DNA from: an uncultured Planctomycetaceae bacterium
Lineage (GTDB): Bacteria > Planctomycetota > Phycisphaerae > SM23-33
Assembly (NCBI GenBank): GCA_964427875.1
Contig: CAYRVX010000009.1
Span: 27,600 to 91,599, forward strand
Reading direction: 5' to 3'
DNA: 64,000 nt
Every line of letters begins with the position of its first letter. Within the stretch, counting starts at the first letter, position 1. The notes beneath the pieces were generated by a model that was given only the letters and a program-made list of their open reading frames with translations, did not search any database and was not told the origin of the DNA. A program made the position numbers and the translations under genes. Positions 1 through 64,000 of the stretch are shown piece after piece.

Positions 1-109
1 TTGCTTGAGGTGCCGGAGCCGCTGGAACGAACCGGTGTCGATGACGCGGCGTTCCAGATCACTCAGGCGGATCGCCCCATGGATCCCGTCGACGACGATG
101 GTGTCGCGA

Positions 110-610
110 TCATTGCTGCCCGAGGAGTTCATGCTCGCGGAGCTTCCCCAGTGCCTCCCCGATCTCGTCGGGCGTGAAATCCTTCCCAAAGCGCTTCAGC
201 GTCTCGGCAATGCTGTCCCGGTCTTGCTCGGAGGCTCGGCCGTGGTCCACCACGAAATGCACGGACGCCAACAGCTCCAACCTTCGCGCCACGACGTCTC
301 GGTCCTCATCCTCGATGAAGAGATCCTTGAGCTTCGCGAGCCTGCTTCTTGAGCGCTCGTCCAGCTCCCAGTCGTCGCAGTCATCCGATCCCGCTGATCC
401 CTCATCGGCAAAGACGAATACGTCCTTCGTCAAACCAGGCGAATACGGACCGCGTAGGTACCACCGGAACATGTAACCCAGCTGGACTCCGGCAGCCTGA
501 CACAGGTAAGTGGCCTTCTGGACGATCAGCCGATCGTTGAACGACCCCATCTTGACACGAAGGCCGATGGCATCGAACGCCAGCTTCGTTGCGATCTGAG
601 ACAGGTCCAT
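110..610 (-). CDS. Panacea-domain (DUF4065)-like protein, possible antitoxin-type module component
   Basis: N-terminal motif L-x-VQK-x-YLCQ ... WYLRGPYSP...DVF resembles the Panacea/SocA-like core (KLQKLLY...AW.HGPV.P.VY). Acidic C-terminus. 166 aa. Lies at the window edge, so the neighbouring gene cannot be seen. Confidence 0.4.
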   Translation of the reverse strand: MDLSQIATKLAFDAIGLRVKMGSFNDRLIVQKATYLCQAAGVQLGYMFRWYLRGPYSPGLTKDVFVFADEGSAGSDDCDDWELDERSRSRLAKLKDLFIEDEDRDVVARRLELLASVHFVVDHGRASEQDRDSIAETLKRFGKDFTPDEIGEALGKLREHELLGQQ

Positions 611-762
611 GACAGTTCCCTTTCAGCCCGGCTCTGTTAGGGATATGATAGGGCACTGCTACAGTATCGTCTCTCGGTGACACTGAAGTCCAAGCTTTTT
701 TCGGCCCTTTCTCGGAGCAGTGGTGCAGGCCGCCTTCGTGGCCCGATAGGCCCCAGGCGGAC

Positions 763-791
763 CAAGCGGGCTGGCGTTGCCTTGCCAGCCC
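763..791 (-). terminator. GC-rich hairpin directly after the ppdK stop (possible intrinsic terminator without a U-tract)
   Basis: Perfect 10-bp inverted repeat gcgggctggc / gccagcccgc with an 8-nt loop, about 40 nt downstream of the ppdK stop on the minus strand. No T-run, as is common in high-GC genomes. Confidence 0.3.
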
Positions 792-831
792 GCCTGCTGA
801 GTCTCCTGATGCTGTGCTTTGTGAAGGGGAT

Positions 832-3480
832 CTACTTCCTCTTGCCCTTCTTCTTCGGGTGGTTGATCGCGGCCTGGGCGGCGGCGAGGCGGGCGACGGG
901 GACGCGGTAGGGCGAGCAGGAGACGTAGTCCAGGCCGACCATGTGGCAGAACTCGACGCTGCTGGGCTCGCCGCCGTGCTCGCCGCAGATGCCTATCTTG
1001 AGGTCCGGGCGTGTGGCCCGGCCCTTCTCGACGGCGATGCGAACCAGCTCGCCGACGCCGCGGCGGTCGAGCACCTGGAACGGGTCGTGGTCGTAGATGC
1101 CCAGCTCGACGTACTGCTTGAGGAACCGCCCGGCGTCGTCGCGGCTGAACCCGCAGCCCATCTGCGTCAGGTCGTTGGTGCCGAAGCTGAAGAACTCGGC
1201 CTCCTCGGCGACCTCGTCGGCGGTCAGGGCGCCGCGGGGCACCTCGATCATCGTGCCGATCTTCAGGTACGCCAGCCTGCGGCCTTTCTTGGCGGCGATC
1301 TCGTCGTAGACGTCCAGGACGATCTGCTTCTGGTGGGCCAGCTCCTTGACGTTGCCCACCAGTGGGATCATGATCTCCGGCTTGGCCCCGCGGACGGCGT
1401 AGGCCGCCTCGATGATCGCGCGGGCCTGGACGGCGGTGATCTCGGGATAGTAGATGCCCAGCCGGCAGCCGCGATGTCCGAGCATCGGGTTGAACTCGTG
1501 GAGGCTCTCGACCTTCTCCTTGATCTTTCGGGGCGAGACGCCCATGGCCTTTGCCATTTCGGCCTGCCCGGCTGCATCGTGCGGCACGAACTCGTGCAGC
1601 GGCGGGTCGAGGAAGCGGATGGTGGCCGGGCGGCCCTTCAGGGCCTTGAAGATGCCGATGAAGTCCTTTCGCTGGAGTGGCAGGAGCTCCTTGAGGGCCT
1701 TTCGGCGTCCGGCCTCGTCGTCGGCGAGGATCATCTTCCGCATGGAGACGATGCGCTTGCCCTCGAAGAACATGTGCTCGGTTCGGGTCAGGCCGATGCC
1801 CTCGGCGCCGAACCGGACGGCCACGGCCGTGTCGTGCGGCGTGTCCGCGTTGGTGCGGACGCCGAGCGTGCGGTGCTTGTCGGCGAGCTTCATGATCGTG
1901 CCGAACGGCCCGGTGAGCTCCGGATCGACGGTCTTGATCTGGCCGGCGTACACGGCGCCGATGGAGCCGTTGAGGCTGATCCAGTCGCCTTCCCTCAGCG
2001 TCTTGCCTCCGGCGGTGAGGGTCTTCTTCTTGTAGTCGATAGCGGCGTCCTCGCAGCCGGCGACGCAGCACTTGCCCATGCCTCGCGCGACGACGGCGGC
2101 GTGGCTGGTCATGCCGCCGCGGCTGGTGAGGATGCCCTTTGCCGCGTCCATTCCGCCGATGTCCTCGGGGCTCGTCTCGATGCGGACGAGGATGACGCGC
2201 TTGCCGACGTCGTGCCATTCCTCGGCCTCACGGGCGTTGAAGACGATCTGCCCCGTGGCCGCGCCGGGGCTGGCGGGAAGGCCCCTGGCGATCATCGGGG
2301 CGGCCTTCTCGCTCCTGGCGTCGAAGGTCGGGTGCAGCAACTGGTCCAGCGCCATGGCCTCGACGCGGCAGACGGCTTCCTTCTCCGTGATCAGGCCTTT
2401 CCTCATCATGTCCACGGCGCACTTGACGGCCGCGGCGGCCGTCCGCTTGCCCGTCCGCGTCTGGAGCATGAACAGCTCGCCCTGCTCGATCGTGAACTCC
2501 ACGTCCTGCATGTCGCGGTAGTGGTCCTCGAGCTGCTTGCGAATGGCCACGAGCTGCCTGTAGCACTTGCGGTCCACCTTGGCGAGCGTCGCGATGGGCT
2601 GGGGCGTGCGGATGCCGGCCACCACGTCCTCGCCCTGGGCGTTCATCAGGTACTCGCCGTAGAAGACGTTCGCCCCGGTGGCCGGGTCGCGCGTGAACGC
2701 CACGCCCGTGCCGGAAGTGGCGCCCATGTTCCCGAAGACCATGGTCTGGACGTTGACGGCCGTGCCGAGCAGGCCGCGAATGTCGTTCAACTGGCGGTAC
2801 TTGATCGCCCGCGGGTTGTTCCACGAGCCGAACACCGCGTCGATGGCCTCCTGGAGCTGCTGGCGGGCGTCCTGCGGGAAGCGCTTCCTGGACTTCTTAT
2901 AGACCTTCGCGTACCCGTCGATGACGGCCTTGAGCCCGTCCACGTCGAGGTCGGTGTCCAGCTTGACCTTCCTGGCCTTCTTGACCTTCTCCAGCGCGTG
3001 CTCGAAGTCCTCGTGCTCCATGCCGAGGACCACGTCGCCGAACATCTGCACCAGGCGTCGATACGCGTCCCAGACGAACCGCTCGTTGCCGGTCAGGTCG
3101 ATCATCGCCCGGAGCGTCTCGTCGTTGAGGCCGAGGTTCAGGACGGTGTCCATCATGCCGGGCATGGAGACGGCCGCCCCGGAGCGAACTGACATGAGCA
3201 GGGGGTTGGGTCCGCGGCCGAACGTCTTGCCCGTGAGCTTCTCCAGCTTCCTGATGTTCGCGTCGATCTGCGGGGCGATCTCCCTGGGGTACTTGCGCCC
3301 GAGCCTGTAGAACGCGTCGCACGTTTCGGTGGTGATGGTGAACCCCGGGGGCACGGGGATGCCCAGGGCGCTCATCTCCGCGAGGTTGGCGCCCTTGCCG
3401 CCCAGCAGCTCCTTCATGGCGGCCCGGCCCTCGGCCTTGCCGCCGCCGAAGAAATACACGTACTTCTTTGTCTTGGCCAT
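832..3480 (-). CDS. ppdK: pyruvate, phosphate dikinase
   Basis: 882 aa. N-terminus MAKTKKYVYFFGGG...GGKGANLAEM, PEP-utilising enzyme motifs, central His-domain motif GGMTSHAAVVARG, C-terminal TIM-barrel motifs. Confidence 0.95.
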   Translation of the reverse strand: MAKTKKYVYFFGGGKAEGRAAMKELLGGKGANLAEMSALGIPVPPGFTITTETCDAFYRLGRKYPREIAPQIDANIRKLEKLTGKTFGRGPNPLLMSVRSGAAVSMPGMMDTVLNLGLNDETLRAMIDLTGNERFVWDAYRRLVQMFGDVVLGMEHEDFEHALEKVKKARKVKLDTDLDVDGLKAVIDGYAKVYKKSRKRFPQDARQQLQEAIDAVFGSWNNPRAIKYRQLNDIRGLLGTAVNVQTMVFGNMGATSGTGVAFTRDPATGANVFYGEYLMNAQGEDVVAGIRTPQPIATLAKVDRKCYRQLVAIRKQLEDHYRDMQDVEFTIEQGELFMLQTRTGKRTAAAAVKCAVDMMRKGLITEKEAVCRVEAMALDQLLHPTFDARSEKAAPMIARGLPASPGAATGQIVFNAREAEEWHDVGKRVILVRIETSPEDIGGMDAAKGILTSRGGMTSHAAVVARGMGKCCVAGCEDAAIDYKKKTLTAGGKTLREGDWISLNGSIGAVYAGQIKTVDPELTGPFGTIMKLADKHRTLGVRTNADTPHDTAVAVRFGAEGIGLTRTEHMFFEGKRIVSMRKMILADDEAGRRKALKELLPLQRKDFIGIFKALKGRPATIRFLDPPLHEFVPHDAAGQAEMAKAMGVSPRKIKEKVESLHEFNPMLGHRGCRLGIYYPEITAVQARAIIEAAYAVRGAKPEIMIPLVGNVKELAHQKQIVLDVYDEIAAKKGRRLAYLKIGTMIEVPRGALTADEVAEEAEFFSFGTNDLTQMGCGFSRDDAGRFLKQYVELGIYDHDPFQVLDRRGVGELVRIAVEKGRATRPDLKIGICGEHGGEPSSVEFCHMVGLDYVSCSPYRVPVARLAAAQAAINHPKKKGKRK

Positions 3481-3757
3481 CGAGTTTCACTCCGCATGTC
3501 TGGGTTTACAGGGAACAACAGGGGATGGGAGTGTAGGCACAGCGGGCTGACGTGTCAACGGCTTTTGCGCGCCGAAGAAGCGCGCAGGGCGGCAAGGCCC
3601 GGCTGGCAAAGGGCGCTTCGCCGGCTGAGGTTCTCCAGCGACTCGACGTGCGGTATCGTCTGCTGCGGCGGATCAGCGTGCCTCGGCTGATACTCCGGCC
3701 TCACCAAGGCTCAGGGCTTACCTTTAACAAGCAGTTTCAGGCTCCTCTCACACTTTC

Positions 3758-3786
3758 AGTGTATCACCGAGGCCCACAGGAGTCAA
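3758..3786 (-). promoter_or_regulatory. sigma70-like promoter candidate upstream of ppdK (TTGACT, 17-nt spacer, TACACT on minus strand)
   Basis: Reverse complement of agtgta(3758-3763)...agtcaa(3781-3786). Lies in a relatively AT-rich 360-bp intergenic region. Would imply a ~270-nt leader. Confidence 0.2.
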
Positions 3787-3844
3787 CGCACAAATTGATA
3801 ATACTTGGGATAATCCTAATAGCCTGTATGCGGCGCTGGGAGGC

Positions 3845-5947
3845 TCAGCGCGGCTTGCCCGCGAGCTTGTGGCGTTCGGCCGCTTCCTTGGCGCAGATGA
3901 CTCGGCTGTGGATGGCGACGTGATCGAGCGTGCCGGCCCAGTCGCGGCTGTCTCGCCACTCGTCGCCGAACAGCAGGTGCTGGGCGGACCAGTTGCTGAA
4001 GTCCCCGCGGACCGCGCCGGCGTCGAGGACGCGCCGGCCGTTGAGGTAGCACACCAGCCGCCCCGGAGAGTAGCTGACGATCACGTGGTGCGTCTTGCCG
4101 GCCTCGAGCTTACAGAGCGTGCTCTCCGGGCGCATGCCGTTCTCGCCGGTCCGCGGCGTTCGCAGGCGCAGGATGAGCCGGTCTCGCTCCTGGCCGATCG
4201 TGAAGTTGCGGTGGTACGCGTCGGTGGAGAACGAGACGATCCGCGCCGGCCCGCCCTGGCGGACGTTCGCGGGCGTGATCCTCGCCTCGATGCTCAGTTG
4301 GTGGCTCTTGCGGCAGGCGCTCAGCAGCGGCTCATCGGCCCCCTGGGCGATCATCGCCCCGCCGGTCACGTCCATGGCGCCATTCGGGCTCATCTTGGCT
4401 TTACCTCGCGGCCGCACGCGGCAGTTGAAGACTACCGTGCCCTTGGGACCGGTTATCTGGTTGGTCGAACCCGCGCGCGGCCACAAGAAGGCCAGCGCAT
4501 CGCGGTTGCCCGGCCAGGCGCCGGTCATCTTCGGGGCGGGGGCGTCGTGGAGCTTGTCCGTCTCGGAGCTGCCCCTGACGGGCCCGGCGGGCTTATACGT
4601 CCGGGCCGCCGCGGTGCGGCCGCCAGGGCGAACGGACAGCACGACCATGTGCCCGTCGCGGTCCTTGCAGCAGATCAGCCCGTCGGAGAGGCACACGTGC
4701 GGATAGCACGTGCCGCGACAGATCCGCTCGACGCGGCCCAGCTCCGTGTACCGCCCCTGGCTCGGGCGGGCGTCGATGAGCACCAGCTTGCCGTTGCCCC
4801 AGACGATCACCTTCTGGTCGCTGGTGACGAGGCACGAGCCGTGGGAGAAGCTTCCCCCCCGCCAGAGGGTCCGGGCCGTGGCGAGGTCCAGGCACTTGAC
4901 CGCCCCGTCCACCGTGATGATCCGGTCCCCGTGGATCACCGGGCTGCACACCTTCGAGTGCTGGCGCGTGGTCCACTTCTGCCGGGCCCCGTTCATCGAG
5001 ATCTCGATCAGGCCGGTCCTGCTGACGTTGTAGTCCGACGTGAGCACGACGCGGCTGCCCGCGACGGCCGGCGTGGGGATGTTGTTTGCGAAGTCCGTCT
5101 GCCAGTGGAACGTCGCGACGGTCTTGCCTTCGTTGCCCTCATCGGCCCGCATGACGACGAGCCTGAACAAGGCCAGGTTGGCGATGCAGTCGATGCCGCC
5201 CACCTTCATGAGCAGGGGCCCGCCGGTGTGCCCGCCCGGCTCGCGAAACTCCGAGGCCCACCGCCGCCGGCCGGTCTTCTTCTCGAACGCCATCACCGTC
5301 CCGTCGCTGCTGGCCACCTCGACGATCACCAGGTCCCCGTGGATCAGCGGCGCGGAGGTGTGCCCGTAGTCGCGCCTTCCCGCCCCGGCGTCCGGGCGCT
5401 GGCGGATCTTGCAGACTTCGTGGAAGTTCTTGGCCCAGACGAGCCGCCCGCCGTTGCCGGTGTCCCAGCAGCGCAGGTCCCCGTCGATGCTCAGCGTGTA
5501 GAGCCGGCCCGTCTCCTTGTCGAACGTCGGGGTGGACGACGGCCCGCCGTAGGCGCCCGTATCGCCCGTGCGCAGTCGGCCCTGGTACCGGCAGGGATAC
5601 GTCTGCTTCCAGATCTCCCTGCCGCCGGCCGCGTCGAAACAGTACAGCGTGTCCGTGCCGCCGGGGCCGCGCCTGCCCCCGCGGGCATGCCAGCCCATCA
5701 CGTACAGCCGCCCGCCCACGATGATCGCCGACGTGCACCCCTTGCCGACGTTCCTCTCCCAGAGCTTCACGGGCGGCCAGCCGCCGGGGTGGCCGGAGCT
5801 TTCCAGCGCAACGTCGTCGCGGTTCGGCCCGCGCCACTGCGGCCAGTCGGCCCCCGCCGCGGGCCCCGCGACGCAGGCCGCCAGGAGGATGCAGGTCATC
5901 TTCGAGGTCAGGGCTTCCATTGATCGACCGGACGCTCTCATTGGCAC
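3845..5947 (-). CDS. secreted PQQ-like beta-propeller repeat protein with C-terminal LamG/concanavalin-like domain
   Basis: Signal peptide (MTCILLAACVAGPAAGA). Repeated motifs WPQWRG...GG.LYV...LYCFDAA.G..W (PQQ/BamB-like propeller blades). C-terminal region has laminin-G-like features. Start could be at 5920 or 5899 instead. Confidence 0.7.
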   Translation of the reverse strand: MPMRASGRSMEALTSKMTCILLAACVAGPAAGADWPQWRGPNRDDVALESSGHPGGWPPVKLWERNVGKGCTSAIIVGGRLYVMGWHARGGRRGPGGTDTLYCFDAAGGREIWKQTYPCRYQGRLRTGDTGAYGGPSSTPTFDKETGRLYTLSIDGDLRCWDTGNGGRLVWAKNFHEVCKIRQRPDAGAGRRDYGHTSAPLIHGDLVIVEVASSDGTVMAFEKKTGRRRWASEFREPGGHTGGPLLMKVGGIDCIANLALFRLVVMRADEGNEGKTVATFHWQTDFANNIPTPAVAGSRVVLTSDYNVSRTGLIEISMNGARQKWTTRQHSKVCSPVIHGDRIITVDGAVKCLDLATARTLWRGGSFSHGSCLVTSDQKVIVWGNGKLVLIDARPSQGRYTELGRVERICRGTCYPHVCLSDGLICCKDRDGHMVVLSVRPGGRTAAARTYKPAGPVRGSSETDKLHDAPAPKMTGAWPGNRDALAFLWPRAGSTNQITGPKGTVVFNCRVRPRGKAKMSPNGAMDVTGGAMIAQGADEPLLSACRKSHQLSIEARITPANVRQGGPARIVSFSTDAYHRNFTIGQERDRLILRLRTPRTGENGMRPESTLCKLEAGKTHHVIVSYSPGRLVCYLNGRRVLDAGAVRGDFSNWSAQHLLFGDEWRDSRDWAGTLDHVAIHSRVICAKEAAERHKLAGKPR

Positions 5948-6065
5948 GCCTTTCCCAGGACGCTCGTCCCGTGCGGCGAGGTGAAGCTACTGGATTGAAC
6001 CACGGTCACGGGAGACGGGCAACGGCGGGGAACTCGCCTTTTTCAGGCGAACGGTTCGCCCCGGA

Positions 6066-6262
6066 AGAACGCGGCGAGCAACCTGCCTGCCGGCAGGCAG
6101 GGCTCGCCCGCTAAACGCTCCGCGAGACCGACCTCAGCGGCGCCTGACGACGTCTCCCCCGTTTAGCGGCGGGGCTTGCCCCGCGCGTCTTCGAGTCTTC
6201 GAGTCGCCCCGCGCGCCTTCCTTGTAATCCCCCCGCGGCGCGATTACGATGCCAACGATGAT
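6066..6262. repeat. ~200-bp direct repeat, copy 1, carrying a REP doublet (REPIN) immediately upstream of the RAYT gene
   Basis: About 93% identical to 6887-7100. Contains inverted REP units gcccgctaaacg (about 6105-6117) and cgtttagcggcggg (about 6160-6174). Confidence 0.75.
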
Positions 6263-6845
6263 CCTCGCCTACCATTCCATCTTCAGCGCGTACGGGTTCT
6301 GGCTCCCCAACGACCCCCGCGGATCCTGGTCGGACTTCGTCCGCAGTTGGGAGCTCTTCCGCTTCGGCAAGGCAACGAAGGTTGATCTCAGGCGGTCGGT
6401 GGCACGCGCCGAGCACGACGTCGCCCTCCGTCTCCGCGCGAAGCGGAGCTTGCGCTATCCCCCGGTCGCCTTCACCGGCCCCCAGGCCCGCGCGGTCGGC
6501 CGGGGCTTCGCCGAGGCCGTGGGCGAAGCGAACTACGTCGTCCACGCATGCTCGGTCCTGCCGGAGCACGTGCATCTGGTGATCGCCCGCCACCGGCGCA
6601 GTATTCAGCGGATCGTCGGACACCTCAAGGCGAGGGCGACGCAGCACCTGACGGCCGAGGGCCTGCATCCACTGACGGAGCATGCACGAGGCGACGGCAC
6701 CCTCCCTTCTCCCTGGGCGCGGCGGGGATGGAACGTGTACCTGGACGATCCCAAGCACCTGCGAAACGCCGTGCGGTACGTGGAGGCCAATCCGATCAGG
6801 GAGGGAAACCCGAGGCAGCGCTGGAGCTTTGTTACGCCGCTGTGA
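6249..6845 (+). CDS. REP-associated tyrosine transposase (RAYT; IS200-like Y1 HuH transposase)
   Basis: 198 aa with HuH motif (EHVHLVI) and conserved Tyr region (NAVRYVEANP). N-terminus MPTMILAYHSIFSAYGFW is typical of the Y1_Tnp fold. Flanked by REP doublets. Confidence 0.8.
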   Translation: MPTMILAYHSIFSAYGFWLPNDPRGSWSDFVRSWELFRFGKATKVDLRRSVARAEHDVALRLRAKRSLRYPPVAFTGPQARAVGRGFAEAVGEANYVVHACSVLPEHVHLVIARHRRSIQRIVGHLKARATQHLTAEGLHPLTEHARGDGTLPSPWARRGWNVYLDDPKHLRNAVRYVEANPIREGNPRQRWSFVTPL

Positions 6846-6886
6846 TGGCGTTGGCGGGACGTTGGGGTTCGGGTGCGTCCTCCCGC

Positions 6887-7100
6887 GGGAAGAAACGCGG
6901 CGAGCAACCTGCCTGCCGGCAGGCAGGGCTCGCCCGCTAAACGCTCCGCGAGACCGACCTCAGCGGCGCCTGACGACGTCTCCCCCGTTTAGCGGCGGGG
7001 CTTGCCCCGCGCGCCTTCGCGTCTTCGAGTCTTCGAGTCGCCCCGCGCGCCTTCTTGTAATCCCGTCCCGGCGCCGTTACGATGCGAACCATGATCCTCT
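6887..7100. repeat. ~200-bp direct repeat, copy 2 (REPIN plus duplicated RAYT 5' end)
   Basis: Near-identical to 6066-6262. The repeat runs into a duplicated RAYT start (atgcgaaccatgatcctc versus atgccaacgatgatcctc). Confidence 0.75.
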
Positions 7101-7102
7101 CA

Positions 7103-8500
7103 ATGGAAAGGCAGTGTCTCTCTGTCTTCTGTATCTCGCTCGCATGGGTCTCCACCGCCGCCGCCGCGGCGCCCGAGACCCGACCGGCCCCGCCGCAGTG
7201 GGGCACGAGCAAGGCCGGAGTGCAGATATCCCTGTCCGTGCCGGGGCCGATCCGCACCGGCGGGAAGTTCGAGGCCCACGTGGCCGTGCGGAACGTCGGA
7301 TCGGCCGCGGTGGCCCTGCCGGCCGCCAAGGACGTCTTCGGCTGGCTGCTGCTCCTCTACAGCCGCGACAACGCGTACGTTACCGGGAAGGTCTTTCCCG
7401 CGGCGGAGCTGGCTCCGGGCAAGTGGCCGGGCGAACTGCCCGGCGGCGGGACGATCCGCCTCAAACCGACGGACCTCTCGGCCCTGAACGCATATTCCTA
7501 CGACAAGCGTCGGGCGGTTTACACCGCCTACCTGAAGCCCGAGAGCGGCGCGGCCCTTCCGGCGGCGGACGGCAAGCTCGCCGACAAGCTCTCGCCCGGC
7601 AGCGCCAGGGCGCGGTTCATGCTGTACGTCCCCCGCCCCAACGAAAGCCCCCTGCTGCTCAGCTCCAACGTGATCGAGCTGGAGATCGCCCCGCCGGACT
7701 TCTCCAAACTTTCGCCCGACGCGCAGAGGGAATTCGCCGCCCGCCTCCTCAAGAAGTTCGACAAGGACGCGTGGGCCGCCATGAATGCGCACGGCCAGGC
7801 CGTGGGGATAGGAGCGCCGATCGTGCCCTACCTGATCGAGGGCGTTCGGCAGCGCAGGCGGCCGGGCTACTCCCGGCTTTGGCTGGCAACGGCCCTGGCC
7901 GACATCCGCTGCGAGGCCTCGGCCGCCGAGCTGATCCGCCTGCTCGACGATCCGTCCGGCGGCGTGCGAAGCGTGGTGGGCTACCACGGGCCGAAGCAGC
8001 ACAGCGCCAAGCTCGACGCGGCCATCATCGACAAGATCTCCAGGGAGAAGAGCACCTCCACCGTCTCCTACACGCTGCTGGGCTTCATGGTATTTCGGAA
8101 GCGCGTCCCGGAGGAGCTGCTGGCCGTCAGCTTCGAGAGCGCCGACCCCCGCGCCCGCGCGACCTTCGCCGCGGCCCTCAAAGGCCGGGCGAGCGACTTC
8201 AACGTCTCGCGCCTGACCGCGCTGCTGGCCGACGAGAACGAGCGGGTGCGATCCGCCGCCGCCAAGGCCTTGGGCGCGATGAACCGGCCGAGCGCGCCGC
8301 TCATCGCCGCCCTCGTCCGCTCGCTCCAGGCGCCGGGCGAGCACGCCCGCAAGAGCATCGCCGACGCGCTCGGCCAACTCACCGACCGGAAGGCCCCCTA
8401 CGACCCCAAGGCCGACGAGGAAACCAGGCGGAAGGTCATCCAGGGCTGGAAGGACTGGTGGGCCGAGAAGGTCACCAAGGCAGCCAACGAGCGAAACTGA
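7103..8500 (+). CDS. secreted HEAT/PBS-lyase-like repeat protein
   Basis: Signal peptide (MERQCLSVFCISLAWVSTAAAAA). C-terminal HEAT-like repeats (DPSGGVRS..., ENERVRSAAAKALGAM...). The alternative in-frame start at 7082 (MRTMIL) comes from the duplicated RAYT start. Confidence 0.6.
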   Translation: MERQCLSVFCISLAWVSTAAAAAPETRPAPPQWGTSKAGVQISLSVPGPIRTGGKFEAHVAVRNVGSAAVALPAAKDVFGWLLLLYSRDNAYVTGKVFPAAELAPGKWPGELPGGGTIRLKPTDLSALNAYSYDKRRAVYTAYLKPESGAALPAADGKLADKLSPGSARARFMLYVPRPNESPLLLSSNVIELEIAPPDFSKLSPDAQREFAARLLKKFDKDAWAAMNAHGQAVGIGAPIVPYLIEGVRQRRRPGYSRLWLATALADIRCEASAAELIRLLDDPSGGVRSVVGYHGPKQHSAKLDAAIIDKISREKSTSTVSYTLLGFMVFRKRVPEELLAVSFESADPRARATFAAALKGRASDFNVSRLTALLADENERVRSAAAKALGAMNRPSAPLIAALVRSLQAPGEHARKSIADALGQLTDRKAPYDPKADEETRRKVIQGWKDWWAEKVTKAANERN

Positions 8501-8543
8501 CCGCCGGGGAGCTCACCGCATACCAGGAGAGGCACGCAAGATC

Positions 8544-10154
8544 ATGCCCCAAGCACCTCCGGACGAGGCCACCCGCCGCCGGCCCAACATCATTCTCATC
8601 ATGGTCGATGACATGGGGTTTTCGGACATCGGCTGCTACGGCTCGGAGATTCGCACGCCGAACGTCGATCGCCTCGCGCGAGGCGGCGTCGTGTTCTCGC
8701 AGATGTACAACACGGCGCGGTGCTGCCCGACGCGGGCGTCGATCCTCACCGGGCTGTACCCCCACCAGGCGGGCGTCGGCGGGATGACGAAGGACCTGGG
8801 AACGCCGGCCTACCAGGGCTACCTCAACGACTCCTGCATCACCATCGCCGAGGCGCTCAAGGCCGGCGGCTATCAGACGTACATGTCGGGCAAGTGGCAC
8901 TGCGGCGGGCCGTACAACGTCTGTCGGCCGGAAACGTGGGCGCCCGGAGACGCCACGCACCCCACCCCCGTCACACGAGGCTTCGACGAGTACTACGGCA
9001 TGCTCTCCGGGGCCGGCAGCTACTTCGCCCCGCCCACGGTCATCCACAACGACACGTGGGTCAAGCCCGAGGGCGAGGGCTTCTACTTCACCGACGCCAT
9101 CAGCGACAACGCCGCGGCGATGATCGGCCGGGCGCACGGGCGCGGGGAGCCCTTCTTCCTTTACGTGGCCTACACCGCACCCCACTGGCCGCTTCACGCG
9201 CTGCCCGAGGACATCGAGAGGTACCGCGGCAAGTACGCCGGCGGCTGGGACGCCGTCCGAACGGCGCGCCACGAGCGGCTCAAGGGCTCGGGCCTGCTCG
9301 ATCCGAAGTGGCCGATCTCCCGGCGCGACGAGAAGGCCCCGCCGTGGGAGGACGTGGCCGACAAGGACATCGAGGACGCCCGCATGGCCGTCTACGCCGC
9401 CCAGCTCGACCGCATGGACGCCGGCGTCGGGCGAATCCTCGATGAGCTCGACGAGCTCGGCATCGCCGACGACACGATGGTCATGTTCCTCTCCGACAAC
9501 GGCGGGTGCCACGAGTTCCTCGATCCGGCCAGCCGGTGGATGGACCGGCTGAACACCGGCCGGCCCGACGGGCAGCCGATGCGGATGGGCAACATTCCCG
9601 GCCTGCCGCCCGGCCCGGCCGACACGTACCAGAGCTACACCGTCCCCTGGGCCAACGCCTCGAACACGCCGTTCCGCCTGTTCAAGCACTGGGTGCACGA
9701 GGGCGGCATCGCCACGCCGCTGATCGTGCGCTTCCCCGGTGTGGGCCAGCCCGGCGGGATCTCCCACGCCGTCAGCCACGTCATCGACGTCCTGCCCACC
9801 TGCCTCGACGCCGCCGGCGTGGAGTACCCCGAGCAGTACGCCGGCCGGGCGGTCACGCCCGTCGAGGGCCGCAGCATGATGCCCTTCATCCGTGGCGAAG
9901 AGGACCGCGGCGGGCGAATCCTCTTCTGGGAGCACGAGGGCAATCTCGCCGTCCGCGACGGGCGGTGGAAGCTCGTCGCCAAGTGGGACCGCGTCACCGG
10001 CCCGTGGGAGCTCTACGACATGGTCGCCGACCGCACCGAGCTGAACGACCTCGCCGCCGCAAAAGGTGACAAGGTCAAGCAGCTCGCCGCCCTCCACGCC
10101 GAATGGGCCGATAGCATCGCCGCCGTCCCCTGGGAGCAGCTCATCGCGAGGTGA
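8544..10154 (+). CDS. arylsulfatase (formylglycine-dependent sulfatase family)
   Basis: NIILIMVDDMGFSD, CCPTRASILTG (C-x-P-x-R FGly motif), GKWH. 536 aa. No obvious signal peptide. Confidence 0.9.
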   Translation: MPQAPPDEATRRRPNIILIMVDDMGFSDIGCYGSEIRTPNVDRLARGGVVFSQMYNTARCCPTRASILTGLYPHQAGVGGMTKDLGTPAYQGYLNDSCITIAEALKAGGYQTYMSGKWHCGGPYNVCRPETWAPGDATHPTPVTRGFDEYYGMLSGAGSYFAPPTVIHNDTWVKPEGEGFYFTDAISDNAAAMIGRAHGRGEPFFLYVAYTAPHWPLHALPEDIERYRGKYAGGWDAVRTARHERLKGSGLLDPKWPISRRDEKAPPWEDVADKDIEDARMAVYAAQLDRMDAGVGRILDELDELGIADDTMVMFLSDNGGCHEFLDPASRWMDRLNTGRPDGQPMRMGNIPGLPPGPADTYQSYTVPWANASNTPFRLFKHWVHEGGIATPLIVRFPGVGQPGGISHAVSHVIDVLPTCLDAAGVEYPEQYAGRAVTPVEGRSMMPFIRGEEDRGGRILFWEHEGNLAVRDGRWKLVAKWDRVTGPWELYDMVADRTELNDLAAAKGDKVKQLAALHAEWADSIAAVPWEQLIAR

Positions 10155-10180
10155 GATCGCACGGCGACGTGAGGAAGGCC

Positions 10181-10738
10181 ATGCCCTCCAGGACGCACAG
10201 GACGGCCGTCGTGCTCATCCCGCCGGAGGATGTCTGGCAGCCCATCCAGGCGATTCGGCGGGAGCACGACCGGCAGGTGCGGCGGTGGATGCCGCACGTG
10301 ACGCTGCTGTATCCCTTTCGGCCGCACGAGGAGTTCGACGCGGCTGCGGGGGCTCTGGCGGAGGCCTGCCGCAGCGTCGAGCCGTTCGAGGTCTCGCTCG
10401 GGGAGCTCCGCTGGTTCTCTCACGGCCGGCGAGGCTTCACGATGTGGCTTTCGCCCGAACCCGCGGGAGAGCTCGTCGAGCTTCACGAGGCCCTGTGGCT
10501 AACGGCGCCGGACTGCGACCACGTCCGCCGCCACGCGGTGGGCTTTGTGCCGCACCTGAGCGTCGGCCAGGTCCGCGACCGGCGGCGGCTCGACCGGCTG
10601 ATCGCGACACTTCAGGCGGATTGGCGGCCGATCCGCTTTCGCGCGACGGCCGTCAGCCTGATCCGCCGCGAGGATCCCCCCGACGACGTGTTCCGCGTGG
10701 ACCGCTTGCTTCCGCTTGGCGCGCCGCGCGAGGAGTGA
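10181..10738 (+). CDS. 2H-phosphoesterase superfamily protein (LigT / 2'-5' RNA ligase-like)
   Basis: Two H-x-T/S-x motifs (HVTLLY and HLSVGQ) at the spacing typical of the 2H family. RBS gaggaagg upstream of the atg at 10181. Confidence 0.65.
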   Translation: MPSRTHRTAVVLIPPEDVWQPIQAIRREHDRQVRRWMPHVTLLYPFRPHEEFDAAAGALAEACRSVEPFEVSLGELRWFSHGRRGFTMWLSPEPAGELVELHEALWLTAPDCDHVRRHAVGFVPHLSVGQVRDRRRLDRLIATLQADWRPIRFRATAVSLIRREDPPDDVFRVDRLLPLGAPREE

Positions 10739-10772
10739 TACGCTGCGCGCGGTGCCAAGGAGCCCCGTCGCC

Positions 10773-11564
10773 ATGATTATCGACGCGGACTGTCACATCT
10801 CGCCCACGCCCGAGGGGCGTATCAGCATCGGCTGCGACGAGCTGCTGCGGCGCATGGACCGCGCCGGCGTGGACAAGGCCGTCGCCTGGCTCCAGCCGCC
10901 GTACCTGCGCGACGTAGCGCCGGGCAACGCCTACGTGCATGAGGCGATGAGGGCCCACCCGGACCGCATTCTGGGCTTCGGCTGGGCCGACCCGAACCTC
11001 GGCGTCGAAGCCGCCCGGGACGAGGCCCGCAGATGCGTCGAGGAGTACGGCCTGTACGGCGTGAAGCTCAACGGCGCGCAGAACAGCTTCTACATCGACT
11101 CGCAGGAGCTTTCGATGCCCGTGATCGAGGCGATCGCCGCAACGGGGAAGCTGCTGGCGTTCCACATCGGCGCCGACGCATGCGAGCACACGCACCCGTT
11201 CCGGCTGGGCAGGATCGCCCGGCGGTTCGGCGAGGTTCAGATCCTGGCCGTCCACATGGGCGGCGTGGCCGTGCCCGACCTGTGCGACGCGATGATCGAG
11301 ACCGCCGCCGAGTGCCCGAACATCCACCTCATCGGCAGCAACGTTCGCGCCCCGGCGATCCTGAAGGCCGTCAAGACCCTCGGGGCCGGGCGCGTGAGCT
11401 TCGGCAGCGACACGCCGTTCGCCTTCATGAACGTCGAGCGAGTCAAGTACGAGGCCCTGCTCGACGGCGAGGTGACCGACGAGGACAAGCGCCTCATCAT
11501 GGGCGGCAACATTGCGCGGCTGTTCGGTCTTGCCGGGGCCCTTGACAGCGGGGAAACACAATGA
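10773..11564 (+). CDS. amidohydrolase-2 family metal-dependent hydrolase
   Basis: MIIDADCHIS ... HMGG ... SDTPF (TIM-barrel amidohydrolase_2 signature). RBS aaggag 10 nt upstream. Confidence 0.75.
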   Translation: MIIDADCHISPTPEGRISIGCDELLRRMDRAGVDKAVAWLQPPYLRDVAPGNAYVHEAMRAHPDRILGFGWADPNLGVEAARDEARRCVEEYGLYGVKLNGAQNSFYIDSQELSMPVIEAIAATGKLLAFHIGADACEHTHPFRLGRIARRFGEVQILAVHMGGVAVPDLCDAMIETAAECPNIHLIGSNVRAPAILKAVKTLGAGRVSFGSDTPFAFMNVERVKYEALLDGEVTDEDKRLIMGGNIARLFGLAGALDSGETQ

Positions 11565-12658
11565 CGCGCTACGAAGGACTGCAAAGCCGGCAGGAGCCCG
11601 ATTGGCAGGGACTGATCGACAACATCCTCCGCAAGGGCACGCCGGGCCGCGCTTATCACATCGAGCTGTTCCACGACGTGGAGGTCCGCGACGCGATCGC
11701 CGAGCGGTTCGGGCTCCCCGAAGGCGTCGCGAAGGGCCACCCGGACTACGAGCGATGGAAGCTGATCGCCGTGAACCGCCTCTGCGGGTTCGACTACGTT
11801 CGCATCGGCGTGGTGGGGATGGACTTCCACCTGCACCAGGACGCCGCGCCGGACACCGCCGGCCTGCCCCGCGCCGGCGGGCGGAGCTACCAGGACGAGC
11901 ACACCGGCCCGATCATGACCTGGGAGGACTTCGAGAGCTTTCCCTGGCCGGATGCCCGCGCCCCGCACGCCATCAGCGAACTGGAGTGGTTCCAGGAGAA
12001 CCTCCCCGACGACATGTGCATCATCGGCTCGGGGGGCTTCGCGCACTTCGCCGAGTTCCTGACCTGGCTGATGGGGTACGAGACGCTCTGTTACGGGCTC
12101 TACGACAACCGCGAGCTGGTGGCCGCCATCACCCGAAAGCTCACCGAGCACTTCGAGGCCATCGTGGAGCAGATGCTCCAGTTCGACCGCGTGAAGGTCA
12201 TCTGGGGCAGCGACGACATGGGCTTCAAGACCGCCCTGCTGATCTCGCGGGACGACACGAGGGAGTTCATCCTGCCCGGCCACAAGCTGATGGCGGAGAT
12301 GTCGCACGAGGCCGGGCGACCGTACCTGCTGCATTCCTGCGGCAATCTCAACGAGATCATGGACGACCTCATCGACGACGTGAAGATCGACGCCAAGCAC
12401 AGCTTCGAGGACACGATCGAGGACGTGCGCGACCTGAAGGGCACGTACGGCCGGCGGATCGCGCTTCTGGGCGGGATCGACGTGGACTTCCTCTGCCGCG
12501 CCGACGAGCAGGCCGTCCGCCGGCGGGTCCGGGAGACGCTCGACGTCTGCATGCCCGGCGGGGGCTACTGCCTCGGCACCGGCAACAGCGTGGCCAACTA
12601 CATCCCGCTGGAGAACTACCTGGCGATGGTTGATGAAGGTATGCTGTACGGGGCGTAG
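11561..12658 (+). CDS. uroporphyrinogen decarboxylase (URO-D)-family protein (MtaA/CmuA-like)
   Basis: URO-D family C-terminal pattern (HSCGN...ID...CMPGGGYCLGTGNSV). Start overlaps the upstream stop (atgA), suggesting translational coupling. Confidence 0.7.
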   Translation: MTRYEGLQSRQEPDWQGLIDNILRKGTPGRAYHIELFHDVEVRDAIAERFGLPEGVAKGHPDYERWKLIAVNRLCGFDYVRIGVVGMDFHLHQDAAPDTAGLPRAGGRSYQDEHTGPIMTWEDFESFPWPDARAPHAISELEWFQENLPDDMCIIGSGGFAHFAEFLTWLMGYETLCYGLYDNRELVAAITRKLTEHFEAIVEQMLQFDRVKVIWGSDDMGFKTALLISRDDTREFILPGHKLMAEMSHEAGRPYLLHSCGNLNEIMDDLIDDVKIDAKHSFEDTIEDVRDLKGTYGRRIALLGGIDVDFLCRADEQAVRRRVRETLDVCMPGGGYCLGTGNSVANYIPLENYLAMVDEGMLYGA

Positions 12659-12666
12659 GCACGACC

Positions 12667-13320
12667 ATGGAACAGAGCGCCGCACATACCAGGACGCACT
12701 GGGCCCTGCTCATCAGCGGTGCGGGTGTGCTTGTCTGGTCGGGCATCTCGCCGGCGGACCGGTTCACGTGGCTGCTGGAAGTGGCCCCCGCCGTCGCCGG
12801 CGCGGCGATCCTGCTGGGCACACGCCGCAAGTTCCGCTTTTCGACGCTGGCCTACGTGCTGGTCTGGATCCACGCGATCATCCTGATGGTGGGCGGGCAT
12901 TGGACATACGCGCAGATGCCCCTGTTCAACTGGCTTCGTGACGCGTTCGACCTGGCGCGGAACTACTACGACCGGGTGGGTCACCTGGCCCAGGGGTTCA
13001 TCCCGGCGATCCTGGCGCGGGAGATCCTGCTGCGAACGTCTCCGCTGCGGCGCGGCAAGTGGCTGTTCGCAATCGTCTTGAGTTTCTGCCTGGCCATGAG
13101 CGCGGCGTACGAGCTGCTGGAATGGTGGGCTGCGGTCGCCGTCGGCGAGTCGGCCGATCAGTTCCTCGCCCTCCAGGGCGACGAGTGGGACAGCCAATGG
13201 GACATGCTCCTGGCGCTGCTGGGCGCCGTGGCCGCCCAGCTCCTGCTGGGCCGGGCGCACGACCGGTCGATAGCGAAGGTCGCCGCCGGTCCCCCCGATG
13301 ACGACTCGAAGGCGGTGTGA
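12667..13320 (+). CDS. integral membrane protein (DUF2238/YjdF-like)
   Basis: Several hydrophobic helices. 217 aa. Family assignment is from memory of general features only. Confidence 0.45.
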   Translation: MEQSAAHTRTHWALLISGAGVLVWSGISPADRFTWLLEVAPAVAGAAILLGTRRKFRFSTLAYVLVWIHAIILMVGGHWTYAQMPLFNWLRDAFDLARNYYDRVGHLAQGFIPAILAREILLRTSPLRRGKWLFAIVLSFCLAMSAAYELLEWWAAVAVGESADQFLALQGDEWDSQWDMLLALLGAVAAQLLLGRAHDRSIAKVAAGPPDDDSKAV

Positions 13321-13350
13321 CCTGCCCCCGGCGGCGGCACGCGGAGTTCG

Positions 13351-14694
13351 ATGATGCCTCGAAAGTGTGCCATCACAATTCGGTCACTCTTCTCCTGGCT
13401 CGTCTGCGTGCTTCTGTCGGCCGCAGCTTCCTGCGCCGACGATCCCTCGCCGCAGCAGGCCGCCGGAAGCTCCGTGGATGCCTCCACGCTGACGGGCAAG
13501 GTCATGTGTGGCTATCAGGGCTGGTTCGCCGCCGACGGAGACGGCTCGGGACGCGGGTGGGTCCACTACTCGCTCGGGGGCCGGTTCCGGCCGGGCCGGT
13601 GCTCGATCGACTTCTGGCCGGACGTCAGCGATCTCGACGACGACGAGAAGTACCCCACCGCCTTCCGCCACCGCGACGGCAGCGTGGCGCACGTGTTCAG
13701 CTCGATGAACCGCAAGACGGTCCTGCGGCACTTCCGGTGGATGAGGCGGTACGGCATCGACGGCGTCTTCGTGCAGCGCTTCGCCGGGGCGACCTTCCGC
13801 GCGACGTCGCGGAACCACTGCGATACCGTCCTGAGGCACTGCCGAGAGGGCGCCAACGCCAGCGGCCGGGCCTACGCCGTCATGTACGACCTCTCGGGCC
13901 TGCGAGCCGGACAGATGGACCGCGTCATCGGCGACTGGAAGAGGCTCGTCGACAAGATGGGAATCACCCGAAGCAGGTCCGACCGGGCGTACCTGCATCA
14001 CAAGTCCCGGCCGGTGGTGGCCGTCTGGGGCGTCGGCTTCAACGACGGGCGGAAGTACACCCTCGCCGAGTGCGCCCGCCTGGTGGACTTCCTGGCCCGA
14101 GACGCCCGATACGGCCGCTGCACGGTGATGCTCGGCGTGCCGACGGGGTGGCGGACGTTCGACCGGGACAGCGTGAAGGACCCGGCCCTGCACGAGGTGA
14201 TCGCCAAGGCACACATCGTCAGCCCGTGGACGATCGGGCGGTACCACACGATCGCCCTGGCCGCCCGTCACGGCCGCGTGCGCCTCGAGCCCGACATCGC
14301 CTGGTGCAAGGCCCGCGGCAAGGAGTATCTGCCCGTCGTCTTCCCCGGGTTCAGTTGGCACAACATGCGCCCGAGATCCCCGCTGGATCAGATCCCGCGC
14401 CTTGGCGGGCGGTTCCTCTGGAAGCAGTTCGTCGAGGCGAAGCGGGCCGGGGCGACGATGATCTACCAGGCCATGTTCGACGAGATCGACGAGGGCACGG
14501 CCGTCTTCAAGTGCACGAACGACCCGCCGGTCGGCGCCAGCCGGTTCGTCACCTACGAGGGGCTGCCCACGGATCATTACCTCTGGCTGGTCGGCATGGG
14601 CGGGCGGCTGCTCCGCGGACAGATCGAAATGACGGAGAAGATGCCTGCTCGCCGAGCGGCGGGCGGAAAGGAGCTCGACCGCGATGATCGTTGA
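13351..14694 (+). CDS. secreted glycoside-hydrolase-like TIM-barrel protein (family uncertain)
   Basis: Signal peptide, then KVMCGYQGWF...GWVHYS and other aromatic-rich motifs typical of GH catalytic cores. Cannot be assigned to a CAZy family without a search. Confidence 0.45.
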   Translation: MMPRKCAITIRSLFSWLVCVLLSAAASCADDPSPQQAAGSSVDASTLTGKVMCGYQGWFAADGDGSGRGWVHYSLGGRFRPGRCSIDFWPDVSDLDDDEKYPTAFRHRDGSVAHVFSSMNRKTVLRHFRWMRRYGIDGVFVQRFAGATFRATSRNHCDTVLRHCREGANASGRAYAVMYDLSGLRAGQMDRVIGDWKRLVDKMGITRSRSDRAYLHHKSRPVVAVWGVGFNDGRKYTLAECARLVDFLARDARYGRCTVMLGVPTGWRTFDRDSVKDPALHEVIAKAHIVSPWTIGRYHTIALAARHGRVRLEPDIAWCKARGKEYLPVVFPGFSWHNMRPRSPLDQIPRLGGRFLWKQFVEAKRAGATMIYQAMFDEIDEGTAVFKCTNDPPVGASRFVTYEGLPTDHYLWLVGMGGRLLRGQIEMTEKMPARRAAGGKELDRDDR

Positions 14695-15427
14695 CAGCCA
14701 CCAACATCCGCACGGTTCGGTTGACCGGGTCATGGAGGAGTTCGGCATGGACGTGTCCGTGCTCCTGCCGGTCGGCAGCGATGCTGTCCGAAGAGCGCGG
14801 CAGATGGCCGAGGACGCGCCGGGCAAGTACGTGCCCTTCTTCTGGATCGACGTCGACAACATCGAACCCAGCATCGCCGAGCTGCAAACCGCCGTCGAGG
14901 AGTGGGGCTGCAAGGGAGTGAAGTTCCAGTTGCTCCTGCAACACCTCTACGCCGGCGATCGCCGCCTCTATCCCGTGTACGAAAAGTGTTCCGAACTCGG
15001 GCTCGTGGTGACCTTTCATATCGGGGCGGTGGCGTTTCCGAAGGAGTTCGGGATACCGCACATCACCAAGTATGCCCACCCGATGCCGATCGACGAGGTG
15101 GCGTTCGACTTCCCCGAGATGCGGATCATCCTCGCGCACATGGGGGGCAACTGGCACTACGAGGCGCTGATCATCGCGGAGAAGCACGAGAACGTGTTCA
15201 TGGACACCGCCTACCTGCCGTTCTTCTGCAAGCGGATGCTGCCGGACGTCACGCCGGCGCAGATCATCGAACGCGCGGTGGAGATCATCGGGCCCGAGCG
15301 AATCCTGTACGCATACGAAGGCCTCCCGCCGTCGGCGATCGGGGAACTGGGCATTCCCGAGGAGTCGAAGGAGCAGATCCTGGGGCTCAACGCCGCCAGG
15401 CTGTTCGGGCTGCGCCTGCCCGGCTGA
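14684..15427 (+). CDS. amidohydrolase-2 family metal-dependent hydrolase
   Basis: MIVDSHQH ... HIG ... AHMGG ... paralog-like to 10773-11564. Confidence 0.75.
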   Translation: MIVDSHQHPHGSVDRVMEEFGMDVSVLLPVGSDAVRRARQMAEDAPGKYVPFFWIDVDNIEPSIAELQTAVEEWGCKGVKFQLLLQHLYAGDRRLYPVYEKCSELGLVVTFHIGAVAFPKEFGIPHITKYAHPMPIDEVAFDFPEMRIILAHMGGNWHYEALIIAEKHENVFMDTAYLPFFCKRMLPDVTPAQIIERAVEIIGPERILYAYEGLPPSAIGELGIPEESKEQILGLNAARLFGLRLPG

Positions 15428-15442
15428 TGCGAACCGGCGTCT

Positions 15443-16672
15443 CTACGACGGGCCCAGTTGTACGACGCGGCCTTCCTCCATGCTCCGCTGGGCGGCCAGG
15501 CCCAGCATCACCGCGCGCCGGCCGTCCTCCCAGCCGGCGACGGGCTCGCCGCCGGCGGCGCACGACCGCACGAAGCCGGCCAGGGCCCGATCGTCGGCCC
15601 CGCCGTGCCCGCCGCGGGCCAGCGGCGCGACGTCGTAGGCGCGCGGCGCCCTGGCCGCACGGTAGCTGACGTGGATCGTCTGCGTCAGCGGGTCGGCGCG
15701 AAGGGCGCCGCGGGACCCCAGGGCCATCAGCCACCGCCCGCTGACCTGGGGAGTGGTCACGCAGTTCATGGTGTACGTGGCACAGGCCCCGCCGGCGAAC
15801 TGGACCGTCGCGGCGCCATATTCGAGGGTCTCGATGTCCCCGCGATACAGGCAGGCGTCGTGGGGCAGGTAGCCCTCGGCCGCCCCGAGCCGCTGCCATT
15901 CGTGCCAGAAACGCACCTGCTCGTCGCTGTCCGGATCGCCGACGATCAGCCCCCTGGGGCCCTGGTAGTCGTCGCACTCCCATCGCAGGTCGCACTGGCA
16001 GCAGCGCTCGGCCGCGCCGGGCTTGGGCTGGAAGACCTTGCGGCTCCCCACGGCGTAGACGCTCGCCGGCTCGTCCGCCGTCAGCCAGCACATCATGTCG
16101 AAGTCGTGAACGCTCTTGGTCACCCACAGTCCCCCGCCGACGCCCATCAGCCGGTTCCACCGCCTGAAGTACGTCCGCCCGCCGTAGTAGTACTCGTTCA
16201 TCTCGAGCGTGAGGACCTCGCCGATCTCGCCGGCGGCGATGATCTCGTGGATCGTGTTGTACATCGGCCCCATGCGCATGTTGTGGCCCATGTAGAAGAC
16301 CGCCTTCGACGCCTTCGCCGCGGCGATCATGCGGTCGCAGGCGTCCAGCGTGGTGGCCATGGGCTTCTCGCAGTAGACGTGCACGTCCCGCTCCAGCGCG
16401 GCGATGGCGGGCCCCTCGTGGAAGACGTCCGGCGTGTAGACGGCCAGGGCGTCGGGCCGGGTCTCGTCCAGGCATGCGGCCGTGTCGTCGAAGCACGGCG
16501 CCGACAGCCCGTAACGGTCGCGTGTCAGTTCCGCCCGCGCCTTGATCCTGTCCACCAGCGAGACGACCTCGATGCCGAAATCCCCGGCCAGTATGCTTCC
16601 GGTCATCGACACGCCGCGAAGGCCCATGCCGGCGACCGCCAGGCGAAGTCTGTCATTCCCGTTGTCAGACAT
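15443..16672 (-). CDS. Gfo/Idh/MocA-family oxidoreductase
   Basis: Start MSDNGNDRLRLAVAGMGLRG (Rossmann GxGxxG) then EKP motif (VYCEKPMA). The ORF track extends upstream to 16969, but that extension is Arg-rich junk. Confidence 0.85.
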   Translation of the reverse strand: MSDNGNDRLRLAVAGMGLRGVSMTGSILAGDFGIEVVSLVDRIKARAELTRDRYGLSAPCFDDTAACLDETRPDALAVYTPDVFHEGPAIAALERDVHVYCEKPMATTLDACDRMIAAAKASKAVFYMGHNMRMGPMYNTIHEIIAAGEIGEVLTLEMNEYYYGGRTYFRRWNRLMGVGGGLWVTKSVHDFDMMCWLTADEPASVYAVGSRKVFQPKPGAAERCCQCDLRWECDDYQGPRGLIVGDPDSDEQVRFWHEWQRLGAAEGYLPHDACLYRGDIETLEYGAATVQFAGGACATYTMNCVTTPQVSGRWLMALGSRGALRADPLTQTIHVSYRAARAPRAYDVAPLARGGHGGADDRALAGFVRSCAAGGEPVAGWEDGRRAVMLGLAAQRSMEEGRVVQLGPS

Positions 16673-16863
16673 TCCGAACGCTCCTGATGCTCCCCGTCCG
16701 GTCCGTGATTTGTAAGGCGAAACGGCGCTCGATTCCACCGTAAACCGGCGGGAGCGCCGCCGGTCACACCTCGCTCGACTTGACCGCCCGAACGCGGCGC
16801 CATAGATTCGTGGCGCTGCTGGACGCGGCAGATCAAGCCAAACTGCCGCCAGGAGAGCGCCCC

Positions 16864-19800
16864 ATGAAACCGCCGTCATACCTCGTCCTGCCGCTCGTGC
16901 TTCTGATCGCCGCCGTGCCGGCCCGGCCGCAGGACGCCGCCGAGCTGGAGCTCGACCACGCGATGTCAACGCAGTTCCAGACCCCGCACGTCAAGTGGGG
17001 CCCGCCGCCCGGCCGCGAGGGCCTGCGGATGATACTCTTCTGCAACGGGCGCGGGACGATCCCCCGCGAGGGCGTCGAGCTGAAGCAGCGGTTCGGCTTC
17101 GACGTCGACGCCGTCTTCTGGGCCCGGATCGTGGACTCGACGAAGCAGGGCTGGCACGGCGGCGAGCTGGGCACAAAACGCATGCTCCGCCTCGTGGAGA
17201 AGCCCCACGACTGCTACGTCTTCTTCGAGGTCACCCCCGAGAAGCTCGGCGGCGAGATGCAGTACAAGCTGCTGAAGCGCATCACCGAAGGCTCCGGGCT
17301 CGTCCTGGTCGGGCGAAGCGACCAGCGGATCCTCAAGCCGAAGAACCGCCTCGAAAAGCTGCCCGCCTTCCTCGCCCGCACCGGCGCGAAGGCGGCGTTC
17401 CGCGTCGGCAAGGGCCGCGGCCTCATCCTGCCCAAGCGGCCGAACATCCCCTACGACCTCGGCTGGCAGAGCGATTACGAGGCCTGGCAGGAGCGCCTCG
17501 GGCGCGCGGTCCTCTGGGCGGCCGGCTGGCAGCCCGACGCCAGCCTGCCCGAGGCCGCCGTGGACAGGCCCGCCATCGACCGGGCGGGGCTTCCGGGCGA
17601 GCTGATCACGGTCAGCTGGCGCAGCCCCGCGGCCCGGCCGCTGACGATCGACCTGACGCTGCGGCGGCGCGACGGCGTGAGCCTCTCCCTGCCGGCTGAG
17701 AAAACGCAGGCGCGGGAAGGCAGCCTGCGGCGATCCGTGCCGCGGCTTCGCGCCGGGCGCTATCACCTGGATGTCTTCGTCCGCAGCAAGCGCGGCAAGG
17801 AGAGCTGGGCGACGGTGCCGCTGGAGATCACCTCGGCCCGGCGCGTCGAGGCCGTTCAGCTCCAGCGCGACTCTGGCGAGGTCGGCGAGCGCGTTGGCGG
17901 CACCGTGTCTCTCGCCGGCCCGGCGAACGCGAAGCAGAGTGTGGAAGTGCGCCTTCGCGACCGCCGCGAGCGCGTCCTCGACCGCGCCCGCCTGCCGGCG
18001 AAGGAGAACGTGCGGTTCGACTTCCCCGTGCGATCGTGGATGCCGATGCTCCTGCGCGTCGAGGCCGCGATCCTCGAGCCCGACGGCGCCGAGATCGCCG
18101 CCGCCCACGCCTGGTTCCACGTGGTGAAGCGCCACCGAGACCGGTTCAACTTCCTGATCTGGGACACGCCCCGCGGGGCGGCGGCACCGTACGCCGAGGA
18201 AAGCCTCGCCCGTCTGGGCGCGACGCTCCAGCTCGGCGGCGGCAGCCCCGCGCGAATGCTCGCCGCCTACGACGTCGCCTGGGTGCCCTACACCACGCGC
18301 ATCCTCGAGAGCTTCGATTCGGGGGGGATCATGAAGCCCTCCTGCTGGAACGACGAGGCGAAGGTGCTCCCGCGGATCGCCGCCCTGGCCGAGAAGTACC
18401 GTCCCGCCCGCCGGCACGGCGTGTTCGCCTACTCCCTGGGCGATGAGAACCACGTCCGCGGCTCGTGCCTCAGCCGCCACTGCCTGGCCGCCTACCGCAA
18501 GTACCTCGCCGGCGTCTACCGCACGATCGACGCATTGAACGCATCGTGGGGCAGCGCCTACCGAGGCTTCGGCGAGGTGCGCCTGCTCGATCCCAACGAC
18601 AATCTCGCCGCCGAGGCCAGGCGCCGCAGGAACTACCCCCGCTGGTACGACCGCGAGGCGTTCCGGTCGTGGAACTACGTTCAGTACTGCAAGAAGTACG
18701 CGGCCGCGTACCGCAAGATCGATCCCAACGCCCTGACCGGCTTCGAGGGGGCCGGCCGGTTCGAGCGCGGCGACGACATCGATCTGTTCGTCCGTGAGCT
18801 GGGCTTCTGGTCGCCGTATCCGGGCACGGCCGACGAGGTGCTCCGGTCCATCGCGCCGAAGGGCTTTCCCCGCGCGAACTGGATGGGCTACCGCAAGGAC
18901 GCCGATTCGCTGATCGGGAAGTACTGGCGGATGGTCACGCGGGGCTGCCCGAGCGTCTGGTGGTGGCGGTGGGACTGCATCGGGCGCTTCCACGGCTTCC
19001 TGGCCCCGCACCTGGGCCCCTGGCCGGCCACACGCGAGCTCGTCAACGAAACGAAGATCGTCCGCGACGGGCTCGGCGACCTGCTGATGCGCTGCGAGAT
19101 GCTCGACGGCGGCGTGGCCATGCTGTTCAGCCACCCCTCCACGTACGCCAACCGCATCGAGAGCGGCGCTACCTATGGCGGCTACGAGAACAACCACCGC
19201 GCCTGGCACCGCGCGATCCGCGGGCTGGGGCTGAACTTCCGCTACGTCACCGACCGCCAGCTCCGCCGCGGCGAGTTCGACGCGAAGCGATACAAGGTCC
19301 TCATCCTCTCGCAGGCCGAGGCCATCGGCCCAAAGGAGGCCGAGGTCATTGAGGCCTTCGTTCGCGGCGGAGGGCACGTCATCGCCGACGTTCGCCCTGG
19401 CATCTACGACGGCCGCTGCAAGCCGCTGGCGGCCGGCTGCCTGGATGGGCTCTTCGGCATTCGCCGCACCGCGCGGGCAGCCGCGAAGAAAGGCAAAGGG
19501 ACGATCCGCTTTAGAGACCTGCGGCTGGGCCTGGACGAGGCCCTCTGTGACGGCGGCGTTCAGCTCGCGGCGGGCGAGGCGAACGGCCGCTGCGGGGATG
19601 TCCCGCTGATGATCGTCAACAAGTCGGGGAGGGGCCGGGTGAGGCTCTTGAACTTCAGCATGACCTCCTATCCGCGGCTCGAGGACGCCGCGACGCCGGA
19701 GATGGCCGCGGTGATCCTGTCGCGGGTGTTCCGCGAGGCGGGCGTGCGGCCGTTGGCCCGCGTGCTGGCCGGCAACACGCCCGTGCGGAACCTCGAGATC

Positions 19801-20298
19801 GTCCGTTGGCTAAACGGCGAACTGAACATCCTGGCGCTCTTCCGCCACAAGGGACCCGACGAGGACGTTCGCCTCTTCTTCAGCGGGGGCTGGTGCGTCC
19901 GCGACCTGCGGCATCGCCGCTCGTTCGGCCCCCAGCAGGTTTACCCCACGAAGGTATACGGCTCGCGACCGACGTTCCTGGTGGTCGGCCAGAAGCCCCT
20001 TGCCGGCCTGCGGGCGACGCTGTCGAAGGAAACGGTCGCCCCCGGCGAGCGCCCGCGCCTGCGGCTGGAGGTTCCCCGTGCGGCCGGGCTGCACGCCGCG
20101 CGGATCCGCGCGACGGCGCCCGACGGAAGGCCCGCCGACTGGCTGGACCAGGTCGTCCTCGTCGGCGCCGAGCCGAAGGAAGTCACGCTGCCCATCGCCT
20201 GCAACGATCCGCCGGGAGCGTGGAAGATACGCGCGATCGACCTGTTCACCGAGAAGGGCGTCGAGGTCACGCTGAACGTCTCGAAGCCGGGGAGGTAA
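16864..20298 (+). CDS. large secreted glycoside hydrolase, GH42-like catalytic and trimerisation-like domains
   Basis: Signal peptide MKPPSYLVLPLVLLIAAVPA. GDENHVRGSCLSRHCLAAYRKYL...LNASWGSAY resembles the GH42 Cys-cluster/Trp region. VLILSQAEAIGPKEAEVIEAFVRGGGHVIAD resembles the GH42 trimerisation (class-I glutamine-amidotransferase-like) domain. Confidence 0.55.
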   Translation: MKPPSYLVLPLVLLIAAVPARPQDAAELELDHAMSTQFQTPHVKWGPPPGREGLRMILFCNGRGTIPREGVELKQRFGFDVDAVFWARIVDSTKQGWHGGELGTKRMLRLVEKPHDCYVFFEVTPEKLGGEMQYKLLKRITEGSGLVLVGRSDQRILKPKNRLEKLPAFLARTGAKAAFRVGKGRGLILPKRPNIPYDLGWQSDYEAWQERLGRAVLWAAGWQPDASLPEAAVDRPAIDRAGLPGELITVSWRSPAARPLTIDLTLRRRDGVSLSLPAEKTQAREGSLRRSVPRLRAGRYHLDVFVRSKRGKESWATVPLEITSARRVEAVQLQRDSGEVGERVGGTVSLAGPANAKQSVEVRLRDRRERVLDRARLPAKENVRFDFPVRSWMPMLLRVEAAILEPDGAEIAAAHAWFHVVKRHRDRFNFLIWDTPRGAAAPYAEESLARLGATLQLGGGSPARMLAAYDVAWVPYTTRILESFDSGGIMKPSCWNDEAKVLPRIAALAEKYRPARRHGVFAYSLGDENHVRGSCLSRHCLAAYRKYLAGVYRTIDALNASWGSAYRGFGEVRLLDPNDNLAAEARRRRNYPRWYDREAFRSWNYVQYCKKYAAAYRKIDPNALTGFEGAGRFERGDDIDLFVRELGFWSPYPGTADEVLRSIAPKGFPRANWMGYRKDADSLIGKYWRMVTRGCPSVWWWRWDCIGRFHGFLAPHLGPWPATRELVNETKIVRDGLGDLLMRCEMLDGGVAMLFSHPSTYANRIESGATYGGYENNHRAWHRAIRGLGLNFRYVTDRQLRRGEFDAKRYKVLILSQAEAIGPKEAEVIEAFVRGGGHVIADVRPGIYDGRCKPLAAGCLDGLFGIRRTARAAAKKGKGTIRFRDLRLGLDEALCDGGVQLAAGEANGRCGDVPLMIVNKSGRGRVRLLNFSMTSYPRLEDAATPEMAAVILSRVFREAGVRPLARVLAGNTPVRNLEIVRWLNGELNILALFRHKGPDEDVRLFFSGGWCVRDLRHRRSFGPQQVYPTKVYGSRPTFLVVGQKPLAGLRATLSKETVAPGERPRLRLEVPRAAGLHAARIRATAPDGRPADWLDQVVLVGAEPKEVTLPIACNDPPGAWKIRAIDLFTEKGVEVTLNVSKPGR

Positions 20299-20302
20299 CG
20301 CC

Positions 20303-21358
20303 ATGGAACGCCGGCTGTTGGTCTGCGTGTTGGTTTGCCCCGTTGCGGGCGTCGTGCTCGGCGCGGACGACTATCCGATCAAGGTCTACCCGTGCCCGCG
20401 GCTTTCGCCGGCGCCGAAGATCGACGGCGACCTGTCGGAGGCGTGCTGGAAGAAGGCGCCCCTCGTGAGCGGCTTTACGCACTACAACAAGCCCGACCTC
20501 GTGGACGTGCAGACGTCCTTCCGCGTCGGATACGACGAGCGGCACCTCTACTTCGCCGTCCACTGCGACGAGGCAAAGCCCGCGAAGCTCACCGCCAGCC
20601 ACGCCGGCCGAGACTCCAAGGAGTGCTTCCGCGGCGAGGCCGTCGAGATCTTCCTCGACCCCAACCACGATCACGCCAACTACTACCAGTTCGCCGCGAA
20701 CCTGGCGGGGTCGTTCTACGACGCGGTCAAGACCGACCCGATCTGGAACAGCGCTTCGGTCCTGAAGACGAAGCTCGGCGCCCGCGGCTGGGGGCTGGAG
20801 CTGGCCGTCCCGTGGCGGGACCTGGGCGTCGCGGCGCCCGGGCCGGGCAAGGTCCTGGGCTTCAACGTCTGCCGCGACCGCCACGTCGGCCAGGCGAGGC
20901 AATGGTCCAACTGGTCGCAGACCATGGCGAACTTCCACGACCCCAAGCGGTTCGCCCACCTGGTGCTCTCGCCGACGGACGAGATGCTTGGCTCGCTGGG
21001 CGGCGAGTTCCGCAAGGGCGGCCGCGGCGGGCCCGTTCGCATCTTCGGCCGCGAGGGACGCTCCGGAAAGGCCTACCTCACGATGGCCCGCAAGGGGCTG
21101 TCGCGCCTGGACGCGCTGGTGGAGGAGATCGCCAGGGAGGGCAAGGCGGAGCCGCTGGCACCGGCCCGCGCGGAAGTGGCCGAGCGGCTCGAGACGGCCC
21201 GCCACCTCCTCCAGCCGCTCCGCACGCGGGTCCGCTCCGGCAAGCCGCTGGGCGCGGCTAAGTGGGGCCGAATGAGCGTTCAGATCGCCGGGCTGGAGAA
21301 ACGCCTCGGCGAGCTCCTCTGGGAGGCCCGCCTGGCGGCCCTGCTGAAAGAGATATGA
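20303..21358 (+). CDS. secreted CBM9-like (DOMON-like) carbohydrate-binding protein
   Basis: Signal peptide. IDGDLSEACWKKAP...FAVHCDE...FLDPNHDHANYYQF pattern matches the CBM family 9-like fold. Confidence 0.55.
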   Translation: MERRLLVCVLVCPVAGVVLGADDYPIKVYPCPRLSPAPKIDGDLSEACWKKAPLVSGFTHYNKPDLVDVQTSFRVGYDERHLYFAVHCDEAKPAKLTASHAGRDSKECFRGEAVEIFLDPNHDHANYYQFAANLAGSFYDAVKTDPIWNSASVLKTKLGARGWGLELAVPWRDLGVAAPGPGKVLGFNVCRDRHVGQARQWSNWSQTMANFHDPKRFAHLVLSPTDEMLGSLGGEFRKGGRGGPVRIFGREGRSGKAYLTMARKGLSRLDALVEEIAREGKAEPLAPARAEVAERLETARHLLQPLRTRVRSGKPLGAAKWGRMSVQIAGLEKRLGELLWEARLAALLKEI

Positions 21359-21565
21359 CGCCCTGATTCGGGCGCGGCCGCCATACGCACCCCCATCCGG
21401 CCGCAAAAAAGGCTCCAGGCGGAATTTGCATCCGGCCGACTGTAATACGATCTTTAGTGTAGAGGGCACCTACCCCGGCATCGGAGCTCGCGTGGCGGTG
21501 GCACAAGGGGCCGGCGGCAGGTATGGGCCTGAACCTCGATGTAGTGCGCGAGGAGACGTCGTAGA

Positions 21566-22495
21566 ATGCATGCAATGGATGGACAACCCGTCCTGATCGT
21601 CGAGGACGACGAGGACGACTGCCGACTGCTGGAGAGCCGGCTCACGGAGTACGGCCATCGGGTGACGGCGGCACACAGCGGGCAGGAGGCACTCGACCTC
21701 GTGCGCGACTTGGCCCCGCAGTTGATCCTCCTGAAGGTGTCTCTGCCCGGCATGGACGGGTTCGAGGTCTGCCGGCGGCTGAAGGCCGATCGCGACACGC
21801 GGGACATCCCGATCGTCTTCCTCACCGCGGCGGGCGAGGAGATCGACAAGATGAACGGCCTGCACGTCGGCGGGCTGGACTATATCTCCACGCCGTTCGA
21901 CGACGCCGAGCTGCTGGCGCGGACGACCTGGGCCCTGCGCCTGAAGCAGTTGCAGGATGAGCTGAGCGTCCCGGCCGAGGAGGACAAGCTCACCGGGCTG
22001 CTCAACAGCTCGTTCTTCAACGTGCAGTACCATCGCGAATGCAACCGCTCCCGGCGGTACGACTCGCTGTTCGCGGTGGTCATGGTGGACGTCGACCGTT
22101 TCCAGCAGGTCAACAGCCTCCACGGGGCGGCCTTCGGGGACCTGGTCCTGAAGGAGCTGGCCACCATCCTGCGCGAGCAGACCCGCGAGAGCGATTACGT
22201 CGCCCGCTGGGGGAGCAACGAATTCGTCCTGATGCTGCCGGAGGGGGACCTGCCCAAGGCGATTCGGTTCGCCAAGAAGCTCTACGGCGTGATCGCCGCC
22301 CACGAGTTCGGGCCCGCCGAGACGAAGATCCGGCTGACGGTCAGCATCGGCGTGGCCTCCCGGCAGAACCTCGGCGGAAGGGACCCCGGCGAACTGCTCA
22401 AGCTCGCCCGGGAGTCCCTCCACACCGCAAAGGAGCAAGGGGGCGACAAGATCGTCTATCACACGTGCGGCGAATTCAACACGGCGCACCTCTGA
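21566..22495 (+). CDS. response regulator with receiver and degenerate GGDEF domain
   Basis: REC domain (VLIVEDDEDD...D in LILLKVSLPGMDG). GGDEF-fold domain follows, with the signature replaced by GSNEF (RWGSNEFVL). Confidence 0.85.
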   Translation: MHAMDGQPVLIVEDDEDDCRLLESRLTEYGHRVTAAHSGQEALDLVRDLAPQLILLKVSLPGMDGFEVCRRLKADRDTRDIPIVFLTAAGEEIDKMNGLHVGGLDYISTPFDDAELLARTTWALRLKQLQDELSVPAEEDKLTGLLNSSFFNVQYHRECNRSRRYDSLFAVVMVDVDRFQQVNSLHGAAFGDLVLKELATILREQTRESDYVARWGSNEFVLMLPEGDLPKAIRFAKKLYGVIAAHEFGPAETKIRLTVSIGVASRQNLGGRDPGELLKLARESLHTAKEQGGDKIVYHTCGEFNTAHL

Positions 22496-22513
22496 CGAAG
22501 GGCCGATCCCGGC

Positions 22514-23191
22514 TCAGGGGCCTGCCCGCGGCAGCGACGCCGCCTGCATGAGGACCCGCTCGAGCCTCGGCGACGGTCCGCACGTGACGGTGTATGCGTG
22601 CGGGCGATCCGGCGACGGTATCCGCTCCACGTGGCGGGCGGGTCTGCCGTCGGCCCGTTGCCACTCGTGAGTGACCGCAAGCGGCGGGCGGTCGGGCAGG
22701 TAGTAGGGGTCGGAGGGGTCCCGCTGGCGGCTGATCAGCGTCGGGTCGGCGAGGCAGTCGGCGTAGGAGGCGATCGTCCCCTCCTCGGGCGGATGCCTGC
22801 GATGGTAGGCCTGGAGGTCGCCGTCGAAGAGGTGCCACGCGCCGTCGTAGGACACCTCCGTCGCCTCGTGCCCCTTGAGCCGGGGGATGCGGGCGGCCTG
22901 GAAACCGGCGTCGGCGTACAGCACCGCCAGCGTGTTGGCCGTCACGCCGCAGATCGACCAGCCGAACACGTTGAACAGCTTGACCGGGTCGTACACGAAG
23001 TGCCCGGTGAGCCTCTCGACGGCCGGGCAGTAATGGTAGAAGCCCTCGGCCTTGTCCACGAGGAGCCGCCAGACGGCCACGGCAAGCTCCTCGCCGCTCC
23101 TGGCGGCCAGGCGGCCACTGGCGAGCATGGACGCGATGCTGCGGAAGTCCGTCCATTTCGGCGAGATGATATGGGGCGAGATGATCAGCAT
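22514..23191 (-). CDS. transglutaminase-like superfamily protein (putative Cys-His-Asp core)
   Basis: GWSICGVTANTLAVLYADAGFQAARIPRLKGHEATEVSYDGAWHLFDGD fits the transglutaminase-like C...H...D core. The upstream part of the 467-aa track ORF is S/R-rich and was rejected. Start M at about 23191 (alternative at 23257). Confidence 0.4.
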   Translation of the reverse strand: MLIISPHIISPKWTDFRSIASMLASGRLAARSGEELAVAVWRLLVDKAEGFYHYCPAVERLTGHFVYDPVKLFNVFGWSICGVTANTLAVLYADAGFQAARIPRLKGHEATEVSYDGAWHLFDGDLQAYHRRHPPEEGTIASYADCLADPTLISRQRDPSDPYYLPDRPPLAVTHEWQRADGRPARHVERIPSPDRPHAYTVTCGPSPRLERVLMQAASLPRAGP

Positions 23192-23621
23192 CCTGCAACT
23201 CGGAATGCGCTCGCGGGCGAACGATGGGTAAATCACGCCGCAATCGCGGCGCACCATCACTGACGCACCATTCTCGGATGCGACACCAGCAATGCAAGCG
23301 TCCGTGTCAAATGTTGCGGTATGCGACCCCACCGTGTGCAGGCGGATGCAGTGACGGGGGATGGCCACTTCCCGGTCCGGGCGGTGAGCAGCTCGGGTCC
23401 GCAAGAATGCCTTGCCAATCCATTGCGCTGCCGCTATGATAACGGGTGCGTGGGCCTGTGTTCTGCCGGACCACAACGGCTGATGCCCGACTGGCGGAGA
23501 GCTCCTCTGGAGAGCACCGACCGTTAGGGTCTGGCCATCTTGTTTACCGGGCCTGAGTACTGAGGCGCGAAGTCCCGAGCGTTGGGTCGCGCACGGCGGG
23601 ACGGTGTCGCATTGTCGATTC

Positions 23622-24140
23622 ATGAGGTCCACCATGAGCAGCGAAGTGGCAAGCGAGGATCGGCTCCGAACAGCGAGGGAGAAGTGCCTCTCCGCCGAGT
23701 CCCTCGATGAGAAAGGCCGCGCGTTCCAAGACCTCGTTGCAGCCTTCTTTGAAGCGATCCCAGGCATCGAAGTGCAGGCTCGCGAGCAGAAGCTGGCAGA
23801 GGATAGGGCCGACCTTGTCCTATGGAACGACGGGATCGACCCCATTGGGGAGGGCCTGGACCGGGTGATCATCGTCGAGTGCAAGGCGCGAGAGAAGCCT
23901 ATCGGCCAGACCAGCATACGGGAGATGGTTCACAGGATCAAGTCGCACGGTCTGCACTCCGGCGTTCTTGCGACGACATCCAGATTCTCCAAGGCCGCTC
24001 AGGAAGAGGCCCGGCGTGCCCTCTCACACGATCAAGTCAAGCTCCTCCTCCTGGACAGGAAGACCTTCGCCAAAGTCCGCTCTGGCAAGGATGCCCGAGA
24101 TGCACTCAAGCGCCAGTATGCCGACCTCTTCCTGAAGTAG
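23622..24140 (+). CDS. stand-alone Mrr-type restriction-endonuclease-fold (PD-(D/E)xK) protein, paralog 1
   Basis: FQDLVAAFFEAIPGIEV...DLVLWN...VIIVECKAREKPIGQTSIREMVHRIKSHGLHSGVLATTSRFSKAAQEEA matches the Mrr catalytic-domain architecture (D ... E-x-K, then the TTS.F..A.e helix). Local GC is visibly lower than the flanks. Confidence 0.65.
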   Translation: MRSTMSSEVASEDRLRTAREKCLSAESLDEKGRAFQDLVAAFFEAIPGIEVQAREQKLAEDRADLVLWNDGIDPIGEGLDRVIIVECKAREKPIGQTSIREMVHRIKSHGLHSGVLATTSRFSKAAQEEARRALSHDQVKLLLLDRKTFAKVRSGKDARDALKRQYADLFLK

Positions 24141-24169
24141 CTCCGGGCGAGCAAAGTGGAGCATCCCGA

Positions 24170-24706
24170 ATGAAGGCCGCTGCGGTGCGGGCTAGCATAT
24201 TCGATGCCGTGACCTATGCATCGCTCGTGAAACTGGCTGAGCGAGCTCGGAAGCCACTTCAGAAGGGCCGGAAACTCGAGGACTTGGTGCAGTACCTTCT
24301 GAGCACAGTCCCCGGTCTCGAGATCCAGGCACGCGATTTCCGAGGGCCCTCTGAGGAGGTCGATCTCGTTGTCTGGAACCAGTCGCACGACACGGTCTTC
24401 TCAGACTGGGATTCCGTTATCTTCGTCGAGTGTAAGAACTGGTCATCTCGGATCGGCGTTCCGGAGGTGGTGGTGTTCATCGATCGACTCAGACGGGCTG
24501 GCTTGAGGAATGGCCTTCTTGTGGCCCGCAACGGCGTGACGGGCACTGCGCGTACAGATGCCAGGCTGTTGCTGGGAGAGACGCTCCGTGATCATATCCG
24601 TATCGTCGTCATCACCCTCGCCGAACTGGGCGCGATCAGCAGCCTGCACGAGTTCCTGGATCTCTGCAAGAGGAAGTACTGCGGGGCATTCCTGCGGCAG
24701 ATGTGA
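24170..24706 (+). CDS. stand-alone Mrr-type restriction-endonuclease-fold protein, paralog 2
   Basis: LEDLVQYLLSTVPGLEIQAR...DLVVWN...VIFVECKNWSSRIGVPEVVVFIDRLRRAGLRNGLLVA. Same architecture as paralog 1, about one third identical by eye. Confidence 0.65.
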   Translation: MKAAAVRASIFDAVTYASLVKLAERARKPLQKGRKLEDLVQYLLSTVPGLEIQARDFRGPSEEVDLVVWNQSHDTVFSDWDSVIFVECKNWSSRIGVPEVVVFIDRLRRAGLRNGLLVARNGVTGTARTDARLLLGETLRDHIRIVVITLAELGAISSLHEFLDLCKRKYCGAFLRQM

Positions 24707-24829
24707 CTTTGTGTTCGCCTGGCGGGGCAGACCTCCGACCCCGCTGTCCTGACCTGGGAGAGCCGCTCGCCCGAGTCTAGGACTGTCCGCAACGCTGCGA
24801 TCCCCGGTCGAGTCGGCGCGGCTTCGCGC

Positions 24830-26818
24830 CTATTTCTCAGTCGGCACGACGATGCCGCGGATGATGATGTTCTGGCAGAACACGAACACGAGGAAGGTCG
24901 GGATGGCCGCGATGACGAGGGAGGCGTAGACGACGGCCTGGTGGGCCTGCGTCCAGAGCTGGAAGATCCACACCATCAGCGTCCACATCTTCTGGTCGGG
25001 GATGATGATCAGGGCCATCATGAACGCGCTGTAGGCGGCCCGGAAGGCGTTGAGCGCGATGACGGCGAGGATCGGCTTGGAGAGGCTCATCGTGATGGTC
25101 CAGAACTTGGTCCACTCGCCGGCCCCGTCGATGTCGGCCGCCTCGTACAGCTCGCGCGGCAGGCTGTCGAAGAAGCCCTTGAGCAGGAAGATGAAGAACC
25201 CGTTGGCCATGCCCGGCAGCACGAGCGCGGCGAAGGTGTTCAGCAGGCTGACGAACGGGCGGCCTATGACGGCGGGCACGGCCCAGACGCCGACGACCGT
25301 CGCGACGGCCAGCGCCATCGTGAAGCGCAGGACCTCCGGCACGCGGGACAGCAGCCTCGAGAGCAGCCAGACCGTCACGCCGAACGATACGCCGGCGCCC
25401 AGCAGCGGCCAGAGGGGAAACCGCTTCATCAGCAGGAAGGCCGGGATCATCGTCACCTCGCCGGGAAACGCCATGGTCGCCATCAGCAGCAGGAGGATCT
25501 TGTACGTGCTGGGCGGCTTGTAGCGGCTCAGCGCGTAGGCCCCCAGCGGGTTGACAATAAGCGCCGAGCCGATCGCCAGCACGACGTAGATCAACGTGTT
25601 GACGATCCCCCGGCCGTGCAGGAGGAGGTACTCGAAAACGTGCTTGTAGTTGCGCGTGGAGAACTCCGACCGCAGTTCGCCGGTGCGGCTCGTGCAGTCG
25701 TGGTAGTCCGCCTGGGCGATGGGAAGGTCGATCGGCGAGACCTCTTCGACCCCCACGCCGCGTTTCTCGGCGACGAACTGCTCGAAGAGCTGCCTCGGTC
25801 CGAAGACGTCGATCCCCTCGGCCGGGCAGAGCGTGCGCTCCTTCAGGAAGCCCGCCCAGTCCACCGCCATGAACCGGTGCTCGGGGACCAGCGTGGGCAT
25901 GGGCACGTCGTCGAAGCTGCGATAACTCGTGCCGTATTTGGCGTTGACCTCGCCGATGCCGGCGTAGATCTCGGTGGAGAGGTACTTGCGGAAGTTGCTC
26001 GCGAGGGAGCCGGCCAGCCGGACGAATCGCAGGGGGACGATCTCGCGGACGTATTCCTCCCAGTCTTCTCGCTGCCTGCGGTCAGCAGGTGCCCGGGGGG
26101 CGAGGAAGATCTCCTCGTAGCTCTTGCGCGAGGTGCCGTGGGTGCGGTTGTACTCCGCGACGTCGGGCGTGTAGTTGCGAACGAGGAACTGCCGGAAGGC
26201 CCCGTCGAGGTTGCTGATCACGCGCTCGTGGACGGGTCGTGACTCGGCAAAGGGCGCAAACGCCTCTCGCCTCGGGTCGGCCAGCGGCGGGTAGCGGCTG
26301 GGAGGGGCTGGAGGAGGCATGACCCCGTTCCACGTCGTCACGGGGAACTTCATGTGATCGTGGTAGGCCTTGATGTCGCCGTCGAAGCGGTCGAACATGA
26401 GCCGGCGGAACAGCCGGGCGTTGATCGGCAGCAGCTTGCCGCCCTCGGTATGACCCAGCCGCCACCACGGGCACCGCGATCGCCATTCGAGGAAGTCGTC
26501 GAGATACTCGGACTCTGCGGGGGGCGCGATGCTTCGCCAACTGCCGATGCGCTTTCCCCAGGCGGCCTCGGCGTCGCTGATCTTCACGTTGTGCTTGGAC
26601 TCGACGTACTTCTGGAACAGCACGAGGTCGTCGAACCAGAACCGCGGCAGGGGCGTGATGTAGACGCTGTCGGCCTCGGACTTCATCGAGCCGCTGACCA
26701 TGAGCATGAACGGGTAGATCATCGTCAGCGAGCCGGCGATCAGCAGCGTGTAGACCACACCGTACACGACGCGGACCTTCGAGCTGCGCGAGCCGACTGT
26801 GCTGATGATGGGCATCAA
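24830..26818 (-). CDS. carbohydrate ABC transporter permease (MalG-like) with long N-terminal extension
   Basis: C-terminal EAADIDGAGEW...permease signature. Multiple TM helices. 662 aa. Confidence 0.8.
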   Translation of the reverse strand: MMPIISTVGSRSSKVRVVYGVVYTLLIAGSLTMIYPFMLMVSGSMKSEADSVYITPLPRFWFDDLVLFQKYVESKHNVKISDAEAAWGKRIGSWRSIAPPAESEYLDDFLEWRSRCPWWRLGHTEGGKLLPINARLFRRLMFDRFDGDIKAYHDHMKFPVTTWNGVMPPPAPPSRYPPLADPRREAFAPFAESRPVHERVISNLDGAFRQFLVRNYTPDVAEYNRTHGTSRKSYEEIFLAPRAPADRRQREDWEEYVREIVPLRFVRLAGSLASNFRKYLSTEIYAGIGEVNAKYGTSYRSFDDVPMPTLVPEHRFMAVDWAGFLKERTLCPAEGIDVFGPRQLFEQFVAEKRGVGVEEVSPIDLPIAQADYHDCTSRTGELRSEFSTRNYKHVFEYLLLHGRGIVNTLIYVVLAIGSALIVNPLGAYALSRYKPPSTYKILLLLMATMAFPGEVTMIPAFLLMKRFPLWPLLGAGVSFGVTVWLLSRLLSRVPEVLRFTMALAVATVVGVWAVPAVIGRPFVSLLNTFAALVLPGMANGFFIFLLKGFFDSLPRELYEAADIDGAGEWTKFWTITMSLSKPILAVIALNAFRAAYSAFMMALIIIPDQKMWTLMVWIFQLWTQAHQAVVYASLVIAAIPTFLVFVFCQNIIIRGIVVPTEK

Positions 26819-26925
26819 CTATCCTTGGGTGTTCACCGCGGAGGCGCAGAGGACGCAGGGCATATGCATGATTTCGGATTCTCCTCTGCGTTCTCCGCGC
26901 CTCTGCGGTTCAGCCAACGCGGGTG

Positions 26926-29505
26926 TCATTCGCCAATTCCCCGTGCCGTTCGGAACTCCATCCGGCTGAGCCTCTGGAGCTGCACGACGGTGAAGCCGAT
27001 CAGCATCGCCCCGAGCACCCACGCCATCGCCGTGGCGGGCCCGAAGCGCAGGAACGCGAACGCCTGCCAGTAGATGTGCAGCCCGACGACCTCGGTCCGC
27101 CCGTACGGCGTGTACGGGCCGCCCCCGGTCATGGCGAGGATCAGCCCGCCGCCGGTCTTCATCACGCCGATGATCGCGCCGATGAAGTTGATCATGATCA
27201 GCGCCTTGATGCCGGGAACGGCGATGTGGCGGGCCTTCGCCCACATGCCCGCCCCGTCGATGTCCGCCGCCTCGTACAGCTCCTCCGGCACGGTCTTCAA
27301 GGCCGCGAGGTAGATCAGGCAGCCCGGGCCCATGCCCGCCCAGATCGTCGGCAGCAGGCAGCAGAACAGCGCGAAGTCGGACTTGAGCCACTGGGTCGTC
27401 ACCTCCGCCATCTCGACGCCGGGAATGAAGTTCAGCACCCAGATCGCGCCGTTGACGAGCGTGTTGATCGTGCCGTAGCGCCCGTAGAAGCCTCGCCAGA
27501 GGAAGATCGTCACCACCCCCGCGAGCACGGCCGGCAGGTAGTACACCGTGCGGAAGAGGATCTTCCCCCGGGGCACCTCGGTGAGCAGGAAGGCCAGCAC
27601 GATCGGCGCGCCGAAGCCGAAGACGATGAACAGCAGCGTGTACTGGAGGGCCACCCACATGGCGTACCAGAACTCGTCGTCGAACAGGACGTTGGCGAAG
27701 TTCTCCATGCCGATCCACTGGCTGAAGCCTCGGACGTTGTAGTCCTGGAACGCGATGACCGTCCCCCGCAGCAGCGGCCAGTACCGCCACAGCAGGATCG
27801 TGCCCACCGCCGGGATCAGCAGGATATAGGCCCACTTGAACCGCCCGAACTGCCAGGAGCCCTTTCGCCCCGGCTCGAGCAGCTCGGCCTTCGAGAAGAC
27901 CTTGAAGACGCGGTAGAACACCGCCGCGAAGACGAGGAAGATCACGATGGCCGTGCCCATCGCCACGTTGTTTCGGAACCGCCGCTGCTCGGGCGTGAGG
28001 ATGTTGAGCATCTTCTCGTTGCTGCGGCGGACGCGCCCCTTGAGGATCTCGCGGATGCGGTCCTTCGCGGCGGCGGGGTCGTTGGTGTTGATCGCCCGCT
28101 CGATCGTCTCGTCCACGCAGATCTGGTCGATGGCCTTCGAGACGTACGTGTAGACCTTCTGGCAGTTCCGGCCGTACGGCTCCGGAATGCCGTGTTCCAG
28201 CGCGATCTGGGCGGACTCCTCCCAGCCCTTCGGGACCTGGCGGACGTACTCGGGGTAGCCGACCTTCTCCAGCAGCCTCGGGCGGACGTACCGCCCCTGG
28301 CCGTTCTCGATCATCGTCCGGGCGCGGATCTCCCGCGATTCCGGGCCGTCGAAGAAGCGAATGTACTCCCAGGCGGCGTCGCGCCGGACGGGGTCGTCTT
28401 CCAGCCCGGCGTAGATGCCGACCATCCGCGAGTTGAACTCGGCGCCCCGCAGGCCCGTGGGGCCCTTCGGCACGGGGCCGAAGCCGTACTGCGCCGGGTC
28501 ACGCTCCGCGAAGAACCGCTGATCGAGGTACTGGAACTCCATCCCGCACTTCTCTTCGCCGGTCATCTGGGCCTCGCCCACGTAGACCACCCCCGTGAAC
28601 GTGCCGTGCTCGTTGGTGAACTTCTCGAGGAAGAACCGCGCCACGAGATAGTAGGCCTCGACGGCCTCCTCCGAGTCGAACACGCACCGCCACCGGCCGT
28701 TGGCGTCCTGCTCGACGACCCGCCCACCGAGCGAATAGAGAAAGCTCAGCGTGCTCCAGCCCAACTCCTCCAGGGAGATCTTCAGACCGTAACGGTCTTC
28801 CCTGGGGTTGGTGAGCTTGCGGCACCATTGGAGCATTTCCTCGATGGTCTCGGGCACGCGGTCGGGCAGGCCGGCCTCGAAGAACAGGTCCTTGCGATAG
28901 AACAGCGCGATGAAGTCCGGGCCGATGGGGAAGCACCAGACGTGCTCGTGCCTGGCGGGCACGTCGCCGCCGCAGTACGGGCAGTCGCGGCCGTAGGGAC
29001 ACTCGCGGCGCATCACCTGCCAGCACTGGTACGGCACGCGGTCGGCGATCTGGCGGTCGTAGTTGGCCCCCTTCTTCAGCTCGCGCAGGTAGTCGTCGAG
29101 CTTCAGCAGGTGGCCGTTGGGAATGTCGACGCCGGAGAGCCTCTCGACGTACTCATCCAGCGGATAGAGGAACTTGCTGCGGATGTACGTGTCGGACTGG
29201 CGGAAGTTGACGTACAGGACGTCCGCGGCGATGTCACCGGCGATCTGCATGAGGGGGATGATGTCTTTCGTGGAGCGCCCGGGGATCTCCAGCCCCGCCG
29301 TCGAGACCGGTTCGACGGAAGGGAACTCCTGCCGGAACGCCTCGATGATCCTCCGACCGGCCAGTGCGTAGAGGTCGTTGGCCGTGTGCATGGGCACGCC
29401 GTGGGCGCGGAGCGTGATCTTCGGGGCGGCCTCATCACCGTGCACGGCGGCGGTTGGCATCAGGGCGATCGACAGACATGCGCAAGCAGCCGTGCACCTG
29501 TTCAT
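26926..29505 (-). CDS. fused extracellular solute-binding domain plus ABC transporter permease (MalF-like)
   Basis: Signal peptide MNRCTAACACLSIALMPTAAVHG. Long SBP-like N-terminal region, then 6 TM helices with EAADIDGAGMWAKARHIAVPG (EAA loop). Confidence 0.75.
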   Translation of the reverse strand: MNRCTAACACLSIALMPTAAVHGDEAAPKITLRAHGVPMHTANDLYALAGRRIIEAFRQEFPSVEPVSTAGLEIPGRSTKDIIPLMQIAGDIAADVLYVNFRQSDTYIRSKFLYPLDEYVERLSGVDIPNGHLLKLDDYLRELKKGANYDRQIADRVPYQCWQVMRRECPYGRDCPYCGGDVPARHEHVWCFPIGPDFIALFYRKDLFFEAGLPDRVPETIEEMLQWCRKLTNPREDRYGLKISLEELGWSTLSFLYSLGGRVVEQDANGRWRCVFDSEEAVEAYYLVARFFLEKFTNEHGTFTGVVYVGEAQMTGEEKCGMEFQYLDQRFFAERDPAQYGFGPVPKGPTGLRGAEFNSRMVGIYAGLEDDPVRRDAAWEYIRFFDGPESREIRARTMIENGQGRYVRPRLLEKVGYPEYVRQVPKGWEESAQIALEHGIPEPYGRNCQKVYTYVSKAIDQICVDETIERAINTNDPAAAKDRIREILKGRVRRSNEKMLNILTPEQRRFRNNVAMGTAIVIFLVFAAVFYRVFKVFSKAELLEPGRKGSWQFGRFKWAYILLIPAVGTILLWRYWPLLRGTVIAFQDYNVRGFSQWIGMENFANVLFDDEFWYAMWVALQYTLLFIVFGFGAPIVLAFLLTEVPRGKILFRTVYYLPAVLAGVVTIFLWRGFYGRYGTINTLVNGAIWVLNFIPGVEMAEVTTQWLKSDFALFCCLLPTIWAGMGPGCLIYLAALKTVPEELYEAADIDGAGMWAKARHIAVPGIKALIMINFIGAIIGVMKTGGGLILAMTGGGPYTPYGRTEVVGLHIYWQAFAFLRFGPATAMAWVLGAMLIGFTVVQLQRLSRMEFRTARGIGE

Positions 29506-29595
29506 GAAATGACCTCGTCGGCCCGGCTCGGCGCCGGGAATGGACGCCATTGTATCTAATCCGCCGAACGGCGGAAGGTGTTCGGCCCTGGGCGG

Positions 29596-31368
29596 TCACG
29601 CGCGTCTGGCGAGGTCGGCTTCGACGAGTGCTTCTGCTAGCTTCTCGACGCCCCCGTCGGGCGCGCGGCCGACCTCCGCGCGGGTCAGGCGCTCGACCGC
29701 CGGCAGCGTATGCCCGCCGTGCATCCAGAACAGCGCCGCGTTCTGCCAGCGGTTCCAGCGGCTCAGGCCCTCCGTGCGGTCGGCCGGCAGCGTCTCCAGG
29801 GTGCACGTGCCCCACGTGCTGCGAACGCAGCGAGGCCCGCCGGCCGGCAGGTCGTCGAGGGGCTCGGCGTCGGTCGGGCAGTACTGCGCGGCCGCCGCCT
29901 CGTAGACCGACTCGCTGACGCCCCATCGTCCCGGCTCGCGGAGCATCCGTCCGGCCGTCCACCGCCGCAGCCGCTTGGCGTCGTCGCCTTCCGCGGGCAG
30001 CAGGTGCTCGTCGATCCAGCGTGTTGCGGCCGGGAGAAGCGACTTCGTCGTCTCGTCGTCGAGGTGGGCCATGAGGTACGCCCACGCAGCCGTCAGCAGC
30101 GCGTTGCAGCGAAGGGAGACGTCGCAGCAGACCTCGGGCGTATCGGCGCTGGAGTGGTAGCCGGTGGCGCCGCTGCCGGTGCCGAGCCAGAGCGTCGGCG
30201 TGCCGCAGTTGGGGTCGGCGATCTGGTCGTCCGAGGAGGGCGGCTCGCATTCGTTTCGCACGTGATATTCCCCCCCGCTGCGGTCGGCCAGCAGGCGGGC
30301 GATCTCGCCGGCGACGGCCCAGCCGAAGTTCGGCGACGAAAGCGGGCCGAAGTGCACCCCGATCGGCCTCTCCGGCTCGCTGGCGTCGCCGACGGCGTCG
30401 ACGTTCATCCCCGCCAGCGCGCGGAGGCGCAGGGGCGGGTCCGCCGTCGCGAACGCCAGCATGCCGAGGCACTCCTCGGTGGTGATGACGCGGATGCTGA
30501 ACCGCGGGCGCGGCAGCACGCCGGCGTCGATCAGCCCGGCCAGCAGCTCGACCGCCAGCAGGTAGATGCTCACCCCGCTGCAATTGTCGTGGGCCCCCTG
30601 CTCGCAGGCGTGGCCGAACAGCCAGACCTCCCGCGACGGGTCGCGCCCGGGCAGCACGCCCGTGACGCACTGGCCCGTGCCCTCGTATAGCCGGCTCTCG
30701 CAGAAGGCCTCGACGCGCAGGTCCGCCTCGCCGGCCTGTTGCCTTCGAAGCTCCGCGCCGGCGGCGGGGCTCAGGCAGAAGCCCGGCAGCACGGCGTCGC
30801 AGGCGCGGAAGTACCACCCGCCGGGCCCGTCGCCCCACGTGTTGCACCACTTGGTCGTGTTCTCGTCGGCGCCCCGCGTGTCGCCGAGGTAATCGCTGAT
30901 GACGGCTGCGGCGCCGGCGCCCCTGACGCGCTGCTTCATCTCGCGGGGCGGCCCGGCCGTCAGCACGAACTTGCCGGCCACCTGTTGCGGATCGATCGCC
31001 TCCAGCGCGTCGCCGTCGATCACCGCCGCGGCCGTCCGCTCCAGCGGACCCGACCAGTACACCACCGCCTGGGGGCAGGCAAACCGGTCCGCCAGCACGT
31101 GCTCGCCGAGCCGCAGTTGAGCGGCCGGGCAGTCCCATGCCATGTGCGTCGTCCAGTCCTGGTATCGCGTGCGGCCGTCGGCGGCGTAGGGCACGATCCG
31201 CACGTCGCGCAGCCCGGCTTCTTGGAGCACGTCTCGCGCGATCTCGGCCGCCGCCCGCTGGTGGGGCGTGTCGAACCAGCGCTCCTGCTCCCACAGCGCG
31301 GTCAGCAGGTCGCGATGCCGCTGCGCGTCGTATGCGGCGCGAATCGTCTCGATCAGCGACTCGATCAT
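29596..31368 (-). CDS. M28-like zinc peptidase-fold protein (DUF4910-type aminopeptidase-like)
   Basis: GHACEQGAHDNCSGVSIYLLAVELL resembles the M28 metal-binding HxD...D-x-SG segment. 590 aa. Confidence 0.5.
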   Translation of the reverse strand: MIESLIETIRAAYDAQRHRDLLTALWEQERWFDTPHQRAAAEIARDVLQEAGLRDVRIVPYAADGRTRYQDWTTHMAWDCPAAQLRLGEHVLADRFACPQAVVYWSGPLERTAAAVIDGDALEAIDPQQVAGKFVLTAGPPREMKQRVRGAGAAAVISDYLGDTRGADENTTKWCNTWGDGPGGWYFRACDAVLPGFCLSPAAGAELRRQQAGEADLRVEAFCESRLYEGTGQCVTGVLPGRDPSREVWLFGHACEQGAHDNCSGVSIYLLAVELLAGLIDAGVLPRPRFSIRVITTEECLGMLAFATADPPLRLRALAGMNVDAVGDASEPERPIGVHFGPLSSPNFGWAVAGEIARLLADRSGGEYHVRNECEPPSSDDQIADPNCGTPTLWLGTGSGATGYHSSADTPEVCCDVSLRCNALLTAAWAYLMAHLDDETTKSLLPAATRWIDEHLLPAEGDDAKRLRRWTAGRMLREPGRWGVSESVYEAAAAQYCPTDAEPLDDLPAGGPRCVRSTWGTCTLETLPADRTEGLSRWNRWQNAALFWMHGGHTLPAVERLTRAEVGRAPDGGVEKLAEALVEADLARRA

Positions 31369-31369
31369 G

Positions 31370-32290
31370 TCACGGATTCCTCTGATCGGCGACCGTCAGC
31401 GTCGCCCTGCGGACGGAGAAGCAGTCGTTGCCGGAGAAGACCAGGTGGACGGTCCGGCCGTCGCTGCTCATCCACTTCGTGGGGAAGCTGGCCGACTCGC
31501 CGGGGCCGACGTCCCACTTCTCGGTGAGGTAGACTCTCGTCCACGGCCCCCAGGGCTCGGGGGCGTCGTAGACGCCCAGGCCGCCCTTGAATCGCGTGTC
31601 CCGCCCGCCGCCGACCTGGACCCAGAGGTAGCGTTTCAGGGGCGCGTTGTAGCTGACGCCGGAGCGGTAGCACTGGCCGGCGTGCTCGAACACCGCCCCG
31701 CGCCGGCGGATGTCCCTGCTCCATGTGGGGCGGCCTTCCGCGGTGAGCTTCACGAAGAACTCGTACGCCTGCCGGTCGGTGATGCGGCCCTTCGGCGCGC
31801 GGGCGAGGACCATGCGGTCGGAGGGCCTGTAGGCGCTGGCGGCGTCGAACGAATAGACGTATACGTATTCGTCCCGCGCGCCGGCGTAGTCGCGCCCGAA
31901 GTTCAGGAACGTCGGGCAGCCGAAGCCCTCGCGGAACCGCCAGCCGGCCCAGGTCCACGTCCTGCCGCGGTCCTTCGACCAGGCCAGTTGCGAGAGCCTC
32001 GCGTTGCGGACGAGCATGTAGAGCGCCCCGTCGATGCAGAGCATGCCGCTGGCCTTCCTGCCCGACGCGCCGTCGCCGGTCTGCTCGCCGGTGGGCGAGC
32101 GGATGTTGACGCCGCGAAAAGCGTCGGGCGGGCCCTCCACGCGGGCAAGGCCCAGGCTCAGCTTGCCCTTGACCTTCGGCTCGAAGCCCCAGCCGTCCCC
32201 GTAGGCCGTGTACAGGTGGCCGTCGTCGCCCCACGTGACCGGCCAGTTGTCGCTCCCGGAAGCCTTGCGGATGATCGTTTCCCTCGGCGC
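31370..32290 (-). CDS. BNR/Asp-box repeat (sialidase-like) protein; 5' boundary uncertain
   Basis: Asp-box SKDRGRTW plus WPVTWGDDGHLYTAYGDGWGF. Forms the C-terminal third of the 1095-aa read-through ORF. No canonical in-frame start was found just downstream of the AT-rich repeat, so coordinates are approximate. Confidence 0.4.
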   Translation of the reverse strand, partial: APRETIIRKASGSDNWPVTWGDDGHLYTAYGDGWGFEPKVKGKLSLGLARVEGPPDAFRGVNIRSPTGEQTGDGASGRKASGMLCIDGALYMLVRNARLSQLAWSKDRGRTWTWAGWRFREGFGCPTFLNFGRDYAGARDEYVYVYSFDAASAYRPSDRMVLARAPKGRITDRQAYEFFVKLTAEGRPTWSRDIRRRGAVFEHAGQCYRSGVSYNAPLKRYLWVQVGGGRDTRFKGGLGVYDAPEPWGPWTRVYLTEKWDVGPGESASFPTKWMSSDGRTVHLVFSGNDCFSVRRATLTVADQRNP

Positions 32291-32302
32291 CCACCTCAGC
32301 GT

Positions 32303-32470
32303 CAGAAAAGGGGACAGGCTGCTTTTTTCGTCCCCTCGCCGCCCTCGATCCCCGCCGGGACCGCGGCCACCGGACAGGCGGCGGCCTGGGGCCCCCGAGC
32401 GAGAAAAGTAGCCTGTCCCCTTTTTTTTCTCTGGCTCCCCCGAGCGAGAAAAGTAGCCTGTCCCCTTTTT
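32303..32470. repeat. AT-rich element: two tandem copies of a ~38-bp unit plus an upstream inverted partial copy
   Basis: cccccgagcgagaaaagtagcctgtcccctttttttt (32393-32430) repeated at 32440-32470. Inverted copy aaaaggggacaggctgctttttt at 32303-32328. Strongly AT-rich within a ~70% GC context. Confidence 0.8.
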
Positions 32471-32479
32471 CTTCGCGGC

Positions 32480-33413
32480 CGCGACGATGGGGTTGAAGAA
32501 GGGCGCGAGCTTGCCGTAGTGCGATCCCCGGCTGCCCTTGAGGCTCTTGCCGGCCCGGGCGGCAACGATGTCCAGGCTCGGCATGACGACGATCAGGCTG
32601 TCGTAGAGCCCCCACGACCAGTACGTATCGCGCGGCACGTTCTTGAGCGTCCCGTCGGAGTTGTTCCACCACAGCAGGCCGTAATGGCTCGACGCGCCGG
32701 GGTAGTTCTCTGGAAGCACGACGGGCAGGTGCCTGACGGCCTTGGGGGTGGTGCGGCAGGCGGCGACGAACTCCTTCGGGATGATCTGCTTGTCTCCCCA
32801 CCGCCCCTGGTGCAGGTACAGCAGCCCGATGCGGGCCATCGCGGCGACGTTCGCGTGAATGCCGCTGCCGAACTCGCGCCGCGCGACGTTGGCGATCTTC
32901 GCCGGACGGTACGCGTTGCGCCGCCAGGTCAGGTCGTCCGGCTTGATGCCCAGCGGCGTGAAGACTCTGTGGAACATCAGCTCCGTCAGGTCGCGCCGGT
33001 AGATGAGCGTGACGCACTCGGCCAGCCAGTTCGGGCCGCTGTCGCTGTAGGACCACTTCGTGCCCGGCCTGAACAGCAGCTTGCTCGTGCCGCCGGGCTT
33101 GTCGTAGCCCGCCGTCTGCGTCGCGAGGTGGAAGATCGTGATCTCGTCGGCCCAGCCGGCGCCGGCCTTGCCGGGGGGCTTGCCCTCGAGCGATGGGTGG
33201 TGCCTCTTTGCCTTGTCGGTCAGGCGGACCTTGCCGTCGCCGACGGCCAGCCCCAATGCCGTCACGCCGATCGACTTGGTCGTCGACTTCAGGTCGTAGC
33301 GTCGCTTCTGGTCGCCCCAGCGCATGACGAGCCTGCCGCTCCGGACGATGCAGCCCGACCCGCCCCCGGTGAGCGCATAGTCCCTCGCCTTCTTGAGAAC
33401 CGCCTCGTCCATG
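32480..33413 (-). CDS. beta-lactamase-fold serine hydrolase (copy B); boundaries approximate
   Basis: Domain parallel to copy A (GCIVRSGRLVMRWGD ... STTKSIGVTALG ... GLLWWNNSDG). Lies between the REPIN and the AT-rich repeat. Candidate start MDEAVLKK at about 33413. Confidence 0.45.
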
Positions 33414-33473
33414 CCGACGTCCGCGGGCGAGGCGGTCAACCACTTGCCGGACGGTACGGAACGTGCGGGCCGA

Positions 33474-33546
33474 GGCCCGCCGCTAAACGACGCGCCCGAC
33501 GCATTCTTCGCTGCCGCGACGTCGGCAGGCTCGTTTAGCGGGCCAG
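33474..33546. repeat. REP doublet (REPIN): gcccgccgctaaacg ... cgtttagcgggcc
   Basis: Same REP core as the copies flanking the RAYT gene. Translated in-frame inside the 1095-aa ORF as AGPLNEPADVAAAKNASGASFSGG. Confidence 0.75.
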
Positions 33547-33559
33547 CTTGCTGGCCGCG

Positions 33560-34657
33560 TTTCTTCCGCCCATCCCTCACCGCCTTGGCCAGCAGCCTGA
33601 ACGCCTCGTTCTCCTTCTGGCGCCCGCGCGTCCCGCCGTCGTTCCAACTGACGATCAGGTCCAGCGACGGCACGATCGCCATCGCGCGAATGCCCCCGTG
33701 CCCGAACGCGCCGAAGGTGTCCGTCGGCGCATCGGGCCAATGGCGCTTGTTCTCGCGGTCCACGCCGTTGGTCCACCACAGCCAACTGTAGCTGCCCATG
33801 TGGTCGGTCTGGTTGTCGGGGATGTTCCGCGAGCCGATGGACCGCTGATGCGGGATCATGTCGGCCGCCTTGTTGCCGGCGCGCGGGACGGTGTTCGGCA
33901 GCGGCTTGCCGGCCGCCATCTTCGTGAACGTCGCGCCGATCAACTGCCTGCCCTTCCACCTGCCCCCGCGCAGGTACAGCAGGCCGAAGCGGCAGAAGTC
34001 GCGCGGGGAGATCCCCACCCGCCCGGGGCGGTTCTTCACGCCGAACGCCATCATCGTCGGCCGGTCCTCGCAGCCGATCGGGGCCGTCAGCAGCCGGCGA
34101 AAGACCTTCTCGTCCGCCGTCTCGTACGTCACGCCGTACACCTTCAGGAACAGCGCGTCCCAGAGGAGCGCCATCTGCCAGTCGTTGTAGGCGTAGGCGC
34201 TCCCGGGGCGCTCGATGAGCCCGTAGCAGGACGTCTGGTTGGCCAGGTGCCGGAAGGTGATCTCGCGGTCCTTGTGGCCGAGGGCGGCGTTGATCTTCGC
34301 CAGGCGCGGCTCGAACTTCACCGCTTTCTCATCCACGCCCGAGAGCTTTCCGTCCTCGACGGCCTTGAAGAGGAAGTGGCTGTAGAAGACCTTGGCGGCG
34401 GAGGCGACGTCTCGCCGCCGGCCGGCGTCGCCCCAGGTGTGGACCATGCAGCCGCCGCGAACGACGCAGCCGCGCCCGCCGACGAAGTCGCTGAAGGCCT
34501 TCAAGGCCGCCTGATCGAGCCCGGCCTCCTGCGGCGAGCGCCTCTGCCAGGTCCTGCCCGGGCACACCTCTTCGCCGAGCAGCGGAAATGGGCTCACGAG
34601 GACCACCCAGGCCGCGCCGAGCCGCCGCAGCCGACGAGAAAACGCTGGTCCGAACAT
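33560..34657 (-). CDS. secreted beta-lactamase-fold serine hydrolase (copy A)
   Basis: Signal-like N-terminus. S-x-x-K motif context (ASAAKVFYSHF), YAYNDW, GHGGIRAMAIVPSLDLIV. The 3' end is set at the REPIN; no stop codon occurs in frame until 31370. Confidence 0.5.
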
Positions 34658-34815
34658 GCCTCACCTCGCACGTGGTTGCGGATGCACCCGTTCTTGAACA
34701 CGGGCCGCTCCGGACACGCACGGTCGTAACCGCTTCGGTCGCGTCGTTCAAGCACTTCCCGGGCCCGCAGGCCGACTGTTGCGTAACGGGTCGATTCGGA
34801 TACGCTGGTAAGCAC

Positions 34816-35634
34816 ATGCCGGACAGACGGACGCTATTTCGGACGCACTCGGTGCTGCTGCCCGCGGCGATGATGCTCCTGCCGGCGGGCTGCAAAAAGG
34901 AGAATGCCCCCGCGGGCCCGCCCCGGCCGGGCGACGCCGTCACCAACGCGATCGGCATGAGGCTCGTCTACGTGCCGCCGGGTGAGTTCACGATGGGCAG
35001 CGGCGTGGACGAGGCCGGCCGGCACGAAGACGAAGTTCAGCACCACGTAACGATCTCGCGGGGGTTTTACATCGGTGCCACGGAAGTAACGCAGCGACAG
35101 TGGCAGCGTATGATGAACTTCAATCGCAGCGAGACGAAAGGCGACGACCTGCCGGCATCGCGGCTGTCGTGGCATCACGCCGAGACGTTCTGTAAGAAGC
35201 TCGGACAGGCCGAGGGGCGGGGCTACCGCCTGCCGACCGAGGCCGAGTGGGAGTACGCCTGCCGCGCGGGCTCGACGGGCCCCTTCGGAGGCACGGGCAA
35301 GCTCGACGAGATGGGCTGGCACATGGACAACAGCGGCGAGCGGCCCCACCCCGTCGGCCGCAAGAGGCCCAACGCCTGGGGCCTGCACGACATGCACGGA
35401 GGCGTATTCGAATGGTGCGCGGACTTCTACGGGCGCGACTATGCGACCGAGGCGGCCACCGATCCGCGAGGCCCGGCGACGGGAAAGTATCGCGCCGCGA
35501 GGGGCGGATCGTGGGGCCACTTCGCCCGCGCCTGCCGCAGCGCCGCAAGGGCGAGCTTCAACCCGGCATATCAACTGGATCAGGTCGGCCTTCGCGTCGT
35601 AATGGAACCGACCGGCCACAGCAACGGGAGATGA
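34816..35634 (+). CDS. formylglycine-generating-enzyme (FGE/SUMF1) family lipoprotein
   Basis: Lipobox LLPAGC. FGE-sulfatase family motifs RLPTEAEWEYACRAG ... NAWGLHDMHGGVFEWC ... RGGSW. Confidence 0.8.
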   Translation: MPDRRTLFRTHSVLLPAAMMLLPAGCKKENAPAGPPRPGDAVTNAIGMRLVYVPPGEFTMGSGVDEAGRHEDEVQHHVTISRGFYIGATEVTQRQWQRMMNFNRSETKGDDLPASRLSWHHAETFCKKLGQAEGRGYRLPTEAEWEYACRAGSTGPFGGTGKLDEMGWHMDNSGERPHPVGRKRPNAWGLHDMHGGVFEWCADFYGRDYATEAATDPRGPATGKYRAARGGSWGHFARACRSAARASFNPAYQLDQVGLRVVMEPTGHSNGR

Positions 35635-35637
35635 ACG

Positions 35638-36843
35638 ATGGTCAGCAAGCGTGAGACGAAGAGGATGGCCCGACGGGAGGTCCTCAAGGGGGTCGCCGCG
35701 GCGACGTTCACCATCATGAGGCCGTCGCTGGTTCGCGGCGCCGAGGCCAACTCGAAGGTCGAGCTGGGCATGATCGGCTGCGGCGGACGCGGCAACTGGA
35801 TCATGAACCTCTTCAACAAGCACAAGGGCTACAAGGTGGTCGCGTGCGCGGACTACTTCAAGGACCGCGTCGACCGCTTCGGCGAGAAGTTCGGCGTGCC
35901 GGCGGACAGGCGGCACACCGGCCTGTCGAACCACGCCAAGCTGCTGGCGGGCAAGCTCGACGCGGTGGCGATCGAGAGCCCGCCGTACTTCCACCCGATC
36001 CAGGCCGCCGCGGCCGTCGAGGCCGGCAAGCACGTCTACGTCGCCAAGCCCATCGCCGTGGACGTGCCCGGCTGCACCACGATCGGCGAGGCGGGCAGGA
36101 AGGCCACCGCCAGGAAGCTCGTCTTCCTGGCCGACTTCCAGACCCGCGCGAGCGCGATCTACCAGGAGGCGGTCAAGCGCGTGCACAACGGCGACATCGG
36201 CCGCCTGGTCAACGGCGTGGCCGTCTACTACTGCGGCTTCATGTTCGGCAAGACGCGGCCCAAGGATCCCGAGGGCCGTCTGCGCAGGTGGTGCCTGGAC
36301 CAGGTGCTCTCCGGCGACATCATCACCGAGCAGAACATCCACGCGCTGGACGTGGCGTGCTGGATCATGGACGCCGATCCGATCAGCGCCGTCGGCACGG
36401 GCGGGCGGAAGCTGCGGACCGGCGACGGCGTGATCTACGACCACTTCAACCTGGTCTACACCTTCCCGAAGGACGTGCCGATCTCCTTCACCTCCCGCCA
36501 GTTCGGCCATGGGCAGGGCGACATCGGCTGCTGGGCCTTCGGCAGCCGCGGAACGATCGACACGCACTACTTCGGCACCGTGAAGGTCCTCGGCGACACC
36601 CCGTGCGCCGGCGGGAAGATGGCCAATCTCTTCACCCAGGGCGCCGTGAACAACATCGCCACGTTCCACAAGTCGATCACGGGAAGCGTGTACCACAACC
36701 CGACGGTCGCGCCCAGCGTGCGGAGCAACCTGACGACGATCCTCGGCCGCATGGCCGCCTACACCGGCAGGAAGGTCACCTGGGCGGAGATGATGAAGGC
36801 CAACGAGAAGCTCGACGCGAAGCTCGAAGGCCTGAAGGCGTGA
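35638..36843 (+). CDS. Gfo/Idh/MocA-family oxidoreductase with twin-arginine signal
   Basis: RREVLKGVAAATFTIM (Tat motif), GMIGCGGRG Rossmann motif, AKPIAV/EKP-type motif. Confidence 0.85.
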   Translation: MVSKRETKRMARREVLKGVAAATFTIMRPSLVRGAEANSKVELGMIGCGGRGNWIMNLFNKHKGYKVVACADYFKDRVDRFGEKFGVPADRRHTGLSNHAKLLAGKLDAVAIESPPYFHPIQAAAAVEAGKHVYVAKPIAVDVPGCTTIGEAGRKATARKLVFLADFQTRASAIYQEAVKRVHNGDIGRLVNGVAVYYCGFMFGKTRPKDPEGRLRRWCLDQVLSGDIITEQNIHALDVACWIMDADPISAVGTGGRKLRTGDGVIYDHFNLVYTFPKDVPISFTSRQFGHGQGDIGCWAFGSRGTIDTHYFGTVKVLGDTPCAGGKMANLFTQGAVNNIATFHKSITGSVYHNPTVAPSVRSNLTTILGRMAAYTGRKVTWAEMMKANEKLDAKLEGLKA

Positions 36844-36893
36844 TGCGCCCCGGCATCCGCTCCGATACGGACGAAGGCCTGGGAGGAAGCAAG

Positions 36894-39503
36894 ATGCCCT
36901 ATTGCGGATTGCGGATTGCGGATTGCGGATTCTCTGCGCTCGCGGTGACCGCGGCGATCCTGACGTGCTCGTGCCTCGCCGCCGGCGAAGACACCGAATC
37001 GCTCGGCCGGTGCGTGATCTCCGTCGGCTCCAAGGCGATCGACCCGAAGACACACGCCATCGTCACGCCGGAGAAGCCGACGGAGCAGGAGAGCTTCGCC
37101 GCCGAGGACCTCCGGGCGCAGCTCGAGAAGCTGACCGGCAAGGCGCCTTCAGTGGTGAGAGAGGGCGAGCTGGGCGGCAAGACGCCGATCGTCGTGGGCA
37201 AGTGCACGGCCCTGCTGAAGAAGCTCGGGGTGAAGATCGGCTTCGAGGCCCTCGGCGACGAGGGCATCGTCGTCAGGACCAGGGGCGACGCTCTTGTCCT
37301 CGCCGGCAACCGGCGCGGCGTGCTCTACGCCACGTACACGTTCCTGGAGGACTACTGCGGCTGCAAGTGGCTCACGCCCGACTGCACCGTGCTGCCGAAG
37401 AGCGGCCAGTTCCGGATCGCCGACCTCAACGTCCGCTACATCCCCCCGCTGGAGTACCGCTCGACCGACTACCCATGCTCGCGGCCGGCCGAGTGGGCCG
37501 TGCGAAACAAGATCAACGGCACGCAGACGCGGCTCGCCGAGAAGCACGGCGGGAAGATCGCCTACTCGCACTTCGTCCACACGTTCAACAGCATCCTGAA
37601 CCCGGCCGAGCACTTCGCCGAGCACCCGGAATACTTCTCCATGATCGACGGCAAGCGCGTCGGCAAGAGGACGCAACTGTGCCTTACCGACCCGAACGTG
37701 CTGGCCATCGCCAAGCAGACCGTGCGCCGGTGGATCGAGGCCGCCCCCGACGCCACGATCTTCAGCGTCTCCCAGAACGACTGGCACAACTACTGCCGCT
37801 GCCCGAGGTGCGAGGCGCTGGCCAGGAAGGAAGACTCACAGGCCGGGCCCCTGCTGCACTTCGTCAACGCCATCGCCGACGACATCGCCAAGGACTACCC
37901 CGACAAGCTCATCAGCACGCTGGCGTACCAGTACACGCGAAAGCCGCCGAGGCACGTCAGGCCCCGGCCGAACGTCTGCGTCCGCCTGTGCAGCATCGAG
38001 TGCTGCTTCGCGCACCCGCTGGACGTCTGCCCCACCAACCGCACCTTCGTGGACGACATCCGCAACTGGAACAGGATCTGCAACCGGCTGTACATCTGGG
38101 ACTACGTCATCAATTACGCCCACAGCGTTCAGCCGTTCCCCAACCTCCACGTGCTGGCGCCGAACATCCGCTTCTTCATCGCCCGCGGCGTGAAGGGCAT
38201 CTACGAGGAGGCGTGCTACTTCACGCCCGGCTCGGAGCTGGCCGAGCTGCGCACGTGGATCATGGCCAAGACGCTCTGGGACCCGGACTACGACACCGAC
38301 AAGGCGATCGACGAGTTCCTCGCCGGCTACTACGGCCCCGCGGCCGGGCCGCTGCGCAAGTACATCAACCTCATCCACAAGCAGGTCGCCGACCACGCCG
38401 ACTGGCACGCGAACATCTGGTCGCCCCCGACGGCGGCGTACCTCTCGAAGCGAGTCATCACGCGGTCGGCGAAGTACCTCGATGAGGCCGAGGCGGCCGT
38501 GAGGCACGACCCCGTCCTGCTGCGCCGCGTGCGGATCGCCCGCATGCCGGTCCAGTACGTGCAGATCATGACGGCCTCGCGGGGCTACCGCGCCGAGGGC
38601 GACGCGCTCGTCGCCGCCGAAGACGAGAAGGTCTCCGCCAGGATCGACCGCTTCGAGGCCACCGCGCGCAAGGCGGGGCTGAGGCTCGTCCGCGAACACC
38701 ACCAGCACGGCAACCTCGAGGCGTGGCTGAAGAAGGTCCGGCAGGCCCCGAAGGTCCCGATCGTCCGGCTGGAGAACGCCGGGCTGCGGCTCGCCGTCCT
38801 GCCGGGGATCGGCGGGCGCATCTGGCGGATGACCTACAGGCCCACCGGCCGGGACATCCTCAAGCGATATAAGGCCAGCGACGGCGGGGAGGTCCCCGAC
38901 GCCGGCGGCTACGAGGAGTATTCCCAGGGCGAGTACCGCTCGCCCGGCTGGCGGGAGAAGTTCCGCGTCGTGAAGAAGGATAAGGGGTCGGTCGCGCTGG
39001 AGGGGCGGCTGACGAACGGCCTGCGTCTGCGGCGGACGATCCGCCTGCCGGACGACGACGCGGTGGTCGAGATCCACTCGACGCTCACGAACGTCAGCAA
39101 GGGGCCGGCCCGAGCGTGCCTGCGGGCGCATCCGTGCTTCGCCGTCAGGGACGTGAGGAAGGCGGCCGTCCTGATCGGGCGGCCCGGCGGCGCGGTCCTC
39201 CGCAAGTCGCTGGACATCCCCGCGGACCGGAAGCAGGAGACCGACGAGCTCCTCAGCGGGAAGGACATGCCCGCCGGGCAGTGGACGCTTCTCGAACCGG
39301 CCGGGGCGTTGGAGATCACCTCGCGATTCGAGGCCGGGCAGGTCGCCCAGTGCCTGCTGAACCGCAGCATCCCCGACGGCCGCGTCAACCTGGAGCTTTA
39401 CACGAAAGGCGTCGTCCTGAAGCCCGGCGAGTCGATCGAGCTCAAGCACAGCATCGCCGTCCGGAGGGCGCAGAGAGACACGGCGGCCAAGGCCGCCCGC
39501 TGA
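36894..39503 (+). CDS. secreted DUF4838-like glycoside-hydrolase-associated protein
   Basis: RBS ggagg 8 nt upstream of the atg. Signal peptide. Conserved Cys-rich and aromatic blocks (NDWHNYCRCPRCEA..., IWDYVINY...) typical of DUF4838 proteins in CAZyme loci. The track ORF begins at 35844, but that portion overlaps the Gfo gene in another frame. Confidence 0.55.
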   Translation: MPYCGLRIADCGFSALAVTAAILTCSCLAAGEDTESLGRCVISVGSKAIDPKTHAIVTPEKPTEQESFAAEDLRAQLEKLTGKAPSVVREGELGGKTPIVVGKCTALLKKLGVKIGFEALGDEGIVVRTRGDALVLAGNRRGVLYATYTFLEDYCGCKWLTPDCTVLPKSGQFRIADLNVRYIPPLEYRSTDYPCSRPAEWAVRNKINGTQTRLAEKHGGKIAYSHFVHTFNSILNPAEHFAEHPEYFSMIDGKRVGKRTQLCLTDPNVLAIAKQTVRRWIEAAPDATIFSVSQNDWHNYCRCPRCEALARKEDSQAGPLLHFVNAIADDIAKDYPDKLISTLAYQYTRKPPRHVRPRPNVCVRLCSIECCFAHPLDVCPTNRTFVDDIRNWNRICNRLYIWDYVINYAHSVQPFPNLHVLAPNIRFFIARGVKGIYEEACYFTPGSELAELRTWIMAKTLWDPDYDTDKAIDEFLAGYYGPAAGPLRKYINLIHKQVADHADWHANIWSPPTAAYLSKRVITRSAKYLDEAEAAVRHDPVLLRRVRIARMPVQYVQIMTASRGYRAEGDALVAAEDEKVSARIDRFEATARKAGLRLVREHHQHGNLEAWLKKVRQAPKVPIVRLENAGLRLAVLPGIGGRIWRMTYRPTGRDILKRYKASDGGEVPDAGGYEEYSQGEYRSPGWREKFRVVKKDKGSVALEGRLTNGLRLRRTIRLPDDDAVVEIHSTLTNVSKGPARACLRAHPCFAVRDVRKAAVLIGRPGGAVLRKSLDIPADRKQETDELLSGKDMPAGQWTLLEPAGALEITSRFEAGQVAQCLLNRSIPDGRVNLELYTKGVVLKPGESIELKHSIAVRRAQRDTAAKAAR
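36901..36931. repeat. heptanucleotide tandem repeat (ATTGCGG)x4.4 inside the first 13 codons of the downstream gene
   Basis: attgcgg attgcgg attgcgg attgcgg att. Unit length is not a multiple of 3. Confidence 0.9.
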
Positions 39504-39866
39504 ACGGGCGTGGCCGCCGTTGGTCGGCGTGGAAACAAAATTATTCAAAAAATGTCAAAATAGTTGAAAACCAAGCGGCGTTTCGTGTGTATAATAAGGG
39601 TCGGAGGCACGGTTGTGGGGTGGCTTGATCGGACGAGCCCAAAGCCCAGTGGAAGACGCCATAAGTCTTTTTACGAAACAAAGCCATTTTTCGCCGGATC
39701 GCCTGTAAGACCCTATTTGACAAGCACTTGCAGCGGACCGCCCGGGATTTTGCCTTTGGCGGGATCTGCTCGCCGGAATCCGGCCTGGCGGCGGAGCGGC
39801 CGGCCCAGCCGCGGGGACTTGCGTCTATAAGAGATTCACCTATATCGGCTTAAGCGCCAGAGTCGT

Positions 39867-42245
39867 CTACCTTCGAGTCAGGTCCGCGCCGAGGCGGATG
39901 CTCTTGCCGGCCTGGGTCTTCAGGTCCACCACCTTGCCGGCGCAGCGGACCTTGCAGGCGCCGGTCCGCGCGGGCCGCAGCTCTGCCTCGGCGAGCTTGC
40001 CGTCCTTCCAGGCGATGTCCACCTCGAAGCCGCCGCGGGCGCGGAGGCCCTTCACGCTGCCGCTGGGCCAGGCGTCCGGCAGGGCCGGCAGCAGGTGGAC
40101 CTCGCCGGGCAGGAGCGACCCGGGCGAGTGCGCGTGCGACTGGAGCAGCATCTCGGCGATGCCGGCACAGCCGCCGAAGTTGCCGTCGATCTGGAACGGC
40201 GGATGCAGGTCGAAGAGGTTCGCCGCGGTTCGCCCGGGGGCCAGCAGCGCGGCGAGGATCTTGTACGCGTGATTGCCGTCGGCGAAGCGAGCCCAGAGGT
40301 TGACCTTCCAGCCGAGGCTCCAGCCCGTCCCGCCGTCGCCGCGGAACTCCAGCGACTTCCGGGCCGCCGCGCACAGCTCCGGCGTGCCGCGAGGCGTGAT
40401 CTCCCACCCGGGGTGCACGCCCCACAGGTGCGAGACGTGACGATGACGGTTCCGCGGGTTGTCCTTGTCCTCCAGCCACTCCTGGAGCTGGCCGTGCTGG
40501 CCGACCCGGTTCGGCGCGATCCGCTTGCGCACGTCCGCGAGCTTCGTGCGGAGGTCCTCGTCGACGCCGAGGATGCGGCCGGCCTCGATGCACGTGCCCA
40601 GCAGGTGGCGGATGATCTGGTGGTCCATGGTGGGCCCCATGACCAGCCCGCCCTGTTCCGGGGAGTTCGACGGCCCGGAGATCAGCCGCCTGGTCTTCGG
40701 GTCCTCGACGAGGAAATCGGCGAAGAACAGCGACGCCTCCTTGATCACGGGATACGCCCGCCTGGCGAGGAAGTCCCTGTCGAGCGTGAAGAGGTAGCGC
40801 TCCCAGAGGTGCGTGGCGAGCCACGCCCCGCCCGTCACCCAGATGCCGTGGTTGGAGTTGTTGATCGGGGCCGCGCCGCGCCACAGGTCGGCGTTGTGGT
40901 GAAGGACCCAGCCGCGGCAGTTGTAGTGCGCCTTGGCCACCTTCCGGCCGGTGATCGCCACCTCGCCGATCAGGTCGAACAGCGGCTCGTGGCATTCCGA
41001 GAGGTTGCACAGCTCGGCCGGCCAGTAGTTCATCTCCGTGTTGATGTTGACAGTCCACTTGGACTCCCAGGGCGGGCGGACCCTCTCGTTCCAGATGCCC
41101 TGGAGGTTCGCCGGCTGCGTTCCGGGGCGCGAGCTGGCGATCATGAGGTAGCGGCCGAACTGGAAGTACAGCGCGGCCAGTTGCGGGTCCTTGCCCTCGC
41201 CGAAGCCCTTGATCCGCTCGTCGGTCGGGCGGTTCATCGCATCGGTCTCGCCGAGGTCCAGCGCCACACGGCCGAAGAGCCCGCGGTGGTCGGCGACGTG
41301 GGCCTTGCGGATCTCGTCGTAGCTCTTGCCGGCCACGGCCCGGACGGCCTTCTCGCATCGCGCCTTCGGGTCGGCGCCGACGTCGTGGAAGTTCCTGTAG
41401 TTCGTGGCGGCCACGAGCTTCAGCGTCGCCGCGTCGGCGCCGGTCACCTCCGCGCCCTCCTCGGTGACCTTGACCGTGCCGCCGTCGGCCTCGACCAGCA
41501 GACGCGCCTCGTACCGCATGGCGTTGGGGACCTCCCGCCGCCCCGCGGGATGCCCCTGGGGCTTGATCCGCCCGCGAAGGGCGAGCTGGTCACCGCCCGC
41601 GGCCACTGCGGCCGGCTGGTCCGGCTGCGGGCTCGTCAGCTTCGCCGTGAAGCTCACCGAGCCGGTCTTGTCGGCCGCGATCCGCACCACGATCGCCTGG
41701 TCCGGGAAGCTGCTGAGCACCTCGCGGCGAAACGTCGCGCCGCCGATCTTGTAGCTCACGGACGCGACGGCCGAGTCGAGGTCCAAAGCCCGGCGATACT
41801 CGGTCGGCTTGTCGTGGCCGTCGAAGTGCAGCAGGAGGTCGCCGAACGGCTGGTAGGCCATCTGCCGCAGCGGGACGCTCATGAAGTGCTTCATTCCCAG
41901 GGCGTGGGCCTCGCGCTGCTTGCCCTCGGCGAGCAGCCTCCGGAGCGTGGGCAGGTGCTCGGCGGCGCCGGCGTGCTGATACTCGTGCGGCCCGCCGGTC
42001 CAGAGGGTGTCCTCGTTGAACTGGATCCTCTCGTCGGCCGAGCCGCCGAAGACCATCGCGCCGAGCCGCCCGTTGCCGACGGCGAGCGCCTCGGTCCACG
42101 CCTTGGCCGGCTTGGTGTACCTGAGCGTCAGCGGGTGGCCAGATGGTTTCGCACAGGCGGAAGTCCCCGCCGCCAGCATCACCGGCAGGAAACAAGCCGC
42201 CAGGACCACCCACTCGACCTGCATCGTCTGAGCGCACTTCGTCAT
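39867..42245 (-). CDS. GH95 alpha-L-fucosidase
   Basis: Signal peptide. [12 protein letters not shown]...[10 protein letters not shown] (GH95 N-terminal signature). 790-810 aa, typical for the family. Confidence 0.85.
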
Positions 42246-42420
42246 GGTCTTCTCCTTCCCGGACAGGACGAACATTACAGCAAGGCAGTGCCCCAATATC
42301 GCGTATTCGGCCGCCTCGGTCCAGCGAACTTGCTTCCCGAGGCGGGGGCAGCTACCTTACGAGCAGCCCGGGCCGCGGCCGCCCGGTCCAGGTTCTCAGG
42401 CGTTCCAGGAGCACGCTGCA

Positions 42421-43290
42421 ATGGCCATTTCGCTACAGACGATCAAGGCGGGCCTGACCGAACTGGGCCTCAAGCAGGGCGACGTCGTGCTGGTACACAG
42501 CGACCTGCGCACTTTGGGCAGGCCGCGCGACCTCGTCAAGCTGCCCAATTGCGGGGCGGACCTCATTATCGACGCCTTTCTTGATGTGGTCGGTCCGGAA
42601 GGGCTGGTGGTCTTCCCCGTGTTCACCAAGTCGTTCGAGCCAGGCCAGCCCGGCCCCAGCGGAGACGTGTACGATCCGAGATCCACCCGCAGCCGCGTGG
42701 GAAGCATCACGGACATCTTCCGGCGGCGAGAGGGCGCGGTGCGCAGCTTGCAGCCGACGCATCCCGTCGCGGCCATCGGCAGCCGGGCCGAGGAGTTCTG
42801 CGATGCCCCGGCCGATCAATCCACGTTCGATCGCCGCGGCCCGTGGGGGAAGATGCATGACTGGGACGGCTATGTCTGCTGGTTCGGGACGGACAACCGC
42901 ACGAACACCACGGTGCACGCGGTGGAAGACTGGATGGACATGCCCTATATGGCCGACGCCTACGCCCTCGTCCGGGGGCCGGACGGACAGCCGGTGCGAA
43001 CGAAGGTGACCAAGTCGCCGGCCGGGCCGAGAGACTTCTACCGCAAAGACTCCAAGGCGGCAAAGGTCCTGGAGGCCAGCGGGATCATCAGGACCACGCG
43101 AATCGGCCGGGCCGACGTGTCACTCATGAAGGTCCGCGAGCTCCACGCCGTGCTCCGCGAGGCCATCATCAACGACCCCTGCCTGCTGCTGAAGGAAGAG
43201 ACAGAGAGCGATGAGTGGACCCGCAGGGCCCGCGACGAGACGATCCGGCACGTCCGCGGCAAGTTCGGCGGGCCGGAAAGCCCGACCTGA
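42421..43290 (+). CDS. AAC(3)-family (aminoglycoside 3-N-acetyltransferase fold) protein
   Basis: GDVVLVHSDLRTLG ... LVVFPVFT ... HAVEDWMDMPY pattern of the Antibiotic_NAT family. Confidence 0.65.
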   Translation: MAISLQTIKAGLTELGLKQGDVVLVHSDLRTLGRPRDLVKLPNCGADLIIDAFLDVVGPEGLVVFPVFTKSFEPGQPGPSGDVYDPRSTRSRVGSITDIFRRREGAVRSLQPTHPVAAIGSRAEEFCDAPADQSTFDRRGPWGKMHDWDGYVCWFGTDNRTNTTVHAVEDWMDMPYMADAYALVRGPDGQPVRTKVTKSPAGPRDFYRKDSKAAKVLEASGIIRTTRIGRADVSLMKVRELHAVLREAIINDPCLLLKEETESDEWTRRARDETIRHVRGKFGGPESPT

Positions 43291-43298
43291 GACCCCGG

Positions 43299-44714
43299 TC
43301 ACGTGTAGGCGACGTCCACTCTCATGGCCGGGGATTCGCCCAGCTCTTCCGCCGTGATGAAGTCTTCGTGCGGCCGGCCGTCCACGAGCACTTGGGGCTG
43401 ATCGCCGCGGCGGCCGATCCAGTCGGCGATGCGGGCCATCTTCCCGCAGGCGTACACGAACGCACAGCTCAGCCAGACGCTCGCGCCGCGCTCGCCGCCG
43501 ATCTTCGAGAGGGCGTCGTTCCAGTCGCCGTAGCCGATCCGGCACAGGCCGCGTGGGCCAGGCTTCTCCCAGAGATTCCGCACGGCCAGGCAGGCGTGGT
43601 CGTAGACGCCCAGCAGGTCCTGGAGGACGTCGCGGCAGCCGACTTTATCCAGCGCCCGGACGAAGCGCGCCTGGTTCCGCGCCTGGTACCGCGACCAGAC
43701 GTTGAAGTAGCGGTCGAGCTTCACATCCGGCGTGCGGATCGCCAGAGAGCGAACCTCCCGCCGCCAGATGCCGGCCAGTTCGGCGGCCGCCTCGGCCGGG
43801 CGGGACAGCACTTCGTCTCGCACGCGGCGGACGAGCTCGCGGCGCTCCCGCTCGTCGACCGGGCACCTGCCGTAGACAAGCGTCCACGTCCGCTGCTCGG
43901 CCGCGGGGAGCTTCGCGTCAAACTGCCCGGCGGCGATCAGTCCCGCATACGGCTGGAGGCCCGGCGAGTCGAAGCAGCGGCCCCGCGCCACGGCTGCGGG
44001 GACCGCAGCGCGCCCGGGCCCGCCGTCGAAGACCTCCGCCATCATGTCGAATCCGTCCAGCGGCTCGGCCGCGGCAAGAAAGGCCGCACGCGGGTGCCTG
44101 TTGTTCTGATCGTGGTTGAGGAAGACCGTCGCCCCGTCCTCGATCCGCCCCTCGCAGACCACGCGCGGCACGAAGTAATAGAACGGGTAGCTGTCGACGT
44201 TGATGTTCAGGCGGAAGAACCACGACAGCTTCCGGGCCGCGTCCGTCCGGTTGGCCAGCGACAGGCGCCAGACCTCCAGCGGCAGCGACGGGTGAACGAG
44301 CACGTGCAGGCGGCCCTCGATGCCCGCCCGGAGGCAGCTCACTTCATACGTGTCCATGCCGAGGCGGCACTCGAAGTCGGCGTACTGCTGCTCCTCGTAG
44401 CCGGCGACGGGGAAGATGGGCCAGCTCGCGCCGCCCTCGTGGATGAAGAGCTCCCGCACGTCCTGCGGGCCCGGGGCCGTGGGCACGTAGTTCGTGTCCA
44501 GGTGGCTCGTCATCCTGCCGGCCAACACGCTGTCCACGCAGGAGAACCCCCCGCGGTGCTGGTCCCAGAACGACCCCCACTGCCCGGTCGGCTCGTGGTG
44601 GCTGGACGCCATCAGGTGCAGCATCGGCCGGGGCGTATCCAGCCGGCGCAGGACGACCTCCCCGCCGGCCACCAGGCCGTCCAGTTTGTCCTCCGCGCCG
44701 CAGCGTGGGTCCAT
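43299..44714 (-). CDS. GH94/GH65-superfamily-like protein, apparently C-terminally truncated
   Basis: GYGDWNDALSKIGGERGASVWLSCAFVYA mirrors the cellobiose-phosphorylase catalytic DWND...GESV segment. In full-length homologs, ~300 aa follow this motif. Here the ORF stops 45 aa later, 9 bp from the convergent AAC(3) gene. Confidence 0.4.
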   Translation of the reverse strand: MDPRCGAEDKLDGLVAGGEVVLRRLDTPRPMLHLMASSHHEPTGQWGSFWDQHRGGFSCVDSVLAGRMTSHLDTNYVPTAPGPQDVRELFIHEGGASWPIFPVAGYEEQQYADFECRLGMDTYEVSCLRAGIEGRLHVLVHPSLPLEVWRLSLANRTDAARKLSWFFRLNINVDSYPFYYFVPRVVCEGRIEDGATVFLNHDQNNRHPRAAFLAAAEPLDGFDMMAEVFDGGPGRAAVPAAVARGRCFDSPGLQPYAGLIAAGQFDAKLPAAEQRTWTLVYGRCPVDERERRELVRRVRDEVLSRPAEAAAELAGIWRREVRSLAIRTPDVKLDRYFNVWSRYQARNQARFVRALDKVGCRDVLQDLLGVYDHACLAVRNLWEKPGPRGLCRIGYGDWNDALSKIGGERGASVWLSCAFVYACGKMARIADWIGRRGDQPQVLVDGRPHEDFITAEELGESPAMRVDVAYT

Positions 44715-44768
44715 GTTCTGCTCTTCATCTTCTCGGCGTTCTCAGCGGTCTCGGCGCGAGGTGCCGTT

Positions 44769-47087
44769 CTACCGCTCGGAGACGTCCTCGAAGGCGGACT
44801 CGGGGTCGGCGCACATCCGCGGGCGGGCGGCGAAGACGTCCGGGCCGATGGCCTTGCCGGTGTCTTCCGTGACGAACAGCTTCACGACGGCGCAGTTCCT
44901 GTACCCGTCCATCGCCACGGCGAGGAACGTGCCGTCGAACTTGAAGGGCACGTCGCGCATCTCGCCGTCGCCCGGGAGCATCACGCCCACGCGGGTCACG
45001 TCGCAGCCGCGCTTCACGCGGAACAGGGCGTAGGGGGTCCGGCCGTACGTGATCTCGTCCTCGTCGGAGACGTGGTCGTTGATGATCCCCGCCACGTAGC
45101 CGCCGGGGGCGGTGTAGAGCTTCCCGCGGGAGCTCGCGGGCACTCGCATCGGGTCCGGCTCGAAGCAGAGCACCCGCCGGCGGAACTGCTCGTACAGGGG
45201 CAGGTATCGCCGGTAGAGGGCGATGTTCCCGTCGGTCCGCTCGACGAGCGTCGGCCAGGCGCCGTGCAGCACGCTGCGGCGGAGGTAGAAGTCCACCGGC
45301 TCCTCCGGCCGCGTGAACAGGAAGAACAGCGGGCACGCGATGGAGGCCCAGAAGAACTTCTCCTCATAGACGTCCCCGCAGCCCTCCAGGAGCTGGCCGT
45401 CCACGTACCGCATCGAGCGGATGCTCATCGGCTTGTTGGCGAAGCACGTCAGGTCCCGGGGGGCGAGGACGTCCTCGGCGATCATCCGCTGGATCCGATC
45501 GTAGCTGCGGTTCATGCTGTAGCAGGGCTTGCCGTTGACCACCGTGACGCCGTCGTCGTGGGCGAAGTCGATCTCGTAGTGGCGGAAGCAGTCCAGGAAG
45601 AAGCCGCTGAGCATCGGGTAGTCGTCGAAGATCTTCCCCGCCGATTCGCGGCAGAACTTCCCGAAGCTCCATCTCGGGTCGGCGTTCATGTTGTGGCACA
45701 TGTACCAGCCGCTGGGGATGGGCTCGCCGTCCTCGTCGCGGCTGATCGAGTCCGGCCAGTCCTTCTCGACCCGCGGCCGGTAGCCGTCGGTGTAGTTGAA
45801 GTACCAGTGGCACGCGATGCCGGCGTCGGCGAGCACCTGGAGGCGGCGCCTGACGTCGGCGCGCGTGTGATACAGCCGCGCCGGGTGCTCCTCGGAGACG
45901 TACTCGGCGATCTCCTCATCGCTGTGGTCGGCGAGGAACTGCTCGACGTCGGCGGCGCTGACGGGCGAGGGCGCCTGCCACGCCTTCGGCGAGTCCTTGC
46001 CCGTGCGCTCGCGGACCATCCTGTGGTAGACGCGCTCCCTGGTCCTGTTGCGCAGCCACCTGTCCTTCCCATCGTTGAAGTAGTCGCAGTACTGCGAGAA
46101 GTGGCCGTGCACCTCGAGCGTCTTGAGCCCCATGGCGAGCAGCTTGTCCACCTCGTCGGAGTCGTCCACGCCGCCGCAGAGGAAGCCGCCTTCCCGCTCG
46201 TGGATGGCCGGGTTGTGCGGATCGAAGTACTCCCGCCAGCGGCGGTAGACCATTCCCAACCCGCACCGCCAGTCGCCCTCGTGGAACAGCAGCATCACCT
46301 TCGTCCGCATGGGGCGCTCGCCCACCAGGCCGACGTAGTAGTTCACCGCCTCCAGCACGGGGATCGTCCTGAGGTCCTTGTGCATGGAGCCCCAGTTGAA
46401 GCACTTCTCGCCGTTGTTGAAGATGAACTTGGCGGCCGGGACGTTCGCGTCGATCGGCTCGACCATCGAGTAGCCGACGTTCAGCTCGCGATGGTAGTGG
46501 CTGACCATCGGCAGGATGATCTCCTGGCGGCTGACGTAGGGGACCTGGACGTACATGAGCTCGAACGGCGTCATGCCGTCGAAGGTGATCTCCCCGTGCG
46601 CGCACGGCGCCCACACGTCCCACCCGGCGATCAGCGGGAAGCGGAAGTACACGCGCAGCGACCGGTCGGCCACGTCCGGCGAGGCCTTCTCGGCCGTGAC
46701 CTCCCAGTGGAGGGCGTCATCTTCGAGCCGCAGCTCCATCCCGACGGTGAACGGCGCATCGGCGTAGCGGCGCGTCAGGTGGATGCTGTTGCCGTCGTGG
46801 CGAGCGTCGTGGATCGTAAACGGCGTCCGCAGGTCGTCGTACCAGCGGTCGTCGGCCTCGTCGTAGACGCGCACGGCCCCCACGTAGCCGGGGATCCCGC
46901 CGCGGAGCTGCCGGAAGAGGTCCAGGCCGGCACGCTTGAACAGCAGCGAGCGGATCAGGCCGGTCCGGCTTTCCACGTCCATCGCCACGCCGGCGTTTTC
47001 CAGCCGCCACGTGTCCGTCGAGCCGAGGTCGGCTAACCGATCTCCAGGTAGTTCTCCGCCTGGGTCTCCGGAATCTGGGGACGCCAT
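44769..47087 (-). CDS. large hypothetical protein (possible glycoside-hydrolase-like)
   Basis: 772-aa ORF with non-repetitive, balanced composition and Trp/Tyr-rich blocks. No family recognised from memory. Confidence 0.45.
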   Translation of the reverse strand: MASPDSGDPGGELPGDRLADLGSTDTWRLENAGVAMDVESRTGLIRSLLFKRAGLDLFRQLRGGIPGYVGAVRVYDEADDRWYDDLRTPFTIHDARHDGNSIHLTRRYADAPFTVGMELRLEDDALHWEVTAEKASPDVADRSLRVYFRFPLIAGWDVWAPCAHGEITFDGMTPFELMYVQVPYVSRQEIILPMVSHYHRELNVGYSMVEPIDANVPAAKFIFNNGEKCFNWGSMHKDLRTIPVLEAVNYYVGLVGERPMRTKVMLLFHEGDWRCGLGMVYRRWREYFDPHNPAIHEREGGFLCGGVDDSDEVDKLLAMGLKTLEVHGHFSQYCDYFNDGKDRWLRNRTRERVYHRMVRERTGKDSPKAWQAPSPVSAADVEQFLADHSDEEIAEYVSEEHPARLYHTRADVRRRLQVLADAGIACHWYFNYTDGYRPRVEKDWPDSISRDEDGEPIPSGWYMCHNMNADPRWSFGKFCRESAGKIFDDYPMLSGFFLDCFRHYEIDFAHDDGVTVVNGKPCYSMNRSYDRIQRMIAEDVLAPRDLTCFANKPMSIRSMRYVDGQLLEGCGDVYEEKFFWASIACPLFFLFTRPEEPVDFYLRRSVLHGAWPTLVERTDGNIALYRRYLPLYEQFRRRVLCFEPDPMRVPASSRGKLYTAPGGYVAGIINDHVSDEDEITYGRTPYALFRVKRGCDVTRVGVMLPGDGEMRDVPFKFDGTFLAVAMDGYRNCAVVKLFVTEDTGKAIGPDVFAARPRMCADPESAFEDVSER

Positions 47088-47118
47088 TGGGACTCCTGCT
47101 CCCTGGGATGCTCGCGGG

Positions 47119-48435
47119 TCACACCGTCTCGGGCAGCTCGTAGCCCTTTCGCCTCGGGCGGTCGAGGTGGGTGTTGGCCTCGTCGTCTCCGATGAACTTC
47201 TCGGCCTTGGGGTCCCAGCGGAGCCTGCGGCCGAGCCAGCGGGCGATGTTGCCCAGGTGACAGACGGTCGTGGAGCGGTGGCCGATCTCCACGTCGGCCA
47301 CGCAGCGCTTGCGCGACTTGATGCAGTCGATCCAGTTCTGCATGTGGTTGTCGCTGACGTAGAGGCGGACCTTCGGGTCGGTCAGCGGGTCCTTGACCAG
47401 CTCGGGCGGGGTGCCCTTGGCGCTGCCGCGGTTGATGACGATGCGGCCGTTTTCGCCCTCGAAGATCGCCCCGCCGCCCGGGCCGTTCTCGAGCTTCAGG
47501 ACCACGCCGTCGGCGTAGCGGAAGAAGACCCTCGGCTGGCCGCACATCTTGTTGCCGCGGCTGCGGCTCTCGGGCTTCGTGTACGTCGGCGGGTCGAACT
47601 TCGGGCCCTCGGTCCAGATCTCCACGGGGCCGGACTCGTCCATCCCCAGCGCCCACTGCACCTGGTCCAGCCCGTGGGCGCCCCAGCCGGTCATCTCCCC
47701 GCCGGAATACTCGCGGAAGGAGATCCATCCCGGCTTGGCGCGGGCGATGAAGATGTCGCGATGGTACGGGCGCAGCTTGGTCGGGCCGCACCACAAGTCC
47801 CAGTCCAGGCCGTCGGGCACGTCCTCGCCGCCCAGGCCGCAGTTCCACGGGCTGGGGTAGTTCGACCCGATCACCAGCTTCAGCTTGCCCAGGCGGCCGT
47901 TGCGGATCAGCTCGCAGCCGAGGCGGTTGGCCTTCATCGACCGCTGCTGGCTGCCGGTCTGGAAGACGCGTTTGTACTTTCGCACGGCCCGGGCCATGAG
48001 CCGGCCCTCGCGGATGGTGAGGGTCATGGGCTTCTCGCAGTAGACGTCCTTTTCGGCCTGGCAGGCGTGGATGCAGGGCAGGGCGTGCCAGTGGTCTGGC
48101 GTGGAGACGACCACGGCGTCGACGTCCTTCTGCTCGAGCATCTTGCGGTAGTCCTGGTAGGCCTTGGCCTTTCTGCGGTCGGCGGCGCGTTTGGCGCGGT
48201 TGATGTCCACGTCGACGGCGGCGACCATCTGGACGTCTTTGGGCACGCCGTACAGCCCGCCGGCGCGTCGTCCGGCCCCGACGTACCCCACGCCGATGCG
48301 GTCGTTGGCGCCGGGACGGCCCGGGGCGGCCAGCACGCCCGAGGGGATGAGGTACGGCACGGCGAGGCCCGCAGAGGCAGCCGCGGCGGTGTTGCCCAGG
48401 AAGCGTCTTCGGGAGAGTCTCTTCTGTCCGGCCAT
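47119..48435 (-). CDS. Gfo/Idh/MocA-family oxidoreductase with twin-arginine signal
   Basis: MAGQKRLSRRRFLGNTAAAASAGLAVP (Tat), GVGYVGAG, CEKPMT. Confidence 0.85.
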   Translation of the reverse strand: MAGQKRLSRRRFLGNTAAAASAGLAVPYLIPSGVLAAPGRPGANDRIGVGYVGAGRRAGGLYGVPKDVQMVAAVDVDINRAKRAADRRKAKAYQDYRKMLEQKDVDAVVVSTPDHWHALPCIHACQAEKDVYCEKPMTLTIREGRLMARAVRKYKRVFQTGSQQRSMKANRLGCELIRNGRLGKLKLVIGSNYPSPWNCGLGGEDVPDGLDWDLWCGPTKLRPYHRDIFIARAKPGWISFREYSGGEMTGWGAHGLDQVQWALGMDESGPVEIWTEGPKFDPPTYTKPESRSRGNKMCGQPRVFFRYADGVVLKLENGPGGGAIFEGENGRIVINRGSAKGTPPELVKDPLTDPKVRLYVSDNHMQNWIDCIKSRKRCVADVEIGHRSTTVCHLGNIARWLGRRLRWDPKAEKFIGDDEANTHLDRPRRKGYELPETV

Positions 48436-48555
48436 GCTTCGGCCTCCTTCGTTGACGGCCAGGTGCGAGTGTCCGGTCGCGGTCATTGGCGTTGATTGAG
48501 ATTCTAACCGGAAACCGGCGGCGAGTCGATGGCGGTCTGGACGGGCAGAAGACGC

Positions 48556-48660
48556 GGCCGGCAAGCCGGCCCGCTAAACGCCCAACCGTGCGGAACACAT
48601 TTGGCGTCGGCTCCGCGAAGCGTTTAGCGGCGGGCCTTGGCCCGCGCGCTCGTCGAAGTT
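48556..48660. repeat. REP doublet (REPIN) in a divergent intergenic region
   Basis: cggccggcaagccggcccgctaaacgcc ... cgtttagcggcgggccttggcccgcgcgctcgtcgaag. The 28-nt left arm is identical to 63498-63525. Confidence 0.75.
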
Positions 48661-48688
48661 AGAATCTGTCGCAACGAAGGGAGCCGCC

Positions 48689-49873
48689 ATGAAGAGTAGC
48701 GATGAACTGCGAATCGGCGTGATCGGTGCCGGTGGGCGAGGCGGGCTGGCCTCGCTGGCGCACAAGCCGGACGACGGCGTTCGCGTGGCTGCGGGCGTGG
48801 ACACCCGGCCGGAGGCGCTGGAGGCGTTCCGGGCAAAGTACGGGGCGGATGTCTTCGCCTCCGACGACTACCGCGATCTGCTGAAGCGCGACGACGTGGA
48901 CGCCGTCTTCGTGACCAGCCCCGACTATTGCCACGAAGAGCACGCCGTCGCAGCCGCCGAGGCGGGCAAGCACATCTACCTCGAGAAGCCGATGGCCATC
49001 ACCATCGCCGGCTGCGACCGGATTCTCGAGGCCGCCCGCGCGGCCGGCGTGAGGCTCTACCTCGGCCACAACATGAGGCACTTCCCGGTCATCCGGAAGA
49101 TGAAGGAGTTGATCGACACCGGCGCGATCGGCGAGCCGAAGGTCGGCTGGTGCCGCCACTTCGTCTGCTACGGGTGCGACGCGTACTTCAAGGACTGGCA
49201 CGCCGAGCGGAGCAAGTCCACCGGCCTGCTGCTCCAGAAGGGCGCCCACGACATCGACGTGCTGCACTGGCTGTGCGGCGGGTATTCGCGGCGGGTGACG
49301 GCGATGGGCGGGCTGACGCTGTACGACCGGATCACCGACCGCCGCAGGCCCGAGGAGCCGCCGGACACGTCCTGGCACGTCGAGCACTGGCCGCCGCTCT
49401 CGCAGAAAGGCCTCAACCCCGTCATCGACGTCGAGGACGTCTCCATGATGCTGATGGAGCTGGACAACGGCGTGTTCTGCTCCTACCAGCAGTGCCACTA
49501 CGCCCCGGACGGCTGGCGGAACTACACGGTCATCGGCACGGAGGGGCGCGTGGAGAACTTCGGCACCGTGCCCGGCGAGAAGACGTGCGTGCGGCTGTGG
49601 AACCGGCGGACGCACTACGAGCCCGACGGTGACGAGGTGTTCCACTTCCCGCCGCTTGCCGGCAGCCACGGCGGCGCGGACCCGCGAATCGTCGCCGAGT
49701 TCGTCCGCTACGTCCGAGAGGGCGGCAAGGTGGCCACGTCGCCGGTGGCCGCGCGGTTCAGCGTCGCCGCCGGCTGCCAGGCAACGGTGAGCCTCCGCGG
49801 TGGCAGCCGGCCCGCGGACGTGCCGCCGCTGGACGCCGCCCTCCGCCGGCACTTCGAGGCGGACGAGGCCTAG
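48689..49873 (+). CDS. Gfo/Idh/MocA-family oxidoreductase
   Basis: RIGVIGAGGRG, EKPMAIT, C-terminal alpha/beta domain. Confidence 0.85.
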   Translation: MKSSDELRIGVIGAGGRGGLASLAHKPDDGVRVAAGVDTRPEALEAFRAKYGADVFASDDYRDLLKRDDVDAVFVTSPDYCHEEHAVAAAEAGKHIYLEKPMAITIAGCDRILEAARAAGVRLYLGHNMRHFPVIRKMKELIDTGAIGEPKVGWCRHFVCYGCDAYFKDWHAERSKSTGLLLQKGAHDIDVLHWLCGGYSRRVTAMGGLTLYDRITDRRRPEEPPDTSWHVEHWPPLSQKGLNPVIDVEDVSMMLMELDNGVFCSYQQCHYAPDGWRNYTVIGTEGRVENFGTVPGEKTCVRLWNRRTHYEPDGDEVFHFPPLAGSHGGADPRIVAEFVRYVREGGKVATSPVAARFSVAAGCQATVSLRGGSRPADVPPLDAALRRHFEADEA

Positions 49874-50162
49874 GCGGGCCAAACGGCGGACCGGCCGGGC
49901 AGGACCCGGGGGGTATCTTGCTTTGTGTAATCAGGTTGAGGGGAATGTCCAGGGCCGGATGAGACCGCGGCGGTCGAGCCCGGCGGCGGTCGTTACTCAA
50001 GTCGCCCCGCCTCCTGCCGATGCTAAGCAATGGTGTTCTATAGGAGTTGGTGTCAAGAGACTGCCGTGACTGCTCGATCGGCTGTCGCCGCGTCGGGGTC
50101 CGTGTGCCCGCACGGGCCGCGCCGCGGGCTGTGCGTGCGCAGCCGGACCGGAGATCGACAAC

Positions 50163-50498
50163 GTGAGAATCGCACAGGAGCAGCGTGGCAAGGCAGTGGT
50201 CCTCGCCCCGCGGGGTCCGCTCATCGCCGCGGAGGCGGACCGCCTCCGCAAGCGGGTCGCCAAGGCGCTGGAGGAGGGCGCCGACCCGCTGGTCCTGGAC
50301 GTCTCCGGGGTGCCCTTTCTCGACAGCCGGGGCCTGGAGCTGCTGGTGGACACGACCGAGCGGCTGATCCGCGGCGGCAAGGCGCTGAGGATCTGCGGCG
50401 CGAACGACCTTCTCAGCGAAGTACTTGAGCTGACCGATGTCGCGTCGCTTTTCGAGCAGTTCGACGACGTGGACGCCGCCGTTGGGAGCGCTGGATGA
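50163..50498 (+). CDS. STAS-domain protein (anti-sigma-factor antagonist-like)
   Basis: 111 aa. LVLDVSGVPFLDSRGLELLV is the canonical SpoIIAA/STAS core. GTG start. Its stop overlaps the gspE start. Confidence 0.7.
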   Translation: MRIAQEQRGKAVVLAPRGPLIAAEADRLRKRVAKALEEGADPLVLDVSGVPFLDSRGLELLVDTTERLIRGGKALRICGANDLLSEVLELTDVASLFEQFDDVDAAVGSAG

Positions 50499-52267
50499 AG
50501 GCCGCCGCAAAGAAGATACGCATCGGCGACGTACTGCTGGAGGAAGGCTACCTGACGGCCCAGCAACTGAAGCGCGCGCTGGCCGAACAGAGAAGGACCG
50601 GCCAGTTCCTGGGCGAAATGCTGGTCGAGCGGGGGCTCGTGACGGCCGAGAAGATCCTCTCGGCCCTGTCCAAACGGCTGGGCGTTCGCGGCTGCCAGTT
50701 GCGCAACGGCATGGTCGACCCGGCGCTGCTGGACCTGATCGGCGGGGAAGAGGCCATTCGCCTGAAGGCCCTGCCGATGTTCAGGGTCCGCGACACGCTG
50801 ACGGTGGCGATGGCCGAGCCCCAGTCGCTTCCCAGCATCGACCGCCTTCGGGAGATCACCGGTTGCGACATCCGGCCGGTGCTGGCGCTGGAGAACCAGA
50901 TCGTCGAGTTCGTTCGGAGCTGCTCGGCCCCGGCGACGGGGATGGAGAGCATCCTGGAGACGCTGGGGGATTCGGACATCGAGGTGATGGAGGGCGAGGA
51001 TGCCGGCGAGACCGCGCTGACGGACCTGGACAAGGCGGTGGACAACAGCCCGGTGGTGAACCTGGTGAACATGGTGCTTCTCCGGGCGGTCAAGGACGGC
51101 GCCAGCGACATTCACATCGAGCCGGACAAGAAGGCCACCCGGATACGCTACCGCATCGACGGGGTCCTTCGCGACCTGATGAAGCCGCCGGTCGGCATGC
51201 ACGCGGCGGTCACTTCCCGCGTGAAGGTGACCGGGCGGATGGACATCGCCGAGAAGCGGCTTCCCCAGGAAGGGCGTGTCCGCATCAACGCCGACGGGCG
51301 GGAAATCGACCTCCGCGTCTCCAGCATGCCCACCGTGCTCGGCGAGAAGATCGTCATCCGCATTCTGGACAAGGCCAGGCTGAAGGTCCGTCTGGAGGAC
51401 CTCGGCTTTCGCCCCGACACGCTGGAGTCGTTCCTCGGGATGCTTCGCCAGCCGTACGGGCTGGTGCTGGTCACCGGGCCGACCGGCAGCGGCAAGACCA
51501 CGACGCTGTACTCCGCGCTGGGGCTGATCAGGAGCCCCGAGCAGAACATCGTCACGGTGGAGGACCCCGTGGAGTACCAGTTGGACCTGATCAACCAGAT
51601 CCAGGTGAAGGAATCGATCGGCATGACCTTCGCGCGGGCGCTGCGGAGCATTCTGCGGCAGGACCCCGACGTGATCATGGTGGGGGAGATCCGGGACGAG
51701 GAGACGGCCAGGGTGGCGGTTCAGGCGGCCCTGACCGGCCACCTCGTCCTCGCGACGCTGCACACGAACGACGCGCCGGGGGCCGTTGCCCGGCTGGTGG
51801 ACATGGGCGTCGAGCCGTACCTGCTCTCCGGCGCGCTCAACGGCGTGGTGGCCCAGCGCCTGGTCCGGACGGTCTGCCCGAACTGCTCCGAGCCGTATCG
51901 TCCCGAGGCCGAGGTCCTGAAGAAGGCGCAACTGGCCGACAGGACCGACCAGGCGTTCGTCCGGGGCAACGGGTGTCCGAGCTGTCACCAGTCGGGCTTC
52001 ACCGGGCGGACGGGCATCTACGAGGTCATGGAGATGTTCCCCGAGCTGCGGCGCCTGATCCAGAAGGGCGTGTCATCTCATGAGATCCGTGACCGCTGGA
52101 TCGAGGGAGGGGGCGTGACCCTCCGGCAGGAGGGTGTGATGGTGGCGCTGTCGGGCAGGACGTCCCTGGAAGAGGCACTGGGCGTGACGCATGGCGAAGG
52201 CGACGCGCTGCCGGGATCGGTCGGCCGGAAGCTCGGCGGCGATCCGGTGGCCGTCGAGGTCGGATGA
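50495..52267 (+). CDS. gspE: type II secretion / type IV pilus assembly ATPase (GspE/PilB family)
   Basis: N-terminal T2SSE_N domain, Walker A GPTGSGKTTT, Asp/His boxes, tetracysteine (CPNC...CPSC). Confidence 0.9.
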   Translation: MKAAAKKIRIGDVLLEEGYLTAQQLKRALAEQRRTGQFLGEMLVERGLVTAEKILSALSKRLGVRGCQLRNGMVDPALLDLIGGEEAIRLKALPMFRVRDTLTVAMAEPQSLPSIDRLREITGCDIRPVLALENQIVEFVRSCSAPATGMESILETLGDSDIEVMEGEDAGETALTDLDKAVDNSPVVNLVNMVLLRAVKDGASDIHIEPDKKATRIRYRIDGVLRDLMKPPVGMHAAVTSRVKVTGRMDIAEKRLPQEGRVRINADGREIDLRVSSMPTVLGEKIVIRILDKARLKVRLEDLGFRPDTLESFLGMLRQPYGLVLVTGPTGSGKTTTLYSALGLIRSPEQNIVTVEDPVEYQLDLINQIQVKESIGMTFARALRSILRQDPDVIMVGEIRDEETARVAVQAALTGHLVLATLHTNDAPGAVARLVDMGVEPYLLSGALNGVVAQRLVRTVCPNCSEPYRPEAEVLKKAQLADRTDQAFVRGNGCPSCHQSGFTGRTGIYEVMEMFPELRRLIQKGVSSHEIRDRWIEGGGVTLRQEGVMVALSGRTSLEEALGVTHGEGDALPGSVGRKLGGDPVAVEVG

Positions 52268-52277
52268 GAACAGCGAC

Positions 52278-53525
52278 ATGAAACTGGCGTACCGTGCCTA
52301 TGAGAAGACCGGGCGTGAGGTCGCGGACGTGATCGAGGCGCCCAGCGCCGCCGAGGCGGCCGAGAGGCTCCGCCACGAGGAGCTGTTCGTTGCGGAGATT
52401 GCCCCGGCCGAGGAAGCGCCCGAGAAGGCCGGGCGGCGCCGGGCCGGCCCCAGGCGGCTCCGCCTGCCCGGGGGCCGCACGCGCCGGCTGAGGAACCTCG
52501 CCATGTTCACCCGGCAGCTCTACGTCCTGATGCGGGCGGGGACGCCGCTGGCGGAGGGGCTGCGAGCGCTGGAGCGCCAGGCGAGGGACCCCGCCTGGCG
52601 CGAGGTCATCGCCGACGTCTGCTCGCACCTGGAGCGGGGGATCTCGCTGGCAAAGGCGATGGAGGTCCGCCCGGATTACTTCGACGCCGTGTACCGCAAC
52701 ATGATCCAGGCGGGCGAGTCGGCCGGCAAGCTGACGACCGTGCTGGACCGCCTGGCCCAACTGATCCGCAAGCGGCTGCACGTCAGGCGCACCGTCCGCG
52801 GGGCGATGATCTACCCGTCCCTCCTGGTGGTCGTCTCCCTCACGGTCATCACGGTGATGATGCTGACGGTCATTCCGCGCTTCGCCGATCTCTTCGAGGC
52901 GCTGGACGTCCCGCTGCCCCCGACGACGGCCATGCTGATCGGCTTCAGCGAGAAGCTCCAGTCGTACTGGGTGGTGGCGCTGGCGATTGTCGTCGGCGCG
53001 GGCGCGGGCGCGCGGTTCCTGCTCAGGACCCGGAAGGGCAGGCGCCTCAAGGACACCCTGGCGCTGCGGCTGCCCTACATCGGCGGGCTGGCGCGGAGCT
53101 TCGCGACCGCGCAGATCGCCCGCCTGCTGGCCGTCCTGCTGGACAGCCATCTGCCCGTGCTCGAGGCCCTCCGCCTGACCCGAAACGCGGTACCCAACGT
53201 TCACTACGTGGAGCTCCTCGGCCGGGCCGAACAGGCGGTCTCCAGGGGCAAGCCGATCAGCTCGGCGTTTCGCCACAGCGACCTGATCGTCTCGAGCGTC
53301 TACGAGACGACCCGCAGCGGCGAGCAGAGCGGTCAGGTCGCCCCGCTGCTGCTCGACCTGGCGGACTTCCTCGACGAGGAGAACGAGACGGCCCTCAAGG
53401 GGCTGATCAGCATCCTCGAGCCCAGCATCCTGATCTTCATGGGCGTGGTGGTGGGCTTTGTGGCCCTGAGCATCTTCACGCCGCTGTTCGACGCCACCGG
53501 AATGGTGGGAGGAGGCGCCCGGTGA
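52278..53525 (+). CDS. gspF: type II secretion system protein F (GspF/PilC platform protein)
   Basis: Two T2SF repeats (e.g. ...MIQAGESAGKL...). Three TM segments. 415 aa. Confidence 0.85.
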   Translation: MKLAYRAYEKTGREVADVIEAPSAAEAAERLRHEELFVAEIAPAEEAPEKAGRRRAGPRRLRLPGGRTRRLRNLAMFTRQLYVLMRAGTPLAEGLRALERQARDPAWREVIADVCSHLERGISLAKAMEVRPDYFDAVYRNMIQAGESAGKLTTVLDRLAQLIRKRLHVRRTVRGAMIYPSLLVVVSLTVITVMMLTVIPRFADLFEALDVPLPPTTAMLIGFSEKLQSYWVVALAIVVGAGAGARFLLRTRKGRRLKDTLALRLPYIGGLARSFATAQIARLLAVLLDSHLPVLEALRLTRNAVPNVHYVELLGRAEQAVSRGKPISSAFRHSDLIVSSVYETTRSGEQSGQVAPLLLDLADFLDEENETALKGLISILEPSILIFMGVVVGFVALSIFTPLFDATGMVGGGAR

Positions 53526-53604
53526 GCTGGCCAGACGGCCTAATCTGCCGCACCGCGCTGCGCAAGCTCGCCTCCTGGTGGCGTTCGCTGAGAGGACCGG
53601 CGCT

Positions 53605-53695
53605 GACGTCGTGCCGCTTCGTGTCGAGCCGGCTGGCGCCCTTGCGGCGCCGCGTCCGGGGGCCGGCAGGCACGTCATGCCGCTTCGTGTGGAGC
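53605..53695. repeat. 25-bp imperfect direct repeat pair in the gspF-pilM spacer
   Basis: gacgtcgtgccgcttcgtgtcgagc (53605-53629) and cacgtcatgccgcttcgtgtggagc (53671-53695), with 41 bp between them. Confidence 0.6.
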
Positions 53696-53719
53696 ACCGT
53701 TGCATCGTGGCGGGAGTCC

Positions 53720-54772
53720 ATGAAGCTGCCCGGTCGCGGGCTCCACGGGCCGATCGGCGTGGACGTCGGCGCGCGGCGGATCAAGGCGGCGCAGTTCGGC
53801 CGATCGCCCGCCGGCTGGCGGATCGACGCGGCGCTTTCCATGCCCCGGGCCGCGTCGGGCTCGGCCCCGGGCCCGCAGGAGGTCCGCCGGCTCGGCCGTC
53901 TGCTGGCCGAGAGGGGCTTCAAGGGCGGCTCCATCGTGCTGGCCGTGCCGCCGGACAGGCTGCTGGCGGGGATCATGGAGCTTCCTCCGGAGGATTCCGG
54001 GGCGCCGATCGACCTGCTGGCTCACTCGGAGCTGGCGAGGATGCACGCCTGCCTGCCGGAGGACCTGGAGATGGGCTCGTGGCGCCTCCCCGCGCCCGCC
54101 CGCGCGGCCAACACGACGTTTGTCATGGGCGTGGCCTGCCGGCACGCCGACGCGAACGAGCTGCTGGACCTGTTCGAGACGGAGGGCTTGGACGTCGAGA
54201 GGCTCCAGACCCAGGCCCAGGCCGTCGCCAGGGCGTGCCAGCCGCTGCTGGCCGACATTCGAGGGATCGCCGGCATTCTCGACATCGGGTGGGATTCGGC
54301 GCGGCTGGTCCTGCTGTTTCAGGGAGTCGTGGTCTACGAACGGAACCTGGCCCGCAGCGGCCTGAACGTCCTCGTGGCGTCCCTGGCCGATCAGCTCGGC
54401 CTGAGCGCCGAGGAGGTCGAGAAGGTGCTGAGCGACGGGGCGAGCTCCGGCCGGGCGGCTTCCAGGCGCCGCCGCGGCGCGAAAGTCATCGACGCCGCGG
54501 TGGCCGGCCACTTCCAGGCCGTGGTGCAGGAGATGCGGATTCCGCTGTCCTACCTGGCCAATCAGTACCCCGACGCGGCGATGGAGCGCCTGCTGCTGGT
54601 GGGCGGCGGCGCGGGCCTCGGCGCGCCGGGGGAGCATCTGGCTTCGGCGATAGAGACGGACGTGCGGATCGTCTTGCCGAGCGACATGGCACGGTGCCCG
54701 GAATCGTTTGATGAGGAATACGGCCCAACGCTGGCGGCGGCGGTCGGCCTGGGGCAGCTCGACGGAAGGTGA
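53720..54772 (+). CDS. pilM: type IV pilus assembly protein PilM-like (actin-fold)
   Basis: GVDVGARRIKAAQF start and ILDIGWDSARLVL segment are typical of PilM. The 67 codons upstream of this start in the track ORF are R-rich and span the direct repeats. Confidence 0.65.
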   Translation: MKLPGRGLHGPIGVDVGARRIKAAQFGRSPAGWRIDAALSMPRAASGSAPGPQEVRRLGRLLAERGFKGGSIVLAVPPDRLLAGIMELPPEDSGAPIDLLAHSELARMHACLPEDLEMGSWRLPAPARAANTTFVMGVACRHADANELLDLFETEGLDVERLQTQAQAVARACQPLLADIRGIAGILDIGWDSARLVLLFQGVVVYERNLARSGLNVLVASLADQLGLSAEEVEKVLSDGASSGRAASRRRRGAKVIDAAVAGHFQAVVQEMRIPLSYLANQYPDAAMERLLLVGGGAGLGAPGEHLASAIETDVRIVLPSDMARCPESFDEEYGPTLAAAVGLGQLDGR

Positions 54773-54776
54773 ACGG

Positions 54777-55448
54777 GTGCAGCGAGTGAACCTCATACCG
54801 GCTCCGCGGCGCGAGGCGAGGGCCCGCCGGGTGCACCTCCGCCTGGTGGCGGTGGGGCTGACGGCGTACGCGGTGTTCGTCCTGGCCGGCTACGTGATGT
54901 GCTACGCCTTTTCCGACGAGGAGACCGAGGCGGCATTCCGGGACATGCGCGACGTGACGGCCAGGGCCAGGGAGTCGGACGAGGAGATACGGTCCCTTCG
55001 CGCCGAGATCGCCGAGACGAAGCGGGAGCTGGCGGCGGCCCAGGCCGTGGCCAGACACCCCGACTGGGGCCTCCTGCTTGCGATCCTGACCCACGCCGTG
55101 CCCGACGAGGTCGTCCTGCAACGGTGCATGCTCGTGCCGGTCGAGGAGGATGACCGCGAGAAGGGCGATTCGCAGGACTCCGCTGGCGGCCTGTGGTCCC
55201 GGCAGGACGGCCCGGACGCTCCAGGCGCCCTGGCCGCGAGCCTGAACCGCAGCTACCGCCTCGAAGTGGGCGGCTTTGCCAGGACGCAGGCGGCCGTCTC
55301 AAGCTTCGTCCTTCGCCTGGAGAAGATCGGCCTGTTCGATCAGGTCAAGCTGATCAAGACGAGTCGCCGGGTGTTCCTCGAGGGGCAGGCGGTTGCGTTT
55401 GAGCTGGAGTGCTCCCTCGACGGGAAGAGGAGGATAGCCAGCCGATGA
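54777..55448 (+). CDS. pilN: PilN-like inner-membrane pilus assembly protein
   Basis: VNLIPAPRREARARR then a single TM helix, then a coiled-coil segment. GTG start with RBS ggaagg upstream. Confidence 0.55.
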   Translation: MQRVNLIPAPRREARARRVHLRLVAVGLTAYAVFVLAGYVMCYAFSDEETEAAFRDMRDVTARARESDEEIRSLRAEIAETKRELAAAQAVARHPDWGLLLAILTHAVPDEVVLQRCMLVPVEEDDREKGDSQDSAGGLWSRQDGPDAPGALAASLNRSYRLEVGGFARTQAAVSSFVLRLEKIGLFDQVKLIKTSRRVFLEGQAVAFELECSLDGKRRIASR

Positions 55449-56026
55449 TCGAGGTTCTCGGAACAGGCCGGACGTTCCGTCTGCGGGCCAACGCCATCGC
55501 GGTGGCCCTCGGCACGCTTGCCGCCCTGCCCCTGTGCTTCGCGAGGATCAACCCTCTTCTGCGTCCCGGGACGTACGCCAGCGAACAGAAGGCGAAGCTG
55601 GAGGTCTTGCGGCGGACGGAGGCGGACCTGGCCGAGTCGGTCGCCCAGCAGAGCAGCGCGCTGGATAAGCTCCGCACGACCGTGCGAAGTCAGAAGATAC
55701 GGCTTGGCTCGGGGGGGAACGTCAACCAGCGGATCGCCAAGCTTGCGGATCTGACGGAACGCATCGGTCTGGCGATGAACGAGGTCGTGCCGGGCGAGTG
55801 CTCCCGCGTCGGGCCCTATGAGGCCGTGCCGGTCAGCCTGGTGGTCAGCGGCAAGTACCCCACCTGCGTGACGTTCCTGCGAGAGCTCAAGGAGACGTTT
55901 CCGGACACGTCGGTCGATTCCTTCGAGCTGTCCAGCAAGTCCGGCAAGCCGAGCGGGACGGCGGAATTCCGCGTCCAGCTTCTCTGGTACACCGCGGCCG
56001 GGGACGCGACGACGGAGAAAGAATAA
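55445..56026 (+). CDS. pilO: PilO-like pilus assembly protein
   Basis: N-terminal TM helix, coiled-coil segment (KLEVLRRTEADLAESVAQQSSALDKLR), C-terminal alpha/beta domain. atgA overlap with pilN. Confidence 0.45.
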   Translation: MIEVLGTGRTFRLRANAIAVALGTLAALPLCFARINPLLRPGTYASEQKAKLEVLRRTEADLAESVAQQSSALDKLRTTVRSQKIRLGSGGNVNQRIAKLADLTERIGLAMNEVVPGECSRVGPYEAVPVSLVVSGKYPTCVTFLRELKETFPDTSVDSFELSSKSGKPSGTAEFRVQLLWYTAAGDATTEKE

Positions 56027-56070
56027 CCCCATCGCATTGGCTCGGCGGGTTTTCGTATCTTCTATTTCCC

Positions 56071-56646
56071 TTGGTCATGGTGCTATCCAAGAGACAGAAG
56101 ATACTTGCAGTTGCGCTGGGCGCGGCCGTGGCGGTCTTCGTCGCTGACCGCATCCTGCTGGACCGGGACGATATCGGCCCGGCCGAGGCGCGGGCCTGGC
56201 CGCTGGGGGATGTGGACCCCCAACCGCTGGTTCCCAAAGGCCTGGTTTCGGGGGCTCGGGCCTGCGAATGGTCACAAGAGAAGGAGGTCACGCTGGCAGA
56301 TCGGCTTGAGCAAGCCGTGGAAGACGGCGACATCGACCCCACGGCGGTCAAAGACGCCTTCTGTCCCTCGGAATCGTGGTCGGGCCTGGACCTGACCGCG
56401 CGGTTCCCGCCGGGCTCGGCCGACGCCGTCGCCAGGGCCTTTGCCGAGAGTCACAGACTCACGGCCACCGCCGTCAGCGCAGAAGGTGGAATGGCCATCA
56501 TCGACGGTCAATGCCTCGCCGTCGGCCGGGAGATCGATGGGTTCCGCCTGGTCTCGGTAAGCCGCAACTCGGCCGTCCTCATCTGCGCCGGCGTTAAGGC
56601 AACACTGACGCTCTCGAACGAAACTTCCACCAGTGCAAGGGATTAG
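56071..56646 (+). CDS. membrane-anchored hypothetical protein (possible PilP-like)
   Basis: TM anchor MVMVLSKRQKILAVALGAAVAVFVA. Position after pilMNO suggests PilP, but no diagnostic motif is present. Confidence 0.35.
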   Translation: MVMVLSKRQKILAVALGAAVAVFVADRILLDRDDIGPAEARAWPLGDVDPQPLVPKGLVSGARACEWSQEKEVTLADRLEQAVEDGDIDPTAVKDAFCPSESWSGLDLTARFPPGSADAVARAFAESHRLTATAVSAEGGMAIIDGQCLAVGREIDGFRLVSVSRNSAVLICAGVKATLTLSNETSTSARD

Positions 56647-56841
56647 TAGTCTGGCCGCTCCGGTCTCCCTGAGGTGGCACGGCTCTGCGAGCTGTGGCGG
56701 CGCCGGCCAGGCACGTGCATGCGCAGGATCGCCCCCGGGAAACCTGCCTGCTGGTCAAGTGCCGCGCCCGAGGCGCCGAAATAGAAGAAGGTCCTATACC
56801 GCTGACGGATACCAACCGCATCAATAGGAGGATCAACGGAC

Positions 56842-57315
56842 ATGCTGAAGCGAGCGACGAGGAGCAAAGGCTTTAGTCTTTTGGAGTTGGTCGTGGTCGT
56901 TGTGATCATCGGGATCATCGCGGCGGTGGCGATTCCGCGTCTGAGCCGCGGCTCGGCCGGGGCGGCCGACGCCGCCTTGAGCGGCAACCTCGCGGTCCTG
57001 AGAAACGCGATCGACCTGTATTCCGCCGAGCACGGCGGAGCGTTCCCGAAGGTCACCGTCGTTGAGAAGGCCCTCCTGACGTACACCGACAGCAGCGGCA
57101 ACCTCAGCGACACGAAGGACACCGCCCACATCTACGGCCCGTACATCCGCAAGATGCCCCCGCTGCCCGTCGGGGCGAGGAAGGGCAAGACCAAAATCGC
57201 CGCCCAGGACGCCGACGACGTCGGCTGGATCTACAGCGAGAAGACGGGCGACATCCGGGCCAACACGACCGACAGCGAAAAGGACGAGGCGGGCAAGCTC
57301 TACAGGGACTATTGA
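56842..57315 (+). CDS. gspG: major pseudopilin (GspG/PulG-like) with prepilin N-terminal methylation motif
   Basis: KGFSLLELVVVVVIIGIIAAVAIP (G|FSLLE class-III signal). RBS aggagg upstream. Confidence 0.85.
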   Translation: MLKRATRSKGFSLLELVVVVVIIGIIAAVAIPRLSRGSAGAADAALSGNLAVLRNAIDLYSAEHGGAFPKVTVVEKALLTYTDSSGNLSDTKDTAHIYGPYIRKMPPLPVGARKGKTKIAAQDADDVGWIYSEKTGDIRANTTDSEKDEAGKLYRDY

Positions 57316-57505
57316 TCGGCACGCCTGACCTGGAGCACTCGCCCGGACAGAGGGGCGGGACCGGCTGGCCGGCCGGAAGCCCCGAGGGCCGCTTGGCGCC
57401 GTGCGCCCGCCGGGCGCGCCGCCGAGCATGTCTCGTTTCAGGAGGGCGCGGCCTGAGGGGCCAGACGCGTGGCCTGAACGGGCCGTCGGCGAACGGAGGC
57501 TCTGA

Positions 57506-57988
57506 ATGAGCAGGGATCAGGCCATCACGGCCGGGGGGAATCAGCGGGCGTTCAGCCTGCTGGAGATCGTGCTCGTGTTGGCCGTCTTCGTGGTTCTGGC
57601 GGCGATTGCCGCGCCGCGTTACGGGCGCGCCGCGGCCCGGTATCGCGCGGATGCAGCCGCCCGGAGGATCGTATCGGATATGGCCCTGACCCGCAAATCA
57701 GCCCGATCCGCCGGCGCCCGGCGGGCCCTGAGCTTCTCGGTGGAGTCCGACGAATACTCCGTCGCCGGGATGGCCGACCTGAGGGACTCCTCGGCCGATT
57801 ACCGCGTGGACCTGAAGGCCCGGCCGTACGAGGCCCGCATCCTCTCCGCCGATTTCGGCGGCGACGCAGAGCTTGTCTTCGACGGCTACGGGGCCCCCGA
57901 CAGTGGCGGCCGCGTCCGCGTGCAGGTCGGCGAGGCCGTCCGCACCGTCCTGTTCGACGCCAATACATGCGAGGCTGCCGTCCAATGA
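57506..57988 (+). CDS. minor pseudopilin (GspH-like)
   Basis: QRAFSLLEIVLVLAVFVVLAAIAAP prepilin-type N-terminus. 160 aa. Confidence 0.7.
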   Translation: MSRDQAITAGGNQRAFSLLEIVLVLAVFVVLAAIAAPRYGRAAARYRADAAARRIVSDMALTRKSARSAGARRALSFSVESDEYSVAGMADLRDSSADYRVDLKARPYEARILSADFGGDAELVFDGYGAPDSGGRVRVQVGEAVRTVLFDANTCEAAVQ

Positions 57989-58530
57989 GGGCTCACGGCG
58001 CCGGACATCGCCGCCGGCCAAGCGCCCGGCAAAGCGCGACGGGGCACACGCTGATCGAGCTGCTCCTCAGCGTGGCGATCATGGCCGTCCTGATGGGCGC
58101 GATGGTCATTTCTCTCGCCGTCGCCTCGCGCGCCCTCGACGACGGTGCCGGCCCGGCCGGGCAGACCCGCCGCGCCGCCGGGATCGTCGAGGACATGGAC
58201 GCCGATCTGGCCATGGCCCTTTCGTTCACGGAGCGGACGCCTCAGGCCGTGACCTTCACCGTGCCCGACCGCGACGGGGACGCAAACAGCGAGACGATCC
58301 GCTACTCGTGGACCGGCCCGGACGACGGGCGCCTGCTCCGGCGGGTCAACGGCGGCCCGGCGGTCGCCATCGCCCAGGACGTGCGCCACTTCAACCTGAC
58401 CTATCAGCTCAAGACGATTGCCGCAAGCCAGGACAAGGACGAAAAGGGCAAGAAGGACAAAGACAAGGGCAAGAAGGACAAAGACAAGGACAAGGATGAC
58501 AAGGGGGGAAAGAAGAAGGGACATCACTGA
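57967..58530 (+). CDS. minor pseudopilin-like protein with Lys/Asp-rich C-terminal tail
   Basis: GHTLIELLLSVAIMAVLMG (prepilin-type). C-terminus KDKDEKGKKDKDKGKKDKDKDKDDKGGKKKGHH. Confidence 0.6.
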   Translation: MRGCRPMRAHGAGHRRRPSARQSATGHTLIELLLSVAIMAVLMGAMVISLAVASRALDDGAGPAGQTRRAAGIVEDMDADLAMALSFTERTPQAVTFTVPDRDGDANSETIRYSWTGPDDGRLLRRVNGGPAVAIAQDVRHFNLTYQLKTIAASQDKDEKGKKDKDKGKKDKDKDKDDKGGKKKGHH

Positions 58531-58571
58531 GGTGGAGGAGGCCCGCCATGGAGACTCGGCGCGGCCAGGAG

Positions 58572-59257
58572 AGGAGCGGGTGAAAAACGGCAGATCGAAT
58601 CGTCGGGCTGTTCGCAGCCGCCGGGCGGGCGCGTTCGGCGTGCGGCCGGGAGGGCTGTCGCTCGTCGAGGCGGTCATCTCCAGCCTGATCGTCGCCACGA
58701 TGCTGGTGGCTGGGTTGAGCGCGCTGGGCTCGTCCACGAGGGCCGCACGCATCCACTGCGACAAGTGTATCGGGGCCAACCTGGCGCGGCGGTTGATGGC
58801 GGAGGTCCTCCAGTCGCGGTACCGCGAGCCGTTGCAGAAGGCGGAGTTCGGCCCGGAGCCGCCCGAGACGGCTACCAGCCGGGCCGCGTGGGACGACGTG
58901 GACGACTACCACCGCTGGAGTGCCTCCGGGCCGCAGGCCAAGGACGGCACCCCGCTGGCTCACGCCGACGGATGGCGGCGCGAAGTGACCGTCGAATACG
59001 TCCTCGCCGACGATCCGACACGCACGTGCGGCTCCGACCAGGGACTCAAGCGGATTACCGTGACGGCCACCAGCCCTGCCGGAAAAACGAGCACGCTCGT
59101 CGCCCTCCGCAGCGAGGCGAGCATCTACGACCAGGAGCCGCAAACCGAAACGACCTACGTCAGCGCGGTGGGCGTGGAGCTCCAGATCGGTACGTCCGAG
59201 GCGACGCGGGTCTCCTCGGGAACGAGCATCCTGAACCCGGTGGAGGCCTGCCCGTGA
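58572..59257 (+). CDS. minor pseudopilin-like protein (GspJ/K-like); start uncertain
   Basis: GGLSLVEAVISSLIVATMLVAGL prepilin-type segment. GTG start candidate at 58572. Confidence 0.5.
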
Positions 59258-59289
59258 GGGCAGGTCCGCGCCGCGTCGGAGACGAGGCC

Positions 59290-60534
59290 ATGACCGCAGC
59301 GAACGGCCATTCGAACCACAGCGCCCGCCGGGGCTCGACCTACATCCTGATCCTCGGCGTGAGCATGATTCTCATGGTGATCGGCCTGTCCGCGGCGACG
59401 GTGGCGCGCGTCAACACGCGGAGCGTCGCGGCCGACAATGACTGGGCCGAAGCACAGATCCTGGCCTTCTCCGCCGCGGAACACGCGCTTGCGGCCATTC
59501 AGTCCTCCGACGACTGGCGGAGGGAGTTCTGCACTTCCGAGACGACGGTGAACCTGGCGAGAGGAACGTTCCGCTGGCGCCTGGTGGACGAGGCCGACGG
59601 CGACCTCGCCGACGGCGACGCGGATCCCTTCGTGATCGTCGCCAGGGGCCGGGTCAACGACGCCGCCTACGCGGTGGGACTGAACTGCCTGATCGACGGC
59701 GAGCCGCTCGATGCGCTCAGGTGCACCCTCCACGCGGACAAGGACATCCGCCTGCGGGCGTTTGGCAGACTGACCGCCACGAACGGGCCCGTTTCCACCA
59801 ACCACAAGCTGAGGACGGACCACAAGAGCGTTCTTTCCGGCGACGTCGAGGCCAGGGACGTTTCAGGACGCGGCGAGATCACCGGGACGATCACCACCGG
59901 GGCCCCGCCCAAGGCGAAGCCCGCCAAGGGCGTCTTCGACATGTACCGGCGGATGGCCACCCGGATCAAGCCCGGCTACTGGATCGCCGGAAAGGTGCTT
60001 GGCCCGGGGTGCAATCCCTGGGGCGAGCCCAATCCTCGCGGCATCTACTTCATCGACGCGCGGGGCAAGTGCCTGCTCATCTCCGACTCCCGCGTCTACG
60101 GGACCCTTCTCGTCCGCTGCCGACAGCTCCTGCTGACCGGGAACGTCCTGCTGCAAAACTCCCGGCGCGACCAGCCGGCACTGATCGTGGACGGCAGCCT
60201 CGCGACGCTCATGCTCTCGGGTCTCAAGAACCTGCGCGAAGGCAAGATGAAACGGAACTTCAATCCCAGAGGCGCGCCCTACAAGGGCAAGATCGATATC
60301 GACATCGACGACGCCTATCCCAGCGAGATCCATGGCCTCGTGCACGTCAGGAAAGACCTCTGGCTAGACGGCGTGACACGCGTCCACGGAGTGATCCTCT
60401 GCGAGGGCCGCGCGCACTGCCGCGGCGCCAGCGAGATCATCCACGACCCGGAGATCTACGAACGCCCGCCGCTGGGCTATTCCTCCGGGCCGGGACGGGT
60501 CCTTCCCCAAAGCTGGAAGCGAATCATCGACTGA
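59290..60534 (+). CDS. N-terminally membrane-anchored hypothetical protein (possible GspK-like large pseudopilin)
   Basis: GSTYILILGVSMILMVIGL hydrophobic anchor, then a 380-aa soluble domain with no recognised family. Confidence 0.45.
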   Translation: MTAANGHSNHSARRGSTYILILGVSMILMVIGLSAATVARVNTRSVAADNDWAEAQILAFSAAEHALAAIQSSDDWRREFCTSETTVNLARGTFRWRLVDEADGDLADGDADPFVIVARGRVNDAAYAVGLNCLIDGEPLDALRCTLHADKDIRLRAFGRLTATNGPVSTNHKLRTDHKSVLSGDVEARDVSGRGEITGTITTGAPPKAKPAKGVFDMYRRMATRIKPGYWIAGKVLGPGCNPWGEPNPRGIYFIDARGKCLLISDSRVYGTLLVRCRQLLLTGNVLLQNSRRDQPALIVDGSLATLMLSGLKNLREGKMKRNFNPRGAPYKGKIDIDIDDAYPSEIHGLVHVRKDLWLDGVTRVHGVILCEGRAHCRGASEIIHDPEIYERPPLGYSSGPGRVLPQSWKRIID

Positions 60535-60623
60535 GCCCGGCCTGCCCTTCATTGCCTCAATCATGACAAACCCGCCTCCGCCCTGCTATCATGGTGGCCC
60601 CCAGGCAGGCCAGGAAGTCAACC

Positions 60624-62624
60624 ATGAGCAGACGGCGGATTGCAGACCGGTGGTTCGGGCGTGTCCCGTCATTCGCCCTGGCGATCGCGTGGGGCGTTGC
60701 GGCCGCAGGCGCGGGTGGGGGCGATAAGGCCGAGAACGACAAGCAGGCCGGACTCCGCGCCCAACTGAAGAAGCTCCCTTACAGGATCGTCTACGAGAGC
60801 CATCGGGGCGGCGACTGGGACCTGCTGCTGATGAACGCCGACGGCTCGGGATGCGTCAACCTCACGAAGGCGCCAAGCGCCGACGACCTCTACCCCCACG
60901 CCTCGCCCGACGGCGGCACGATCTGCTTTCTCGTGGACGAGGGCAGGGCCGAGGCGAAGTCCCGAAACCTCTACACCATGGGCGTGGACGGCCTCGGCAG
61001 GAAGCTGATCGCCAGGAACGCCCGCCAGCCCTGCTGGGGTCCCGGCGGGCGGCGGCTCGCATACCTCCCCGGCGAGTTCGACCGCTTCACCTACAGGGAT
61101 TACGCCACGAAGGGGCTGGTCGTATATGACGTGAAGACCGGCCGCGGACGCCCGCACCCGAACGGCGACATCCATCACCTCTACAACCTGTGCTGGTCGC
61201 CGGACGGCAAGTGGTTCACGGCGACCGTGCACGGCGGGATGGGCCACAAGCACGCCAACCTGGCCTTCCCCGCCGGCGGGAGGGAGGTCTTCAAGCTGCC
61301 CGGCGTGGGGGGCTGCCGGCCCGACATCAGCCCCGACGGCAAGAGGATCTCCTGGAACGCCACCGACCACCTCATCGCCGTCGCCGACCTCCGGCTCGGC
61401 GCCTCCGGGCCCAGGGTCGCCAACATCCGAAAGGCCGTCACGTGCGACAAGCAGCACGAGGTGTATCACGCGGACTGGTCCCCGGACGGCAAGTACATCG
61501 TCTTCTCCTACGGCCCCAAGGGGGGCGAGCAGGTGGGCACGATGGCGAAGGGCTGGCACATCTGCGTCGCCGACGCGGCGCAGAGGGACCTGTGGGTCGT
61601 CCTGACGACCGGCGGGTTGAGCAACAAGGAGCCGGACTGGGTCCCTGCCGGCCCGCCCGCCCCGGCCGCGGACGGCGAGGCCCTCTCCGAGAAGCAGCTC
61701 AGGCTCGCAGCCGGGCTGAAGAAGCTCCCCTACAGGATCGTCTACGAGACGTATCGCAAGGACAACTGGGAGCTCTTCCTGATGAGCGCCGACGGGTCGG
61801 GCGCGGTCAACCTCACGAACACGCCGGACGTGCACGAGCTCAACCCCCACGCCTCGCCCGACGGGGCGAAGGTCTGCTTCGTCGCCGATGAGGGCCGGGG
61901 GAAAGGCAAGACCCGAAACGTGTACGTCATGAACGCCGACGGCACCGGCCGAACGCTCGTCGCCGCCAACGCCCGGCAGCCCTGCTGGGGGCCCGGCGGA
62001 CGCCGCCTGCTCTACGCAAAGGGCGAGTACGATCGGTTCACGTACAGCAGCTACGGCACGAAGGGGCTGTTCTTCTACGATACGGCCAGCCGCCGGCACG
62101 CGCCGCATCCCAACGAATCGCTGCTGCACGTGACGTACCTCTGCTGGTCACCGGCCGGCGGGTGGGTCCTCGGCACCGTGCACGGGGGCATGGGCTACAA
62201 CCACGCCAACCTGGCCGTCGAGGCGGACGGCACCGGCGTGTTCGCACTGAAACGCGCGGGGGGCTGCCGAATGGACGTCAGCGCCGACGGCGGGAAGATC
62301 CTCTGGAACGCCTCCGACCGGGCGATCGTCGTGGCCGACCTGGACCTGCGGGCCCGCCCGCCGGGGATCGCGAACACCCGGACCGCCATCAGTTGCGGCA
62401 AGGAGCACATGGTCTACCACGGCGACTTCTCGCCCGACGGGAAGTATATCCTCTTTGCCCACGGTCCCAACGGCCCGCAGCACGTGGGCCTCAAGGCGCC
62501 CGGCTGGCGCATCTGCGTCGCCGACGCCGCGGAGACCAACGTCTGGGTCGCCCTCACCACCGGCGGCGAGAGCAACAAGGAGCCGGACTGGCTCCCCGCC
62601 GCAAGCAGGGCCTCGGGACGATGA
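60624..62624 (+). CDS. TolB-like / PD40 beta-propeller protein with an internal tandem duplication
   Basis: Signal/anchor. Two ~300-aa copies, each with PD40-like blades (DGSG..NLT...P.ASPDG, WSPDGK). Copies ~65-70% identical. RBS aggaag upstream. Confidence 0.7.
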   Translation: MSRRRIADRWFGRVPSFALAIAWGVAAAGAGGGDKAENDKQAGLRAQLKKLPYRIVYESHRGGDWDLLLMNADGSGCVNLTKAPSADDLYPHASPDGGTICFLVDEGRAEAKSRNLYTMGVDGLGRKLIARNARQPCWGPGGRRLAYLPGEFDRFTYRDYATKGLVVYDVKTGRGRPHPNGDIHHLYNLCWSPDGKWFTATVHGGMGHKHANLAFPAGGREVFKLPGVGGCRPDISPDGKRISWNATDHLIAVADLRLGASGPRVANIRKAVTCDKQHEVYHADWSPDGKYIVFSYGPKGGEQVGTMAKGWHICVADAAQRDLWVVLTTGGLSNKEPDWVPAGPPAPAADGEALSEKQLRLAAGLKKLPYRIVYETYRKDNWELFLMSADGSGAVNLTNTPDVHELNPHASPDGAKVCFVADEGRGKGKTRNVYVMNADGTGRTLVAANARQPCWGPGGRRLLYAKGEYDRFTYSSYGTKGLFFYDTASRRHAPHPNESLLHVTYLCWSPAGGWVLGTVHGGMGYNHANLAVEADGTGVFALKRAGGCRMDVSADGGKILWNASDRAIVVADLDLRARPPGIANTRTAISCGKEHMVYHGDFSPDGKYILFAHGPNGPQHVGLKAPGWRICVADAAETNVWVALTTGGESNKEPDWLPAASRASGR

Positions 62625-63520
62625 GGCCGGACGCCCGAATGAAAGCAGCGGTCCTTCTCAGCCTGCTCGTATGGACGGTCCCGCTCTCCCTGAGCTGCCG
62701 GAACGGCGGCGGGCGGACCGCGCCGCCGCCGGTATTCATCACGAAGACCGGCGTCGAGATGGTTTGCGTCCCGGGCGGGTGGTTCCAGATGGGCTCGGCC
62801 AGCGCCGGCGGCGACGAAGCCCCCGCCCACAGGGTCCGGGTGGATGCGTTCCTGATGGACAGGTATGAGGTCACGCAGGACCAGTTCCGCCGGCTCGAGA
62901 TGCCCGACCCGTCCCACTTCAAGGGCGCCCGCCGGCCCGTCGAGCACGCCACGTTCGCCGAGGTGGTCGAGTTCTGCAACGAGCGATCCGCGGCCGATGG
63001 GCTCCGGCCGTGCTACCGGCTCGACCCCGAAGGCGGCACGTGGACGTGCGACTTCGACGCGAGCGGCTACCGCCTGCCCACCGAGGCCGAGTGGGAGTAC
63101 GCCTGCCGGGCCGGAACCACGACGGACCGCTTCTTCGCCGCCGCCGGCGAGACCGCGCTGAAGCGATACGCCTGGTACGCAGCCAACTCCTCGAAGACGA
63201 CGCACCCCGTCGGCGGCAAGCAGCCCAACGCCTGGGGCCTGTATGACATGTACGGCAACGTGGCCGAGTGGTGCAACGACTGGTACGACCCGAACTACTA
63301 CAGGACCAGCCCCGCGAGGAACCCTCGCGGCCCGGCAAGGGCCATGCTCGTCGTCCTGCGCGGAGGCTCGTGGAGCTCCAGGCCGCATCGATGCCGTTCC
63401 GGCGCGCGGGCGGGCGAAGACCCCCGCTTCCACGACGCGTGCTTTCCGAAGGACACGACCGGCTTCCGCTGCGTCCGCAGGCCGCCGCGGGCGGACGCGG
63501 CCGGCAAGCCGGCCCGCTAA
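62621..63520 (+). CDS. formylglycine-generating-enzyme (FGE/SUMF1) family protein
   Basis: RLPTEAEWEYACRAGTTT ... NAWGLYDMYGNVAEWC ... RGGSW. Signal peptide from the second Met (62639). The last ~10 codons and the stop lie inside a REP unit. Confidence 0.8.
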   Translation: MRPDARMKAAVLLSLLVWTVPLSLSCRNGGGRTAPPPVFITKTGVEMVCVPGGWFQMGSASAGGDEAPAHRVRVDAFLMDRYEVTQDQFRRLEMPDPSHFKGARRPVEHATFAEVVEFCNERSAADGLRPCYRLDPEGGTWTCDFDASGYRLPTEAEWEYACRAGTTTDRFFAAAGETALKRYAWYAANSSKTTHPVGGKQPNAWGLYDMYGNVAEWCNDWYDPNYYRTSPARNPRGPARAMLVVLRGGSWSSRPHRCRSGARAGEDPRFHDACFPKDTTGFRCVRRPPRADAAGKPAR

Positions 63521-63525
63521 ACGCC
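63498..63525. repeat. REP singlet flanked by an 11-bp direct repeat
   Basis: gcggccggcaagccggcccgctaaacgcc. Flanked by gccgccgcggg at 63481-63491 and 63523-63533. Confidence 0.65.
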
Positions 63526-63617
63526 GCCGCCGCGGGAATAGGCCAACAAGGGCCGGCCACTTCAGTGGCCGGTATCAGTGGCCGGTAATGACTGAACACT
63601 GAGGTCACCATAACCCC

Positions 63618-64000
63618 ATGCTCTTCCACACCTGGATGTTCGCAGCCTTCTTCCTGCTGGTCTATCCGGTGTACCTCGCCGTCAAGCGGACCCCGCTGAG
63701 AGAGCCCTGGCTGCTGCTGGCGTCCTACGTTTTCTACGGGGCGTGGAACCCGCTGTACCTGATCCTGATCGTCTACGCCACGCTGGTGGACTACACGGCC
63801 GTGTGCCTGATGGCCCGGACGCGCCGGCGATGGCTGAGAACGCTGTGGCTGGCCGGCAGCGTCGCCAACAGCGTCGCGCTGCTGAGCCAGTTCAAATATG
63901 CCGGTTTCGTCACCGACAGCATCAACGCCCTGCTCGGCTGGCTGGGCGCCGGCTGGGCGCTGCCCGCTCCGGGCGTGATCTGGCCGGTGGGCTTCGAGCT
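63618..64000 (+). CDS. MBOAT-family membrane-bound O-acyltransferase (AlgI/DltB-like), 5' partial at window end
   Basis: MLFHTWMFAAFFLLVYPVYL...SYVFYGAWNPLYLILIV is the characteristic AlgI/DltB N-terminus. The ORF runs off the window, so it is absent from the ORF track. Confidence 0.7.
   Translation, partial: MLFHTWMFAAFFLLVYPVYLAVKRTPLREPWLLLASYVFYGAWNPLYLILIVYATLVDYTAVCLMARTRRRWLRTLWLAGSVANSVALLSQFKYAGFVTDSINALLGWLGAGWALPAPGVIWPVGFE

Follow-up and report, generated by a model that had tools for sequence, protein, structure and literature searches.

A (GCGGATT)n array in the predicted signal-peptide codons of a DUF4838 gene and its relatives at bacterial gene boundaries

Does a non-triplet tandem repeat lying directly past the start codon of a gene make that gene a switch? 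The question is raised by a gene for a secreted DUF4838 protein in a stretch of 64,000 nucleotides (64 kb; hereafter the window) from a high-GC, probably planctomycete genome. A first-pass annotation of this DNA had taken a heptanucleotide array in the leader codons of the gene for a candidate slipped-strand, on/off phase-variation switch. The features on which the question turns are the following.

35638..36843, plus strand: Gfo/Idh/MocA oxidoreductase gene (GFO; Pfam), upstream of and co-directional with the DUF4838 gene
36843..36845, plus strand: upstream in-frame ATG overlapping the TGA of the preceding gene; start in the public record (P0001, 886 aa)
36850..36860, plus strand: CCGGCATCCGC, a weak C-type-like 11-mer, 9/11 complementary to array units
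36881..36896, plus strand: Shine-Dalgarno-like (SD) GGGAGGAAG at 36881-36889 with ATG 36894; best-supported start of the DUF4838 gene
36894..39503, plus strand: gene for a DUF4838/GH67N-like secreted protein of 869 aa (Pfam, homologs)
36901..36931, plus strand: heptamer array ATT(GCGGATT)4, that is (ATTGCGG)4 plus ATT; 31 nt, G-type
36909..36911, plus strand: in-frame TTG inside the array (ortholog alignment, unit-number modelling)
36933..36983, plus strand: putative hydrophobic core of the signal peptide and likely cleavage region, between SALAVTAAILTCSCLAA and GED (ortholog alignments)

The array and the start of the gene

Read directly, positions 36894-36935 consist of ATG CCC T, four ATTGCGG units, a further ATT and then CTCT, and TRF finds at 36901-36931 a period of 7 with 4.4 copies, 100% matches and a score of 62. 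The earlier description of four ATTGCGG units beginning at codon 3, after the start codon, is thus borne out, and peptides said to arise from the repeat in antisense ORFs (SAIRNPQSAIRNPQ) are indeed present in mechanically called minus-strand ORFs. The array is the top-scoring short-period array of the window and its only copy of the GCGGATT heptamer array; one other period-7 array of at least 15 nt exists in the 64 kb (15 nt long), and no other non-triplet array exceeds that length. Because perfect period-7 runs of at least 31 nt are expected only about 4.4e-9 times at the base composition of the window, and 100 first-order Markov simulations produced period-7 runs of 21 nt at most, the array is real and not a product of chance. 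We call it G-type, meaning that ATTGCGG lies on the sense strand of both genes flanking it. No inverted partner of the array occurs within the window; the complementarity of CCGGCATCCGC is probably a chance match, and folding gives its pairing with the array no support.

The 869-aa protein matches the Pfam families DUF4838 (3.1e-106) and Glyco_hydro_67N (2.4e-06) and has 7872 homologs. The ORF from ATG 36894 begins MPYCGLRIADCGF..., the array entering at codon 3. Judged from sequence features, ATG 36894 is the probable start codon: it is favoured because GGGAGGAAG is well spaced from it, 7 nt ahead, because SD-like motifs are frequent ahead of starts in the window, and because the ortholog L183 keeps the arrangement (GGGAGGA-N6-ATG). 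ATG 36843 is less likely to be the true start, the 17 extra residues of the 886-aa form being without counterpart in the aligned orthologs. From ATG 36894, the array would be translated as CGLRIADCG in one fixed frame and would supply the sole arginine of the n-region. Orthologs show M[RK]xx followed by a hydrophobic region and G.CVI, with the conserved mature part beginning at GRCVI (near 37005), a layout in which the array codons would form the signal-peptide n-region.

Frame shifts in the array would be irrelevant if translation began within or after it, at TTG 36909 or GTG 36945, and the array served mostly as a 5' leader. The TTG occupies the position of the initial Met of array-less orthologs (MRYAD, MRHAG, MRQAE) and of an in-array ATG in the ortholog L184, the peptide read from it (MRIADCGFSALAV...) has an ortholog-like M-R-x n-region, and, lying 21 nt ahead of a TTC codon, it is in frame whenever the array has at least three units. 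However, neither TTG 36909 nor GTG 36945 is preceded by an SD, whereas ATG 36894 has the ideally spaced and, in L183, conserved GGGAGGAAG. The ortholog L185 has GGG at the ancestral Met position, which calls for an upstream start and a translated array, and initiation at GTG 36945 would strip off the charged n-region. We therefore regard an internal start as very unlikely.

Unit number and reading frame across orthologs

Modelling of the unit number places ATG 36894 in frame at 1, 4 or 7 units, while 3 or 6 units yield stubs of 15 or 22 aa and 2, 5 or 8 units yield nonsense ORFs of about 530 aa (532 aa for a one-unit change). It was correctly pointed out in the first-pass annotation that the reading frame opened by the ATG is shifted when one unit is gained or lost, and the array does share with contingency loci a non-triplet repeat in frame downstream of a start codon. 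Were it such a locus, changes of unit number by slipped-strand mispairing would bring ATG 36894 into frame in some cells of a population and out of it in others, so that the secreted DUF4838 protein would be produced or not or, via the TTG, made at a high or a low level. The placement of the unit in the leader codons directly past an SD-led ATG, with off-frame products of 15 or 532 aa, is what such a switch would look like.

The unit number is not what a switch would lead one to expect. It is the same in three assemblies of one strain from three sources: the window and two further assemblies (L001 and L002, each from another sample) all carry four units. As for exact-protein look-ups, that with the 869-aa form returned no match, that with the 886-aa form only two near-identical JGI contigs, that with the upstream GFO protein the same JGI contig again, and that with the GH95 neighbour protein no match; metagenome pattern scans with the left flank and with the right flank of the array gave 0 matches each.

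The gene order FGE-sulfatase, GFO, DUF4838 is kept in five other loci. Three syntenic orthologs, picked by scanning 120 ortholog N-termini, bear an array that is in the same frame and at the same GFO/DUF4838 junction, namely L183 (31 nt, degenerate, with 5 substitutions), L184 (31 nt, ATT(GCGGAAT)3GCGGATT) and L185 (2.4 perfect units, shorter yet in frame). Identity of the array among orthologs at this locus is 26/31 and 28/31, against a junction mean of 59-67%. The L184 array begins 3 nt past the GFO stop codon, the canonical position in the family described below; in the window, the GFO stop codon (36841-36843) lies 57 nt ahead of the array. Two more syntenic orthologs, L186 and L187, have the same operon layout and no array, and the protein P0002 (L124) comes with neither array nor upstream synteny. 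These array-less proteins start with MRxA[DE/G], aligning with the array-coded LRIAD, and neighbour-joining (NJ) trees cluster the window gene with L186 and L124. Set against the closest relatives lacking the array (MRYADY..., MRQAEC...), the window gene shows a net gain of 21 nt, that is three units, in frame. L186 contains GCGGACT, and owing to the repeat its nucleotide alignment to the window allows two registers, an ambiguity compatible both with local expansion from an L186-like GCGGACT and with insertion as the origin of the array.

The on/off reading of the first-pass annotation fares poorly against these data. No out-of-frame (OFF) allele, and no unit-number variation that would include one, was seen among the three assemblies and the orthologs L183, L184 and L185; in each of the four orthologous lineages that bear an array it is in frame, and two of the three besides the window also have 31 nt. 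The degenerate L183 array cannot slip, yet its length and frame are kept. Contingency loci have tracts long enough for frequent slippage and occur several to a genome, in contrast to the four units here and the one other, 15-nt array in 64 kb. A high slippage rate of the kind seen in contingency loci is not expected of only four units. On the other side, the identical units of the window and the units of L184, homogenized to a variant, speak for turnover on evolutionary time scales. A contingency locus is, all told, an improbable description of this array, although a switch acting at low frequency may exist, and what is known of its relatives elsewhere, considered next, adds mostly to the case against.

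A cross-phylum family of GCGGATT arrays

The array belongs to what we define here as the (GCGGATT)n gene-boundary family. In a search of 596 Gb, in which about 0.3 occurrences of a 21-mer are expected, (ATTGCGG)3 was found in at least 120 genome stretches among the matches listed, the source genome itself not being among these 120. At least seven phyla are represented among them (Acidobacteriota, Planctomycetota, Verrucomicrobiota, Gemmatimonadota, Chloroflexota, Bacteroidota and Armatimonadota); a further 58 stretches are viral contigs from IMG/VR, and the GC content of array-bearing sequences ranges from 39 to 73%. The suggestion that the repeat is unusual for its taxonomic and GC context thus does not hold, the same array being widespread in Planctomycetota, Acidobacteriota, Verrucomicrobiota and others. 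A literature search for the heptamer dimer, the heptamer or the encoded peptides returned no relevant paper, and the family appears to be undescribed in the searchable literature.

The lengths of perfect arrays peak at 31-33 nt and drop sharply above 34 nt, nanopore assemblies included, and the usual boundaries are GATT or ATT... on the left and ...GCGGATT(G) on the right; the window array, with its 31 nt of perfect units, has these boundaries and falls in the family range of about 25-33 nt. As many as 43 G-type arrays begin between -2 and +9 nt from a stop codon, and the upstream ORFs were confirmed as genes by Pfam in all ten cases tested. The window array likewise lies downstream of a co-directional stop, although its distance of 57 nt places it in the tail of the distribution. 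C-type arrays adjoin or enter gene starts (Pfam-confirmed in 10 cases), and sense-strand G-type arrays beside a gene start are the minority class (14 vs 37 by crude gene calls). An inverted partner is present for 34% of family copies, downstream of the G-strand array at a ratio of 40:1 in genomes and 7:0 in viral contigs. In array-bearing loci totalling 874 kb, there are 187 period-7 arrays as against 0-8 each at periods 5, 6 and 8-11. These period-7 arrays are mostly intergenic.

Family members elsewhere also bear on switching at the DUF4838 gene. Paralogous arrays do vary in length (18 vs 33, 19 vs 31 and 29 vs 19 nt), as slippage would have it, but lengths are kept across species and cluster at a fixed size instead of being spread, and arrays lie in or beside the housekeeping genes DnaA, L16, HisF, LpxA and TruB, where switching would be senseless. 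In TruB, 11 residues are inserted via the array.

Several trivial or familiar origins of the family were considered and rejected. An assembly artefact behind the 32-nt size limit is contradicted by the same sizes in nanopore-based MFD contigs and by the agreement of orthologous sites between species. A conserved insertion target is not apparent, the flanks being only mildly enriched in T (positions -4 to -2), and the unique loops of the doublets speak against a conserved MITE. The doublets do not resemble intrinsic terminators either, being T-rich on the 5' and not the 3' side.

A more serious alternative is that the array is a cis-acting nucleic-acid element, kept for a boundary function at the DNA or RNA level, its coding of an n-region being secondary. 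Possible candidates are the binding of a protein that would read four or five heptads, with GGA recurring at intervals of 7 nt, the control of translation initiation or of coupling between the GFO and DUF4838 cistrons, and mRNA processing or stability. One unit shared across phyla, the limit at about 32 nt, the G-arm-first order of the doublets and the preference of G-type for stops and of C-type for starts are regularities hard to explain by neutral slippage. Arrays are also better conserved than their flanks, as in two Pyrinomonadaceae species, where 31/32 nt of an array are identical and its length is kept as against about 70% identity in the flanks, and as at the present locus; this hints at a nucleotide-level function beyond that of a permissive n-region. 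The loop of one doublet contains the SD together with the ATG of a HycI protease gene, an arrangement conserved between species, and the array of L184 sits at the canonical position just past the GFO stop. Against this, neither a binding protein nor an RNA family or structure came to light: Rfam gave no relevant match at E of at most 10 for 36500-37300 and, for ten array-rich loci, nothing at the gathering score except two tRNAs, and the predicted fold of 36860-36990 is no better than shuffles (z = 0.71), so that we rejected a structured RNA at the array, the Rfam signal there being noise. No promoter-like or terminator-like site was detected in 36400-37200 either. In addition, the window array has no inverted partner and does not abut the upstream stop, and by our account the same operon layout functions without an array in L186, L187 and L124. 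A cis-acting role is accordingly, in our estimation, unlikely.

We favour, with somewhat better than even confidence, the view that the tract is a canonical gene-boundary array translated as a signal-peptide n-region, which may slip but is not a demonstrated switch. The window would carry a canonical-size copy, ATT(GCGGATT)4 of 31 nt, of the widespread family, placed in the short GFO-DUF4838 junction directly past the DUF4838 start codon. Its present role would presumably be to encode a tolerated n-region and not to switch the gene. By this account, the window gene would have gained a net three units (+21 nt) relative to its array-less kin with the frame kept, and a second copy of this architecture, of independent or older origin, would be retained in another ortholog clade. 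With a slip by one unit, the ATG served by the SD would lose the frame, and only the weak in-array TTG would remain; slippage here is a possible liability or rare variant and not an established mechanism.

Some observations sit less comfortably with a tolerated n-region. The units in the window are perfect while those of L183 have decayed, and L184 has the identical T-to-A change in three units, both of which point to units still being turned over by slippage or conversion; with a non-triplet unit, this would pass via out-of-frame states. The window copy also belongs to the family minority of sense G-type arrays by a gene start and is the only copy of the heptamer array in 64 kb. A bolder proposal, to which we give only modest credence, is that the arrays are a strand-polar, cross-phylum element limited to about 32 nt and built or kept by a dedicated sequence-specific process (a heptad-reading protein or templated copying) and not by generic slippage; the window copy would then represent one in-frame step of +3 units, taken independently in a second operon clade.

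For the DUF4838 gene, the outcome is mostly deflationary: a tract with the look of a textbook contingency locus appears instead to be conserved and to code in frame for part of a signal peptide. Tract architecture alone is no sufficient ground for annotation pipelines, or for scans that look for phase-variable genes, to call a switch. The cross-phylum GCGGATT family is the more interesting result. If a shared binding factor or copying mechanism were real, the arrays would constitute a widespread, unstudied gene-boundary layer in soil and sediment bacteria and also a source of short in-frame protein insertions, such as the 11 residues of TruB.

Comparison with known repeat systems

Translational phase variation by non-triplet repeats in leader codons is exemplified by CTCTT in opa of Neisseria and CAAT in lic1 of Haemophilus, and H. 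influenzae hmw genes have 7-bp repeats upstream. The window array resembles these loci in that its non-triplet unit lies directly past the start of a secreted protein, where a one-unit change shifts the frame. Unlike them, it has four units only and no count polymorphism in three assemblies, its orthologs in L183-L185 show no OFF allele, and it provides a frame-independent in-array TTG; the heptamer array also occurs at housekeeping genes, at 5' and 3' untranslated positions and in many phyla, and the genome is environmental, not that of a host-adapted pathogen. Phase variation by simple repeats is summarized in PMC4679880.

With regard to dispersed elements, the GCGGATT arrays are, like REP, BIME and REPIN sequences, about 30 nt long, located at gene ends and often arranged as inverted pairs able to form hairpins, and identical variant copies occur at several sites per genome (in L035, one 32-nt variant is present three times within 8 kb). 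REP, BIME and REPIN elements of Proteobacteria are lineage-specific palindromes tied to RAYT transposases. The present family differs in being a tandem heptamer identical across phyla with unique loops, and its copy in the window stands alone, within a coding sequence and with no inverted partner in the 64 kb.

Closer parallels are found among heptamer repeats, to which the cyanobacterial STRR sequences belong. Mrazek et al. 2007, as cited in PMC4679880, described heptanucleotide long simple sequence repeats in large non-pathogen genomes. Our array-bearing loci are similarly dominated by period 7 and the arrays are mostly intergenic, but where such surveys, as far as they are described there, concern a general excess of heptamers, GCGGATT is a single cross-phylum unit of fixed size and polarity. 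Direct repeats of the heptamer TAACTGA occur in marine Beggiatoaceae, Cyanobacteria and some Bacteroidetes; their function is unknown and a role as a post-transcriptional binding site has been proposed (MacGregor 2015, PMC4679880). The GCGGATT arrays differ from them in their unit, phyla, size limit of about 32 nt and frequent translation, as well as in occurring in both orientations with opposite gene-end preference (G-type after stops, C-type at starts) and in forming polar inverted doublets. Common to both are one specific heptamer repeated in tandem two to six times, numerous loci in each genome, distant phyla, a position at gene boundaries near start codons, an orientation bias and indels in steps of 7 nt between strains. 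The family described here can thus be regarded as an analogue of the TAACTGA and STRR repeats, built on a different unit.

Array and start codon of the DUF4838 gene

The features concerned are:
35638-36843 (+), Gfo/Idh/MocA oxidoreductase gene
36894-39503 (+), DUF4838 gene
36901-36931 (+), array ATT(GCGGATT)4 in the 5' codons of the DUF4838 gene

Read directly, the junction consists of GGGAGGAAGCAAG, ATG CCC T, four ATTGCGG units, ATT and CTCTGCG, and Tandem Repeats Finder returns 36901-36931 with period 7, 4.4 copies and 100% identity; the first-pass annotation was thus right in describing four units plus a partial fifth beginning at codon 3. The heptamer array is single-copy within the 64-kb window, for whose composition 4.4e-9 perfect period-7 runs of at least 31 nt are expected (maximum run in 100 Markov simulations, 21 nt). 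It was also claimed that gain or loss of a unit shifts the frame, and modelling of one to eight units agrees: only 1, 4 and 7 units keep both ATG 36894 and an upstream ATG in frame, 3 or 6 units leave stubs of 15 or 22 residues, and 2, 5 or 8 units give nonsense ORFs of ~530 residues. Because the unit contains TTG, a TTG stands in frame 21 nt 5' of the TTC codon at three or more units; the window unit offers TTG in all frames, i.e. a frame-independent start codon.

The ORF from ATG 36894 encodes an 869-aa DUF4838/GH67N-like protein; the public record of the same protein (P0001, 886 aa) starts at the ATG 51 nt further 5', which overlaps the Gfo/Idh/MocA stop codon. We take ATG 36894 as the start codon, and the array as translated, given that GGGAGGAAG lies 7 nt 5' of it (SD-like motifs before starts being common across the window), an arrangement kept in the orthologous locus L183, and that in another orthologous locus, L185, the ancestral Met position reads GGG, so that translation there must begin further 5' and run through the array. 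A start inside or beyond the array could use TTG 36909, which occupies the ancestral Met position, or GTG 36945, the only in-frame start 3' of the array, but it is very improbable, both codons being without an SD motif and the GTG stripping the charged n-region.

As for the surroundings, the Gfo/Idh/MocA protein begins with MVSKRETKRMARREVLKGVAAATF... (35638-35760), a twin-arginine-like leader, which suggests a periplasmic oxidoreductase, possibly encoded in one operon with an FGE-sulfatase-domain protein and DUF4838, with GH95 convergent. Where the DUF4838 and GH95 genes converge, GC content falls to 0.50-0.60 over a 360-nt spacer (39500-39860), against a window mean of 0.68. An imperfect tandem repeat of the AAGGACAAG... 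type (58430-58504, period 21/15/9, TRF score up to 97) is situated at the 3' end of ORF 57967-58530 and would encode a Lys/Asp-rich tail.

Strains, orthologs and the question of switching

The window is matched at 99.98-100% identity by two JGI contigs of other samples; protein look-ups and flank pattern scans of metagenomes found no further strains of the locus. Among the N-termini of the 120 best DUF4838 homologs, three look array-coded; synteny with the window (FGE-sulfatase, Gfo/Idh/MocA, DUF4838) holds at all three loci.

Table. Array-coded N-termini in the window and three orthologous loci.
Window: MPYCG-LRIADCGF-SALAV; array 31 nt, perfect
L183: MLHCG-LRTADCGF; array 31 nt, 5 substitutions; GGGAGGA-N6-ATG 5', as in the window
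L184: MNDCG-MRNAECGL; ATT(GCGGAAT)3GCGGATT, 31 nt, beginning 3 nt past the Gfo/Idh/MocA stop
L185: ...TDG-RIADCGL; 2.4 perfect units

All four arrays are read in one and the same frame with respect to the hydrophobic core. The three AATGCGG units of L184 (2001-2045) supply an ATG in each of three frames, hence a start codon whatever the frame.

The array is missing from the syntenic orthologs L186 and L187 and from L124, whose N-termini (MRYADYLAALV, MRHAGQMAVLA and MRQAECPAALV, respectively) align with the array-coded [L/M]-R-x-A-[D/E]-C. Protein anchors shared by the window and L186 (M-x-Y 5' and [F/Y]-x-A-x-x-V-T 3' of the array) leave a net difference of 21 nt, or three units, with the frame kept; the nucleotide register is ambiguous owing to the repeat. 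Neighbour-joining trees unite L183-L185 in one clade and group the window with the array-less L186 (84.7% identity in Gfo/Idh/MocA) and L124 (80.5% in DUF4838), so the array would either have arisen twice at one site or have been present from early on and lost several times. Upstream of its array-less protein (P0002), L124 carries a duplicated segment of ~70 nt (1150-1335; ...CTTTGTGGCAAATGAAGTCTTGTCTTCTCTTCGCCTCCGTGGCCTCTGTGGC...) with short 9-nt repeats (TTCTTTGTG) and without synteny to the window.

These comparisons weaken the proposal of a slipped-strand phase-variation switch. The perfect window units, a concerted T-to-A change in three L184 units and differing unit numbers between paralogs show that units turn over in evolutionary time; rare frame-shifted variants must then arise, which leaves room for a low-frequency switch. 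However, the unit count is four in the window and both JGI contigs, the 31-nt length is kept in two of the three diverged array-bearing orthologs, one 31-nt ortholog has decayed to non-repeat while retaining length and frame, and no out-of-frame (OFF) allele was seen in these assemblies or in the array-bearing orthologs; besides, the family to which the array belongs favours one fixed size and occurs at housekeeping genes. These data speak against an actively switching tract, and a genuine phase switch here is improbable. We consider it fairly probable that the tract belongs to the canonical (GCGGATT)n gene-boundary arrays and that its translation supplies the n-region of the putative DUF4838 signal peptide. 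Taken singly, the locus is an ordinary, if neat, simple repeat within leader-peptide codons.

A heptamer family at gene boundaries

With one genome scanned per species (596 Gb, both strands), (ATTGCGG)3 turned up in at least 120 genome stretches, where ~0.3 would be expected for a random 21-mer; IMG/VR added 58 stretches. The matches listed are MAGs from at least seven phyla (Acidobacteriota, Planctomycetota, Verrucomicrobiota, Gemmatimonadota, Chloroflexota, Bacteroidota (Saprospiraceae), Armatimonadota and others) with 42-73% GC, and the earlier view of the repeat as unusual in its taxonomic and GC context therefore fails. Some viral or proviral contigs are particularly dense in the arrays: L162 (IMGVR_UViG_3300050015_000263) and L159 contain 7 and 6 exact (ATTGCGG)3 matches in 8.8 and 13.3 kb. 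In 874 kb of sequence flanking the matches listed, period-7 arrays number 187, versus 0-8 for periods 5, 6 and 8-11, and the remaining heptamers are mostly one-base variants (CCGCATT, CGGATTT, GGATTTT, CGCGGAT).

Perfect array lengths (matches listed and IMG/VR) show maxima at 19, at 25-26 and most strongly at 31-33 nt, corresponding to GATT(GCGGATT)k with k no greater than 4, and drop sharply beyond 34 nt in the genome matches listed, IMG/VR and nanopore assemblies; in both size and phase the 31-nt window array is canonical. A dedicated mechanism installing or maintaining arrays at this size is conceivable but doubtful. Paralogous family arrays vary in unit number. Two Pyrinomonadaceae species keep the exact array length at two orthologous sites, and their singleton array is 31/32 identical between flanks of ~70% identity with indels; such better conservation of arrays than of flanks favours, for the window array, a nucleic-acid-level function common to the family, an idea we regard as rather unlikely. 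In the Phycisphaerales MAG locus L035, a 32-nt variant (ATTGCGGATTGCGGATTTCGGATTGCGGATTG) with an identical internal G-to-T change recurs at three sites in 8 kb (1143-1175; minus strand at 6606 and 7442, G-orientation coordinates), which suggests copying of whole elements, not local slippage.

One third of arrays among the genome matches listed have an inverted partner. This partner lies 3' of the G-strand arm in 40 cases versus 1 among those matches and in 7 versus 0 in viral contigs (47 versus 1 in total); the loops of these doublets are unique. By our crude gene calls (longest ORF plus GC3, with Pfam checks in 20 cases only), G-type arrays (ATTGCGG in gene sense) tend to begin at the stop codon of a same-sense gene: 17 of 35 near a gene end begin -2 to +3 nt from the stop (matches listed), and 43 in both collections begin at -2 to +9 nt. 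The junction often forms the stop itself (T/GATTGCGG or TA/ATTGCGG), and Pfam identified the upstream ORFs as real genes in 10/10 tested, including DnaA, ClpB, acyl-CoA dehydrogenase and PilT. Examples are L048:4986-4989, L117:2566-2570, L022:3172-3174 and L049:2209-2212, the genes concerned including those of DnaA, PIG-L, acyl-CoA dehydrogenase and mannose-1-P guanylyltransferase.

At gene starts, C-type arrays (CCGCAAT in gene sense) prevail, 37 versus 14 G-type (crude gene calls, matches listed). Some end 2-15 nt 5' of the ATG (UDP-glucose dehydrogenase, HisF, LpxA, ribosomal protein L16), others fall within the first codons (Gfo/Idh/MocA, ROK, GT4, HycI) or lie 3' of signal peptides (DUF1501). 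Two Pyrinomonadaceae species (L014:3775-3870, L021:4480-4575) keep a doublet at a gene junction: its G-arm comes after the upstream gene, AAGGGAGAG and the ATG of a HycI-type hydrogenase protease lie in its loop, and protease residues 4-10 are encoded by its C-arm. Inside a gene, the TruB pseudouridine synthase (L108:900-1688, -) contains an in-frame 33-nt array encoding an 11-residue insert, SIRNPQSAIRN, flanked by KRLTG and KVGHAGTLDP.

Rfam holds no family matching the array at the window junction or in array-rich loci, and our literature searches found no paper with the heptamer dimer or the encoded peptides; the GCGGATT family seems undescribed. It is marked by a single exact heptamer shared among phyla and viral contigs, a ~32-nt size cap, a strict arm order in doublets and orientations that are opposed between stop and start codons. 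A general excess of heptanucleotide repeats has been reported (Mrazek et al., as cited in PMC4679880). We rate the GCGGATT family as a variant within this known heptamer-repeat class, its closest published analogue being the TAACTGA family of Beggiatoaceae, Cyanobacteria and Bacteroidetes (PMC4679880).
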